From assembly GCA_964016885.1 (NCBI GenBank), contig OZ024759.1, positions 30,566,001-30,630,000 of the forward strand: 64,000 nt of DNA. The letters run 5' to 3'. The stretch comes from Eledone cirrhosa (Eukaryota). Both the position numbers and the translations under genes were made by a program. Of this stretch, positions 1 to 64,000 are shown piece after piece. The notes beneath the pieces were generated by a model that had not been told where the DNA came from, made no database searches, and saw only the letters and a list, made by a program, of their open reading frames with translations. The first letter of the stretch is position 1. The number at the start of each line of letters is the position of its first letter.

Positions 1-1178
1 CTGATCATCCTTTCTGTTCACAATCTCTTTCTTTCTCTCTCTCTCTCTCTCTCTGATCACCCTCTCTGGTCTCTCTCTCTCTCTCTCTCTCTTTCTTCTC
101 TATCTATCTATATCTCGCTCTGTTCATCCTCTCTCTCTCTCTCTCTCTATGTCTCTATTTCTCTTCTCCTTTCTTAATTTACATGTCTTGCCCTTGATTA
201 CACATCCTATTATTAAATTTGGGAGTTTTAAATATCTCAACGCTATAAAAATGCCTTAAAATCAAGACTAAACGACGAACGCTCTATCTGAATAATCCGT
301 AATTGTATTCTGTAAGAAATACATCACATATTCGCTGGCCTATGGAGCAGCCATTGAAAGATAATAAACGGAATTTACAAAACCATCTGCGTCTATAGAT
401 ATTTCTACATTCACTTTCATTCCAATGGCTTTTATCTCGACTATTTTTAAATTGACTTAAATTAGAAGCTTTTAGATGTCGGATCCAGGCACAGCAAATC
501 GGTATAGGTTTAAATAAATAGTTTGGCCAAACAACCTTATAGACAATGGAAAAGGTCTCGTCTTGAAATACCAGGCCATTTATAGAAATACAGCATATGT
601 GAAGTAGATGGTGAATATTCTCCATTATAATGTTATTATTCGCATTCAATCAGTAAAGATGATGACTTTACAGAAATGGTAAAACGCAGATTGGATTATA
701 TGAACTAGTTCACTTCTTTATTTATTTTTTTTTTTTCTCCTTCAATATGGATGCATCGTGATAGAATGGGTAAGAAGTCTTCTTCGAAATCTGATAATAT
801 TGCCGAGATTTTCTGCAAGATCGGAACGTCAGCAGCCCCACTGAAGAACGAGCCTTGCGAAATGGGATGACTGTTAAGCGGGTTTCGCTGACAATTGTCC
901 TCGGAAATAATTTTGCAGTTTTATCCTCGGCGCGCAGCCCCAACAACACCGCGCCCTACACCCAGTGTTCATCACTCCCTCCCCTTACCTCTCCTTTTCT
1001 TCTGTGGCCCTAGCTAGAGTCCTTGCTCTCCTCCACCCTTTCCTCTCCGTTATGACTTTTATAGTCCTTTCCTCAACTTTCCCACACAGATCTGCCTTTC
1101 TCCACATATTTCCCCATTTGTAATGTTATTTATACAATTGTAAATCAAATTTATTTGTCGGTTGTTCAATCTCATTAC

Positions 1179-1233
<55 letters not shown>

Positions 1234-1380
1234 ATGTACGTATTGTATATTTAATATACGGGGTGTTTAACAATAACAACACACACACATATGTATATGT
1301 GTGTGTGTGTGTGTTGTGTGTGTTGTTGTTATTGTTATTATTGTGTGCTATTATTATTATTGTGTGTTATTATTATTGTG

Positions 1381-1428
<48 letters not shown>

Positions 1429-1716
1429 CATTGTATCCTCACTACTGCTCTTCACCACCGCCTCCTCCAAATCTATCAGTTTGAAATATTCTAATCACCA
1501 CACCAAAGTAACGGTCATTCCTTGTACTTACCTGTATTTACCTGATTCTGTATATCCTGTGGTTCCTCTTCATTTTGTTTTGACTTTTCAATACTGCAAC
1601 CGTTACCAAAGCAACCAGTTAGTTTCCTTTCAATCTTCTTCGTCAACTTCCATTATCTTATACGTCCACTCCTTGATCTTTCATCACAAATCTAATCTCC
1701 TACTACATTCCACCCG

Positions 1717-1917
1717 TCTTCTTCTTCTTCTTCTTCTTCTTCTTCTTCTTCTTCTTCTTCTTCTTCTTCTTCTTCTTCTTCTTCTTCTTCTTCTTCTTCT
1801 TCTTCTTCTTCTTCTTCTTCTTCTTCTTCTTCTTCTTCTTCTTCTTCTTCTTCTTCTTCTTCGCCCACTTATTCCTGAGAGGGTCGTGGGGGAAGAGTCC
1901 TCAAACACTTCTTCGAG

Positions 1918-1920
<3 letters not shown>
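1717..1920 (-). mobile_element. RTE-clade LINE 3' end with (GAA)n tail
   Basis: Minus strand GAAGTGTTTGAGGACTCTTCCCCCACGACCCTCTCAGGAATAAGTGGGCG then (AAG)n 1717-1862; same terminus as 13470-13520, 22950-22992 and 41097-41140. Confidence 0.8.
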
Positions 1921-1957
<37 letters not shown>

Positions 1958-2306
1958 GTCTAAAGTGTGTATATACAGCACAGGGCTACCACTAACATCA
2001 ACACCAGAACTACAATCACAACCACTCCATCAAGATTTGGAGTCTGAAGGAATAATATTAATGAACTCTGTCATAAAGGAGATATGATATAATTGAAAAG
2101 AAACAACAGCGTAGCATAACAGCACACAAAAATTGACACAAATCATTAAACAATAATCATATAACGAGGTAATAATTAAATAATGAGATATAAATAGAAT
2201 TATGTGAGATAGAAAAAAATATACAATAGATTTAAATTATATTGCACAACAATATATAAAGTGCATTGCAAAAATAATCTATAAAAATACTGTATTGATT
2301 AGCGAA

Positions 2307-2361
<55 letters not shown>

Positions 2362-2364
<3 letters not shown>

Positions 2365-2555
2365 GGAACAAATAAGACCCCGACGGCTGAGCTCAAGCCG
2401 TTTCGACGGCTAATTCTGTACAGAATTAGCCGTCGAAACGGCTTGAGCTCAGCCGTCGGGGTCTTATTTGTTCCTATTACCCACTCTACTACCCTAAGTA
2501 TTGAGTACTTTGGTGCGTTATGGTCCACCTGGTTCCTTACCACATTTCCTTCGTT
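2362..2555 (+). mobile_element. Hairpin+tail element family A (PLE pLTR-like), perfect 116-bp palindrome plus 78-bp tail, in (TA)n
   Basis: 2362-2477 is a perfect palindrome centred on CTGT|ACAG; right arm has GAA-ACGGC-(TTGAGCTCA)-GCCGT-C, the 3' half of a hammerhead (stem III plus GUC); tail 2478-2555 is conserved in other copies. Confidence 0.85.
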
Positions 2556-2684
2556 ATATATATATATATATATATATGTGTGTATGTGTTTGTATGTATG
2601 CATATATATCTGCATATGTATATATATGTATGTATTTATATATGCATATATATATGCATATATGTATATATAGATGTGTATGTG

Positions 2685-2739
<55 letters not shown>

Positions 2740-2750
2740 GTGTGTGTTTG

Positions 2751-2835
2751 TATTGGGTCATCAAGTATGAAATTTGTAGAAATCTGTTTGTTTTTTTCTA
2801 GAAATTTCTAGAAATTTCATACTTGACGACCCAAT
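2751..2835. repeat. Short inverted repeat (~33-bp arms) between microsatellites
   Basis: TATTGGGTCATCAAGTATGAAATT...AATTTCATACTTGACGACCCAATA. Confidence 0.7.
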
Positions 2836-3095
2836 ATATATATTTATATATCTATCTATATGTAATCATATGGAGCGCTTGCCAGCATGACTCGTAATCG
2901 CGTTGCGTTTCGCTTATTTCTACCCGCCGAAATACGATTCTCGCTGAATTTATATTGAAATACTAGAGTGTGTTGGAGTTAAACACCCTCTTCGTATTAT
3001 AGAAATGACAGTAAAGGTATACCTCAATGTAATTAAACAGAGCCGAAGAATTATGAAAATAAACCAAACAAGCCTTCAATACATCAAAAGTCTTT

Positions 3096-3141
3096 ATTAG
3101 CCAACAATGTTTCGTCCTATTAAGGACTCATCAGGGCAATT
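3096..3141 (-). ncRNA. Minimal type I hammerhead ribozyme
   Basis: Minus strand ATTGCC-CTGATGA-GTCC-TTAATA-GGAC-GAA-ACATTGT-T-GGCTAAT, followed by AATAAA. Confidence 0.8.
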
Positions 3142-3400
3142 AAAGCTATAAGAAGCACTATTATTTTCATATTTTCATAATATATATACTTATATACTTT
3201 ATATATATATATAGATATATATATAAACGGAGAACATTGTTTAAAGGTAGAAATGTATTTACTATACATATTATATTAGAAAGAACTTAAGAAATTTCGT
3301 AAAAATTACGTAAAAATTAAATTATTATAGTGTACGCAATGATACGTGGAGAAAAATATGATAAACGTTATAAATAGAACGAATTATAATAATGATGATG

Positions 3401-3437
<37 letters not shown>

Positions 3438-3440
3438 TAA

Positions 3441-3750
3441 TTGAGAACTAAAACAATACCAGTGGTTGTAGGCGCTCTGGGAATGATACCTAAGGGGTCT
3501 AATGATTACTTATCGCAAATCCCAGCCAACCCGGGTATAGGAGAAATACAAAAGATAGTACTAATGGGAACTGCCCATATACTAAGGAAAATGATGTCAA
3601 TATAAGTACATCACAAGTCTAAACACTAAAGATGCATGTGTGAGTATGTATGTTCTTTCTTGAACATGGCGGACCTTGTTGTCTCTTGAGGTCACTGGTT
3701 GTGACTTGGTGATAACTCGTATGAACATAAAGCAAGATAAATGCAACTGT
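3441..3750 (+). mobile_element. R4/Dong-like LINE 3' end fragment in (TAA)n
   Basis: Translates LRTKTIPVVVGALGMIPKG...EIQKIVLMGTAHILRKMMSI*, the RLE C-terminus; flanked by (TAA)n at 3386-3440 and 3751-3766. Confidence 0.8.
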
Positions 3751-3766
3751 AATAATAATAATAATA

Positions 3767-4616
3767 AAGGAGAAAGTGCAACCTTCATGAAAAATCCCTT
3801 CATAGTACCTTCTTTGAGAAAACTGAATTTAGAGATCCACAAACATGGAACTGGTTGAAAAGAGGAGACCTTAAAAAGGCTACAGAAGGAATGCTAATGA
3901 CTGCGCATGAGCAGGCCCTCAAAACGAAGTGGCTGAAACACCATATTTACAAGGAGGAGGCTAGCCCACTGTGTTGGATCTGTGGAGTGAGAGAGGAGAC
4001 TGTGGCTCATATTGTATCCGAGTGTAAACACCTAGCCCAGACTCACTAAAAAGGCTGGAAACATGATGTGATGGGCAGGGTGATCCACTGGCACCTATGT
4101 AAAGTAAACAATTTACCACATTCTGAGAAGTGGTATGAGCATAAGCCAGAGTCGCTGATAGAACACGATCAGGTGAAGGTGCTGTGGGATTTTAGGATAC
4201 AGACGGACAAGAAACTGGAACACAATAGACCTGACCTGGTGGTTTTGGACAAGGAAAAAAGATCGTGCCTGATTGTGGATGTAGCCTGCCCATTCGACAC
4301 GAGAGTGCAAGAGAAGGAGAAAATTAACCGATACCAGGACTTAAAGTGGGAGGTAAAAAGGATTTGGAACTGCCATGAAGTCAAGGTGGTCCCGATTGTC
4401 ATAGGCGCACTAGGTACTATCTCAAAGAGTTTCCAAGGATGGTTAAAGAGAATGGTCCAGCCCCGCTTTTTGGGACACTTCAAAAGGCATGCTTGCTGGA
4501 AACAGCAAGAACCTTCCGATACGTCCTGAATATCTGAGGCTGCAGGTAGGGGCTTGATATTCATTTCAACAAACTTTCCAGTTAAATAACATCCATGACT
4601 GAGACTCAAAGAACAA
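3767..4616 (+). mobile_element. R4/Dong-like non-LTR retrotransposon, 5'-truncated and disrupted (CCHC knuckle plus restriction-like endonuclease)
   Basis: ORFs 3855-4049 and 4068-4529: CWICGVREETVAHIVSEC zinc knuckle, KHD, LWDFRIQTD, NRPDLVV..IVDVACP..KINRY, PIVIGALG; in-frame stop 4047-4049; flanked by (TAA)n. Confidence 0.92.
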
Positions 4617-4790
4617 TAATAATAATAATGATAATGATATTTTTTATCATCCTCCTTCTCCCCCCCCTCCTCTTCATCATCATTATCTTCATCATCATCA
4701 TTATCATCATCATCTTTATTATTATTGTTGGCCCAAACTGTTGGCCTTGTGGCTAAATCAGAAACCATTATTCTTGTCAGGGTGATGCAG

Positions 4791-4980
4791 GGCGGTGGAG
4801 TGGCATTATCGGTAGAGAATCGGACGATATGCTTTGCAGCATAGAGTTACGGCCCTTTATGGTCTGATTTCAAAACCCGCCGAGGTTAACTTTGCCTTTC
4901 ATCCTTACGGGGTCGATAAAATAAAGTACCAGTAATGCACTGGTTAATTGCTGGCCTTGTGCCTAAAGTAGAAACAATTA
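4791..4980 (+). mobile_element. tRNA-derived SINE (family S1)
   Basis: A/B-box-like head, central GCCTTTCATCCTTACGGGGTCGATAAAATAAAGTACCAG, tail GGCCTTGTGCCTAAAGTAGAAAC; at least 6 copies in window. Confidence 0.85.
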
Positions 4981-5450
4981 TTCTATTATTATAGTTGCTG
5001 TTGTTCCGAACTTACGAAGGAGCTCGGCAATAATTGTTTTGAAAATACATATTGAAAGCACTTTTTAAAAATTTCTATTGTATTATAAATATATTTTTGA
5101 CTTATACATTTAAAAAAAAACTTAGAACGATATTTCGTAAGAAAAATTTTCTTTCAGAATTAGTTTCTTATCTTTTACGTTTCTTCATATATTTATATTT
5201 ATATTTATATTTATTTACTGAGAAGTATTTCAGAATGAAAAATAATCGAAATTTAATGAAATATTTGATAATATGATATACAATATTAACATACGTTTCA
5301 ATAGCTTTTTTAAAGCATTTATTTTGTTATTCTGGCAGTTTGGAGTTAATTCTATAAAGGAAGTGTGTCTATAGATAGATATATGCATATATATTTATAT
5401 ATATATATGTGTGTGTGTGTGTGTATGTGTGTATATGCAATGGGAAATAT

Positions 5451-5483
<33 letters not shown>

Positions 5484-5504
5484 TACATATATATATATAT
5501 ATAA

Positions 5505-5537
5505 TAGGAACCAGTAAGACCCCGACAGCTGAGCTGA
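5505..5537 (+). mobile_element. Family A left-arm fragment
   Basis: ATAGGAACCAGTAAGACCCCGACAGCTGAGCT next to (TA)n. Confidence 0.65.
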
Positions 5538-5706
5538 ATGTATGTACACTATATAAACATGTGTAGTGAGTGTGTGTGTGTGTGAATATGTGAGACTGCG
5601 TGTGTGATGGTGTCTGAGTGTATATTTACTTTCATTTTCTGTATAAATGCAAATGTAAGCATATGCACTCACATATCTAATTTTTTATAAGTATGTATTT
5701 GCATGT

Positions 5707-5786
<80 letters not shown>

Positions 5787-5817
5787 ATGTATATATATAT
5801 ATATATATATTAAATAC

Positions 5818-5876
<59 letters not shown>

Positions 5877-6389
5877 CATATATGGGTGCGTGTATTAAGT
5901 TGGAATCATCTCTTCAAAATTACATGGATTTCTAATAACGTTATTATCCATACCATCAACAAGTACATACCTATATATATATATATATTTAAATATATAT
6001 ATATGTGTGTGTGTTTGTGTTTGTGTTTGTGTGTGTCTTCGTACGTATATATATACATGCCTTACTCAAATCTACAAATGTATATATGGCGAATGATAAG
6101 AATGAGCATATACATGTATGTATACTATCCATGTTCATAGTTATCTCTTTTTACAAGCTCTGTGTAATATCACACGAATTACATTATATACTGTCGTGTA
6201 TATATAATATACCCCTTGGTGAAATCTATTATATTTTCTAGTTATGCAATTTATATAACTTCATATAAATACACAGTATTTGATTGAATTTTACACAATA
6301 TTATATTGAAACATAGACACGTCTTTGAAATACTGAAATGCAAACAGGAATTCTCTTCTTGCTGAAGTAGAAGTACACCCATATATATG

Positions 6390-6452
<63 letters not shown>

Positions 6453-6555
6453 TTGTATCTATATTTATATAGATAGCTAAATAGATATATTCATATACAT
6501 ATATACTTGCATGAACTTGCACACACTCATATATTCATATACATACATTTATATA

Positions 6556-6641
<86 letters not shown>

Positions 6642-6745
6642 TGTGTGTTTATATATAAATACGCATGCCTATAAGTCACTCTCTCACTCTATATATATAT
6701 ATGTAAATATATATATATATTATATATATACAGCGAGATTTGGCT

Positions 6746-6850
<105 letters not shown>

Positions 6851-6870
6851 TATATATATCAATACATATA

Positions 6871-6905
<35 letters not shown>

Positions 6906-6944
6906 GCACACACGCATATATATGTGTGTGTGTGAGGTTTGGCT

Positions 6945-7017
<73 letters not shown>

Positions 7018-7046
7018 TATATATATATAAATACATATATATATAA

Positions 7047-7126
<80 letters not shown>

Positions 7127-7466
7127 GTACACACGCATATATATGTGTGTGTGTGTGTGAGTGTCCTTGTGTGTATGTATGCCAGTATGTATATATAATG
7201 ATGGTGAGTAAACCCATGTTACAATAGGCAGGTAAAATTTGCGGAAATGCAATTTTTAAATTGAAAGCATGCGTTTTCCTAACAACGTCTATTGCTTTAC
7301 TTAGTGTAAGAGTCTCTAGGGCGCAGAATAACAGCATAATGGGTCATTCCAGTTAACTACGTGCAGAAGTAGAAACCTATTTAGGATTTTAGACATCTAA
7401 TTTATTTTATAATCTATATAGATATATATATAATGGATATATATGTATAATGGGTATATATGTATA

Positions 7467-7532
<66 letters not shown>

Positions 7533-7560
7533 GTATATATATGTATGTATGTATATATAT

Positions 7561-7632
<72 letters not shown>

Positions 7633-7685
7633 GTATATATATATATTTATGTATATATATATATTTATGTATATATATATATATT

Positions 7686-7724
<39 letters not shown>

Positions 7725-7737
7725 GTATATATATATA

Positions 7738-7810
<73 letters not shown>

Positions 7811-7813
<3 letters not shown>

Positions 7814-7952
7814 GAAGGAAATGTGCTAAGGAACCAGATGGACCATAACGCACCAAAGTACTCAATACTTAGGGTAGTAGAGTGGCTAATAGGAACGAGT
7901 AGGACCCCGACGAAACGGCTTGAGCTCAGACGTCGGGGTCCTACTCGTTCCT

Positions 7953-7953
<1 letters not shown>
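7811..7953 (-). mobile_element. Family A hairpin+tail element, shortened hairpin
   Basis: Reverse-complement tail 7811-7887, hairpin ATAGGAACGAGTAGGACCCCGACG...CGTCGGGGTCCTACTCGTTCCTAT, flanked by (TA)n. Confidence 0.85.
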
Positions 7954-7980
<27 letters not shown>

Positions 7981-7984
<4 letters not shown>

Positions 7985-8540
7985 TGTTATACTTTGCGAG
8001 GGTCATGTTGCCAATAAGAACACACGCACCAGTTGCTTTCACTTCAATTTATTATAATAAATTTATAAATTTCCGGTTGGTTGGTTGGTTGGTTCCACAA
8101 CCAGATGGTTGTTTATATATTGTGAAAGTTCTTTCGTCACACATTCTGTGACCTCTTCAGTGACTGCGGGTTCTTTTCTTTGTTCTTTTGTGCCTCTCCT
8201 TTGTTCTGTCCTACGCCATGAAGATGGCGTAGGACAGAACAAAGGAGAGGCACAAAAAAACAACAACAAAAAACAAAGAAAAGAACCCCAGTCACTGGAG
8301 AGGTCACAGAATGTGTGACGAAAGAACTTTGACAATATATAAACAACCATCTGGTTGTGGAACCAACCAACCAACCGGAAATTTATAAATTCCTAATTTT
8401 ATAAATTTATTATAATAAATTGAAGTGAAAGAACTGGTGCGTGTGTTCTTATTGGCAACATGACCCTCCCAAAGTATAACAATATGGGTTTCAACACACG
8501 TTTTCAGATAAAGAATCTTGCTAAACAAATTCAGAAACGA
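7981..8540 (+). mobile_element. Hairpin+tail element family B, ~505-bp palindrome with hammerhead in both arms
   Basis: Arms 7981-8219 and 8224-8485, loop GAAG; hammerhead 8290-8334 (+, core mutated to CTGGAGA) and mirror near 8123-8166 (-, CTGAAGA); tail 8486-8540. Confidence 0.9.
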
Positions 8541-8543
8541 TAT

Positions 8544-8584
<41 letters not shown>

Positions 8585-8635
8585 CCTATGTGTAGTTTTG
8601 GAGATACATTTTGTCATGACAATATTAACTGATGT

Positions 8636-8675
<40 letters not shown>

Positions 8676-8753
8676 GTGTATGTTTGTGTGTGTATATACA
8701 TATCTTTATATATACATACACACACACACATATATATCGATTCATACCTTATA

Positions 8754-8833
<80 letters not shown>

Positions 8834-9091
8834 AGATTGAGAGAAAGAGACAAATAGAATCAGATATACTAAGTGAATTATGTAAATCTCAAATAATTTA
8901 TATGAAAATAAAAGTGCTTTATATACCCGAGGGTGGAGGTGGTGGTAGCAAACGCTTGTGATTCAAATAGCTGTATGTATGTTTACAAAGGAAATTGAAA
9001 TTTAACTACGTTTTGTATACTCAATATACGTTAAACGATCAATACGAGACATATAAAATATATATGTATATATATATATATATATATTTAT

Positions 9092-9350
9092 TCAGGTTTG
9101 AGGTTCACCACTGTATAGAGCTGGTCTATTCCGTAGGGTCAATCTCAATGCAATAATATAGAGAGTACTCAACGTAAGGCAGTTCAACCGTCTTTGTTTT
9201 TGTAGTTGGTGGTGCTATTACGCAGTTAAATATTATAATGAAATGACAGGAGGCTGGATTTGTGTAAATCCTTGACAGGTTTATTATACTATGATCATTT
9301 CAATGACCGGGTTCCGTATGAATCCGGTGATATCATCAGGTATTCGAAAT
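9092..9350 (-). mobile_element. Hammerhead-bearing element family D in (TA)n
   Basis: Homologous to 23913-24030; minus strand carries a hammerhead, then AATAAA, then a tail containing TTGAGTACT. Confidence 0.75.
9286..9343 (-). ncRNA. Type I hammerhead ribozyme with long stem II
   Basis: Minus strand ATAC-CTGATGA-tatc-ACCGGATTC-ATAC-GGAACCCGGT-catt-GAA-ATGATCAT-A-GTAT; stem I ATAC/GTAT, palindromic stem III, AUA cleavage triplet. Confidence 0.75.
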
Positions 9351-9351
9351 A

Positions 9352-9396
<45 letters not shown>

Positions 9397-9531
9397 CGTT
9401 TCTGAATTTGTTTGACTCTCCAAAAGTATTGAAATACCAATGATAGTTGGAGGATCACCGATGAAGGACTAACTTTATTCATATATATATATATATATGC
9501 CTATATCTATCTATTTATTTATATATATATA

Positions 9532-9611
<80 letters not shown>

Positions 9612-9623
9612 ATATTACGTATG

Positions 9624-9669
<46 letters not shown>

Positions 9670-9775
9670 CACAAATACATACATATATCGTATTGAACGT
9701 TTAACGAATATCGAGTGTACATAACCTACTTAAATTTATATATATATACATTTTAATATACAGTATATATATATA

Positions 9776-9869
<94 letters not shown>

Positions 9870-10480
9870 GTTGAAATATTTATGGAATTGAATTGCATTC
9901 TACCGCGTCTAGCTTAGGGCTATTTGCCTCGCAAAGCTAAGCTTGAACGATATTCCTGGCCAGGAATATAAATATATTATAAATATTTAATAAAATATAA
10001 CTCGATGCACTTTGCGTACATATAAGAAGAATATATTTGAATTTATAGATATTTCAAATTAATGCTTACAGGTGTATATCTAATATTAGTTTGTTTACTG
10101 GCTTAGAAATGATGGGGTAGCGGAGATGAAAGGTTAACATGTAAGTCATAAACTTTCTGGCTCTCACTCGCTCATTCACATACTCTCTCCCTCTCTCTCC
10201 CTCTTTATGTATATATCTTTCTATCTATCTATATGTCTATCCATCTCTCCCTCTCTCTCACTCACTCATTCACAGACACACTCATTCTCACACACACTCT
10301 TTCTCTCTCTCACCCTCTCCCTCTCTCTCACTTACTCCTTCACAGACACTCATTCCGACACACACTCGTTCTCTCTCTCCCTCTCACTCACTCACAGCCA
10401 TATTCTTTTTTTTTCTCTCTCCCCCTCACTCACTCACTCATTCACAGACACATTCATTTTTTCAACACACACTTTCTCCC

Positions 10481-10531
<51 letters not shown>

Positions 10532-11136
10532 CTCTCTACCGCCCCTCTCTCTCTCCTTCTTACAGACTCTCATCACATCTTTCTACCCCTCACCCCCACA
10601 TAGTAATTCCCTCACTATCACTCTCACTCCCCCGTTCCTTCTCACACATACCCCTCTCTCTCACACACAACCTCTCTCTCTCTCTCCCAGTCTCCAACTC
10701 CTCCCTTTCACAACCATCGCATCTCATTTTTTTTTTATTTTTGTTCCTTATTTCTCATATCATTCCTTCTACTTCAATAAGTCCGCCATCTTAACGCAGG
10801 GTATTATTCTGAGTATTTTGACTGGAAGGTTACTTCAAGAACTAAGACATTGGTAAGATCGAACGAGAAGACCCCGAAACAAAATTGCTGCAACAATAGA
10901 TGCTTGTTAGTGTCTTTTATACATACATTAGGTTTGGGGTGGCGAAGGCGAAGTAGTTTCAATTCTTCTTTCACCAACAGTACACAATACATGCATACAC
11001 TATGTATGTATGTATGTCTGTATGTATGTCTGTATGTATGTATGTATATATGTATGTATATATGTATATATGTATGTATATATGTTTGTATGTAAGCATG
11101 TTTGTATGTTTGTATGTATGTATGCATGCCTGTATA

Positions 11137-11180
<44 letters not shown>

Positions 11181-11183
11181 TTG

Positions 11184-11272
<89 letters not shown>

Positions 11273-11439
11273 ATATATGTTGGCATACAAACACGCATAT
11301 GAATATATGTATATGTATATATATGTATATATATATATAAATATATATATACATATATATGTATACCCATATGCATATATATGTACATGCATTTATACAT
11401 AAATATATATATATACATATAAGTGTGTATATATATATT

Positions 11440-11765
11440 TAAAGATTAAACAAGGTTCAATGAATAAATCAAAGAATTAGTTTTACAATAGATTGGAAGC
11501 ACTCAACTGTATTTGGTTTTCCGGAGTTATAATATTAATTCTAAATATTAACAAAAATAGATCTTCTTGTGATCAAGTATATTTTATTATACATATTTCA
11601 GAGGTACTGAGCTAACTTCAACAATACGTCCTCATCAGATAAAATAAGATGATGCATGACATACCTTGACATAGTAGATGGTTAAGATCCATGACCTCTG
11701 AAATATGTATAATAAAATATACTTGATCACAAGAAGATCTATTTTTGTTAATATTTTGAATTAAT
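11440..11765 (-). mobile_element. Hairpin+tail element family E (~73-bp arms, ~88-bp spacer) with degenerate hammerhead
   Basis: 11533-11605 inverted to 11694-11765; minus strand CTGATGAGG...CCTCTGAAATATGTA at 11590-11638; tail to the left contains TTGAGTGCT on minus strand. Confidence 0.7.
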
Positions 11766-12004
11766 ATATATATATATATACACACACACATACATACACA
11801 CACATATATATATACATACACACACACATATATATATATATATATATGTGTGTATGTGTATGTATGTATGTATGTATGCATCTATTTTTAAATACGTACA
11901 TAGAAATATGCTTGTAGGGCCAACATAGTGATACATACAAAACCACCCGACACAAATACACAGACACACACACACATTCACACACATACGCATACATACC
12001 CACC

Positions 12005-12143
<139 letters not shown>

Positions 12144-12395
12144 ACACACACACATATATATATACAAACACACACACTCAGACAAATAGCGAAATATGAG
12201 AAAACCGACAGCTTGAAATATTAAAAATAAAAATCCCATAAAAACAAAGTAAACGTTGTTAAAATCCTTTGTTTTACAGTCTTAAAAGGGAGGCTTTATT
12301 TGGGAAACACTGTTTACTTTAAAACCCTTAACTAAATATTAATAAACTCTATGGAAAACTGAGCTATAAAATTAATATTTAACGAAACTAAGATG

Positions 12396-12590
12396 TGTTG
12401 TATGGAATGTATGAATATCTCCTTAAATTCCCTAAAATATTTTGTTTGAAATACTACTGTATCTCCCTAAAACCCTTAAAATATGTTGTATGTAATATAT
12501 CAGTATCTCCCTAAATTCCCTAAAATATTTTCTCTGAAATACTACTGTATCCCCCTAAACCCCTAAAATATGTTGTATGAAATACCCCTA
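12396..12590 (+). repeat. Minisatellite, ~88-bp period made of two ~44-bp subunits
   Basis: TGTTGTATG at 12396, 12484 and 12571; recurring CCCTAAAATAT. Confidence 0.75.
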
Positions 12591-13054
12591 ATATATATAT
12601 ATATACACACACATATATATATATATTTATATATATATATGCAGTATATAGAGGTATATATAACATGTAATATTGAATTTAATTACTGTAAAGATAATAA
12701 CAATAAATTGTTAAAGAAAAGAATAATTTGTCAATCCTGCGAATGTAGAATGATATCCTCTTCCGTAGGTACGATTTAGGTTTGTTTTTACGTTGCAAAA
12801 GAAGGAACCCAGGTCCCGAAAGAGTCGATTTTTAAAAGCAAACAAATTTAATTTTTCTTCGTGTGACTGTTCGTATATGTGGAAGTTCGTATGTAGGATG
12901 TTCGTAAAACGGTGACTTACTGTAAACAGGAGAGTAATATATAATATTGGCGTAGGGAATAAGAACAAGCAATAAATATTTAAATATATTCTATGGTCAT
13001 GAATGTTGTGTAGTGATCGAAAGAATATGATCACGAATACATGGGGTGTCTCCA

Positions 13055-14079
13055 AAGTGTCTTTGGAGTAACGTTACTTGATAGAGTGTGTAGCTCGGAG
13101 ATCAGAGAGTCGCACCAGGTAGAGCTGCAACGTCTCCGAATTGAGAGATCACAACTTCCATATTACAACCTATATGGGGCCCCTCTGAAAGGTCTTTCGA
13201 GTAACGTTACTTGATAGAGTGTGTAGCTCGGAGATCAGGTAAAGCCGCTACTTCTCTGAATTGAGAGATAACAGTTACTATGCTATAGGCATGTGGTTAG
13301 TATATCTCAGGAAAGAATCACTGGACGACTGATTTTACGGGCAAAAATAAACGGCAGGAGACCCAGAGGTGGGCCCTGAACAAGATGGTTGGATAACATC
13401 CATGAGCTTGGTTGGTCTCGCTTGGGTATACAGCTGCATCAACAGGAGGCGCTCGATTTCTCACTGGAAGAAGTGTTTGAGGACTCTGCCCCCACGACCC
13501 TCTCAGGAATAAGTGGGCGAAGAAGAAGAAGAAGAAGAAGAAGAAGAAGAAGAAGAAGAAGAAGAAGAAGAAGAAGAAGAAGAAGAAGAAGAAGAAGAAG
13601 AAGAAGAAGAAGAAGAAGAAGAAGAAGAAGAAGAAGAAGAAGAAGAAGAAGAAGAAGAAGAAGAAGAAGAAGAAGAAGGAGGAGGAGGAGGAGGAGGAGG
13701 AGGATGAGGAGGAGGAGGAGGAGGAGGAGGAGGAGGAGGAGGAGGAGGATGAGGAGGAGGAGGAGGAGGAGGAGGAGGAGGAGGAGGAGGAGGAGGAGAG
13801 AAGAAGAAGAAGAAGAAGAAGAAGAAGAAGAAGAAGAAGAAGAAGAAGAAGAAGAAGAAGAAGAAGAAGAAGAAGAAGAAGAAGAAGAAGAAGAAGAAGA
13901 AGAAGAAGAAGAAGAAGAAGAAGAAGAAGAAGAGAGGAGGGGAGGAGGAGGAGGAGGAGGAGGAGGAGGAGGAGGAGGAGGAGGAGGAGGAGGAGGAGGA
14001 GGAGGAGGAGGAGGAGGAGAAGAAGAAGAAGAAGAAGAAGAAGAAGAAGAAGAAGAAGAAGAAGAAGAAGAAGAAGAAG
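13055..14079 (+). mobile_element. RTE LINE 3' fragment with ~560-bp (GAA)n/(GGA)n tail
   Basis: Degenerate GVTLLDRV..SEIR / LLL.IER.QL / WLDNIHELGWSRLG; internal duplication (13061-13160 vs 13194-13280); terminus at 13519 followed by purine tract. Confidence 0.85.
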
Positions 14080-14234
14080 CGTATCTTCAGATATAATCTT
14101 TACAACAAAAACAACAATTAAATAAATACATGAAATATATTAAAATGGATTCAAAGAATAAAACATCACTTATTAAGAAAAACAAAACTAAAACAATAGC
14201 TGGTATCAATTTTTTTCAAAGAATATAAACAAAT

Positions 14235-14355
<121 letters not shown>

Positions 14356-15935
14356 CAGAAAAAAGAAAGTTTGGTTTTAAAAGAAGAATGATTTCTCGCT
14401 GGAAGTCTTCCGTAACCTTGAGAAAATGGTGTAAAACGGGAAATAGACACAAAAGGAAGGAAGTGAAGAAGAAGGATAAGAAGATAGAGAGAGAGAGGGT
14501 GGGGTGGGGAGTGGGAGAGATACAGAAAGAGTGATTGAGCGAGAGATGGTGAGAGAAACTTAGAGATGGAGAAAGAGAGAGATAGTAAGAGAGATAGATA
14601 GAGAGAGAGAGAGAGAGTGAGAGAAAGAAAACTGTAGGGAGAGAGATAGAGAAAGAGTGATAGAGAGATAAAGAGAGAGGTAGAGATGTGGAGAGAAATA
14701 GGGAGAAAGAGAGAGAAAGAAAGTGTGAAAGAATGAGAACGAGAGAAAAGAGAGATAGTGAGAGTGAGAGAAATAAATAAAAGAGAGCGAGAGGGAAAAA
14801 AGGGAGAAATCGCGAGAGAGAGAGAGGGTTAAGGAGGGAGAGAAAGATAAAGAGATAGCGAGAGAAAAAGCGAGCGAGAGATAGATAGATAGATAGAGAA
14901 AGAGAGAGAGAGATGGAGAAAGAGAGAATAATTACAATTGTTTAACAATATGAACTAATTGTAGAACTGTAGAGGAGATTCTTTTGAGAATAATAGATGG
15001 AACTACGGAATAGTGGAATAACGGAATAACGGAATAACGGAATAGTGGTGTAATGATATTAGATGTAAGAAGTGTGGGTGTAGCTAACATTGCCACTATT
15101 GCTGTTGTATCAGTATTGGTGTTGTTTTATGCAACCCCAAGACATACAATGTTCAATATAAAATAAATATAACAAATATCTAGTTTATTATTGTTTAATT
15201 ATGGTTTTATTATGGTTTTATTATTGGTATTTTGTTTCTGTAAAGCCAACGCCATGATAAACCTCAGGATAGAAAGTAAAAAAGAACAAGCATTTGCCTT
15301 CTGGGATCTGTGATGGAAAGTTGCACAGCATTACCCTTTCTTGAAATATCAAGATATTTATATGTGTGGGATATTCTCTCTCTCTCCCTCTCCCTCTCTC
15401 TTCCTCTGCCTCTCCCATCTCACTCCCTTTTCCTCCCCTCTATCTCCTTATTCTTCTCTCTTCCGCTTTTCTTTCTACCTGCCTTTCTATTCCTCCCACT
15501 CTCTCGCTTTCCTTCTCTCTCTTTTTCCCCCTTTGTCTCTGCCTCTTACTCTCTTTCTCTCTTTCCTTAACTTTCTTTTTTTCTTTTTCTTTCTCTTACT
15601 GTCTCTCGGGCGCTGTCTCCATCTCTCACTCACACACACGTGCGCATGTACATAAACACATACATATATGTATATTGAGAGAGTGAAACGCATAAATATA
15701 TATCCATATAGATATATACACACACACACACACACATATATATATAGGGGGGGGGGTGTATAACAGTTGAGTAGAAGCCAACAGGCAAATTCTAACCTAC
15801 TGACTTCTACTTCATTGTTACACCAATACTCTAGGGTTCACAGACCTACTTGTATAGGTCGTCGACTGCTTTACCATGTGTACACTAGTGTCGGTTGGTT
15901 GAGTAACACAACGTATACCAGTATATATGTATGAA

Positions 15936-16011
15936 TGGTTAGAGAATTGGATTCGCAATCGTGAGGTTCTTAGTTCGATTCCCGGACACGATGGTCCGTT
16001 ATGTCCTTAAG
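15936..16011 (+). mobile_element. tRNA-derived SINE head fragment
   Basis: TGGTTAGAG...AGTTCGATTCCCG B box followed by TGTCCTTAAGCA CORE-like start. Confidence 0.6.
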
Positions 16012-16260
16012 CAGTGGCGGACTGTGTCTAAAAGTATTGGTTGCCAGGAGATAAAGGGGGCCACCTACATATAGAATGCTATCATTTAATTTTTATAATG
16101 AATAGATAACATTTTCGAAAAATACATAAGTGGCAACAAAACGCTGCAATCAAATGTTTGCGTAAAAATATCTTAGCTTCTCCAATAAAAAATATTATGT
16201 ATTTTTCGAAATCCAGAGACTTTCAATAATGACTAGAAGTCGACCCTAAATATTACTAAT
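16012..16260 (+). mobile_element. Possible hAT-type DNA transposon terminus interrupting the SINE
   Basis: Begins CAGTGGCGGA where SINE similarity stops; partner TIR not found. Confidence 0.35.
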
Positions 16261-16389
16261 AGCTCTAGGCGATCCATGAACGACAGCACAGCTTTTAAAC
16301 TTTGATTTTGAAAGTAGGTTTTGAATGTGAAACCTTTTCAGATTTTTTCTATTGGTTGTAAAATAAAAAAAACTGAAAATGGTTACATG

Positions 16390-16465
16390 TAGTTCTTGAC
16401 CAGGATTTGAACCCAAGGGTAGGATCTCCACCGTCTCTAGCACCTACCACTAGGCCACAGAGAAC
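16390..16465 (-). mobile_element. tRNA-like SINE head
   Basis: Minus strand TGGCCTAGTGG (A box) and GGTTCAAATCC (B box). Confidence 0.6.
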
Positions 16466-16914
16466 ACTACGGAATTCTTCTGAAAATTCATAATTATAAA
16501 CCTACATTCAAAATTTTCAAAACAAAATGATGCGGTGAAGTTCATGTCTTTCTTAATGTTATTGCTCCTACTTAAGGTCGAATTCTAAATCATTTGGGTA
16601 TTGTATAAACTACACCCTTGTTTTGTTTCTCATCTATCTAGACTATATTTTAGCCTTTAATACTCGAGTGTTCGGGAAAATTGTAAGGAGACAAAAATGA
16701 AATCATATATAAATAGCAATGTGTGTGTGTGTGGGTGTGTATTAACACGTATAAGTCGAACAATGTGAGTAATGAAAACAAAAGGCAAGCTTTAGTGCTT
16801 CATCAGGTCATTGCTTTAAGAGCGTTTCAGAAGATTGATTGATCATGTTAAATCGATATTTATGTAACTACGTTTTATTAGTCTCTATATCATAGATTCT
16901 CTCACATCTTCAGT

Positions 16915-16981
<67 letters not shown>

Positions 16982-16983
<2 letters not shown>

Positions 16984-17372
16984 TTCTCTCTTTCTCTTAA
17001 TTTCGAGTATATTTCTGACCGGCCACCTTCCTGGTGGAAAGGTTCTAAAAGAAAAGAAATTGTCATCCCTTGAATCGCAAGAATGTTTTGCAAATTTTGA
17101 AGGTGCCAGCTATCGCAGCCATTTGTAGACTATGAATTAGGGTACTGCGCTCTTTGTCCGCAAATCCAAGTTCAGTTATACATTGGTCCAAGCGGGTTGG
17201 TATATAACCTGTAGCTCCAATAATGATGGGTATGAAGCTGAAGGTCTATCTTGGATACTGGATTTCTAAACTCCTCATCAATGGTCCGTAGATGTCCTCC
17301 TTCTCTTGTATTTTTCTGACAATGTTTACATCTAGTGGGCAGCTGATCTCCACAATAGAACACGTTTTCAAT
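16982..17372 (-). mobile_element. R4-like RLE LINE 3' end
   Basis: Minus strand [28 protein letters not shown]...[11 protein letters not shown]...AGTFKICKTFLRFKG* (stop 17063-17065); related to 61447-61659; (TACA)n upstream on element strand. Confidence 0.8.
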
Positions 17373-17421
17373 GTGTATGTATATATATATATGTATGTGT
17401 GTGTGTATGTATGTATGTATG

Positions 17422-17460
<39 letters not shown>

Positions 17461-17479
17461 TTGTATATATATATATGTT

Positions 17480-17520
<41 letters not shown>

Positions 17521-17600
17521 ACCTGTTATTTTTATCTAAAAACATTGTTTCCAATTCCATCCCCGCCCGTCCCTTCAATCTATCTTATTTCCCATTCTTA

Positions 17601-17634
17601 CTTCTGATGAAGGACTAGCGTCCGAAATGTCAAG
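17601..17634 (+). ncRNA. Minimal type I hammerhead (family F)
   Basis: CTT-CTGATGA-A-GGAC-TAGC-GTCC-GAA-ATGT-C-AAG; downstream sequence homologous to 39183-39250 (-). Confidence 0.75.
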
Positions 17635-17949
17635 ACCTTCCTTCTGTTATTTGAAGCGTTAACCTAATATATTCTTTTCATATACTGTACCGATTGTGAT
17701 GTTATTTCTGTTTACCTTTTACATACATGCATGCACACACACACACACACATACACACACACACGCACGCACACACGCACACACATGCACACACAGACAT
17801 ACACACACACACATATATATATACATGTATGTATGTATATTTTTATATAGAATTCGAAGTTTGAATGCCACAATAATGCGGATTGGACGCAAAATAATTA
17901 AAACGAAGCGTGTTTTTTTTACTTCAATTTATTCATATGACCTGATATA

Positions 17950-18016
17950 TTTCGACGGCTAGTCCAGAATTAGCCGTCGAAACGGCTTGAGCTCAGCCGT
18001 CGGGGTCCTACTCGTT

Positions 18017-18020
<4 letters not shown>
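17950..18020. mobile_element. Family A arm fragment
   Basis: TTCGACGGCTAGTCCAGAATTAGCCGTCGAAACGGCTTGAGCTCAGCCGTCGGGGTCCTACTCGTTCCTA then (TA)n. Confidence 0.8.
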
Positions 18021-18051
<31 letters not shown>

Positions 18052-18184
18052 GTCTCTTTCTCTTTCTTTCTTTCTCATAGACACACTCTCGCCATCTTTG
18101 TGCTAGTTTCCCATCTTCCTCATTAGATCTTCATTCAATCTCTTCAGTAAACCTCTTGGCATATATTTACTCTCACCTTCCTCT

Positions 18185-18240
<56 letters not shown>

Positions 18241-18384
18241 TTCTGTTTCCTTTCTCAGTCTCTAATATCCCCCGCCCATCTCACCCTCTCCTGTAATATC
18301 AACATATTCTTTATCCCTGCCTCGCTCTAAGTAATATCACTTCCACTCTTTCTCTCTGTCACACACACACACACATGGAGTCTC

Positions 18385-18438
<54 letters not shown>

Positions 18439-18812
18439 ATTCTCTCTCTTACGCTCACACACACAGTCTCTTTCTCCCTCCCTTTCTCTCTCTCTCCCTC
18501 TCGCTCTCAAACAGACACACAGACTCTCTTTCTGTCTCTCTCTCTTACACTCACACTTACAGTCTCTTTTACCCTCTCTCTATCTCTCCCTTACGCTCAC
18601 ACACACTCTCTTTCTCCCTCCCCCTATCTCTCTCTCTCACACACACATCTCTCATTTTTCCTTTCCCTATCTCTAATATTCCCCCTTCTCCCTCTCCTAT
18701 AATATCAACATATTCTCTATCTCTACGTCTCTCTAAACACTCTCACTTGCTCTCTCTCTATCTCCCACACACACACTCTCTTTCTGCCTGCCTTTCTCTC
18801 TCCCTCTCTATC

Positions 18813-18893
<81 letters not shown>

Positions 18894-19219
18894 ATCTACG
18901 TCTCTCTAAACACCCTCTCTTCCACCATCTCTCACATCATCTAAATTTTTGACACACCCTCTCCCTGGCTTACACCTCCGTTTCTCACCTAGCCTATATA
19001 GCATGATAGCAGAAAATGTCACCAATAGGAAGGTATGACATTCGCAGAACCTACAGGTTAATGGCGTTTAGTTTTATTCTGAGTGGTTGTCAATGAACAT
19101 TCTCTACAAAATATATTTGTCACATGATTTTACATAGATGTTACGAAACTAACACCTCTGCTCAGCAAACACAAACACACACACACGTAGACACACGTAC
19201 ACACACACACACAACACAC

Positions 19220-19299
<80 letters not shown>

Positions 19300-19517
19300 A
19301 CACAACACACACATACATACACACACATGTACACCTGAGTGCAGCAGGCACACACACGCACTTACCCATTTCCTCCTTATACACCCATATATACACCCTG
19401 CACAGCACACACACGTGCATGCATACGCAGATATGTGCAGACGCAGGAAATCACAGGCACATGCACGTACATGTAACATATGCACTTATATACTACACAC
19501 ATTCCAAACACAAATAT

Positions 19518-19549
<32 letters not shown>

Positions 19550-19555
19550 GTGTGC

Positions 19556-19645
<90 letters not shown>

Positions 19646-19695
19646 ATATATGTGTGTATATTTATATGTTATGCATACATATGTATACACACACG

Positions 19696-19751
<56 letters not shown>

Positions 19752-19765
19752 TGTATATATATATG

Positions 19766-19798
<33 letters not shown>

Positions 19799-19839
19799 GT
19801 ATATATATATATGTATATGTATATATGTATATATTTATG

Positions 19840-19888
<49 letters not shown>

Positions 19889-19931
19889 GTATATGTATGT
19901 ATATATATATGTATATTTCAGAGCACCAATC

Positions 19932-19973
<42 letters not shown>

Positions 19974-19976
19974 ACG

Positions 19977-20007
<31 letters not shown>

Positions 20008-20238
20008 GTGTAGAAGATACCAAAGTTGGATATCTGTTAGATAGATATCTCACAGATATGTAGAATAAAAAAAGACACTTCAGACTCTCTCAACATCCCC
20101 CACCCACTCCTTCATTACAACACAAAGAAAGGCAGAGCCAAATGACATTATACACCAGAATATTCCACACTATTACTACATTGGTTTTTTGTATCTCTCT
20201 GTTTTCCTTGTTTATTCTTGTATTATATGTATATATAA

Positions 20239-20429
20239 GGGGAGTGTATTGGCAGTATCGGCAGAGGGTTGGACGCCATGCTTTGCAGCACGGAGTTACG
20301 GCCCTTTATGTGCTGAGTTCAAATCCCGCCGAGGTTAACTTTTCCTTTCATATTTACGGGGTCGATAAAATAAAGTACCAGTAATACACTGGAATAATTA
20401 TTGGCCTTGTGCCAAATGTAGAAGCAATT
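20239..20429 (+). mobile_element. SINE S1 copy
   Basis: TGGCAGTATCGG, GAGTTCAAATCC, CCTTTCATATTTACGGGGTCGATAAAATAAAGTACC, GGCCTTGTGCC tail. Confidence 0.85.
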
Positions 20430-21231
20430 TTATATATTTATATATATATTTATGTATTTATTTATATATAAAAACAAATAACGAAACGAAATTAAATTTC
20501 GCCTCGCTTGTAACTCACTTTTGTATGACTGACGCTTAAACAATTAAGTTAAAAATGTACATCCACATATGTATACTGAAATACTAGTATGCATATGATT
20601 ACACACACGTATACATATGTAGATGTACCGAGTTTTTCACTGGTCACTTTACTGTGAGTGTCCAGCTATTCTGTATGTAAACACACAGACAAACCGGTTT
20701 TTAGAGTCATACTGGTTTTTGAGGAAACACCTTTCCTCTATTCTCCAGAAAGCCAGACAAGGAATATTGAACTAGTTTCGATGTTGTTACATCTCATCAG
20801 CAATATTTACCTATCTTCCGGCCTCTCTAGAGAATCGTAAAAGCACATATCGTTATATGCTTTTTCTATGAAAAATTTTTCTATGAAAAATTTTTTTATG
20901 AATTTTTTTATGAATTTTTTTATGAAATTTTTTTATGAATTTTTTTATGAATTTTTTTTCTATGAAAAATTTTTAACTTAATTATTTATATATATTTTTA
21001 TATATATATTTATATATATATTTATGTATATATTTATATATATTTTTATATATATATATTTATATATATATTTATGTATTTATTTATATATATTTTTATA
21101 TATATATTTATATATATATTTATGTATTTATTTATATATATTTTTATATATATATTTATATATATATTTATATATATATTTATATATATATTTATATATA
21201 TATTTATATATATATTTATATATATATTTAT

Positions 21232-21320
21232 TTATTTTATCGACCCCGTAAAGAAGAAAGGAAAAGTTAACCTCGCCGGGATTTGAACTCAGAACATAAA
21301 GGGCCGGAACTCTGTGCGGC
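21232..21320 (-). mobile_element. SINE S1 fragment
   Basis: Reverse complement of B box and central domain. Confidence 0.75.
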
Positions 21321-21614
21321 AAATGTATATATATATATTGCGCTGTGACCCGTCTTCTCTCTCCCTCTTCTTACCTATTTCGTTACTATCTACTCTTCCC
21401 CCTCTTTCTTCCTCTCCCTCTCTGCTTCTCACTTTCACTCACCCTCTCTCTGCCTGCCACCTCATTGTTTCCATCACCTTTATCTTTAAAGCGTTGAAAT
21501 ATCCGAGAGCCCCCAGTAGATACCTAATGAGGACCCCCCCCCCCCCCCGCCCGTTCTTGCTTTCTTCTTATCTCATTCCATTTTAAAGACTATGTATATA
21601 TATATATATATATA

Positions 21615-21900
21615 CGTTATTCCGGGTTTAGTCGGAGGTAACCACAGTAAGTAAGGTACTCAATACATTGCAGAGTATAACAGTTTTAATATAGATGAGA
21701 TTCTACAGGACCAGAACTGTTTCATTCTTTAGAAATCATCAGGAATATAAGCATAGTGGCCACTTCTGACTGGTGGCGCCCCGTTGTAACATGCAATTAA
21801 CGGTTCATGTTAGAACATGTTATCACCTGTTAGTATAAGACAGTACAGGTGTAGTAAGGTCAACACACCTGCATATGACATTTTAACTATGAACTATTTC
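21615..21900 (-). mobile_element. Family C element, longer copy without inverted arm; hammerhead at 21700-21746
   Basis: Tail matches 31224-31290; minus strand ATTC-CTGATGA-TTTCTAAAGAAT-GAA-ACAG-TTCTGGTC-CTGT-A-GAAT; upstream boundary uncertain. Confidence 0.8.
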
Positions 21901-21923
21901 CACGAACGTTATGAAGCCCCCTC

Positions 21924-21962
<39 letters not shown>

Positions 21963-22179
21963 TGGAGGCTTAGTAAAATCGAATCTGTGGCTGTGGGCAA
22001 GCAAATTCGACCTACAATATGAATGAGTTAGCAAAGCACTCGATAAGAGTAGGTCCTTAGAGTAGTAACATACGTTTAAATAGCTTGACAAATTGAACAT
22101 TGTGATAGGCAAAATCTAACAGACAATACCAAAGTAACGAAAAATCTAACAGGTTGAAAAAATACACCTGGACAAATCA

Positions 22180-22203
<24 letters not shown>

Positions 22204-22211
<8 letters not shown>

Positions 22212-22559
22212 ACACTTTGGGAGGGTCATGTTGCCAATAAGAAACACACGCACCAGTTGCTTTCACTTCAATTTATTATATATTTATAAATTTATAAATT
22301 TCTGGTTGGTTGGTTGGTTCCACAACCAGATAGTTGTTTATATATAGTCATAGTTCTTTCGTCACACACTGACGAAAGAACTATGACTATATATAAACAA
22401 CCAGAAATTTATAAATTTATAAATATATAATAAATTGAAGTGAAAGCAACTGGTGCGTGTGTTTCTTATTGGCAACATGACCCTCCCAAAGTGTAACAAT
22501 ATCGGTTTCAACACACGATTTCAGATAAAGAATCTTGCTAAACAAATTCAGAAACGAAA
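22204..22559 (+). mobile_element. Family B hairpin+tail, fold-back point inside hammerhead stem II
   Basis: Centre CGTCA-CACAC-TGACG; arms 22204-22502; same tail as the 7981 and 46972 copies. Confidence 0.9.
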
Positions 22560-22612
22560 TATATATATATATATGTTTGTGTGTGTGTTTGTGTGTGTAA
22601 ATATCTATTTGT

Positions 22613-22697
<85 letters not shown>

Positions 22698-22719
22698 CAT
22701 CACCCATGGTGAATTCACC

Positions 22720-22995
22720 GAATTGAAAGTTCACAGCTCCGATACTATGGGCATCATATGGTTAGAATGTTTCAGGAAAGAATCACTGGACAGATTTTAC
22801 GTGCGAAACCAACAGGTCGGAGATCCAAGGTAGACCCCCAAGCAACATGGATGGATAACATTCATGAGCTTGGCTGGTCACGCTTGGGAATCCCGCCGGA
22901 TCAGTTAGAAAGGGTTGCTTCTGACAAGATCCGCTGGAGTGAATATTTGAAGACTCTGTCCCCACCTCGAACCTCTCAGGAATAAGTGGGCCATG
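22720..22995 (+). mobile_element. RTE LINE 3' fragment
   Basis: [20 protein letters not shown]...TWMDNIHELGWSRLGIPPDQLERVASDKIRW; terminus CTCTCAGGAATAAGTGGGC. Confidence 0.85.
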
Positions 22996-23046
22996 AAAAA
23001 TATATATATATATATATATTTATTTATTTATTTAAGAACAGTTTAA

Positions 23047-23097
23047 AGTTTAAGCAAAGAATCGCTGCTTTCACACTTAACGGGATCTTCTGAAACT
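23047..23097 (-). ncRNA. Hammerhead-like fold with variant core CAGAAGA (family G)
   Basis: Minus strand AGTTT-CAGAAGA-TCCC-GTTAA-GTGT-GAA-AGCA-(9 nt)-TGCT-T-AAACT. Confidence 0.55.
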
Positions 23098-23111
23098 AAA
23101 AAATAAAATCA

Positions 23112-23156
<45 letters not shown>

Positions 23157-23308
23157 ATGTAAATCATCTGATGTTTTTACATTGAGCTACTTAACTTACT
23201 GGTAATAAGGTAGTAATACATTACTGCCTACCACTATTTAGGGTGTGTGTAAAATACTTACAACTGCTTAAGGTTTTGTGTTTACATAACCATAAATAGT
23301 ATAACTAA

Positions 23309-23353
<45 letters not shown>

Positions 23354-23355
<2 letters not shown>

Positions 23356-23795
23356 AGTATGTATACGTACATACATATATGTATACAGACGTACAGTAGT
23401 ATGTATATATATACATACATGCACACATATATATGTACGTATGGATTTACCGAGCATTTATTATATGCAAATTAGGCTGCTCAGCCGTTAATATGCATAA
23501 GGAAGTATATACTTTCAGACTTTCAATCATCTGGCAGGAAGGTATACGGTGCCGACGATAGCTAATAAGCTTGAAACTAGTACATCGTTCCTTTGTCAGT
23601 GTTGAACAAAAAGCAACGATGGTTGCTAAACACTGTACGGCTTAATTCGGGATGTTTGTTTACAAACAAACCGAGCATTATAATAAATGCTCGGTAAATC
23701 CATACGTACATAAATATATGTGTGCATGTATGTATATATATATACATATTACTGTACGTCTGTATACATGTATACATGTACGTATACATACTTAT
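23354..23795. repeat. ~110-bp inverted repeats enclosing a minimal hammerhead (family H)
   Basis: 23354-23463 inverted to 23681-23795 (GTACGTATGGATTTACCGAGCATTTATTAT / ATAATAAATGCTCGGTAAATCCATACGTAC). Confidence 0.75.
23546..23588 (+). ncRNA. Minimal type I hammerhead with one core substitution
   Basis: ACGGTG-CCGACGA-T-AGCT-AATA-AGCT-T-GAA-ACTAGT-A-CATCGT; palindromic stem III, GUA site, stem I ACGGTG/CATCGT. Confidence 0.65.
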
Positions 23796-23912
23796 ATTTA
23801 AGTAACAGCCGTACTAAGGGTGAGAAATGAAATTTCGTTTCATTTTTTTTCCATTTATATATATATATATATATATACAGATTGTGTCTATTATTAAATT
23901 CCTTAGTCGAAT

Positions 23913-24023
23913 ACATTTCGGAATACCTGATGAGGTCGAAGGATTCATACTGAATCCGGTCGTTGAAATGTTCATTACACCATTCCAGGAGTTACACCAG
24001 TCCAGCCTCCTTTTATTTTATAA

Positions 24024-24030
<7 letters not shown>
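23913..24030 (+). mobile_element. Family D copy with hammerhead core
   Basis: ATAC-CTGATGA-G...GGATTCA-TAC-TGAATCC...GAA-ATGTTCAT; homologous to 9235-9350 (-). Confidence 0.7.
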
Positions 24031-24082
<52 letters not shown>

Positions 24083-24100
24083 CCCACCGCTGCCAATGTT

Positions 24101-24147
<47 letters not shown>

Positions 24148-24245
24148 CATATAATATTTACTCCAGTAAACTGTTGAGTGCTCTAAATCAGGTATGAACA
24201 TTTATGTTTGTTGGACTTCCAACATATTAAATACCCCTTCTACTT

Positions 24246-24319
<74 letters not shown>

Positions 24320-24413
24320 ATGTGTAGGAGGAGAGAAATCATCCCATGATGATATTTGTTTTTGAAATGCGCATAATAAAATATTTGGAACTCTTTTAAC
24401 CATCTTTTGATCT

Positions 24414-24519
<106 letters not shown>

Positions 24520-24776
24520 TATGTATATATATTATACATATAAACATATATACATATATATTATATGTTTCATTAGAATAAAAGCCAGTTCTTTATTATA
24601 TATGTTTTGGTCAGGCGATGTTTGAATAAGTCTCAGAAATCTTCAACGGAAACAGACATAGCTCTCTCAGAACTGGTTACTACCACACCACACAATGTAA
24701 ACAGCACTTGACCATGTATATATATATATATATATTTCTCCAAAATGGGTGACTATAACATATATGTATATAAATA

Positions 24777-24868
<92 letters not shown>

Positions 24869-24869
24869 T

Positions 24870-24925
24870 TAAAATAACAGATTAAAGTTTAAGCAAAGAA
24901 TCGCTGCTTTCACCGTTAACGGGTA
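24870..24925. mobile_element. Family G left-arm fragment
   Basis: TAAAATAACAGATTAAAGTTTAAGCAAAGAATCGCTGCTTTCACCGTTAACGGG in (TA)n. Confidence 0.75.
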
Positions 24926-24949
24926 TATTTATATATAATATATATATAA

Positions 24950-25081
24950 TAATTGTTTCTACTTTTGGCACAAAGCCAGCAATTACCCAGTGCATTACTG
25001 GTGCTATTATTTTATCGACCCCGTAAGGATGAAAGGCAAAGTTAACCTTTGAGGGATTTGAACTCAGTATGGCAAGGACCA
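24950..25081 (-). mobile_element. SINE S1 partial
   Basis: Reverse complement of tail, central domain and B box. Confidence 0.8.
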
Positions 25082-25082
25082 A

Positions 25083-25144
<62 letters not shown>

Positions 25145-25599
25145 TATTTATATATTTATATATACTACCAATGATGTGTGTAAGAGACGTATGTAGAAGG
25201 ATGGGATTGAAACCGTGGAAAAGTCAGCGTTCGTAATTTTTATGACGTCAAGGAATGTTGCCTGGCAACGTAGAGTAATGTATTCCCTTTGCACACATCG
25301 CTGACTACCGTCATCGAAATATCCATCGCTGTTATGTTTGTGTGTGTGTATACGTGTATGTGCATGTGTGTGTATGTGTGTGTGTATGTGTGTGTGTGTG
25401 TGTGTGTGTGCATGTGTATTTATGTGCGTGTACGTTTAAGTGTTTGCGCATGTGCAAATATGTTTATACTTTCGCTATCTGAGCATCTATGTGCATAGCT
25501 ATATACACGCACACACATACACTTGCATGCTCAAACACACACACATACACAGCCGCATACACTCATGCACTTGCATGCATAGATGGATATATATATGTA

Positions 25600-25644
25600 T
25601 ATATATATATGTATATATATATATATAAGCACACACATACATAC

Positions 25645-25705
<61 letters not shown>

Positions 25706-25849
25706 CACACACATACATACGTGTATATATATATATATATACCTGTGGGTGTGGGTATATATATATATATATATATATACGCATGTATGTACGTGCTTAT
25801 ATATATGTCTATGCATCCATGCATATACGTGCTAGAGTGAGTGTAAATA

Positions 25850-25883
<34 letters not shown>

Positions 25884-26105
25884 CACACACATACATACGT
25901 GTATATATATATATATATATACCTGTGGGTGTGGGTATATATATATATATATATATATATCTATATATATATATATATATATATATAAGCACACACATAC
26001 ATACGTGTATATATATATATATACCTATAGGTGTGGGTATATATATATATATATATACGCATGTATGTACGTGCTTATACATGCATATACGTGCTAGAGT
26101 GAGTG

Positions 26106-26110
<5 letters not shown>
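25600..26110. repeat. Higher-order tandem repeat of compound microsatellite units
   Basis: AAGCACACACATACATACGTG x4, ACCTGTGGGTGTGGG-like x3, GCATATACGTGCTAGAGTGAGTGTAAA x2, separated by variable (TA)n. Confidence 0.75.
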
Positions 26111-26195
<85 letters not shown>

Positions 26196-26489
26196 TATAT
26201 ATGAGTGTGTGCATGTATATGTATTGGCGCTGTTCTGAAATTATTATATAATTATATATATATATTTATAAATAAATATAATTATATATATATATTTATA
26301 AATAAATATAATTATTTATATATATGAGTCTGTAAATTAAATGTTTAAATAGGCTTTTTGATGTTCCGCGGTATTCACGCTTGCACGTACACATAAACTC
26401 ACACACACACGCACATACACCTACACACATACTATACACACATCCACATATACACACACACACATATATATATATATACATATATAAAA

Positions 26490-26546
<57 letters not shown>

Positions 26547-26905
26547 AGTGTGTATATATATATATATGTATACATATATATATATATACAAATATACATA
26601 TAAAAGTGTATATATATATATGTATATATATATATATACTCATTTCCAGGTTTTTTCATCCTTCTACTTTCTATCTGATGTGGATCCATACATTTGCGTA
26701 TAACCACATAAACACTTTCTAAGAACGTGTGTGTGTGCATATATATACATACATACAAATGTGTGTGTGTTTGCTAATATCTGCATCAGTATGTATATGT
26801 ATGAGTGCGCAATGTTTACGCTCCTGTCAATATGTTAAACGTGCGCATCCGTTGACAGGAATATACTCACGCAGACACACTCACCAACTCACACACACAC
26901 ACCAA

Positions 26906-26989
<84 letters not shown>

Positions 26990-27189
26990 TAACCCCACCC
27001 CCACCCCACCCCACCCTGCCCCGCGCACACACACACACATATGTGTGTGTTTCTAGACGAAACTGTAGAGTTGGATTTTTTTTTCCTAGCTGATGCCTAT
27101 CTCTATTGATTGGTCTGTGAGTGTTTGTGTCATCTGTGGAAATGTGGTGGTGACACCTCACATACAGCGCATGCATCGATTATATGTGA

Positions 27190-27392
27190 AGGTGCGTGGC
27201 CTAGTGGTAAATGTTTTGGACTTTAAATTATAATGTGGTGGGTTCGAAACCTGGACTAGGTTCTGTGTTGTGTCCTTGAGCGCTAGACCCTTCATCTCAC
27301 GTTGCTTCAGTAAACTCTGCGATGAATGGGTACCAGTCGTTGCTAGTGGTTTAGTTCTGCAATGGACTGGCGTCCAGTCCAGTGGGGTGTTT
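27190..27392 (+). mobile_element. tRNA-derived SINE with CORE-like and V-like segments (family S2)
   Basis: TGGCCTAGTGG, GGTTCGAAACC, TGTGTCCTTGAGC, ATGGACTGGCGTCCAGTCCAG; second head at 27396-27460. Confidence 0.7.
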
Positions 27393-27544
27393 ATCGTGGC
27401 CTAATAGTAAGGGTATTAGTCATACGAACTTAATATCGTGGGTTCGAAACCTGGACTAGATTGTTACTAGTTACGTACTGGGTCGATTTAATCGGCTTTC
27501 TCCTCCCAAAAATTGTTGGCTTTGTGCCAAAGTTAGAATTCATT

Positions 27545-27730
27545 GTGAATTGGCAGTATCGGTAGAGGGTCGGACGCCATGCTTTGAAGCAAAGAGTTAC
27601 GGACCTTTATGGACTGAGTTCAAATCCCGCCGCGGTTAACTTTGCCTTTCATCCTTACGAGGTCGATAAAATAAAGTACCAGTAATGTACTGGAAAAATT
27701 GCTGGCCTTGTGCCAAAAGTAAAACAATTA
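27545..27730 (+). mobile_element. SINE S1 copy (left member of tail-to-tail pair)
   Basis: Full head, central domain and tail. Confidence 0.9.
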
Positions 27731-27736
27731 TATAAT

Positions 27737-27924
27737 AATTGCTTCTACTTTTGGCACAAGGCCAGCAATTCCCAGTACATTACTGGTACTTTATTTTATC
27801 GACCCCGTAAGGATGAAAGGCAAAGTTAACCTCGGCGGGATTTGAACTCAGATCGTAAAGGGACGTAACTACGCTGGAAAGCATGGCGTCCGACCCTCTA
27901 CCGATACTGCCAATTCACCGCCTC
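27737..27924 (-). mobile_element. SINE S1 copy (right member of tail-to-tail pair)
   Basis: Full-length reverse complement beginning GAGGCGGTGAATTGGCAG. Confidence 0.9.
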
Positions 27925-28467
27925 AATTATATAATAATGTGACTGGTTGATTTCGTTCTCTATAGGCATGTGTACTCTTAAAGCAATTCTCAGGGAACTT
28001 CAGCGTGACACAATTACCTTTGAATTAGAAGTACAATGTAAGGAATGGCTTCCAAACTGCTTCCGTTTGATGCTTTGATACGGTTGGCCAAAGTAGTTAT
28101 TAAGTAAATGTCGATTATTACAATTACCAAATGGTTTCAGTGACATAAAAGGAATGACGAAGGGTTTTATACCTAAAATGACCCCCACTCTGAGGTACAA
28201 GTCCCGGGGCAACATGTGTTTACTCTCGCCCTTTGTCTGTCTCTCACACACATACACACACTCAGACACACACACACACGCTCTCACAAGCAATTCACTT
28301 CTTTATCTGTGTTGTACTCTCTCTGTCTCTCCCTTTCTCTTTCACACACACACACATACACACATGCACAAACACTCACAAACACACATACACCCAATCA
28401 ATTCACTTCTTTCTTTATCTGTTTTGCACTCTCTCCCTTTCATACACATAAACAAACACACACACAA

Positions 28468-28499
<32 letters not shown>

Positions 28500-28742
28500 A
28501 CAAATATTTTGGTTCTCTCTCCCTTTCTTTCACACACTCCTCTATATCTTTATCTCTCTCTCTTTCTCTCTATCTTTCTCTCTCAACAATACATCACTTT
28601 CTTATCTTCCTTTCACACACACATTCACTTACTCACTCTCTCTCAATCTCACATACACACTCTCTCCCTAGCTCTCTCTCTCTCTCTTTCTCTCCCTCTC
28701 TTTGTCTCTATCTATCTCTCTCTCTGTTGCTCTCTTTGTCTC

Positions 28743-28773
<31 letters not shown>

Positions 28774-28822
28774 CACCAATACATCACTTTCTTATCTTCC
28801 TTTCACACACACACATACACAC

Positions 28823-28875
<53 letters not shown>

Positions 28876-29149
28876 CTCACACACACACTCTCTCGCTAGC
28901 TCTCTCTCTCTATCTCCCCCCTCCCTCTTAAATACACTTCGCTTTCTTATCTTTCTTTCACACACACACACACTACACCTCAGACACATACCTCGCCACA
29001 TACTCACACATACAAACAGACACACACATACACACAAACACACACCCCACGACACATACATACACACTCTGATTCTCTCTAATGACAGTCAACATGTTAA
29101 ACATGTCATATCAAAAGCTCCAATCAGAACCATCATGGCTATCTAGATA

Positions 29150-29217
<68 letters not shown>

Positions 29218-29345
29218 CAGACAGACATATACACATATATATATATACAAACATATACATATATACATACAGACATATACATACAGACATATACGTATAT
29301 ATATATATATATATATACATACACATATACATACATATACATACA

Positions 29346-29408
<63 letters not shown>

Positions 29409-29486
29409 TACGTGTATGCATATATATATATATACATACATTTACTGATGGTAAATCTCATAGACACAAAATCACACAGACACGGA

Positions 29487-29528
<42 letters not shown>

Positions 29529-29559
29529 GTGTATACATATATGCATACGTATACATACA

Positions 29560-30710
29560 TGCACTAATGCTAACGTCCATAGACGCACATGCATACATAC
29601 AGACACACAAGCATACACACACACACACATGCATACATACAGACACACAAGCATACACACACACACACGAAAACAAGCATACATACAGACACACAAGCAT
29701 ACACACATACACACACGAATACATACACACACACAAGCATACACACACACACATGCATACATACAGGCACACAAGCATACACACACACACACAAGCATAC
29801 ATACAAACACACAAGCATACACACAGACACAAGCATACATACAAACACACAAGCATACACACAGACACACACGAATACATACACACACACAATCATACGT
29901 ACAGACGCACATGCATACATACACACACACGCATACATACACACACACAAGCATATATACACACACACAAGTATAGATACACAGTCACGCAAGAATACAT
30001 ACATACACAAGAATACATACAGACACACAAGAATACATACACACACACACAATCATACATACACACACAAGCATACATACACACACACAAGTATACATAC
30101 ACATACACACAAGAATACATACAGACAGATAATAATACATACAGACACAGAGACATACATATTTACACAGAGGTAAACTATGATAGACACACACACACAT
30201 ATATACATGCATATATAAATACATATATACATACACAGATAATTACACACACATATACATACAAAATATCACAGTGATACATATACACAGAAACAAACGG
30301 TGACACACACAAACACAAACACACATACGCAAATATAATTATAAACACACATACATAAACAGTCGCACACACGATCACACACATGCACACACACACACAT
30401 ACACTCATACACACACGCGCACACACTCTCACAAACATAATTATAAACACACATACATAAACAGTCGCGCACACATACACACACAGACACGCACAGATGA
30501 TGAAACACACACACACACTCTCAAAAACATAAATATGAATACACATACATAAACAGACGTACACACAATCACACACATGCACACACAAACTTCCAGATAC
30601 ACACACACAAACACACGCGCGCAAACACACACACACAATCCCACACACTGATACATAGACAGTCGCACACACAAACATCCAGACACAGACACAATCCCAC
30701 ATACAGATAC
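29560..30710. repeat. Cryptic CA-rich satellite
   Basis: Recurring CACAAGCATACA units embedded in (CA)n. Confidence 0.75.
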
Positions 30711-30995
30711 GTGAGTATAGTCCAGATGCTATATAGGGCATTCAATAATACAAAGGTCACATTTTATGATATGTAAATAATTCCAATTTTATTGCCGTAA
30801 ATAAATAATTACAGATATGCAGATCTGATTGGGGCGATGTTTAATATCTGTAGACATGGTGACATTTATAAGATTTTTGCTCGATCTTCTGCCGGGTGGC
30901 TTTTTGCCCTTAAAATCTGTCCAGTGTTTGAAATTCGTGTTCTTGTGGGCTCTTTCGGGCCCTGGATTCTTTCTTTTGAAGCATATATATATATA

Positions 30996-31089
<94 letters not shown>

Positions 31090-31093
<4 letters not shown>

Positions 31094-31289
31094 TTAATAT
31101 AGATGAGATTCTACACGACTAGAACTGTTTCATTCTTTAGAAATCATCAGGAATCTTGATTCCTGATGATTTCTAAAGAATGAAACAGTTCTAGTCCTGT
31201 AGAATCTCATCTATATTAAAACTTTTATACTCTGCTATGTATTGAGTACCTTACTTACTGTGGTTACCTCCGATTCAACCCGGAATAAC

Positions 31290-31290
<1 letters not shown>
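31090..31290 (+). mobile_element. Family C hairpin+tail element, 134-bp palindrome
   Basis: 31090-31223 centred on GAATC-TT-GATTC, one arm mismatch; tail to 31290; (TA)n on both sides. Confidence 0.9.
31158..31206 (+). ncRNA. Complete type I hammerhead ribozyme
   Basis: GATTC-CTGATGA-T-TTC-TAAA-GAA-T-GAA-ACAG-TTCTAGTC-CTGT-A-GAATC; all three stems pair, GUA site at 31199-31201. Confidence 0.85.
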
Positions 31291-31361
<71 letters not shown>

Positions 31362-31437
31362 TAGTATAGTTACACTGTAGGCATCTCTATTTTATTATAG
31401 ACGTGACATCTATAGGACTAAAACTATTTTATTTGTA

Positions 31438-31482
<45 letters not shown>

Positions 31483-31492
31483 TATATAAATA

Positions 31493-31650
31493 CGAAAAGA
31501 TCCGACGGCTGAGCTCCGGCCGTTTCGACAGCTTGATCCGGAGTTCAGCCGTCGGGGTCCCGACTCCTTTCATATTACCCACTCTACTACCCTAAGTATT
31601 GACTACTCTAGTGCGTTATGGTCCACCTGGTATCTTACCACCTCCACTTT
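31493..31650 (+). mobile_element. Family A diverged copy
   Basis: CCGACGGCTGAGCTCCGG...CCGGAGTTCAGCCGTCGG hairpin plus tail TACCCACTCTACTACCCTAAGTATTGA. Confidence 0.8.
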
Positions 31651-31768
31651 TATATACACACACACAGACATATATATAGATATATATATATTCCCCCTTC
31701 CCCCCTTTTAATATATTTCCACCACTCCCCCTCACACCCTCGAGACTTTTTTCCTGCCCACTTTTCTG

Positions 31769-31796
31769 CTGATGAAGGGCTTATGCCCGAAACGTC
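31769..31796 (+). ncRNA. Minimal hammerhead core (stem I degenerate)
   Basis: CTGATGA-A-GGGC-TTAT-GCCC-GAA-ACGT-C. Confidence 0.7.
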
Positions 31797-31880
31797 GTCT
31801 TCCACCCCCTACTCTCAAGCGTGAACCTAATCCTAAAATTTAGTACTGCACCCTTCGCTTTGTTTTTGTTTGCTGTTTGA

Positions 31881-31994
<114 letters not shown>

Positions 31995-32957
31995 CAGAGA
32001 AAGATAGAAAGATTGGTATATAGATAGACAGATGCTAATCAATATAGAAATAAGTTTAAGATAAATCGCAGTAGAGGAATTTAGGCTTTTCACATGTTTA
32101 CATTTCTGTTTATTACTGTGCATACACTGGTATGAATTTCATCTAATATAGTTTCTATATATTATATTTGTACGTGCTTATATCAGTGAGCATATGGAGT
32201 CGTGTGTGGTTTATCACTTCTCTATGTTTACGTTTGTATTTCATAGAATTTATCTTATGTTAGAAACATATCTTATGTTAATTTCAAACTATTTTGTGTA
32301 GCATGTGTGTACTTGTTAATGGTTCTCCGTCGATGCCGATGATGACAACAATTGTTCTCGGTATGGTGAACTAACTGTTGTGTTACCACTTCTACCTAAC
32401 TTGTCCCACGGACTGAGTGCTCTACCACTACGGATATTACCTTCCAGTGTTCTACCACTATATATATATATATATTTGTGTGTGTGTTTGTGTGTTGGCT
32501 GTTAATAATAAAATTAAGTGTTTCTGTATGTATTGTGTTAGATGCGTGTTTGTTTGTGTATATGTATGTGTTTCCAAATGTGTGTATATGTGTGTGTTTA
32601 TGAATGTTTGTGTGTCTCTGTGTTTATGTGTGTGTGGTTTGTGTGTGTGTGTATGTTTATGAATGTGTTTATGTGTGTGTGCCCTTGAGTTTATGAGTGT
32701 GTTTGTGTGTCTGTGATTATGGCTACCTTTATATGTGTGTTTATTACTGTGTTTATGTGTGTGTCTGTGTGTATGTGTGTGTGTGTTTACTGTTATCACA
32801 ACAGAACACTTGAAACAGATATCAACTGTGTACGACTTCAACTTACTATAATCTTATATAATGTAATGGTAAATATTGTTGTCTTGTTCAAGCTCTTCTT
32901 AATACAATATCCATGCTTATTCATAATAACATTAAAACTAGGTAATGCTAGGTAATT

Positions 32958-33014
32958 CGTTAAAGGGAAAGACGATGAATCTTTGTGAGATTACATTTGG
33001 TCATAAATGTGTAT

Positions 33015-33092
<78 letters not shown>

Positions 33093-33154
33093 ATATATAT
33101 ATAACACTATATATATATATCTTTATATATATACATATATATATATATATAACA

Positions 33155-33218
<64 letters not shown>

Positions 33219-33221
33219 CAG

Positions 33222-33270
<49 letters not shown>

Positions 33271-33282
33271 CTATATATATAT

Positions 33283-33348
<66 letters not shown>

Positions 33349-33560
33349 CATTATCCATCTATATAAATATATATAAATACGTATATATCTTTATCATATA
33401 TAGAAATGATTTCTGCAGGACTATACGAGTATTGAGTACTTTTTGAAACTGTTTTCAAATGGTTACTTTCACCTAAAATTCTTCCATTATAATTTTATTT
33501 GGGGACAATCATTAAGTTATGTTCCAAATACCAGTTTAATAATGTCAACATTATTTCTTC
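32958..33560. repeat. Local duplication, copy 1 (paralogous to 40821-41095)
   Basis: CGTTAAAGGGAAAGACGATGAATCTTTGTGAGATTACATTTG and ~180 bp downstream shared; internal (TA)n expanded here. Confidence 0.85.
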
Positions 33561-33736
33561 TTCTTTTCCACCATTTTGGATAATTATATCTGTTCCATTT
33601 TGGACTTTCGAGGTTGCTTGTTGTCACCCATCCACCACCAGCTTCTCTTCTTTATCATCACCATCGTCATCATCATCATCATCATCATCACCATCATCAC
33701 CATCATCACCACCATGTTCATTGTCATTACCATCAT

Positions 33737-33773
<37 letters not shown>

Positions 33774-34143
33774 GTCGACATCAGGTTCCTCCACCTCCGC
33801 ATCGTCATCAGCATCATTACCATCACCATCAACACCACCCTTGAATTCCTCCTCCCCACCCCCTCCACCTCCCGCTGATCCTCCTCCTCCATCATAAGCA
33901 TGATGGGAAGTGTAATTTACGTTAGTAAGAGAGACTGCAGCAGTTGATATTTGAAGGAGATGTTTGTTCAGTATGGTTTCGTGCAGCGCAGTCGAACAGC
34001 GGCATCTTCTGACATGATGAAGATTGTCGCCTATGTTTTGTGACATACATCATAATTAATGGACATGGTCACTTCAGTTGTCATGACCTGTGTAGCCATT
34101 CACGACAGAGAACAGAAAATTATATTTCGCAAATATACAGACA

Positions 34144-34274
<131 letters not shown>

Positions 34275-34707
34275 ATGTGTGTGTGTGTGTGTGTATGTCT
34301 GTACGCTAATACGTTTAAAAATTGTTCCAAACCAAACGAAGCAATACTGGAAAGCGCTAAGTAAGACAAATATTTTTTTTTCTTTTATTTGTGACATAGT
34401 TATATCCTGTTGTGTAGGAAATGGAGACCTTGCTGAGAAAAGTAGAGAAGAAAATGGCTGAATTCAAGATGATTAGTGATTTAGTATTCATTAAGTCCAG
34501 CAAAATGAATAGCAGCTCATTAAGAACGCAATGGATGCTTTTACATCAGGAATACCTAAGCACTGAAGCTAGTTGAAACAGAATGATTATATGAGAGAGA
34601 CGTTGAGAAGTAAAGTGAAAAGAAGACATTACTTCCGCGTTGTCATGGATTTAGGTATATAGTGTTGAGGTTAGTGGCGTTGTTCTCACGAGCGCCATAA
34701 CAAACCT

Positions 34708-35000
34708 AGGGAGTTCGACTCCCAGACTACGTAGTGTTCTGTGTCATTCATTGAGTTATATATTATTTTAGGTTGCACCAGTACACTATTCTGAAAGTTA
34801 AACTAGGAAAAACAGCAACAGTAACAACAACTAGAAAATAAGGCGTGAGTTCGACTCCCAGACCAGGTAGTACTCTGTAATTCATTGAGCAGCAGATTAT
34901 TTTACGTTGCACCAGTACACTAAACTGAAAGAAAAATAAAACACTGAATAACAGCAACACCAAATAAGCCTGTGAGTTCGACTCCCTTACCAGGTCATAG
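34708..35000 (+). repeat. Tandem ~130-bp triplication of a SINE B-box region
   Basis: GAGTTCGACTCCC near 34710, 34847 and 34974; GTTGCACCAGTACACTA twice. Confidence 0.7.
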
Positions 35001-35223
35001 TTTGTGTCATATTGATTTCTTTCGTTATACAGTTGCCTAGTGACCATGAATAATTAACCCTGGAGTAATCATTCCTTTTACATTACGATTTAGATTGGGT
35101 AGTTATTAAAAACCTCGCATGGAGTTTATTTTTGACATGTTGAAGCGCAAATATCGAAAATGAGATTGGTTTTTGATTTTTGTTTTCGTTTCGTATTTTC
35201 TTTGTTTTCAGTAATGTAGGTGA

Positions 35224-35550
35224 AGGCACTCCGTCGGTTACGACGACGAATGTTCCTGTTGATCTAATCAATGGAACAGCCTGTTCGTGAAATTATCGTG
35301 GAAGTGGTTGAAAATTCCACTGACATGTGTACCCTTAAGGTAGTTGGTTCTCAGGGAGATTCAACGTGACACAGAATATGACAAGGCTAGCCCTTCGAAT
35401 TATAGGTACAACTAATATTTGACAGCTGTGTGGACTGGAGCCACGGGAAATAAAGTGTCTTGCTGAAGGAAACAACACGCTGCCGGGTATCGAACTCATG
35501 ATGTTACGATTGTGAGCCGAATACCCTAATTACAAACTCACGCGCCTTTA
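35224..35550 (-). mobile_element. Full-length tRNA-derived CORE-like SINE (family S3)
   Basis: Minus strand GGCGCGTG head, GAGTTCGATACCC, CCTTCAGCAAGACACTT, tail GTCGTCGTAACCGACGGAGTGCC; fragment also near 27965-28040. Confidence 0.8.
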
Positions 35551-35554
35551 CACG

Positions 35555-35740
35555 GTGTGTAAAAAAATGAGTACCAGCAAAAGCTGTAAAAATATGAATA
35601 GCAGTAATTGCTGGAGGTTTAACCCTGTAATGGACTGGCATCCTGTTCAGTGGGGAGTCTGTTACTATCAGTTGCGTCACGCCACGGAAACTGGGATAGA
35701 CATCAGCCTAATGAGCCTCCGGTCTCGAAATAGACTTTAG
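35555..35740 (+). mobile_element. 3' half of S2-type SINE
   Basis: AAATGAGTACC...AACCCTGTAATGGACTGGCATCCTGTTCAGTGGGG...CACGGAAACTGG. Confidence 0.65.
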
Positions 35741-36590
35741 ACTTTTTCGACGTCTTTAAATCATATATCCAGAGGGCTTCCATGCATTTTCAGGTACCCT
35801 CAGTTTCAAAAATTTCCCCCATTCTCACTCCCGGGGAAACGCCTTCTCCATTCTGTCCGCCCGGGCTGTGGGGAGGCCATCAATATGATTCACTGACTTG
35901 TCATTTTATCAGTCAACACGGAAATTCAGCAGTTGTTTCGATGGATTTTCTGATATCATTCTAAACGAATATTGTCAGAAATTGGTTTTCCCTACCTGTT
36001 AGTTTGTCTGCTATCCCACTACATCTCTCGTGTACCCAAGATCTGCATTATGTTGCGTACATTTTATATAATTTAAGACTTTGGTGCATCTATGATACAG
36101 GCATTTGTGTGGGACAGAAACCGCTAAATTCATAAGTTTGCAGCAAACGTCCTTGCATCTATTAGACGCCTACTCCACTTGCTTTCGCCTAGAATTTCTC
36201 CTCTAGGATTGTGTCATGTCAATAGAAACCACCAGACCTCCCACTAATGTCAAATTAAGATTAATGGAGATGTTAGATAAAGAAAATCTTTAGAATCTGA
36301 TGGAAAACAGGAAATTCGCAGGACTTACCATCGGAAATGTATAATTCTCATTACTATTCTGTTGACATGCTGCCAAATTTGGTGTCTGCTGAGAAAAAAT
36401 TCAATATTGGCTTTTAGCGTTCAATCAACATTATTTTCATGATAGCTTCCCGCCTAGCAGAAACTGTGTCCAAATAAATAAATAACAATAAAAAACAAAT
36501 AGAGAAAGGAAAGTTGAATAAATAAAAATAATATAAATAAAATAAAAAAAATATATATGAATAAATGTAATAATAAATTGATATAATAAA

Positions 36591-36669
<79 letters not shown>

Positions 36670-36718
36670 CACATATATATGTATGTATATATGTATTATA
36701 TATATATATCTCGTATAT

Positions 36719-36866
<148 letters not shown>

Positions 36867-37306
36867 TGCTGTGTGTGTGTGCATTTGTCATTTATCCATA
36901 TGTATATATGGATTTTTAATTATCTATTATGAGACGAATGCCGACCTACGTAAATTTACGTTTGTGAAGTTGGTCGAATTTCTAAGTGGTTTAACTCATA
37001 TTTCAAATCATGACTGTCCACGTAGCTTGTACTGTGCCTGACATTCATGGAATCCTTTTCATTTACATAGAATAACAACAATTGAATGCCGTCTAAAATT
37101 TCAAATTCCGAAAGACAAGGAAATAACTGAAGAGCTACGATTTGTCATTGGTAATTAAATCATGACAATAGTCCTTAACAATGTATTTTAAATATGTAGG
37201 ATATGACACCTTTTAAAGCGAGGTGAGCAATTTTCTAGTCTTGGCCTACTTTATATTTCAAAAAGGTGTTATTATACTCTATTTACGTATATTGACGTAA
37301 ATACTA

Positions 37307-37590
37307 TATGTAGGTCGGCTGAAATGTTCATAAGTTGACCAAGATACCCTCATGGACTGAACAAGTGAAGTTTATTGTTCAGCATAGACCCCGGAAAGAA
37401 ACAATGCAGTTATCAATAAGAGTTGAAAGATATTGAAATATTCATAGGTTGACCAAGATACTTTCATGGAATGACCAAATGAGGTTTATTTTTCAACATA
37501 GTCCCTGGAAAGAAACAATGCAGTTATTAAGAAGAGTTGAAATAGATTGAAACGTTCATAAGCTGACCAAGACACTCTCATGGAATGTCC
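37307..37590 (+). mobile_element. Tandemly amplified mariner-like terminal sequence (~120-bp unit, ~2.3 copies)
   Basis: TATGTAGGTCGGCTGAAATGTTCATAAGTTGACCAAGATAC; TTCATA.G.TGACCAAGA recurs near 37327, 37441 and 37555. Confidence 0.6.
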
Positions 37591-37594
37591 GAAG

Positions 37595-37991
37595 CAATAC
37601 GATCGCAAATACAAGCGGCCTAAATGGTGTTCCTCCGATAGGTCTTTGGTCTTTGGAGTAACGTTACTCGATAAAGTGCGTAGAACGGAGATCAGAAAGT
37701 CGTTCCAGGCAGAGCCGCTGCTTCTCCGAATTGAGAGATCACAGCTCTGTTACTGTGGGCATGTGGTTAGAATGTCACAGGAAAGAATTGCTGGACAGGT
37801 TTTACAGTCAAAACCAACCGAAGAAGAAGAAGAAGAAGAAGAAGAAGAAGAAGAAGAAGAAGAAGAAGAAGAAGAAGAAGAAGAAGAAGAAGAAGAAGAA
37901 GAAGAAGAAGAAGAAGAAGGAGGAGGAGGAGGAGGAAGAGGAGGAGAAGAAGAAGAAGGAGAAGAAGAAGAAGAAGAAGAAGAAGAAGAAG
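37595..37991 (+). mobile_element. RTE LINE fragment running into (GAA)n
   Basis: VFGVTLLDKVRRTEIRKSFQAEPLLLRIERSQLCYCGHVVRMSQERIAGQVLQSKPT then (GAA)n 37821-37991. Confidence 0.85.
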
Positions 37992-38205
37992 ACATTGTAA
38001 AACTTTGTAGAAGAAATTGAGATATCTTGCCTACAATAAGTCTTAAGCTTCTTATATCTCATGACATCTTTGTTAGAGTTAACATTTTATAATTTTATAT
38101 GGGTCTAGCAGAAGGAATTGTGGCCATATTAATTGCTATGTCTCCAAGAATGGTGACACCAATGTATTTGATGTTCTTAATCTTATACTGTCTTTTGTTT
38201 TTCAG

Positions 38206-38259
38206 TAAATTTGACACAGGCAGAATATTGAAGTAGCAAGAGAGAGGACATTAGCGCAG
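38206..38259 (+). other. Candidate 54-nt exon (non-coding or alternative acceptor)
   Basis: CTTTTGTTTTTCAG| ... CAG|GTAAGA; stops in all frames unless an internal AG is used. Confidence 0.3.
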
Positions 38260-38378
38260 GTAAGATTGCCAGTTTAATCGTCTTTTGTAAAATGTTTACA
38301 CACCCACACACAAACAGACACAGCCAAACACACACACATATACATACATATATATATATACACACATACACACCCACA

Positions 38379-38445
<67 letters not shown>

Positions 38446-38483
38446 GTAAACAGACACAGCCAAACACACACACATATACATAC

Positions 38484-38569
<86 letters not shown>

Positions 38570-38607
38570 GTAAACAGACACAGCCAAACACACACACATA
38601 TACATAC

Positions 38608-38694
<87 letters not shown>

Positions 38695-38841
38695 TATATA
38701 TAATAGTAAAAAATAAAAAAATAATAGAAAATGCTAAACGGATTTTCTCTGAGAATAACATCAAAACATTTGTTTACATTCACAACATAGGAATTTCCGC
38801 ATTATCCGTACCGGCTTCAGCTTGTCGCATATATATGTTTA

Positions 38842-39114
<273 letters not shown>

Positions 39115-39182
39115 TGTGTGTGTCTGTGTGTGTAAAAGGTATACAGAAATAACAACACAATTGGTACAGTATATGGAAGCGA

Positions 39183-39252
39183 TATATTAGGTCAACGCTT
39201 CATATAGCAGGAAGAGGGTCTTAACGTTTCGGAGGTTAGTCCTTCATCAGAT
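39183..39252 (-). ncRNA. Family F minimal hammerhead and downstream flank
   Basis: Minus strand CTGATGA-A-GGA-CTAACC-TCC-GAA-ACGT-T-AAGACC...GAAGCGTTGACCTAATATAT. Confidence 0.7.
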
Positions 39253-40010
39253 AGATAGATATAAGACACAGATTTGGATCATCAGCAAAGGAGGAAATTT
39301 TGTGAATATTTAATCTATATAATTATTTAAACTCCATGTATCATTTGAAGCTCCTGAGTATATATATAAGTATTATTTTAAATAAATATCTATATTCAAG
39401 GTTAAATAAAAGGATATGGAGGCCACTACGACAATTTACACATCGGGTTAATAATTACAAAGTGAGTTATTTTATTAAATCCCACCAAATGCTTCAGTAG
39501 TTTCATAATTTATTGAAAAATTGTAGTCGGTGGTGTAATTCATGTGAGATATGTCACGAAGACATGTTAGGATTAATAAACATTAGCGAAAAAATGTAAG
39601 AAAATAAGGAAACCTTTTTAATTTTTTCAGATTTCTAGTGAAAGTAATTTCCATTCACTTAGATTTGAAAAGTGACGAAAGAAATCGCCTGAAACTCAAT
39701 ATATTTCTCGATATTCAAACACAAAGTATTTGAGATGAGATGAACCAAAAGTAATCATAGAGCTACTGCAGTTTCAGTTCATACAAAAAAAAAGATTAAT
39801 TTTACTGATATGGCTGTTGCAGCTTCTGGGTTATTTTAGGCTGTTAATGTTCCTGTTCTTTTCGTTGTTGTTGTTGTTATTGTTGTTGTTGTTCTTCAAC
39901 TATCAATATGTTACATCTGACAGATTTTTCGTTATGGGTCGACTCTTTTTATTTTAAAGTTTTAGATCTTAATCGATTCCCTAAAGAACTTTTATTTCCG
40001 CATGAAAGAG

Positions 40011-40092
<82 letters not shown>

Positions 40093-40099
40093 ATATATA

Positions 40100-40136
<37 letters not shown>

Positions 40137-40169
40137 ATATATATATGTATATATATATGTATATATATA

Positions 40170-40214
<45 letters not shown>

Positions 40215-40786
40215 GTATATATATATTTATATGTATATATATATGTTTGTATGTATATATATGTGTGTGTGAGTGTGTGTGTGTATGTAGGAAAATGTTC
40301 AAAGAGGAATTAAAATTAATGACGTTAGTTCTGACACAGGTGTGTAGTTGTCGTTTTGGGCTTTATTTCTTTCAATGCTATGTAATTATATTTCGTCAAA
40401 TTCTATATTTTTCATTTTAATTTCGAAAATAATGCAATAAAGTGTATAACTGAAAGATTGGAAAGACGAAATAAGTATAAAATGTTTAAAACGTAAAACA
40501 TGTAAAGCTTACAACGTGAATGTAATCATGAATAACTTGAGCACCAAATAAATGAAGTTGGCAGAAATAAAAAGCAAAATGGCGCATAATTTATTTGATT
40601 TCAGAGAAAGTTTTACGTTATCGTCTGTTAAGAAAAATGTAATGAATGCAATGATTGAGCGTTGACAGACATTTATAACATAAAATACTTTATTGTATTT
40701 ATTGTTAAATATAAGCGTGGAAATAGATGAAAATGAGAGACAATTTTGGGGCACAAGTATTCAAGTACATATATATATATGTATGT

Positions 40787-40819
<33 letters not shown>

Positions 40820-40820
40820 A

Positions 40821-41095
40821 CGTTAAAGGGAAAGACGATGAATCTTTGTGAGATTACATTTGTTCATATATATATATGACACATATAATATATAATACAC
40901 ACATATAAATATATATAAATATATATATTACTTTATCATTTATAGAAACGAATTCTGCAGGATATTGAATATCTTTTGTAACTGTTTTCAAATGATTACT
41001 TTCACCTGAAATCCTCCCATTGTAATTTTATTTGTAGACATTCATTAAGTTATGTTCCAAATTCCAGTTTAATAATGGCAAAATTATTTATTTTT
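40821..41095. repeat. Local duplication, copy 2
   Basis: Direct repeat of 32958-33560. Confidence 0.85.
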
Positions 41096-41096
41096 C

Positions 41097-41562
41097 TTCG
41101 CCCATTTATTACTGAGAAGATCGTATAGGCAGAGTCCTCAAACGTTCCTTCCAGCGGGCCATGTCAGAAGCATCCAACCATCTCCCACTGATCGGGCTGG
41201 ATTCGCCAAGCGAGACCAGCCATGCTCGCAGTCTACGTCTGCATCTTCTGCCGGTTGGTTTTGCGTGTAAAATCTGTCCAGCGATTCTTTCCTGAGATAT
41301 TCTAACTACATGCCCATAGTATCAGAGCTGTTATCTATCAATTCGGAGAAGTAGCCGCTCTACCTAGAGCAACTCTCCAGTGATTCTTTCCTGAGATATT
41401 CTAACCACATGCCCATAGTATCGGAGCAGTGATCTCTCAATTCTGAGAAGTAGTAACTTTAACTGATGTGACTCTCTAATTACCGGGCTACAGATCTCTC
41501 CAAAATTCGTTCTTGTGACATTCTAACCACATATCGATAGTATCGGAGCTGTGATCTCTCAT
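41097..41562 (-). mobile_element. RTE LINE 3' fragment with internal triplication
   Basis: TTCTAACCACATGCCCATAGTATC-like unit near 41300, 41399 and 41521; RTE terminus at 41097-41140. Confidence 0.8.
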
Positions 41563-41906
41563 GTTGACCCGGCCATGTAACAGGTATGATTATGATTATA
41601 CCGTCAGTTTAATAGAAATCATACACCATTTTCCATTCCATGGAGAATTTATATTCAGGTCTTTTAATCCTCATAATTTTGATGGAAATTAATCGATATG
41701 TAATCATTATTTTTGTTTATATCGCTATTGACGTTCTCGTTAAAGAAACGTGCTTACAATAATAAATGTTTTGATCAAAACAAAGTGTTTGGTCACTCAG
41801 TGAAAACTTAAACATATATATATATATAATGTGTATAATATGTATATATACATACATATCTATTCATAGATATGCGTTTATATATATTAAAATAACAGAT
41901 TCTTTG

Positions 41907-41951
<45 letters not shown>

Positions 41952-41985
41952 TATAATATATGTATAAAATATATTCATAGATATG

Positions 41986-42025
<40 letters not shown>

Positions 42026-42658
42026 GACACTTATTTTCTGTTTGTCCTCGGTTGTCTCTGTGTGTATTTGTGTTTCAACAGTATAAAGATATGTGTTGGT
42101 GTATGGTGCTGTATCTATCCCTGTATATGTATATAGATCTATATGTGTTGGAGAGTGCATGTGAACAGTCGTGTATGTGTGAGCGTGTGTTCATATGTGT
42201 ATATGTGAACGCATTGAACGTACACTTATGCGTGTGTATGTGTGTATATATGGATATATACATAGATCTGTGTGAGTGTGCATGTGTGGACGTGAACATG
42301 TGTACAGATATGTTTGTGTGAACGTATACATTGGCCTGTGTCAGTATGTGTGGGCCTGTATGTGTTTGAATGCGTATATATGTGAGTGTATACCTGTGAT
42401 TGTGAATGTGTATGTATATGAGAGTGTATGTGTATACATTGGTGTGTGTGTGCATGTGCATATGTAAACGTGAATGTGTGTACAATTATGTATGTGTGAA
42501 CGTATACATAAAATTGTGTGTGTGAGTGTTTGTGTCTGTGAGTCAATACTTATGTAAAAGTGTATGTGTATGAGTGTATATATATATGTGCGTGTGTGTT
42601 ATTGTATGTGTCTGAGCCAGTACGTGTGTGAATGTGTATGTGTGTCGGTATATACATA

Positions 42659-42773
<115 letters not shown>

Positions 42774-43176
42774 CTGTGAGTCAGAGCGTTTGTGAATGTT
42801 TCTGTGTATGGGTATATATATATATGCGTCCGAATGTAGATCAGGTAAATAGGTGTGAATTAACGGAATTACTTTAAAGAAAATATTCGTTATTTTTTAT
42901 ATTACCAGAAAGATAATTCAGTTATGGCAGCCCAAACAATTATATAATTGAATTCCCAACCGAATTAAAAAATGAAACTAAACTATTTCTTTAGAATATG
43001 GCAGAATATGTCAATTTGTTCGTTTTTCAGTTGTGACGAAAGCTAGGAACATCAGAACAAATTTAGCACGAAGGCATCTGATAAATATATCTCTATTTCT
43101 CTCCCATATTTTCTGTGTTTCTTACTTTCGCTTTTTCTCTCGTCTCTATGAATATATGTTTATGAATATGTATGAA

Positions 43177-43243
<67 letters not shown>

Positions 43244-43309
43244 ATGTGTATATATATATATATATAAAATATATATAAATTTGTATATATATATATGAAA
43301 TATATATAT

Positions 43310-43400
<91 letters not shown>

Positions 43401-43530
43401 AATATATACACAAATATATATATATTTGTATATATATATTATATATATATTGAAAGAGAGAGAGAGATAATTACTCACATATATGTGCACATAAATATAT
43501 ACATATATATATACATATACACACACACAC

Positions 43531-43667
<137 letters not shown>

Positions 43668-44172
43668 CATTCATACACAAAGATATAATCAAAATGGTGC
43701 TCGTCAATGAAGTCTAGCGTTGATTGCAAACGACAATTATTTTCCCTTATCTAGTTACTCCTACGAAACCGGATACGTGATCAATATTAACTGCCGACAG
43801 TCAGGTGTATTAAAATATGATTATTATTTTAATGTGGCAAGATGGCGTCTTTACTTGTTTCTATGCCCACTCAGAATTATTCTTAACTATCTGTCACATT
43901 TTCCGATAACATACGATGGATAGTGATGGCATGAAACGTTCAGAGGCTGGCTGACTATGAAGAAGGGATGTTAGAGCTGTGAAATCGTGCATTATAAATG
44001 AGACTGGGAGAGGCAGCAGTGTGATAGAATGATAGAGAGATAATGAGAGTGGTCGTGAGGTAGTTTGGACGACTGCAGCCGGAATTAATGTTTATTTATA
44101 TTTATATTTATTTTATTTACAAATAATGTTATGATTAGAAAAGCCTTACAATATATTCTTTGAAGCATATAT

Positions 44173-44222
<50 letters not shown>

Positions 44223-45232
44223 GTATGTGTGCGTATGTGTATATATATATATATATCTATTTATATATATATATATATGTAAATATATATATATATGTAT
44301 ATAAAAATATATGCATATATATATATATGTATGTGTGTATATATGTATAAATGTATATATATGTATTTATATATACATATATATATATATATATCTATAT
44401 ATATGTATATATATGTATGTATATATGTATGTAGATATATATAGATATATATATACACACATATATACATATATATACATTTATATATATATATGTGTGT
44501 GTGTATATACATTAATTTTATATGAAACAATGTAAACCTTAATGTGTGTATTTTTTATTGTGTATTACTACCCCAGTAGTAACATTTTTTGTCACCATCT
44601 AACGGAGCAGGTAATGTTGTGAAGTCTTGCTTAAACTATGCTGTATAAACTATTGTTTCATTATTCTATACTTCACTGACTATAATTTATATGGCTTCAA
44701 AACCTCAGGCGCTGCCACAGTATTACTGGTGTTGGTGACGGTGGTGGCGATGTTGTTGTTGTTGTTGTGGTGGTGGTGGTGGTGGTGGTGAGGATGGTGG
44801 TAAGGGTGGTGTTGGTGTTTTCCTGGTTTTGGTAGTGGAGATGGGTTTTTTTTCTTGATGATGGTGATGTTGTTATCGTCGTGGTGGTGATGGTGGTGGT
44901 GGCGCTGTCACAGTATTATTGCTGGTGATTGTGGTGGCGGCGGTGGTGGTGGTAGTGATTGTGGTGGTGGTGTTAGTGGTGATGTTGTTGTTGTTGATGA
45001 TGATGATGATGTTGCAGTTAACGTTGCTGGTGATGGTGATGATCGTGTTGGCGGTGGTGGGGTTTGATAATGGTGCTGCTGGGGTTGGTGTTGGCATAGA
45101 TGGGGCTAGTTGTAATGACGGTGATGTTTTGGGAATTTTTAATAGCAAATGCAATACTAGGCCCGGCGGTGACAACGTTTATAAATACATATTTGACTGT
45201 AAATCAAATAGCCTAGAAACACACATACACAA

Positions 45233-45293
<61 letters not shown>

Positions 45294-45294
<1 letters not shown>

Positions 45295-45427
45295 TGCATT
45301 TCCCGGCGTCGAATACTCTACTTTTTTCCTTATAAAGACTCCAGTTGCATTTTCGATTACATCTTTTTTCCTGTATGTATGTTTGTATATATAAGGAAAA
45401 GAAATCGAAAATGCAACTGGAGTCTTT
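45294..45427 (-). repeat. Hairpin plus short tail next to (TA)n (family I)
   Basis: AAAGACTCCAGTTGCATTTTCGATT / AATCGAAAATGCAACTGGAGTCTTT; minus-strand TAGAGTATT ~12 nt beyond the arm. Confidence 0.65.
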
Positions 45428-45534
45428 TTTAAAATATTTACATATTTCTTTTACCGGTTTCACAGTTATTATGTTTTTCAAAAGTAGAATTGAGATGGAG
45501 GGTTTGTTGTTTGTCTCGCATCTCGTACGTATAG

Positions 45535-45574
<40 letters not shown>

Positions 45575-45603
45575 AAAAAAAATATATATACACACACACA
45601 CAC

Positions 45604-45671
<68 letters not shown>

Positions 45672-45995
45672 ATGTGTGTGTGTGTGTACATGATGAGGAC
45701 GATGATGATGATGGTGATGATGATGTTGATAATGATGGTGATGATGATGATGCCGCGGATGTATTAATTCGATCTAATTGCAATCAAACAAGAAATTAAA
45801 ATGTTCAGAAACACAATCAAGGACAATTGTTAATTAAATTAATTTTTCAATACACATTCATTGGTAGTGTGAACTGATTAAATAAATTATAAACCCAAGC
45901 AAACACAAGCAACATCAAGTACTGCAACACAAACGGTATATTAAACATACACACACACATACACATACACCCGCACACACATATATATATATATG

Positions 45996-46094
<99 letters not shown>

Positions 46095-46111
46095 GTATAT
46101 ATATATATATG

Positions 46112-46911
46112 TATCTATCTATCTAAGGCGGGTAGAATTCCCGATATCCATGGACGAGTTCTCTCCAGCGGTCTCTGTCCCTCATTATCGCTGCCATATC
46201 CTGCATCTCCAACAGACCAGTGTCTGTCCTTAGGGCATCAACATATGTTAACCTTGGTCTTCCTCTTGTAGTGTGTCCATGTAGGGGCTCCCAAAGGAGC
46301 ACTGAGTGCAATGTCAACTCTGGATGTCGGTGAGCATGTCCAGCCAACCTCAGTCTCCTCTGTGTCACTTTTGAGCTGACTTTTGGGATGCTCCCATACA
46401 GCTCTGAGTTTTTCATCCTCAGTGTATACTGATTAATGTTCAGAGCCATCCTCAGCATTCTCGTGTAGCACCCATCCACCATCTGAGTGAGTCTCTTGGT
46501 CAGTGTCCAAGTCTCAGACCCATACAGCAGCACAGACTCCACTACAGCAATGAAGAGGCGGATTTTCAGGTCTCTACGAAGGTCCGACTTCCACACCGAT
46601 CTCAAGCTGTGGCACGCCGCCCAGGCCTTGCTCTTCCTCTCAACCACATCATCTTCCGTATTCCCAATCTTTGCTCCCAAATACAGGAAGTCCTCAACCA
46701 ATTCCAGCGGCTTCCCGCCTACATTAGTGATCTCCTCTGGCTTCTCAACATTCTCTACCAGATATTTTGTTTTAGTCTCGGTATCGGATGCTGAATTTGC
46801 CGACGACATAGTTTTGGTGACAAATACAGTGAAGGAGGCAGAGGATTTGATGCGGGAGGTTGAGACTGTGTCGATGAGTGTGGGGCTGAGAATGGATGAG
46901 ACTAAAACAAA

Positions 46912-46912
<1 letters not shown>
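46112..46912 (-). mobile_element. RTE-group LINE, 5'-truncated with 5' inversion; uninterrupted RT C-terminal frame
   Basis: Minus 46123-46779: [49 protein letters not shown]; plus 46780-46912: EFADDIVLV..VGLRMDETKTK; short (TAGA)n tail. Confidence 0.92.
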
Positions 46913-46971
<59 letters not shown>

Positions 46972-46979
<8 letters not shown>

Positions 46980-47560
46980 ATACTTTGGGAGGGTCATGTT
47001 GCCAATAAGAAACACACGCACCAGTTGCTTTCACTTCAATTTAATTTAATATATATTTATAAATTTACAAATTTATAAATTTCTGGTTGGTTGGTTGGTT
47101 CCACAACCAGATAGTTGTTTATATATATATAGTCATAGTTCTTTCGTCACACACTCTGTGACCTCTTCAGTGACTGGGGATTTCTTTCTTCGTTTCTGTG
47201 CCTTTCCTTTCTTCTATCCTACGCCATTTTGTTTGACACACACAAACAAAATGGCGTAGGATAGAAGAAAGGAAAGGCACAGAAACGAAGAAAGAAATCC
47301 CCAGTCACTGAAGAGGTCACAGAGTGTGTGACGAAAGAACTATGACTATATATATATAAACAACTATCTGGTTGTGGAACCAACCAACCAACCAGAAATT
47401 TATAAATTTGTAAATTTATAAATATATATTAAATTAAATTGAAGTGAAAGCAACTGGTGCGTGTGTTTCTTATTGGCAACATGACCCTCCCAAAGTATAA
47501 CAATATCGGTTTCAACACACGATTTCAGATAAAGAACCTTGCTAAACAAATTCAGAAACG

Positions 47561-47563
<3 letters not shown>
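46972..47563 (+). mobile_element. Family B hairpin+tail, 535-bp palindrome (264-bp arms, 7-nt loop)
   Basis: 46972-47235 mirrors 47243-47506 with no mismatch seen; tail 47507-47563; (TA)n on both sides. Confidence 0.93.
47303..47347 (+). ncRNA. Complete minimal type I hammerhead (mirror copy 47131-47175 on minus strand)
   Basis: AGTCA-CTGAAGA-G-GTCACA-GAGTG-TGTGAC-GAA-AGAACT-A-TGACT; CUA site. Confidence 0.85.
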
Positions 47564-47643
<80 letters not shown>

Positions 47644-47711
47644 TATATATTTATATATTTATCCTTATCGAGCCCTCTTAGGATTTTAGTCTTCAAATTT
47701 ATTATTATTAC

Positions 47712-47743
<32 letters not shown>

Positions 47744-47779
47744 TATATAGTTATGTAATAAACAACATAAGATAATTAT

Positions 47780-47838
47780 TTCATTCATCAGTGGTTTCTT
47801 GAAAGCAAACAAAATTTGGTTTCAGTCATCAGAATGAA
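47780..47838 (-). ncRNA. Hammerhead of family J, cleavage triplet degenerate
   Basis: Minus strand TTCATT-CTGATGA-CTGAAA...TTTCAA-GAA-ACCACTGAT-G-AATGAA; flank matches the 53045 arm. Confidence 0.6.
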
Positions 47839-47906
47839 AATTACCTGGTGTATTTATAGACAGTCGATTTTAAAAACAAAAATGGACCTTTCCGACGGAA
47901 TTACTT

Positions 47907-47979
<73 letters not shown>

Positions 47980-48597
47980 GTATATACACGTATATATACA
48001 TACATATATACGTAGGTAACTATGAAACTCCTATTAAAATCAATGACAGGAATGCTGTAGTGAATCTCTATATTCACACACTCTTTGTCTATATTTTAAA
48101 GACATATCTTAAAACGCTATTGTCTTATATTCACGTTCCCTATTCCAACAATACATTCTACTGTGGGAATATTACAATCATTTTCCATTTATTCACATTG
48201 TGTGTATTTTCATAGCAATTACTGGCTTTTCCAGTAAAATGCACACAGTTTTCTAATTATTATTGATTTTTCTGCTATAAATTCTCTATCAAACACCATC
48301 TGCTTCAGATATATTTTTTCTCTTTCTTTCATTAGATGTATATCTCACCTTCTTTCACTCCCTCACCTCTATTCTTCCATTTTTCTCCCTCTTTCCTTCT
48401 CAGCATATATATATATATATGTGTGTATAAATATATATAGAGATATATATAGGTGTATATATATAGGTATATATATATGTATATATATATATATATATAA
48501 ATATAGACGTGCGCACATACATACACACACATGTATAAATACATAAATATATATATATGTGCATGTATAAATACATATGTAAATATATATCTATAGG

Positions 48598-48707
<110 letters not shown>

Positions 48708-48757
48708 CATATATATATGTGTGTGTGTATATGCATATATATATATATATGTGTGTG

Positions 48758-48810
<53 letters not shown>

Positions 48811-49108
48811 GTTCCGGAAGGCTTTACCCGTAGTCAACATCGAAGTTGACTTATTGAACTAAATAGCCTCAAACAGAAATGAATAAGATCACGTGATCTG
48901 TCAGCGGGTGACCTAGCCTCTAGTATAATGTCAGTCTGACTCTCACATACGATGACATCTACCCCCCCCCCCACACACACACGCACATATATATACCTAT
49001 ATATAAATATATACATATAAATGTATATATGTTTGGTTAGTGGTAGTGGTAGTAGAGAGGAAATGGTTAATCTCCTCCTCTCGTTCTCTCTCTCTATATA
49101 TATACATA

Positions 49109-49143
<35 letters not shown>

Positions 49144-49316
49144 ATATATATATATATATGTGTGTATATATGTGTGTGTGCGTACGTGTCTGTGTGTACC
49201 TGTCTCTATCATCGATACAGGAGGTTATCAATTGTGCAACACTAATTCACAATTCATAGGCAACATATATATAAATGAATATATATATATATATATATAT
49301 GTGTATATATATATAA

Positions 49317-49390
<74 letters not shown>

Positions 49391-49478
49391 AAATATATAT
49401 ATATGTATATATATATATAAATGTATATATATATGTATATATGTATATATATATATTATATATGTATATATATAAATA

Positions 49479-49585
49479 TATAGGAAGAATTATGGCCCCG
49501 ACGGCAGAGCTCAATCCGTTTCGACGGCTATTTCTGGCGTACTCTTGTGCGTTATGGTCCATCTGGTTACTTACCACAACTCGTT

Positions 49586-49590
<5 letters not shown>
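49479..49590 (+). mobile_element. Family A collapsed copy
   Basis: Left arm joined directly to tail at GTACTCTTGTGCGTTATGG. Confidence 0.8.
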
Positions 49591-49653
<63 letters not shown>

Positions 49654-50124
49654 GTATATATATATTTATATATATGTACGTATACGTATATGTGTGAGGA
49701 GTTAGTAGTTAGGTTTAATGACGATGTTAATCACATTAATATTTAGGGAAGGTAGTGTACAAATATTACACAGCAGAGAGGCCCGGCATGATGTTTAAAT
49801 CGTTATATAACACATAAACACATACACGCACCCACACACGTTCACACATACACATAATCACACGTTCACACATACAGTTATACACACACACACGTATATA
49901 CATGTATCAAGAATCTCACCGGAAGTAAATCCATCATACAATGGCAGACTGATTTAGTTGGCGCTAAACCCAAGGAAACTTAAGTATCTGCATATGCCGC
50001 TCTTGTGACTAATTTATATATATGTATGTGGGAGTGTGTGTGTATGTGTGTATGTATGTATATATGTTTCTATGTGTGTATATATATATATATATATACT
50101 TATATATATATATATATATATATA

Positions 50125-50196
<72 letters not shown>

Positions 50197-50198
<2 letters not shown>

Positions 50199-50269
50199 TT
50201 TTAATATAGATCTGCTATGTATTGAGTATCTTACTTACTGTGGTTACCTCCGATTCAACCCGGAATAAC

Positions 50270-50270
<1 letters not shown>
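50197..50270 (+). mobile_element. Family C collapsed copy
   Basis: AGTTTTAATATAGA (arm start) fused to tail TCTGCTATGTATTGAGTA...CCCGGAATAACG. Confidence 0.8.
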
Positions 50271-50316
<46 letters not shown>

Positions 50317-50318
50317 TA

Positions 50319-50393
<75 letters not shown>

Positions 50394-50396
50394 TCG

Positions 50397-50428
<32 letters not shown>

Positions 50429-50429
50429 A

Positions 50430-50525
<96 letters not shown>

Positions 50526-51065
50526 CATCCTGGACACACACCAATGTAACTATAAAATGAATCCTTTCTAGTTTGCGGTTTCCAGGATTAGATCAATTAC
50601 GTACACACAGCAATCTTATAAACTAAAATAGAAACAGTAAAATGATCTAGTGAGTCCCTGAACGTAAAATCTAATGTAGGTAATAAGCTCTTAGATCTGA
50701 TATACAACTATTTCACCCCGCACAACATAGGAACAGTTTCGTTAAGATCGACGATTCGTTAAGATCGATATTAACTGCTTTCAATAAACATGTTGTAAAA
50801 ACAGTGTGCTCTTGCAGGGTAAAGAGAGATTCTATTTTGTAGGCTCGCTTCAATTTCAATACTACCAGGCAACATTTAAGTATCGTGAGGACATTAATTC
50901 TGCATTTGAAGGGTGCCGGCCCAAAGAAATACAACAATCAGAGTGATTAGCGGCCTTTAGAATCACCTGATCAATGAAACAATTTTTAATACTAGAAATA
51001 AAACCCTTTTTGTACAGCCGATCATGTTATTCTTCAATCTTTCACTATATATATATATAAATATA

Positions 51066-51140
51066 TGAAAAAGGGTCAGAACCCCGGGCCTGAACTCCAG
51101 CCGTTTCGACAGCTAGATCCAAACTAGCTGTCGAAACAAC
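51066..51140 (+). mobile_element. Family A diverged fragment
   Basis: GTTTCGACAGCTAG...CTAGCTGTCGAAAC hairpin. Confidence 0.65.
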
Positions 51141-51306
51141 CTTTATATATTGTAGCATAATTTATTAAAGGATATCGAAAGCTGGGAGAGTACTCTATCA
51201 ATGGGATTAGTTTTTTATACACATATTTATTACGTTAAATATACTGCCAATTATGTTAGCATGTATCTTTGGTTGATGGCTTCAAATATTTTAAAATCAG
51301 ACTCAC

Positions 51307-51353
51307 CTCTTCCGCCTCTATTGATACCATTTTGTATTGGTTGTCTTCTTTCC
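51307..51353 (-). CDS. Candidate 47-nt internal exon of an unknown gene
   Basis: Minus strand CTTTTTCACTCTCACAG| ... GAG|GTGAGT; two open frames (KEDNQYKMVSIEAEE or ERRQPIQNGINRGGR). Confidence 0.45.
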
Positions 51354-52498
51354 CTGTGAGAGTGAAAAAGTTCCGAAAAAGGGAAGTTTAAAGAACAATA
51401 AATATAAATAGGAATAGGTTTAGGTTTAGGAACTGGTAAAAGACAGGTAAGGGAATTAAAGGTTGTCTACATTCTGTGAAAATTATAAGGAACTTCTTTT
51501 TTCAATGTCAATATGGTTAAAAAAGAAAATATTGAAGTGAATAGGTAGGTGATATCGGTGGCCAGTGAGTGAGATCTATCTTAGGCTACTATTAATGTGG
51601 CGAAATATGGAATGAATTTAAGAGCTTGGGAGTCTCTGTGATCGAAGAGATCTGCCCTTGTATTAAACACCATCAAGGGACTGCAAAACAAAGGTCATCT
51701 TCACAGCACTGTCACGCAGACCTAGAAAACAGCAACATATGAAAAGATATCTGACATAAAAAGATAACCCCTTCCCCTTTTCTTTCATTCGTTGCCTAAT
51801 AACCCTTGCCCATTCCTTCATTTTTCATCTCATTTACAGCATTTATATTCCTGTCCAATTCAACCTTCCTTTTTTATGTTTGACTGACTCTTAAATTCTT
51901 TAGTATTTTTATGTAATTGTCTTTTCCTATAAATATATTTCAAAACTATTTTGAAATAAAATATTATAAATCATATAAAAATACAAAACAAAACAAAAAG
52001 AATAAAAAATATATAAAGAAAAATAAAGAGAAGGTGATATCTCAATCCCAGATTAATCTTTAATTCGGCCAATGGACTGAAGCATCTTACAGCAAGCATC
52101 GGCAGGAAGCCAATCAGTGAAACTACGCCAAGTGTAAATATATTAGACAATGCGTAGCAACAGAAAAAAATCATGTGAATCTGAGGAACAAGCTGACATT
52201 GTGTTGGTAAGGTTATGTAAAGTTAGTCAATGAAAGAAGGCAGATTATGATATATATATACCTTCCAAGTTGTGTATGTGACGTGAATAAAGATGATAAG
52301 CAAACAATAGATAGTATAGGTACATCTCAAGTACTGATGTGTTTACTGTAATGTATACCTCGGGGATTATAACGAATGAAATCGTATAATCGATATATGT
52401 CTGTCGGTCTGTCTGTCTGTCTGTCTATCTGTCTGCCTTTAGGTATGTATAAATATATATATATATGTATGTATATCCATATATATATATATATATAT

Positions 52499-52615
<117 letters not shown>

Positions 52616-52959
52616 ATATATAATATATATATATATATAATATATAATATATAACCATTATTATTATTAATTTTATAAATATATATACATATATATATAT
52701 ATATATAAACAGAGAGAGAGAGAGTACAATATTGATAGATACATAGATAAATGGAATAAATTCACCAACCCAACATACTGCTAGCTACAAGGCAATTACA
52801 ACAATGTCATAAAAACATAATTTGAATGAAATACAACAGAGATTAAGGCTGGCCGGTGTTGAGAGAGAGAGAGAAGCTAAGTTTCCTCATATTAATATTG
52901 CATTAGAAACTGGCCCTGTGCTTAAATAGATAATCATTATTGCATTAGAATAGAGACTG

Positions 52960-53192
52960 TGATGTGGCTTCTTTTGTTGTCATAGTATTTCCGTAGGATG
53001 GGGTAAAGGAAAGGAGAGTGCTCTATGTAAGCTACAGAGGTATTTAGTTATGTAATAAACAACATAAAACAATTATTCCATTTACCAAAGGTTTCAGGAA
53101 GACAGACGTGATCTGAAATCCGAGCTCGTCTGTCTTCGTGAAAACCTTTGGTAAATGGAATAATTGTTCCATCATGTTTTATATTACATAAC

Positions 53193-53199
<7 letters not shown>
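52960..53199 (-). mobile_element. Family J hairpin+tail (~160-bp palindrome) with 3' half hammerhead
   Basis: 53041-53199 inverted; GAA-ACC-TTT-GGT-A stem III; minus-strand TAGAGCACT ~15 nt past the arm. Confidence 0.75.
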
Positions 53200-53258
<59 letters not shown>

Positions 53259-53614
53259 GACAGGGAAAAATAGACGATTATAAGGAAGAAAAATATATTG
53301 TTTTCCTTTTTTTTGTGTCTCTCCCCCTCTTTTTTCTGGGTTATAAAATGATTAAAACGAAATGTTTTACTTTGTGTGAAGTGTTAAGGTATTAGTTGAT
53401 TTATTTATTATTTAACAATGGCATTTATTTATCTATTTATCTATTTTATTATTTTATTATTATATATTATATATTATTATACATTTTATTATTATTATAT
53501 ATATATATACATATATATATGGGTGGCTGCATAATAAGCATATGTGCTTTTCTTTCTCGGTCCTTCCTATTAAGACTGTGTTTCCTTCTATTTCGTCTTT
53601 TAATTTTCATTCTA

Positions 53615-53650
53615 ACTTCTGATGAAGTTCTAGTGTCCGAAACGTAAATT
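53615..53650 (+). ncRNA. Degenerate minimal hammerhead (family F-like)
   Basis: CTGATGA-AGTTCTAGTGTCC-GAA-ACGT-A; stem II mismatched. Confidence 0.5.
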
Positions 53651-53656
53651 CTCTTC

Positions 53657-53688
<32 letters not shown>

Positions 53689-53706
53689 CACACATACACC
53701 TATATA

Positions 53707-53840
<134 letters not shown>

Positions 53841-54473
53841 ATAACAAGATTATTATATTATTATATGTATATGTGCACACATGCAACATGTATTTATCGA
53901 AAATGAAATGCTAACAGGTGGTGCATAAACACAACATTAATGACACGGAGAAGACCGACGAATTAATCAGTTTGATACTAAGATATGTCACGTGATGTGT
54001 GGTATTGTAAACATCTTTTTATGATTTTACTTTTTTCCTCGTTCAAATCCGCCATCTTGGAAATAAAATGAAATCGAATCAATAGAGTTTTATTGTATAA
54101 AGTCACAAAACTGCCTACAACCTTGATTTGATAACTCATTTACATTTTTTCTCTTTCTTTCCAATCTTCATGAATAAAGGTTTTGTTGATTTATATAGAA
54201 TTCGTGTTCAAGGAATATTTGTTTTAGTGTAACGGCCTTCATTCCTTAGCTGAATTTATTCCTGAATATATATATATATACATACATATACATATATACA
54301 CATATATATAGATATATATACATACATAAATGCATACATATATACATGTTTGTGTGTGTGTGTGTTTGTTTGTATGTGTGTGCGTTTGTGTGTGTGTGAG
54401 ATCTTCCTAAACGTGATACTTATAAGACTTTGTGTTTTGTATTATATATTTGCCTTGTCTTGTCAATTCATGC

Positions 54474-54569
<96 letters not shown>

Positions 54570-54629
54570 CATACATATATATATACGAGATATATATATA
54601 AAATACATATATACATACATATATATGTG

Positions 54630-54697
<68 letters not shown>

Positions 54698-54715
54698 TTG
54701 TCTTGTCAATTCATG

Positions 54716-54751
<36 letters not shown>

Positions 54752-54882
54752 ATTTAATCTGCGTTAGCCAACGGCGAAGAATCGTGGATAACATACGATG
54801 AACTTGAAGAAGTACACATTATTGTTGACCAATGATTGAATTAACATATCTATATTTCTGTATCTATCTATCTACCTACCGA

Positions 54883-55013
<131 letters not shown>

Positions 55014-55279
55014 GCATATAGACATTTCCCCTCATCAGTTGTCTGCTGTGTGTCTCTGATGCTTCGGCGCACTAAAGACAATACATCTGTCCGCAGTGCG
55101 ATAATAATTAAGAACTTTATTAGGGAGGGGAATGACAAAACAGAAACGATTCTCTCTCTTTGCTATCACTTTTTCATCTGTTCGTATTTTAATTGTTCAA
55201 AACACACACCCACACACACACACACAGACACGCACACCCATATATATATATATATTTATATATTGTATCCACTGTGCTC

Positions 55280-55333
<54 letters not shown>

Positions 55334-56343
55334 CAGGGAGTTCAGTAAATCTGAATGGGTTTGTGAATGTATGTGCATGTGTATGTGTGTGTTTGTGAGT
55401 GTATGTGTATGTGTGTGTGTATTTGTGAGTGTGTTCAGAAGTATATGTTTGTATGTGTCTGTGCGTCTACATAGCGTGTTTGTGTATTTATGTTTATGTA
55501 TATGTGTGTGTGTTTGTGTGTGTTTGTGTGTATGCGTGTGTATTTATGTATGTGTATATACAGGTGTCATCTATACTCTGTTTGCTTGTATATGCGTATC
55601 TGAAGCCATGTTCGTTATTTGTGTGTATATATATATATGTTTTCGTGTGTGTGTGAATGTGTGTTTACGTGTGTTTATTTTTGATTATGTTTACCCACAA
55701 ACAAGTATATAAATATATACACACATACATATGTGGTTATGATTATTATATGTTTCCATTTCAATTTCATGTATACACATTTAAATATAATTTCAGCAGG
55801 AAATATATTTTCTCTTACTTGTAACTAAATTGACATCCCAAAATACATTTTAACATATCTAACATATTACCATATATGTAGATAAGTGCATATGTCTCTG
55901 TGTGTGTGTGTGTATTGTGATATGTGTATGTGTGTGTGTGTATTGAGTTGTGTGTGTTGAGATGTGCGTTTGTGTGTGTATGTGTGTGTTTGGAAGTGTG
56001 TGAGTGACTGTTTGTGTGTATAATTTAGTTCGTCAATGTGTGTGTGTGTCTGTTGATGGGTTTGTGAATGTATGTGCATTTGTATGTGTGTGTCGCTGTC
56101 GGTGTCTTTGTGAATGTGTGTGTGTGTTCGTGTGTGTGTATGTGTATGTGTATGTGTGTGTGTGTGTGTATGTGTTTGTGAATATACGTGGGTGGGCGTA
56201 TATTGAGATACTTTTATTTATTATCGAAAATACAAGTATTAATTCATTTTAAAAAGCAAAACGCACATAAGTACATGTGGACTTATGTATGGCTATGTTT
56301 ATATATATACATATATTTGTATACATCAGTATAAATCTCTCCT

Positions 56344-56395
<52 letters not shown>

Positions 56396-56403
56396 TTTTA
56401 TAT

Positions 56404-56436
<33 letters not shown>

Positions 56437-56557
56437 CATACACACATATGCAAATTTAAACGCATGTAAATTCTAACACTCTCACAAACATATATAGCTG
56501 TGCGAGCATATATAAATATATATAAATAATAATAATAATATATATATGTATGTATAA

Positions 56558-56707
<150 letters not shown>

Positions 56708-56731
56708 GTATATATATATATATATTATTAT

Positions 56732-56763
<32 letters not shown>

Positions 56764-57294
56764 CATACACACACAAAGAGAGAAAAGTGTAATTAAATGA
56801 AAGAAATGTATAGCCACAAGTATCATCTCTACGCCCATATGTATATCAAATTTATTTATGTAAATTTACGTACATTTACGTACATTTACGTACATTTACG
56901 TACATTTGCTTATATTTACGTATATTTAGGTGTATAGCTGCGACATCATTTTAAGTGAAACAACGATACGCTATGATTGATTGTGATACTGAATATAAAT
57001 AGCAATAATATTAAAGTAGTTTCTATTTACAAACTATCTAAATGAAACATCTAACAAGTGAAATGTTGAAGCTCGATCTTTTATGCTAGAGAGTTCTCTA
57101 CGGCAGCCATGGGAAACTCTGTTGTATTGAATATGTAATGGGGTTGAGTTAGAAACTTGTAATCAGCAAGACATTATAGTTACATCATTAACTTAATGCG
57201 TGTGGATTTATGTATATATATATATGTACGTATGTATATCCATACTCGATAACGAGGGGGCAGCCATCATATACTCTTTTACTCTTTTACCTCC

Positions 57295-57416
<122 letters not shown>

Positions 57417-57570
57417 GGCGCTGAGTTTTGTTGTAGTACAATAAAGCAATGCAGATATCGGATAATAAGCACTCTACAGTTTGTAGGACTGGAGTATACA
57501 TAATATATAAGAACAAAAGATGGTTAAAAGAGTTCCATGTATTTTATTATGCGCATATATATATATATAT

Positions 57571-57766
57571 AGCAAAAGAGTGAGTATCCCGACGGCTGAG
57601 CTCCCGCCGTTTCGACAGTTAGATCCGAATCGACAGCCAGATCTGAAACGGCCGGAGCTTAGCCGTCGGGGTGCTGACTCTTTTCCTATTACCCACTCTA
57701 CAGCCCTAAGTATCGAGTACTCTGATGTGCTATGTTCCATCTGGAACCCTACGACACTTTCTTTAT
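57571..57766 (+). mobile_element. Family A diverged hairpin+tail
   Basis: Imperfect arms plus full tail. Confidence 0.8.
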
Positions 57767-57831
<65 letters not shown>

Positions 57832-57836
<5 letters not shown>

Positions 57837-58040
57837 AACCAGTAAGACCCCGACGGCTGAGCTCAAGCCGTTTCGACGGCTAATTCTGAACTAAAATTTT
57901 TTTAGTCCAGAATTAGCCGTCGAAACGGCTTGAGCTCAGCCGTCGGGGTCTTACTGGTTCCTATTACCCACTCTACTACCCCAAGTATTGAGTACTTTGG
58001 TGCGTTATGGTCCACCTGGTTCCTTACCACATTTCCTTCG

Positions 58041-58042
<2 letters not shown>
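57832..58042 (+). mobile_element. Family A hairpin+tail, young copy
   Basis: Near-perfect ~133-bp palindrome; tail almost identical to 2478-2555. Confidence 0.9.
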
Positions 58043-58075
<33 letters not shown>

Positions 58076-58181
58076 GTAACACGGAGCAACTGTAGGTTCA
58101 CCCGAGTGATCTTTCAATTCCATAGTCGGTCTAGATCGATACAGATCGAACCTTGAGCTGATCAGTATATATATAATAATA

Positions 58182-58240
<59 letters not shown>

Positions 58241-58374
58241 TGTTTCTACTTTTGGCACGAGGCTAGCAATTATTCCAGTGTATTGGAAAACGAAGAATCA
58301 GTGATGCACCGGAAGTTAATGTATTACGTATTACAATTGTTTCTCTGGCGAAAAGCTCCAGATGCCATCTCTTT

Positions 58375-58440
58375 GTGGATCGAACCTGACTCTGGATTCG
58401 CAAGTTACTCAGATAGAGTGTTCAATCGGCATACCGCCTC
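58375..58440 (-). mobile_element. tRNA-like SINE head
   Basis: Minus strand GAGGCGG start and GGTTCGATCC B box. Confidence 0.5.
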
Positions 58441-58481
58441 GGAACGCATCCAACCAACCTTACTTCATATATATATATTTG

Positions 58482-58646
58482 TTAAAATAACAGATTAAGT
58501 TTAAGCAAAGATTCACTGCTTTCCCCCTTAACGGGTGTGAAAGCAGCGATCCTTTGATTAAACTCTAGGGTTTTTATATATTTGATATATATTTATCCTT
58601 ATCGAGCTCTCTTTGTATTTTAGTCTTCAAATTTATTATTACTACT
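58482..58646 (+). mobile_element. Family G hairpin+tail
   Basis: GTTTAAGCAAAG..GCTTTC / GAAAGC..CTTTGATTAAAC, folded back in stem II, plus tail. Confidence 0.8.
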
Positions 58647-58662
58647 ATGTATATATTTTTTT

Positions 58663-58787
<125 letters not shown>

Positions 58788-58904
58788 ATATATATATATA
58801 TTTAACTCCGTTTCTGTGCCACCAACGCGTTATCTCATCTGTAATGGGAGACATATCTTATATCTGATATTTGCCAAATAAGCCAAGAACACAAAATCTG
58901 CTAA

Positions 58905-58932
<28 letters not shown>

Positions 58933-58936
<4 letters not shown>

Positions 58937-59009
58937 GAACCAGTAAGACCCCGACAGCTGAGCTCTGGTGCGTTATGGTCCACCTGGTTCCCTACCACAT
59001 TTCCTTCGT

Positions 59010-59010
<1 letters not shown>
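58933..59010 (+). mobile_element. Family A collapsed copy
   Basis: Arm ...CTGAGCTC fused to TGGTGCGTTATGG tail. Confidence 0.85.
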
Positions 59011-59088
<78 letters not shown>

Positions 59089-59093
<5 letters not shown>

Positions 59094-59265
59094 AAAACGT
59101 ATGACCCCGACGGCAGAGCTCAAGCCGTTTCGACGGCTATTTCTCCGAGAAACGGCTTCAGCTCTGCCCTCGGGGTCATATTTTTTCCTATTTCCCACTC
59201 TACAACCTTTAAGTATTGAGTACTCTGGTGCGTTATGGTCATCTGGTCCTTTACCACAATTCCTT

Positions 59266-59270
<5 letters not shown>
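59089..59270 (+). mobile_element. Family A hairpin+tail
   Basis: TATGACCCCGACGGCAGAGC...GCTCTGCCCTCGGGGTCATA plus tail. Confidence 0.85.
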
Positions 59271-59334
<64 letters not shown>

Positions 59335-59468
59335 TATATAAATATATATATATATATATATATTTATATAAATATGTATAAATATATATAAATATATATA
59401 TATATATTTTTATATAAATATATATAAATATATATAAATATATATAAATATATATAAATATATATATA

Positions 59469-59513
<45 letters not shown>

Positions 59514-59929
59514 CCATCATCATCATGATGAGGGGTTTTAGTTGTATTGCCACGTTGTTTTATTCTTACTCTTTCCATTCTATACCATTCTATTCCATGA
59601 GTCCAATCCATCCATTATGTTACTATCCGTTAGAAACACAATGAACACCATTTGTCTCTTGACGTCATAACAACTAATCTGTGTGGTGTGTGTTTGTGTG
59701 TGTGGGATGGGGGAGGGGTATGTGTGCGTGTGTGTGTATGCATGTGTGTTTGTGTTTGTGTGTGTGTTTGTGGGAGTGTGTACTTTTGTGTGCTTGTGTG
59801 TGTATTTGTGTTTCTGTGTGTGTATTTGTATTTGTGTGTGTGTGTATTTTTTTGTTTCTGTGTGTGTGTGTTTGTGTGTGTGTGTTCGGGTTTCTGTGTG
59901 TTTTTGTGTGTTTTTGTGTGTTTGTATAT

Positions 59930-59972
<43 letters not shown>

Positions 59973-60622
59973 CGGGCGTATTTGTATTTGTGTCTGTTCG
60001 TGTGTGTTTGTGTATGTATGTCCACATTTGTGTGTGTTTACGTGTGTATATGTGTTTAAGTGTATGTGTCTATGCGTGTGTGCGTATATGGGTGTGTAGG
60101 TTTTTGTGAGTGTGTATGCATGTGAGTGTGGTTATGAGGCCATATGTGGGTGTGTGCGGGCGGGTGTTTATGTATGTATGTGTGAGTAAGTGTGTGTATG
60201 CGCATGTGTGAAGGTGTATGTGTATGCGTAGGTTTGCGCGTGTATGTGTGTGTGTAAGTGTGTGTATGTTCGCGTGTATGTTGGTGTATGCGTGTGTAAA
60301 AGTGTTCGTGTGTGTGTGTGTGTGTTCATTGCAAATTACAATACGTTGCTCTTTCTCTCTTTGTATCAGGGTGTTCAGCACAATTTATTCCTGAAGATAT
60401 GAATTTCTGCTCCACAGGTATTCTCATAATTGCAGGTGTAAATTTGATCATAAACCATCTACACGCACATATACACCCATTCATATACTCATACACATTT
60501 ATTTACATATACATATATATGCACCTACATATACACATAGACATACATATACATGTATGTTTAGTAACAGTATCAAGACGTTGGAAAGGAAGACAGAAAA
60601 GTGGACAGGTGGATGGATAAAT

Positions 60623-60700
<78 letters not shown>

Positions 60701-60749
60701 TGGAGAGGTAGATAGATTGATAGATAGATAGATAGATAGATAGAGTGAT

Positions 60750-61320
60750 AGATACATTTCTTTATTAGCCACAAGGGCACACAAGAAGGGGACAAATACG
60801 AATGGGGAGTTTACATACAGGTATATGAACATAAACCTATTAATAAAATAACAAATAACAATTGAAATCCCCAATAGGGGGAGGTGTTACACAGGGGTTG
60901 TACACACCCCGAAAAAATGTACAACCCTCATCTCCAGGAGCATCAAGAGTGAGTACTCGCCTCCTCTCTTTCTCTTTTTACCTCAACCTACAGGCTTATA
61001 TAGAGAGAAGGCCCAACCACTCGGGCCATCTTCGCCACATTCACCCACCTTTTATAAAATTTGCTGGGGTACAGCACCTCTCTCTCCATCCTGATTCTTC
61101 TTCCAAAATGATATTTGAAAAAACGAATCAGTTGATCGCCGGAGAGAAAGGTGTCTGACCTCAGCCCTTTTAACCTCGTCCACCATATAATCTCATTCAC
61201 CATAGCCATAACACATAGGAAAACCGCCTCTCCCTCGTTTTTGAAGGAGCGTGGCGGTTTGATCATGACAATGGACTCGGTGGTCAACTGGATTGGTCCC
61301 ACCCGCGACGATAGCGTGAT
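60750..61320 (-). mobile_element. Tx1/L1-like LINE 3' end inside (GATA)n
   Basis: ORF 60988-61302 (AMVNEIIWWTR..LIRFFKYHF..RIRMERE..FYKRW) resembles L1/Tx1 ORF2 C-termini; AATAAA near 60761-60766 (-); (GATA)n on both sides. Confidence 0.6.
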
Positions 61321-61423
61321 AGATAGATAGATACATATGTCGATAGGTAGATAGATAGATAGATAGATTCATACATACATACATACATACATACATACAT
61401 ACATACATACATACATACATACA

Positions 61424-61884
61424 TAGAGAATATTTATGCAGAACTGATGAGAAATCAGCAGATACTCCACCCTGATTACACCTTCAGATTTATGCCTGTG
61501 ATTATTGGGGCACTGGGATATGTTAGTAACTGCCTCAATACAAATCTTGAGAAGCTAGGATTCACAGGAACAGAAAGAACACTAGTTAGGAAATTACAAG
61601 TACAATCCATTAATGGAACAGTAAAAATATGTAAAACATTCCAAAAATTTTGCATCTAATAACTGCCGATACACATGTACAGATACAAAGCATATACACA
61701 TGCACACATACAACTCAAAACATCCACATCCACACATACAATAACATCCACATCTACACATGCATGCATACATAATCTACCTAGTTGATGTTGTGTGAAT
61801 TCCAATGAGAGAGTCTTGTGTCTATGTTAGAAACCGACTCTCTCTCTATTGGGAAAAATTTGTGAAATTATAAAACCAGAAGAA
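61424..61884 (+). mobile_element. R4-like RLE LINE 3' end in (TACA)n
   Basis: ENIYAELMRNQQILHPDYTFRFMPVIIGALGYV...GTVKICKTF; (TACA)n on both flanks. Confidence 0.8.
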
Positions 61885-61939
61885 CATACATACATAAATA
61901 GATAGATTGATGTCTTCTTGCATTGCTGGTTAGTTGGAT

Positions 61940-62350
61940 GCTGTTATAGTTGCTGCTGTTGTTATAGTAGCTACTATTGTTAGTGCTGTTGATTTCGTTG
62001 TTACTGTTGTTGTTGTAGGGGTGGTGGTCATGGCGTGGTCTGTTGTTGTTATTGTTGGGGTTGTTGTGGGTGTGGTGGTGGTCGTGGCGTGGTCTGTTGT
62101 TGTTATTGTTGTTGTGGATGCGGTGGTGGTCGTGGCGTGGTCTGTTATTGTTGTTGTTGTTGCTGTTGTTGTTGTGGAGGTGGTGGCGTGGTCTGTTGTT
62201 ATTGTTGTTGTTGTTGCTGTTGTTGTTGTGGAGGTGGTGGTGTGGTCTGTTGTTGCTGTTGTCTGTGGTGATGTTGTCATCGTTGGTGTTCGTGTGACCT
62301 GTCCTTGTTGCTGTTGTTGTTGTTATTGTTTGTATATGTCTGTTGTTTGT
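61940..62350. repeat. (GTT/GTG)n compound minisatellite
   Basis: GGCGTGGTCTGTT-like unit about 5 times within GTT tracts. Confidence 0.8.
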
Positions 62351-62586
62351 TGTTTGTTTTGCTTCGTTGAAAAACTGTTCAACTTGTTTCAACAAAATTT
62401 AATCGATTGTTTTACAAACATACATCTATACACACCTTACACCAACACACATACGCACACATACCATATTCCAACACACACTTCCACACACATACGTTAT
62501 TCCAACACACACACATCCACATACACATATCTACTCCCATACACCTTACACCCACAAGCATATATATACTGTCACACAAACAAACA

Positions 62587-62652
<66 letters not shown>

Positions 62653-62682
62653 TAGAAATGAATACATATATGTATGTATGTA

Positions 62683-62780
<98 letters not shown>

Positions 62781-62781
62781 G

Positions 62782-62877
<96 letters not shown>

Positions 62878-63243
62878 GGAAAACCAGAGAATTTGTAAAT
62901 AGAAGAACGTGACAGATTTCATTTAAAACGAAATTTCTTTAGAACAAAAAAAAATATATATATATATATATAATAATAACAAGAAATAAAAAAAAATAAA
63001 TAAATAAAAACGAGCGAAAATCTGATGAAAACAAAATCAGAACAAATAAACAAAGAAACTAAAACACCAAAAACTTTGTCAATAAAGGAAGGAAAATATA
63101 AACGGCTTAGCATAACATTGTCAACAAATAAACTATTAATCATAAGAGAAAGACAAAAACTTGCAAAATATATCAAGCGAAATACATATGTTATCAAATA
63201 GAAAGTTTATTTACGTTATTTACTGATATCAACTGTAGCTTAA

Positions 63244-63262
63244 CAAAATGGCGGCGGTAAAT
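63244..63262 (+). promoter_or_regulatory. YY1-type motif overlapping a possible start codon and donor site
   Basis: CAAAATGGCGGCG|GTAAAT; locally more CpG. Confidence 0.35.
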
Positions 63263-63448
63263 ACTAACGAAAGAGTGGAAATTGGGTTTTGATTGTTTTA
63301 ACGGTTGGATTGCTTATCGGTTCAAAATCGTAAGATAAGCATTTTTAGTTCTATTTTCGGTCTGGATCGGGTTGCAGGTATTATCATTGAACACGATAAC
63401 TTTATTTCCTGATTGCAAAGCAAACGATTTAAATATCCAACTGAATCA

Positions 63449-63615
63449 TTGGCAGACTCGGTAGAACGTTGAATAGTGAATAGAATGCTTTGTGGTATTC
63501 GTTTCGGTACTCTTCTCTCTGAGTTTAAATCCTGCAGAAGCCAAATGTGATAGAGGCGCCAAAGTGGCAGAGTCGTTAGAACATCGGATAGAATGCTTTA
63601 TATTATTTGTTTCCG
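63449..63615 (+). mobile_element. Two tandem SINE S1-like heads
   Basis: TGGCAGACTCGGTAGA..GAGTTTAAATCC and GGCG..TGGCAGAGTCGTTAGA. Confidence 0.6.
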
Positions 63616-63634
63616 GTATAGGTTCCGTCAGATT

Positions 63635-63861
63635 TTAACCCTTTACCATTTACATTACTCTATATTTACTAGTATATTTTCACAGTAACGGTTTTACCTC
63701 TCATAATTATCTCATAATATCGAATCTATGAGATGTTGATGTTATTTATTTTGAGAACAACACCTTAATATCAGTATGAGTCGTCGGTTACAGCCGGTTT
63801 GAAGAGAAAGAGGTGAGAGAATTCTGGCAGGATATGGCCGGTTTAAATGCTAAAGAGTTAT
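63635..63861. mobile_element. piggyBac-like MITE
   Basis: TTAA-CCCTTTACCATTTA ... TAAATGCTAAAGAG-TTAT imperfect TIRs with TTAA-like target site. Confidence 0.7.
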
Positions 63862-64000
63862 ATGCCGTAGAAAAAAAAGGTGTATGGTAATACGGCGCCC
63901 CTATGACTCAATCATGAGTTATAGGCCCATGCCATGGCCAATAATTCGGCCATTCTGCATTCATCGGGAACATTAATTATTCTAATATATTCACTACACT

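What the first reader, a model, noticed from the sequence alone, without database searches (positions are those of the whole stretch)
31090..31290. Family C: complete three-stem hammerhead whose 5' edge coincides with the hairpin apex
Seen: the ribozyme begins at 31158, right after the TT loop, so the copy was truncated at the 5' strand of stem I. Three structural states coexist: non-inverted longer copy (21615), hairpin (31090) and collapsed (50197). Inference: ribozyme structure stalls RT or nucleates fold-back. This is the best candidate for a first activity test.
Basis: partly seen in the sequence, partly recalled or inferred. Interest (0 to 1): 0.7.

Follow-up and report, generated by a model that had tools for sequence, protein, structure and literature searches.

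The report
Penelope-type fold-back carrying hammerhead motif
This 201-base hairpin-shaped insert is two head-to-head copies of the end of an abundant repeat, likely a Penelope-like jumping gene, and it carries a hammerhead ribozyme motif that is predicted to fold poorly alone; the hairpin's tip does sit at the edge of the motif, but that looks more like coincidence than cause, so this is likely an ordinary case of a known insertion pattern.

Summary
The hairpin (66-bp arms, 2-nt loop, one mismatch) and a type I hammerhead motif at 31158-31206 with GUA ending at 31201 are real. The layout of inverted tail-less arm, direct arm, one-sided 67-nt tail and (TA)n flanks matches the published inverted-pLTR insertions of Penelope-like elements (PLEs). 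No linked RT was found, so membership rests on layout. Reads from the same species label show an abundant family with a variable loop II, no listed change in the core, a likely compensatory stem I change and a palindromic loop III, which fits a conserved ribozyme that likely works as a dimer. A cause for the apex position is not supported. About 90% of the counted reads continue past stem I, other junctions lie elsewhere, and an RT copying sense RNA has already opened stem I on reaching 31158. A few junctions do fit fold-back at stem II, and self-priming at palindromes was proposed in 2013. Tandem double copies seen in the reads would be a better one.

The parts
30984..31089 (.). (TA)n target microsatellite, left flank (one interruption); hides any target-site duplication
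31090..31155 (-). Inverted, tail-less arm; its outer end is a recurring family boundary (same start in the 50197 copy; 429 and 546 reads end there against TA/CA repeat)
   Evidence: table 7
31106..31156 (-). Second hammerhead motif on the minus strand: 6-bp stem I, stem III weakened by the change at 31116
31156..31157 (.). TT apex; 31156 fits the commonest upstream family base, 31157 does not (by eye)
   Evidence: tables 5c, 7
31158..31223 (+). Direct arm (end of the likely pLTR)
31158..31206 (+). Type I hammerhead motif: 5-bp stem I, CUGAUGA, 3-bp stem II closed by U.U, GAAA, 4-bp stem III with an 8-nt loop holding palindromic CUAG, predicted cut after A31201
   Evidence: family variation
31224..31290 (+). 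One-sided 67-nt tail; shares an 11-nt motif with the tails of family A copies
31291..31358 (.). (TA)n, right flank
21615..21925 (-). Non-inverted family copy: tail, hammerhead motif at 21700-21746 with 4-bp stem I and a private loop III change (21712), then 180 nt of rare upstream sequence
50197..50270 (+). Short family copy: 15-nt inverted arm joined to the last 59 nt of the tail; no ribozyme

Best explanation
This is a head-to-head fold-back of the end of an abundant hammerhead-bearing repeat inside a (TA)n microsatellite, likely left by a 5'-truncated insertion of a Penelope-like retroelement, and its turn point likely fell at the edge of stem I without the ribozyme causing it. Shown: the arms, one-sided tail, flanks, recurring outer ends and family-wide conservation pattern. 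Inferred steps: (1) an element-encoded GIY-YIG/RT protein supplied in trans nicks AT-rich DNA and starts reverse transcription at two internal sites of the RNA, 67 nt apart (31290 and 31223), as shown in vitro for anole Poseidon; (2) the template was not cut by this ribozyme, because both arms keep the core upstream of the cut site; (3) synthesis ended after about 133 nt and the cDNA end snapped back, or a second cDNA from the same RNA was joined to it, giving near-symmetric arms; (4) the ribozyme lies only 17-66 nt inside the tail-less end, so any short inverted arm ends in or beside it. In the parent RNA the ribozyme likely cuts weakly and as a dimer through its palindromic loop III. In this copy any read-through transcript is predicted to form a long duplex and not to cleave.
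For: Layout matches the PLE insertions described in PMC8557442 (passages): adjacent inverted 5'-truncated copy, one-sided tail, (TA)n bias. PMC3846280 describes an inverted pLTR with a tail on one side. Two RT start sites explain the tail, and uncleaved RNA is the main substrate (PMC11167929). The same layout recurs in window families A and B with different turn points: family B turns at about -57/-60, -65 and +18 relative to its core. Reads: microsatellite-abutting ends at 21682 (429, 546 reads) and 21617 (429, 502). Of the 40 variant rows shown (64 not shown), six fall on the four loop II positions at 9-30% of X6 reads, and none on CUGAUGA, GAAA, stem II or stem III. CUAG is in about 99% of reads. 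The stem I 3' change at 21700 (17% of reads) has a matching 5' base in the loose-end consensus behind 21745 (not phased). Helix III duplex between two molecules -12.8 vs -1.4 kcal/mol as a hairpin. A natural type I hammerhead with U.U at the base of helix II cuts 22% in 1 h as a monomer and much better as a dimer (PMC7229834, passage). About 90% of counted reads pass stem I without a listed turn.
Against: No RT or GIY-YIG is linked to the family: Pfam found none in the 145 of 289 candidate peptides scanned, only weak RT-related hits of another type, and no genome is held. The tail (67 nt) is longer than the published 30-40 nt. Rfam gives no hammerhead at its gathering score (best 13.6 bits, E 1.2; 14.3 bits). 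Against pure coincidence: 3 of the 11 listed strand-switch joints have both ends at 21742-21746; one fits stem II fold-back exactly; none of 11 family A copies includes a CUGANGA half; and the 21615 copy leaves the common upstream sequence at the same edge. Read counts are not locus counts (RAD-seq; 8 joints and 335 loose-end rows not shown), and turns further upstream are invisible.
Confidence: 0.72

Rival explanations
1. Same element, but ribozyme structure steers where fold-backs happen: the nascent cDNA self-primes at stem II, or RT stops at helices held in trans in a dimer, so turn points cluster on the ribozyme.
For: Joint 21724/21734 spans stem II with 3-4 ambiguous letters. Family B copy 22208 turns in stem II. 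Family A inverted arms all end between -22 and +10 of GAAA, none reaching a CUGANGA. One contig has an arm ending at 21703, the first base after the cut site. Self-priming at junction palindromes is proposed in PMC3846280.
Against: The ribozyme fills almost the whole detectable range (arms of at least about 20 nt, homology ends at 21746), so clustering is built in. Most reads pass through. Family C stem II does not fold on its own (0.0 kcal/mol). Two of three family B turns lie about 60 nt upstream. The family A reference reached only -23. The geometry does not fit this apex.
Confidence: 0.15
2. The boundary at the stem I edge is an RNA-processing site, likely a 3' splice acceptor as in D. virilis Penelope; the 21615 copy would be a spliced form, and the apex would reflect a processed RNA end.
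For: Both main loose-end consensuses behind 21745/21746 place CAG right before the last four bases of the stem I 5' strand, one after a U-rich tract (by eye). The 21615 copy departs exactly there. PMC4209133 reports the Penelope intron ending at the 5' end of helix I.
Against: The AG also serves as stem I pairing. Consensus agreement is only 0.5-0.6. The putative exon next to 21746 has depth under 1 in reads. The apex lies 1-2 nt inside the AG, not at the junction. No splice donor was seen.
Confidence: 0.07
3. The family is a non-autonomous retrozyme-like tandem unit of about 77-78 nt plus tail, likely mobilised in trans, rather than the end of a coding PLE.
For: 'Goes back 58-62' joints with 10-20 linking letters: 91 reads in X6, 35 in X7, and contigs in X1. 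Retrozymes are reported to derive from PLE pLTRs (10.64898/2026.07.22.740005, abstract and introduction).
Against: Tandem joints are a small share of reads. Most copies have at least 80 nt of other upstream sequence. Partial tandems are a normal PLE product. The three window copies are solitary.
Confidence: 0.05
4. The hairpin is an assembly or amplification artefact.
For: It is flanked by long (TA)n runs, and this locus was not itself spanned by a read.
Against: The arms differ at one base, the tail is one-sided, the same layout occurs in other families, and the same joint type appears in raw reads of two other samples.
Confidence: 0.01

Closest known systems
Insertions of endonuclease-bearing Penelope-like elements (Penelope/Poseidon, Neptune, Nematis, Hydra): inverted 5'-truncated pLTR, one-sided tail, microsatellite targets (PMC8557442 passages; PMC3846280 passages and Discussion)
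   Same: Head-to-head inverted copy without tail, direct copy with tail, (TA)n flanks, strong 5' truncation, partial tandems, hammerhead in the terminal repeat
   Different: Tail of 67 nt rather than 30-40; no ORF linked, so the clade is unknown
Poseidon PAc of Anolis carolinensis (PMC11167929, parts 1-2 of 4 read)
   Same: Two recurring 3' ends that would match two RT start sites; AT-rich target; core retained, as expected from uncleaved template
   Different: The PAc ORF starts in stem II; here both ATGs in the motif meet a stop within 5 codons (read by eye); PAc activity is measured, this is not
PLE hammerheads, minimal and large-helix-III variants (PMC4209133, parts 1-2 of 4 read)
   Same: Type I, short helix I (4-6 bp), palindromic loop III, dispersed single copies, opposite-strand pairs
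   Different: Helix II is short (3 bp) instead of 7-8 bp and lacks G10.1-C11.1; helix III is longer than in metazoan min-HHRs
Axolotl HHR_Amex2 in non-LTR retrozymes (PMC7229834, passages)
   Same: Type I hammerhead with U.U at the base of helix II, weak as a monomer and better as a dimer
   Different: Amex2 lies in 350-bp tandem repeats expressed as circles; no arrays or RNA are shown here

Membership tests
Penelope-like element (EN+) | ORF with telomerase-like RT and GIY-YIG endonuclease linked to the repeat | tested here: inconclusive
   None in 145 of 289 window peptides; no genome held; collection scans gave no true homolog
Penelope-like element (EN+) | Adjacent inverted 5'-truncated terminal repeat | tested here: met
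Penelope-like element (EN+) | One-sided tail extension (published 30-40 nt) | tested here: met
   Present and recurring but 67 nt long
Penelope-like element (EN+) | Type I hammerhead in the terminal repeat | tested here: met
Penelope-like element (EN+) | Target-site duplication or AT-microsatellite target | tested here: inconclusive
   All three copies lie in (TA)n, which hides a duplication
Hammerhead ribozyme, type I | Core CUGANGA, GAAA, NUH with three helices | tested here: met
   0 hits in 200 shuffles; no core variant among the 40 rows shown
Hammerhead ribozyme, type I | Usual G10.1-C11.1 pair closing helix II (common, not universal) | tested here: not met
   U.U here; natural precedent in PMC7229834
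Hammerhead ribozyme, type I | Rfam hammerhead model at gathering score | tested here: not met
   Best 13.6 bits vs 48.5, E 1.2; 14.3 vs 75
Hammerhead ribozyme, type I | Covariation in helices | tested here: inconclusive
   One likely A-U to C-G change in stem I, not phased in single reads
Hammerhead ribozyme, type I | Self-cleavage at the predicted site | not testable with these tools
   Needs an in vitro assay
Non-LTR retrozyme | Tandem 170-400-nt units, each with a type I hammerhead | tested here: not met
   Window copies are solitary; reads show some 77-78-nt tandem pairs of unknown array length
Non-LTR retrozyme | Expressed as linear and circular RNA | not testable with these tools
   Needs RNA data for this species

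The most novel reading that the evidence does not exclude
The ribozyme, though dispensable for insertion as a cutter, acts as a structural template: the RT snaps back at ribozyme helices (stem II above all), so the many genomic hairpins record where the enzyme meets RNA structure in vivo. The same family also produces 77-78-nt tandem double hammerheads that pair through a palindromic loop III and could be among the smallest retrozyme-like units.
Probability: 0.15. Interest if true: 0.5.

Novelty: new member of a known kind. Interest (0 to 1): 0.2.

Why it matters
As it stands, this adds one more likely PLE family with an unusual hammerhead (weak U.U-closed helix II, longer palindromic helix III) and a longer tail. 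How PLEs make inverted ends and what their ribozymes do are stated as open questions (PMC8557442). A genome this rich in such hairpins could test whether turn points follow RNA structure, but this single locus does not answer it.

Tried and rejected
Whole-genome mapping of turn points: no genome held. Expression: no RNA holder listed, which is no evidence either way. Collection scans: 0 matches in metagenome contigs and viral contigs; 1 match in a Bacteroidetes MAG (L001), rejected as chance because no stem III or stem I follows and it lies just upstream of a short ORF. Rfam miRNA hits reflect only the long hairpin. The repeat finder was swamped by microsatellites. Earlier findings by place, by sequence and by the long word list gave nothing. 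Stem I self-priming as the cause of this apex: rejected, it would skip the core. Run-off from a self-cleaved RNA: rejected for this copy, the apex is 44 nt upstream of the cut. 'Collapse' of a hairpin as the origin of 50197: not shown; joints that keep a long arm and restart in the tail (21668-21673) fit primary asymmetric insertions as well, though subfamily divergence at 21669 confounds them. Joints ending at 21726-21727 were not used as turn positions, because variable loop II can clip alignments there. Window copies 33389 and 40931 as family C relatives: weak (11 and 49 of 2000 shuffles reach the score). The host looks like a cephalopod from its microsatellite load (recalled, no call). The O. 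vulgaris repeat library of PMC13282606 is on Zenodo and could not be read; its supplement was listed, not opened, so the family may already be catalogued there. Literature on ribozyme-set turn points: one search found 0 papers, only PMC3846280, and none on this point in their listings.

Full report
Observation. The insert at 31090-31290 lies between two (TA)n runs. It consists of 66-nt inverted arms (31090-31155 and 31158-31223) with a TT loop and one mismatch, followed by a 67-nt tail on the right only. The right arm starts with a type I hammerhead motif: stem I 31158-62/31202-06, CUGAUGA 31163-69, stem II 31171-73/31178-80 closed by U.U, GAAA 31182-85, stem III 31185-88/31197-200, and GUA ending at 31201. 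My descriptor found 6 such motifs in the window and none in any of 200 local shuffles; three of the six are family C, so they are not independent. Rfam does not call it: best hammerhead scores are 13.6 bits (E 1.2) and 14.3 bits. The left arm carries the same motif on the minus strand, with a mismatch in stem III. The copies at 21615 (minus strand, no inverted arm) and 50197 (15-nt inverted arm plus 59 nt of tail) are as described.

What it is. The layout is the one published for Penelope-like elements: an adjacent inverted 5'-truncated copy, a tail at one end only, microsatellite targets and a hammerhead in the pseudo-LTR (PMC8557442, 12 of 22 passages seen; PMC3846280, 8 passages and Discussion; PMC4209133, parts 1-2 of 4). 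For anole Poseidon, the tail is the stretch between two internal RT start sites, both target strands are extended, and uncleaved RNA is the main template (PMC11167929, parts 1-2 of 4). Window families A (11 copies examined) and B (3 copies) have the same layout with tails of about 76 and 56 nt. Family A shares an 11-nt tail motif with family C: 11 matches at one mismatch, against a mean of 2.5 in shuffles. No PLE protein was found: I scanned 145 of 289 candidate peptides with Pfam and got only weak hits, none to GIY-YIG. No genome is held. The PLE assignment therefore rests on layout and ribozyme. Eight AI notes from other genomes reached similar verdicts; they are not independent evidence.

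Family data. I laid 4 of the 8 listed runs (two contig sets, two RAD-seq raw-read runs, all with one species label) on 21613-21927. Raw-read depth is about 900-3500 over 21613-21744 and under 1 at 21756-21766. The shared block therefore ends at the stem I edge of this reference, and the extra 180 nt of the 21615 copy are rare. Reads end against microsatellite at two recurring places, 21682 (429 and 546 reads) and 21617 (429 and 502), which are the tail-less and tailed ends. Among the 40 variant rows shown (64 not shown), six are on the four loop II positions (9-30% of X6 reads) and none on CUGAUGA, GAAA, stem II or stem III. The palindromic CUAG of loop III is in about 99% of reads. A change at 21700 (17% of reads) has a complementary base in the consensus that follows 21745, a likely A-U to C-G swap that I could not phase. 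Read by eye, the commonest upstream consensus (agreement about 0.6) extends stem I to 6 bp and offers 8 nt complementary to 31214-31221. The natural ribozyme may thus have a distal helix, and this copy would be cut inside stem I rather than at the ribozyme's edge. I did not fold this.

Activity. As a monomer, 31158-31206 has a predicted probability of 1e-3 for its three stems (no tertiary contacts modelled). Stem II alone does not fold, unlike 6 of the 7 other window cores tested. Helix III is predicted to be far more stable between two molecules (-12.8 vs -1.4 kcal/mol), which fits the dimer model of PMC4209133. A natural ribozyme with U.U at this position cuts 22% in an hour as a monomer and much better as a dimer (PMC7229834, 12 of 29 passages seen). 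Reads show tandem pairs with a period of about 77-78 nt (91 and 35 reads); these are better test material.

Does the ribozyme set the turn? For this apex, probably not. The chance of landing within 1 nt of this landmark is 1-4%, but 12-63% for any helix end or the cut site. Of 23 joints, 15 were shown and 11 of these switch strand. They carry 140 reads in X6 and 131 in X7, against 1391 and 1518 reads that run on past stem I into other sequence. Joints with both ends at 21742-21746 carry 52 and 49 reads, about 3%, and include any turn slightly upstream, because homology ends there. These are read counts from reduced-representation libraries, not locus counts, and turns further upstream are invisible. 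Geometry (inference): an RT on sense RNA meets a helix at its 3' strand and has opened stem I by 31158; self-priming through stem I would drop the core; run-off from cleaved RNA would put the apex at 31202. The near-symmetry of several window hairpins at different positions (loops of 0, 2, 4, 5 and 7 nt) suggests the two arms are made in a coupled way, by snap-back or from one RNA.

Evidence on the other side. One joint spans stem II exactly (21724/21734, 27 reads, 1 contig); family B copy 22208 turns in stem II, while its two sisters turn about 60 nt upstream; no family A copy reaches a CUGANGA (its GAAA-helix III-GUC half was assigned by eye, and the reference reached only -23); one contig arm ends at the first base after the cut site. 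Self-priming at junction palindromes is already proposed. I found no paper mapping turn points onto ribozyme helices. A CAG just before stem I in both main upstream consensuses recalls the D. virilis intron end and remains an untested lead.

Verdict. A real and ordinary fold-back insertion of a likely PLE family with a conserved but atypical hammerhead. The causal reading is unproven and unlikely for this apex, and the proposed construct should not be used. New member of a known kind; interest 0.2.

Noticed in passing
reads laid on window 21613-21927 (joints 21746 to 21685-21689): Tandem same-strand double hammerheads with a period of about 77-78 nt and 10-20 linking letters of varying length; array length unknown. 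Natural candidates for dimeric activity.
   Followed up: partly
window 2365, 5504, 7813, 17950, 31490, 49480, 51060, 57588, 57835, 58936, 59092: Family A: eleven copies with what looks like the 3' half of a hammerhead (GAAA, 6-bp helix III with a palindromic loop, GUC). None includes the CUGANGA half; two restart at nearly the same place in the tail (+67, +70).
   Followed up: partly
window 7984-8539, 22208-22556, 46972-47560: Family B fold-backs with a minimal hammerhead. Two turn within about 8 nt of each other, about 60 nt upstream of the core (possibly an RNA 5' end); one turns in stem II.
   Followed up: partly
reads behind window 21745/21746 (table 7): Two divergent upstream consensuses both put CAG directly before the last four bases of the stem I 5' strand and share a 6-nt motif 14-18 nt further up: possible splice acceptor or distal helix.
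   Followed up: no
window 3134 (-), 17604 (+), 20800 (-), 31769 (+), 39250 (-), 53619 (+), 841 (+): Further hammerhead-like cores from other repeat families. 3134 and 20800 have 5-bp stem II, and 20800 passes the full descriptor with a 7-bp stem I.
   Followed up: no
window 33389-33565 and 40931-41098: Two related inserts (84% alike) that may be distant family C relatives with a short inverted arm ending in helix III; alignment support is weak.
   Followed up: partly
window 11539-11760, 27545-27918, 53047-53192: Three more diverged fold-back repeats; the 27545 family has several other copies in the window. No hammerhead assigned.
   Followed up: no
window 46123-47008 and 3768-4529: Fragments that look like non-LTR retrotransposon ORFs (weak RVT_1, DUF6451 and zf-RVT hits, all below the curated cut-offs); not linked to family C.
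   Followed up: no
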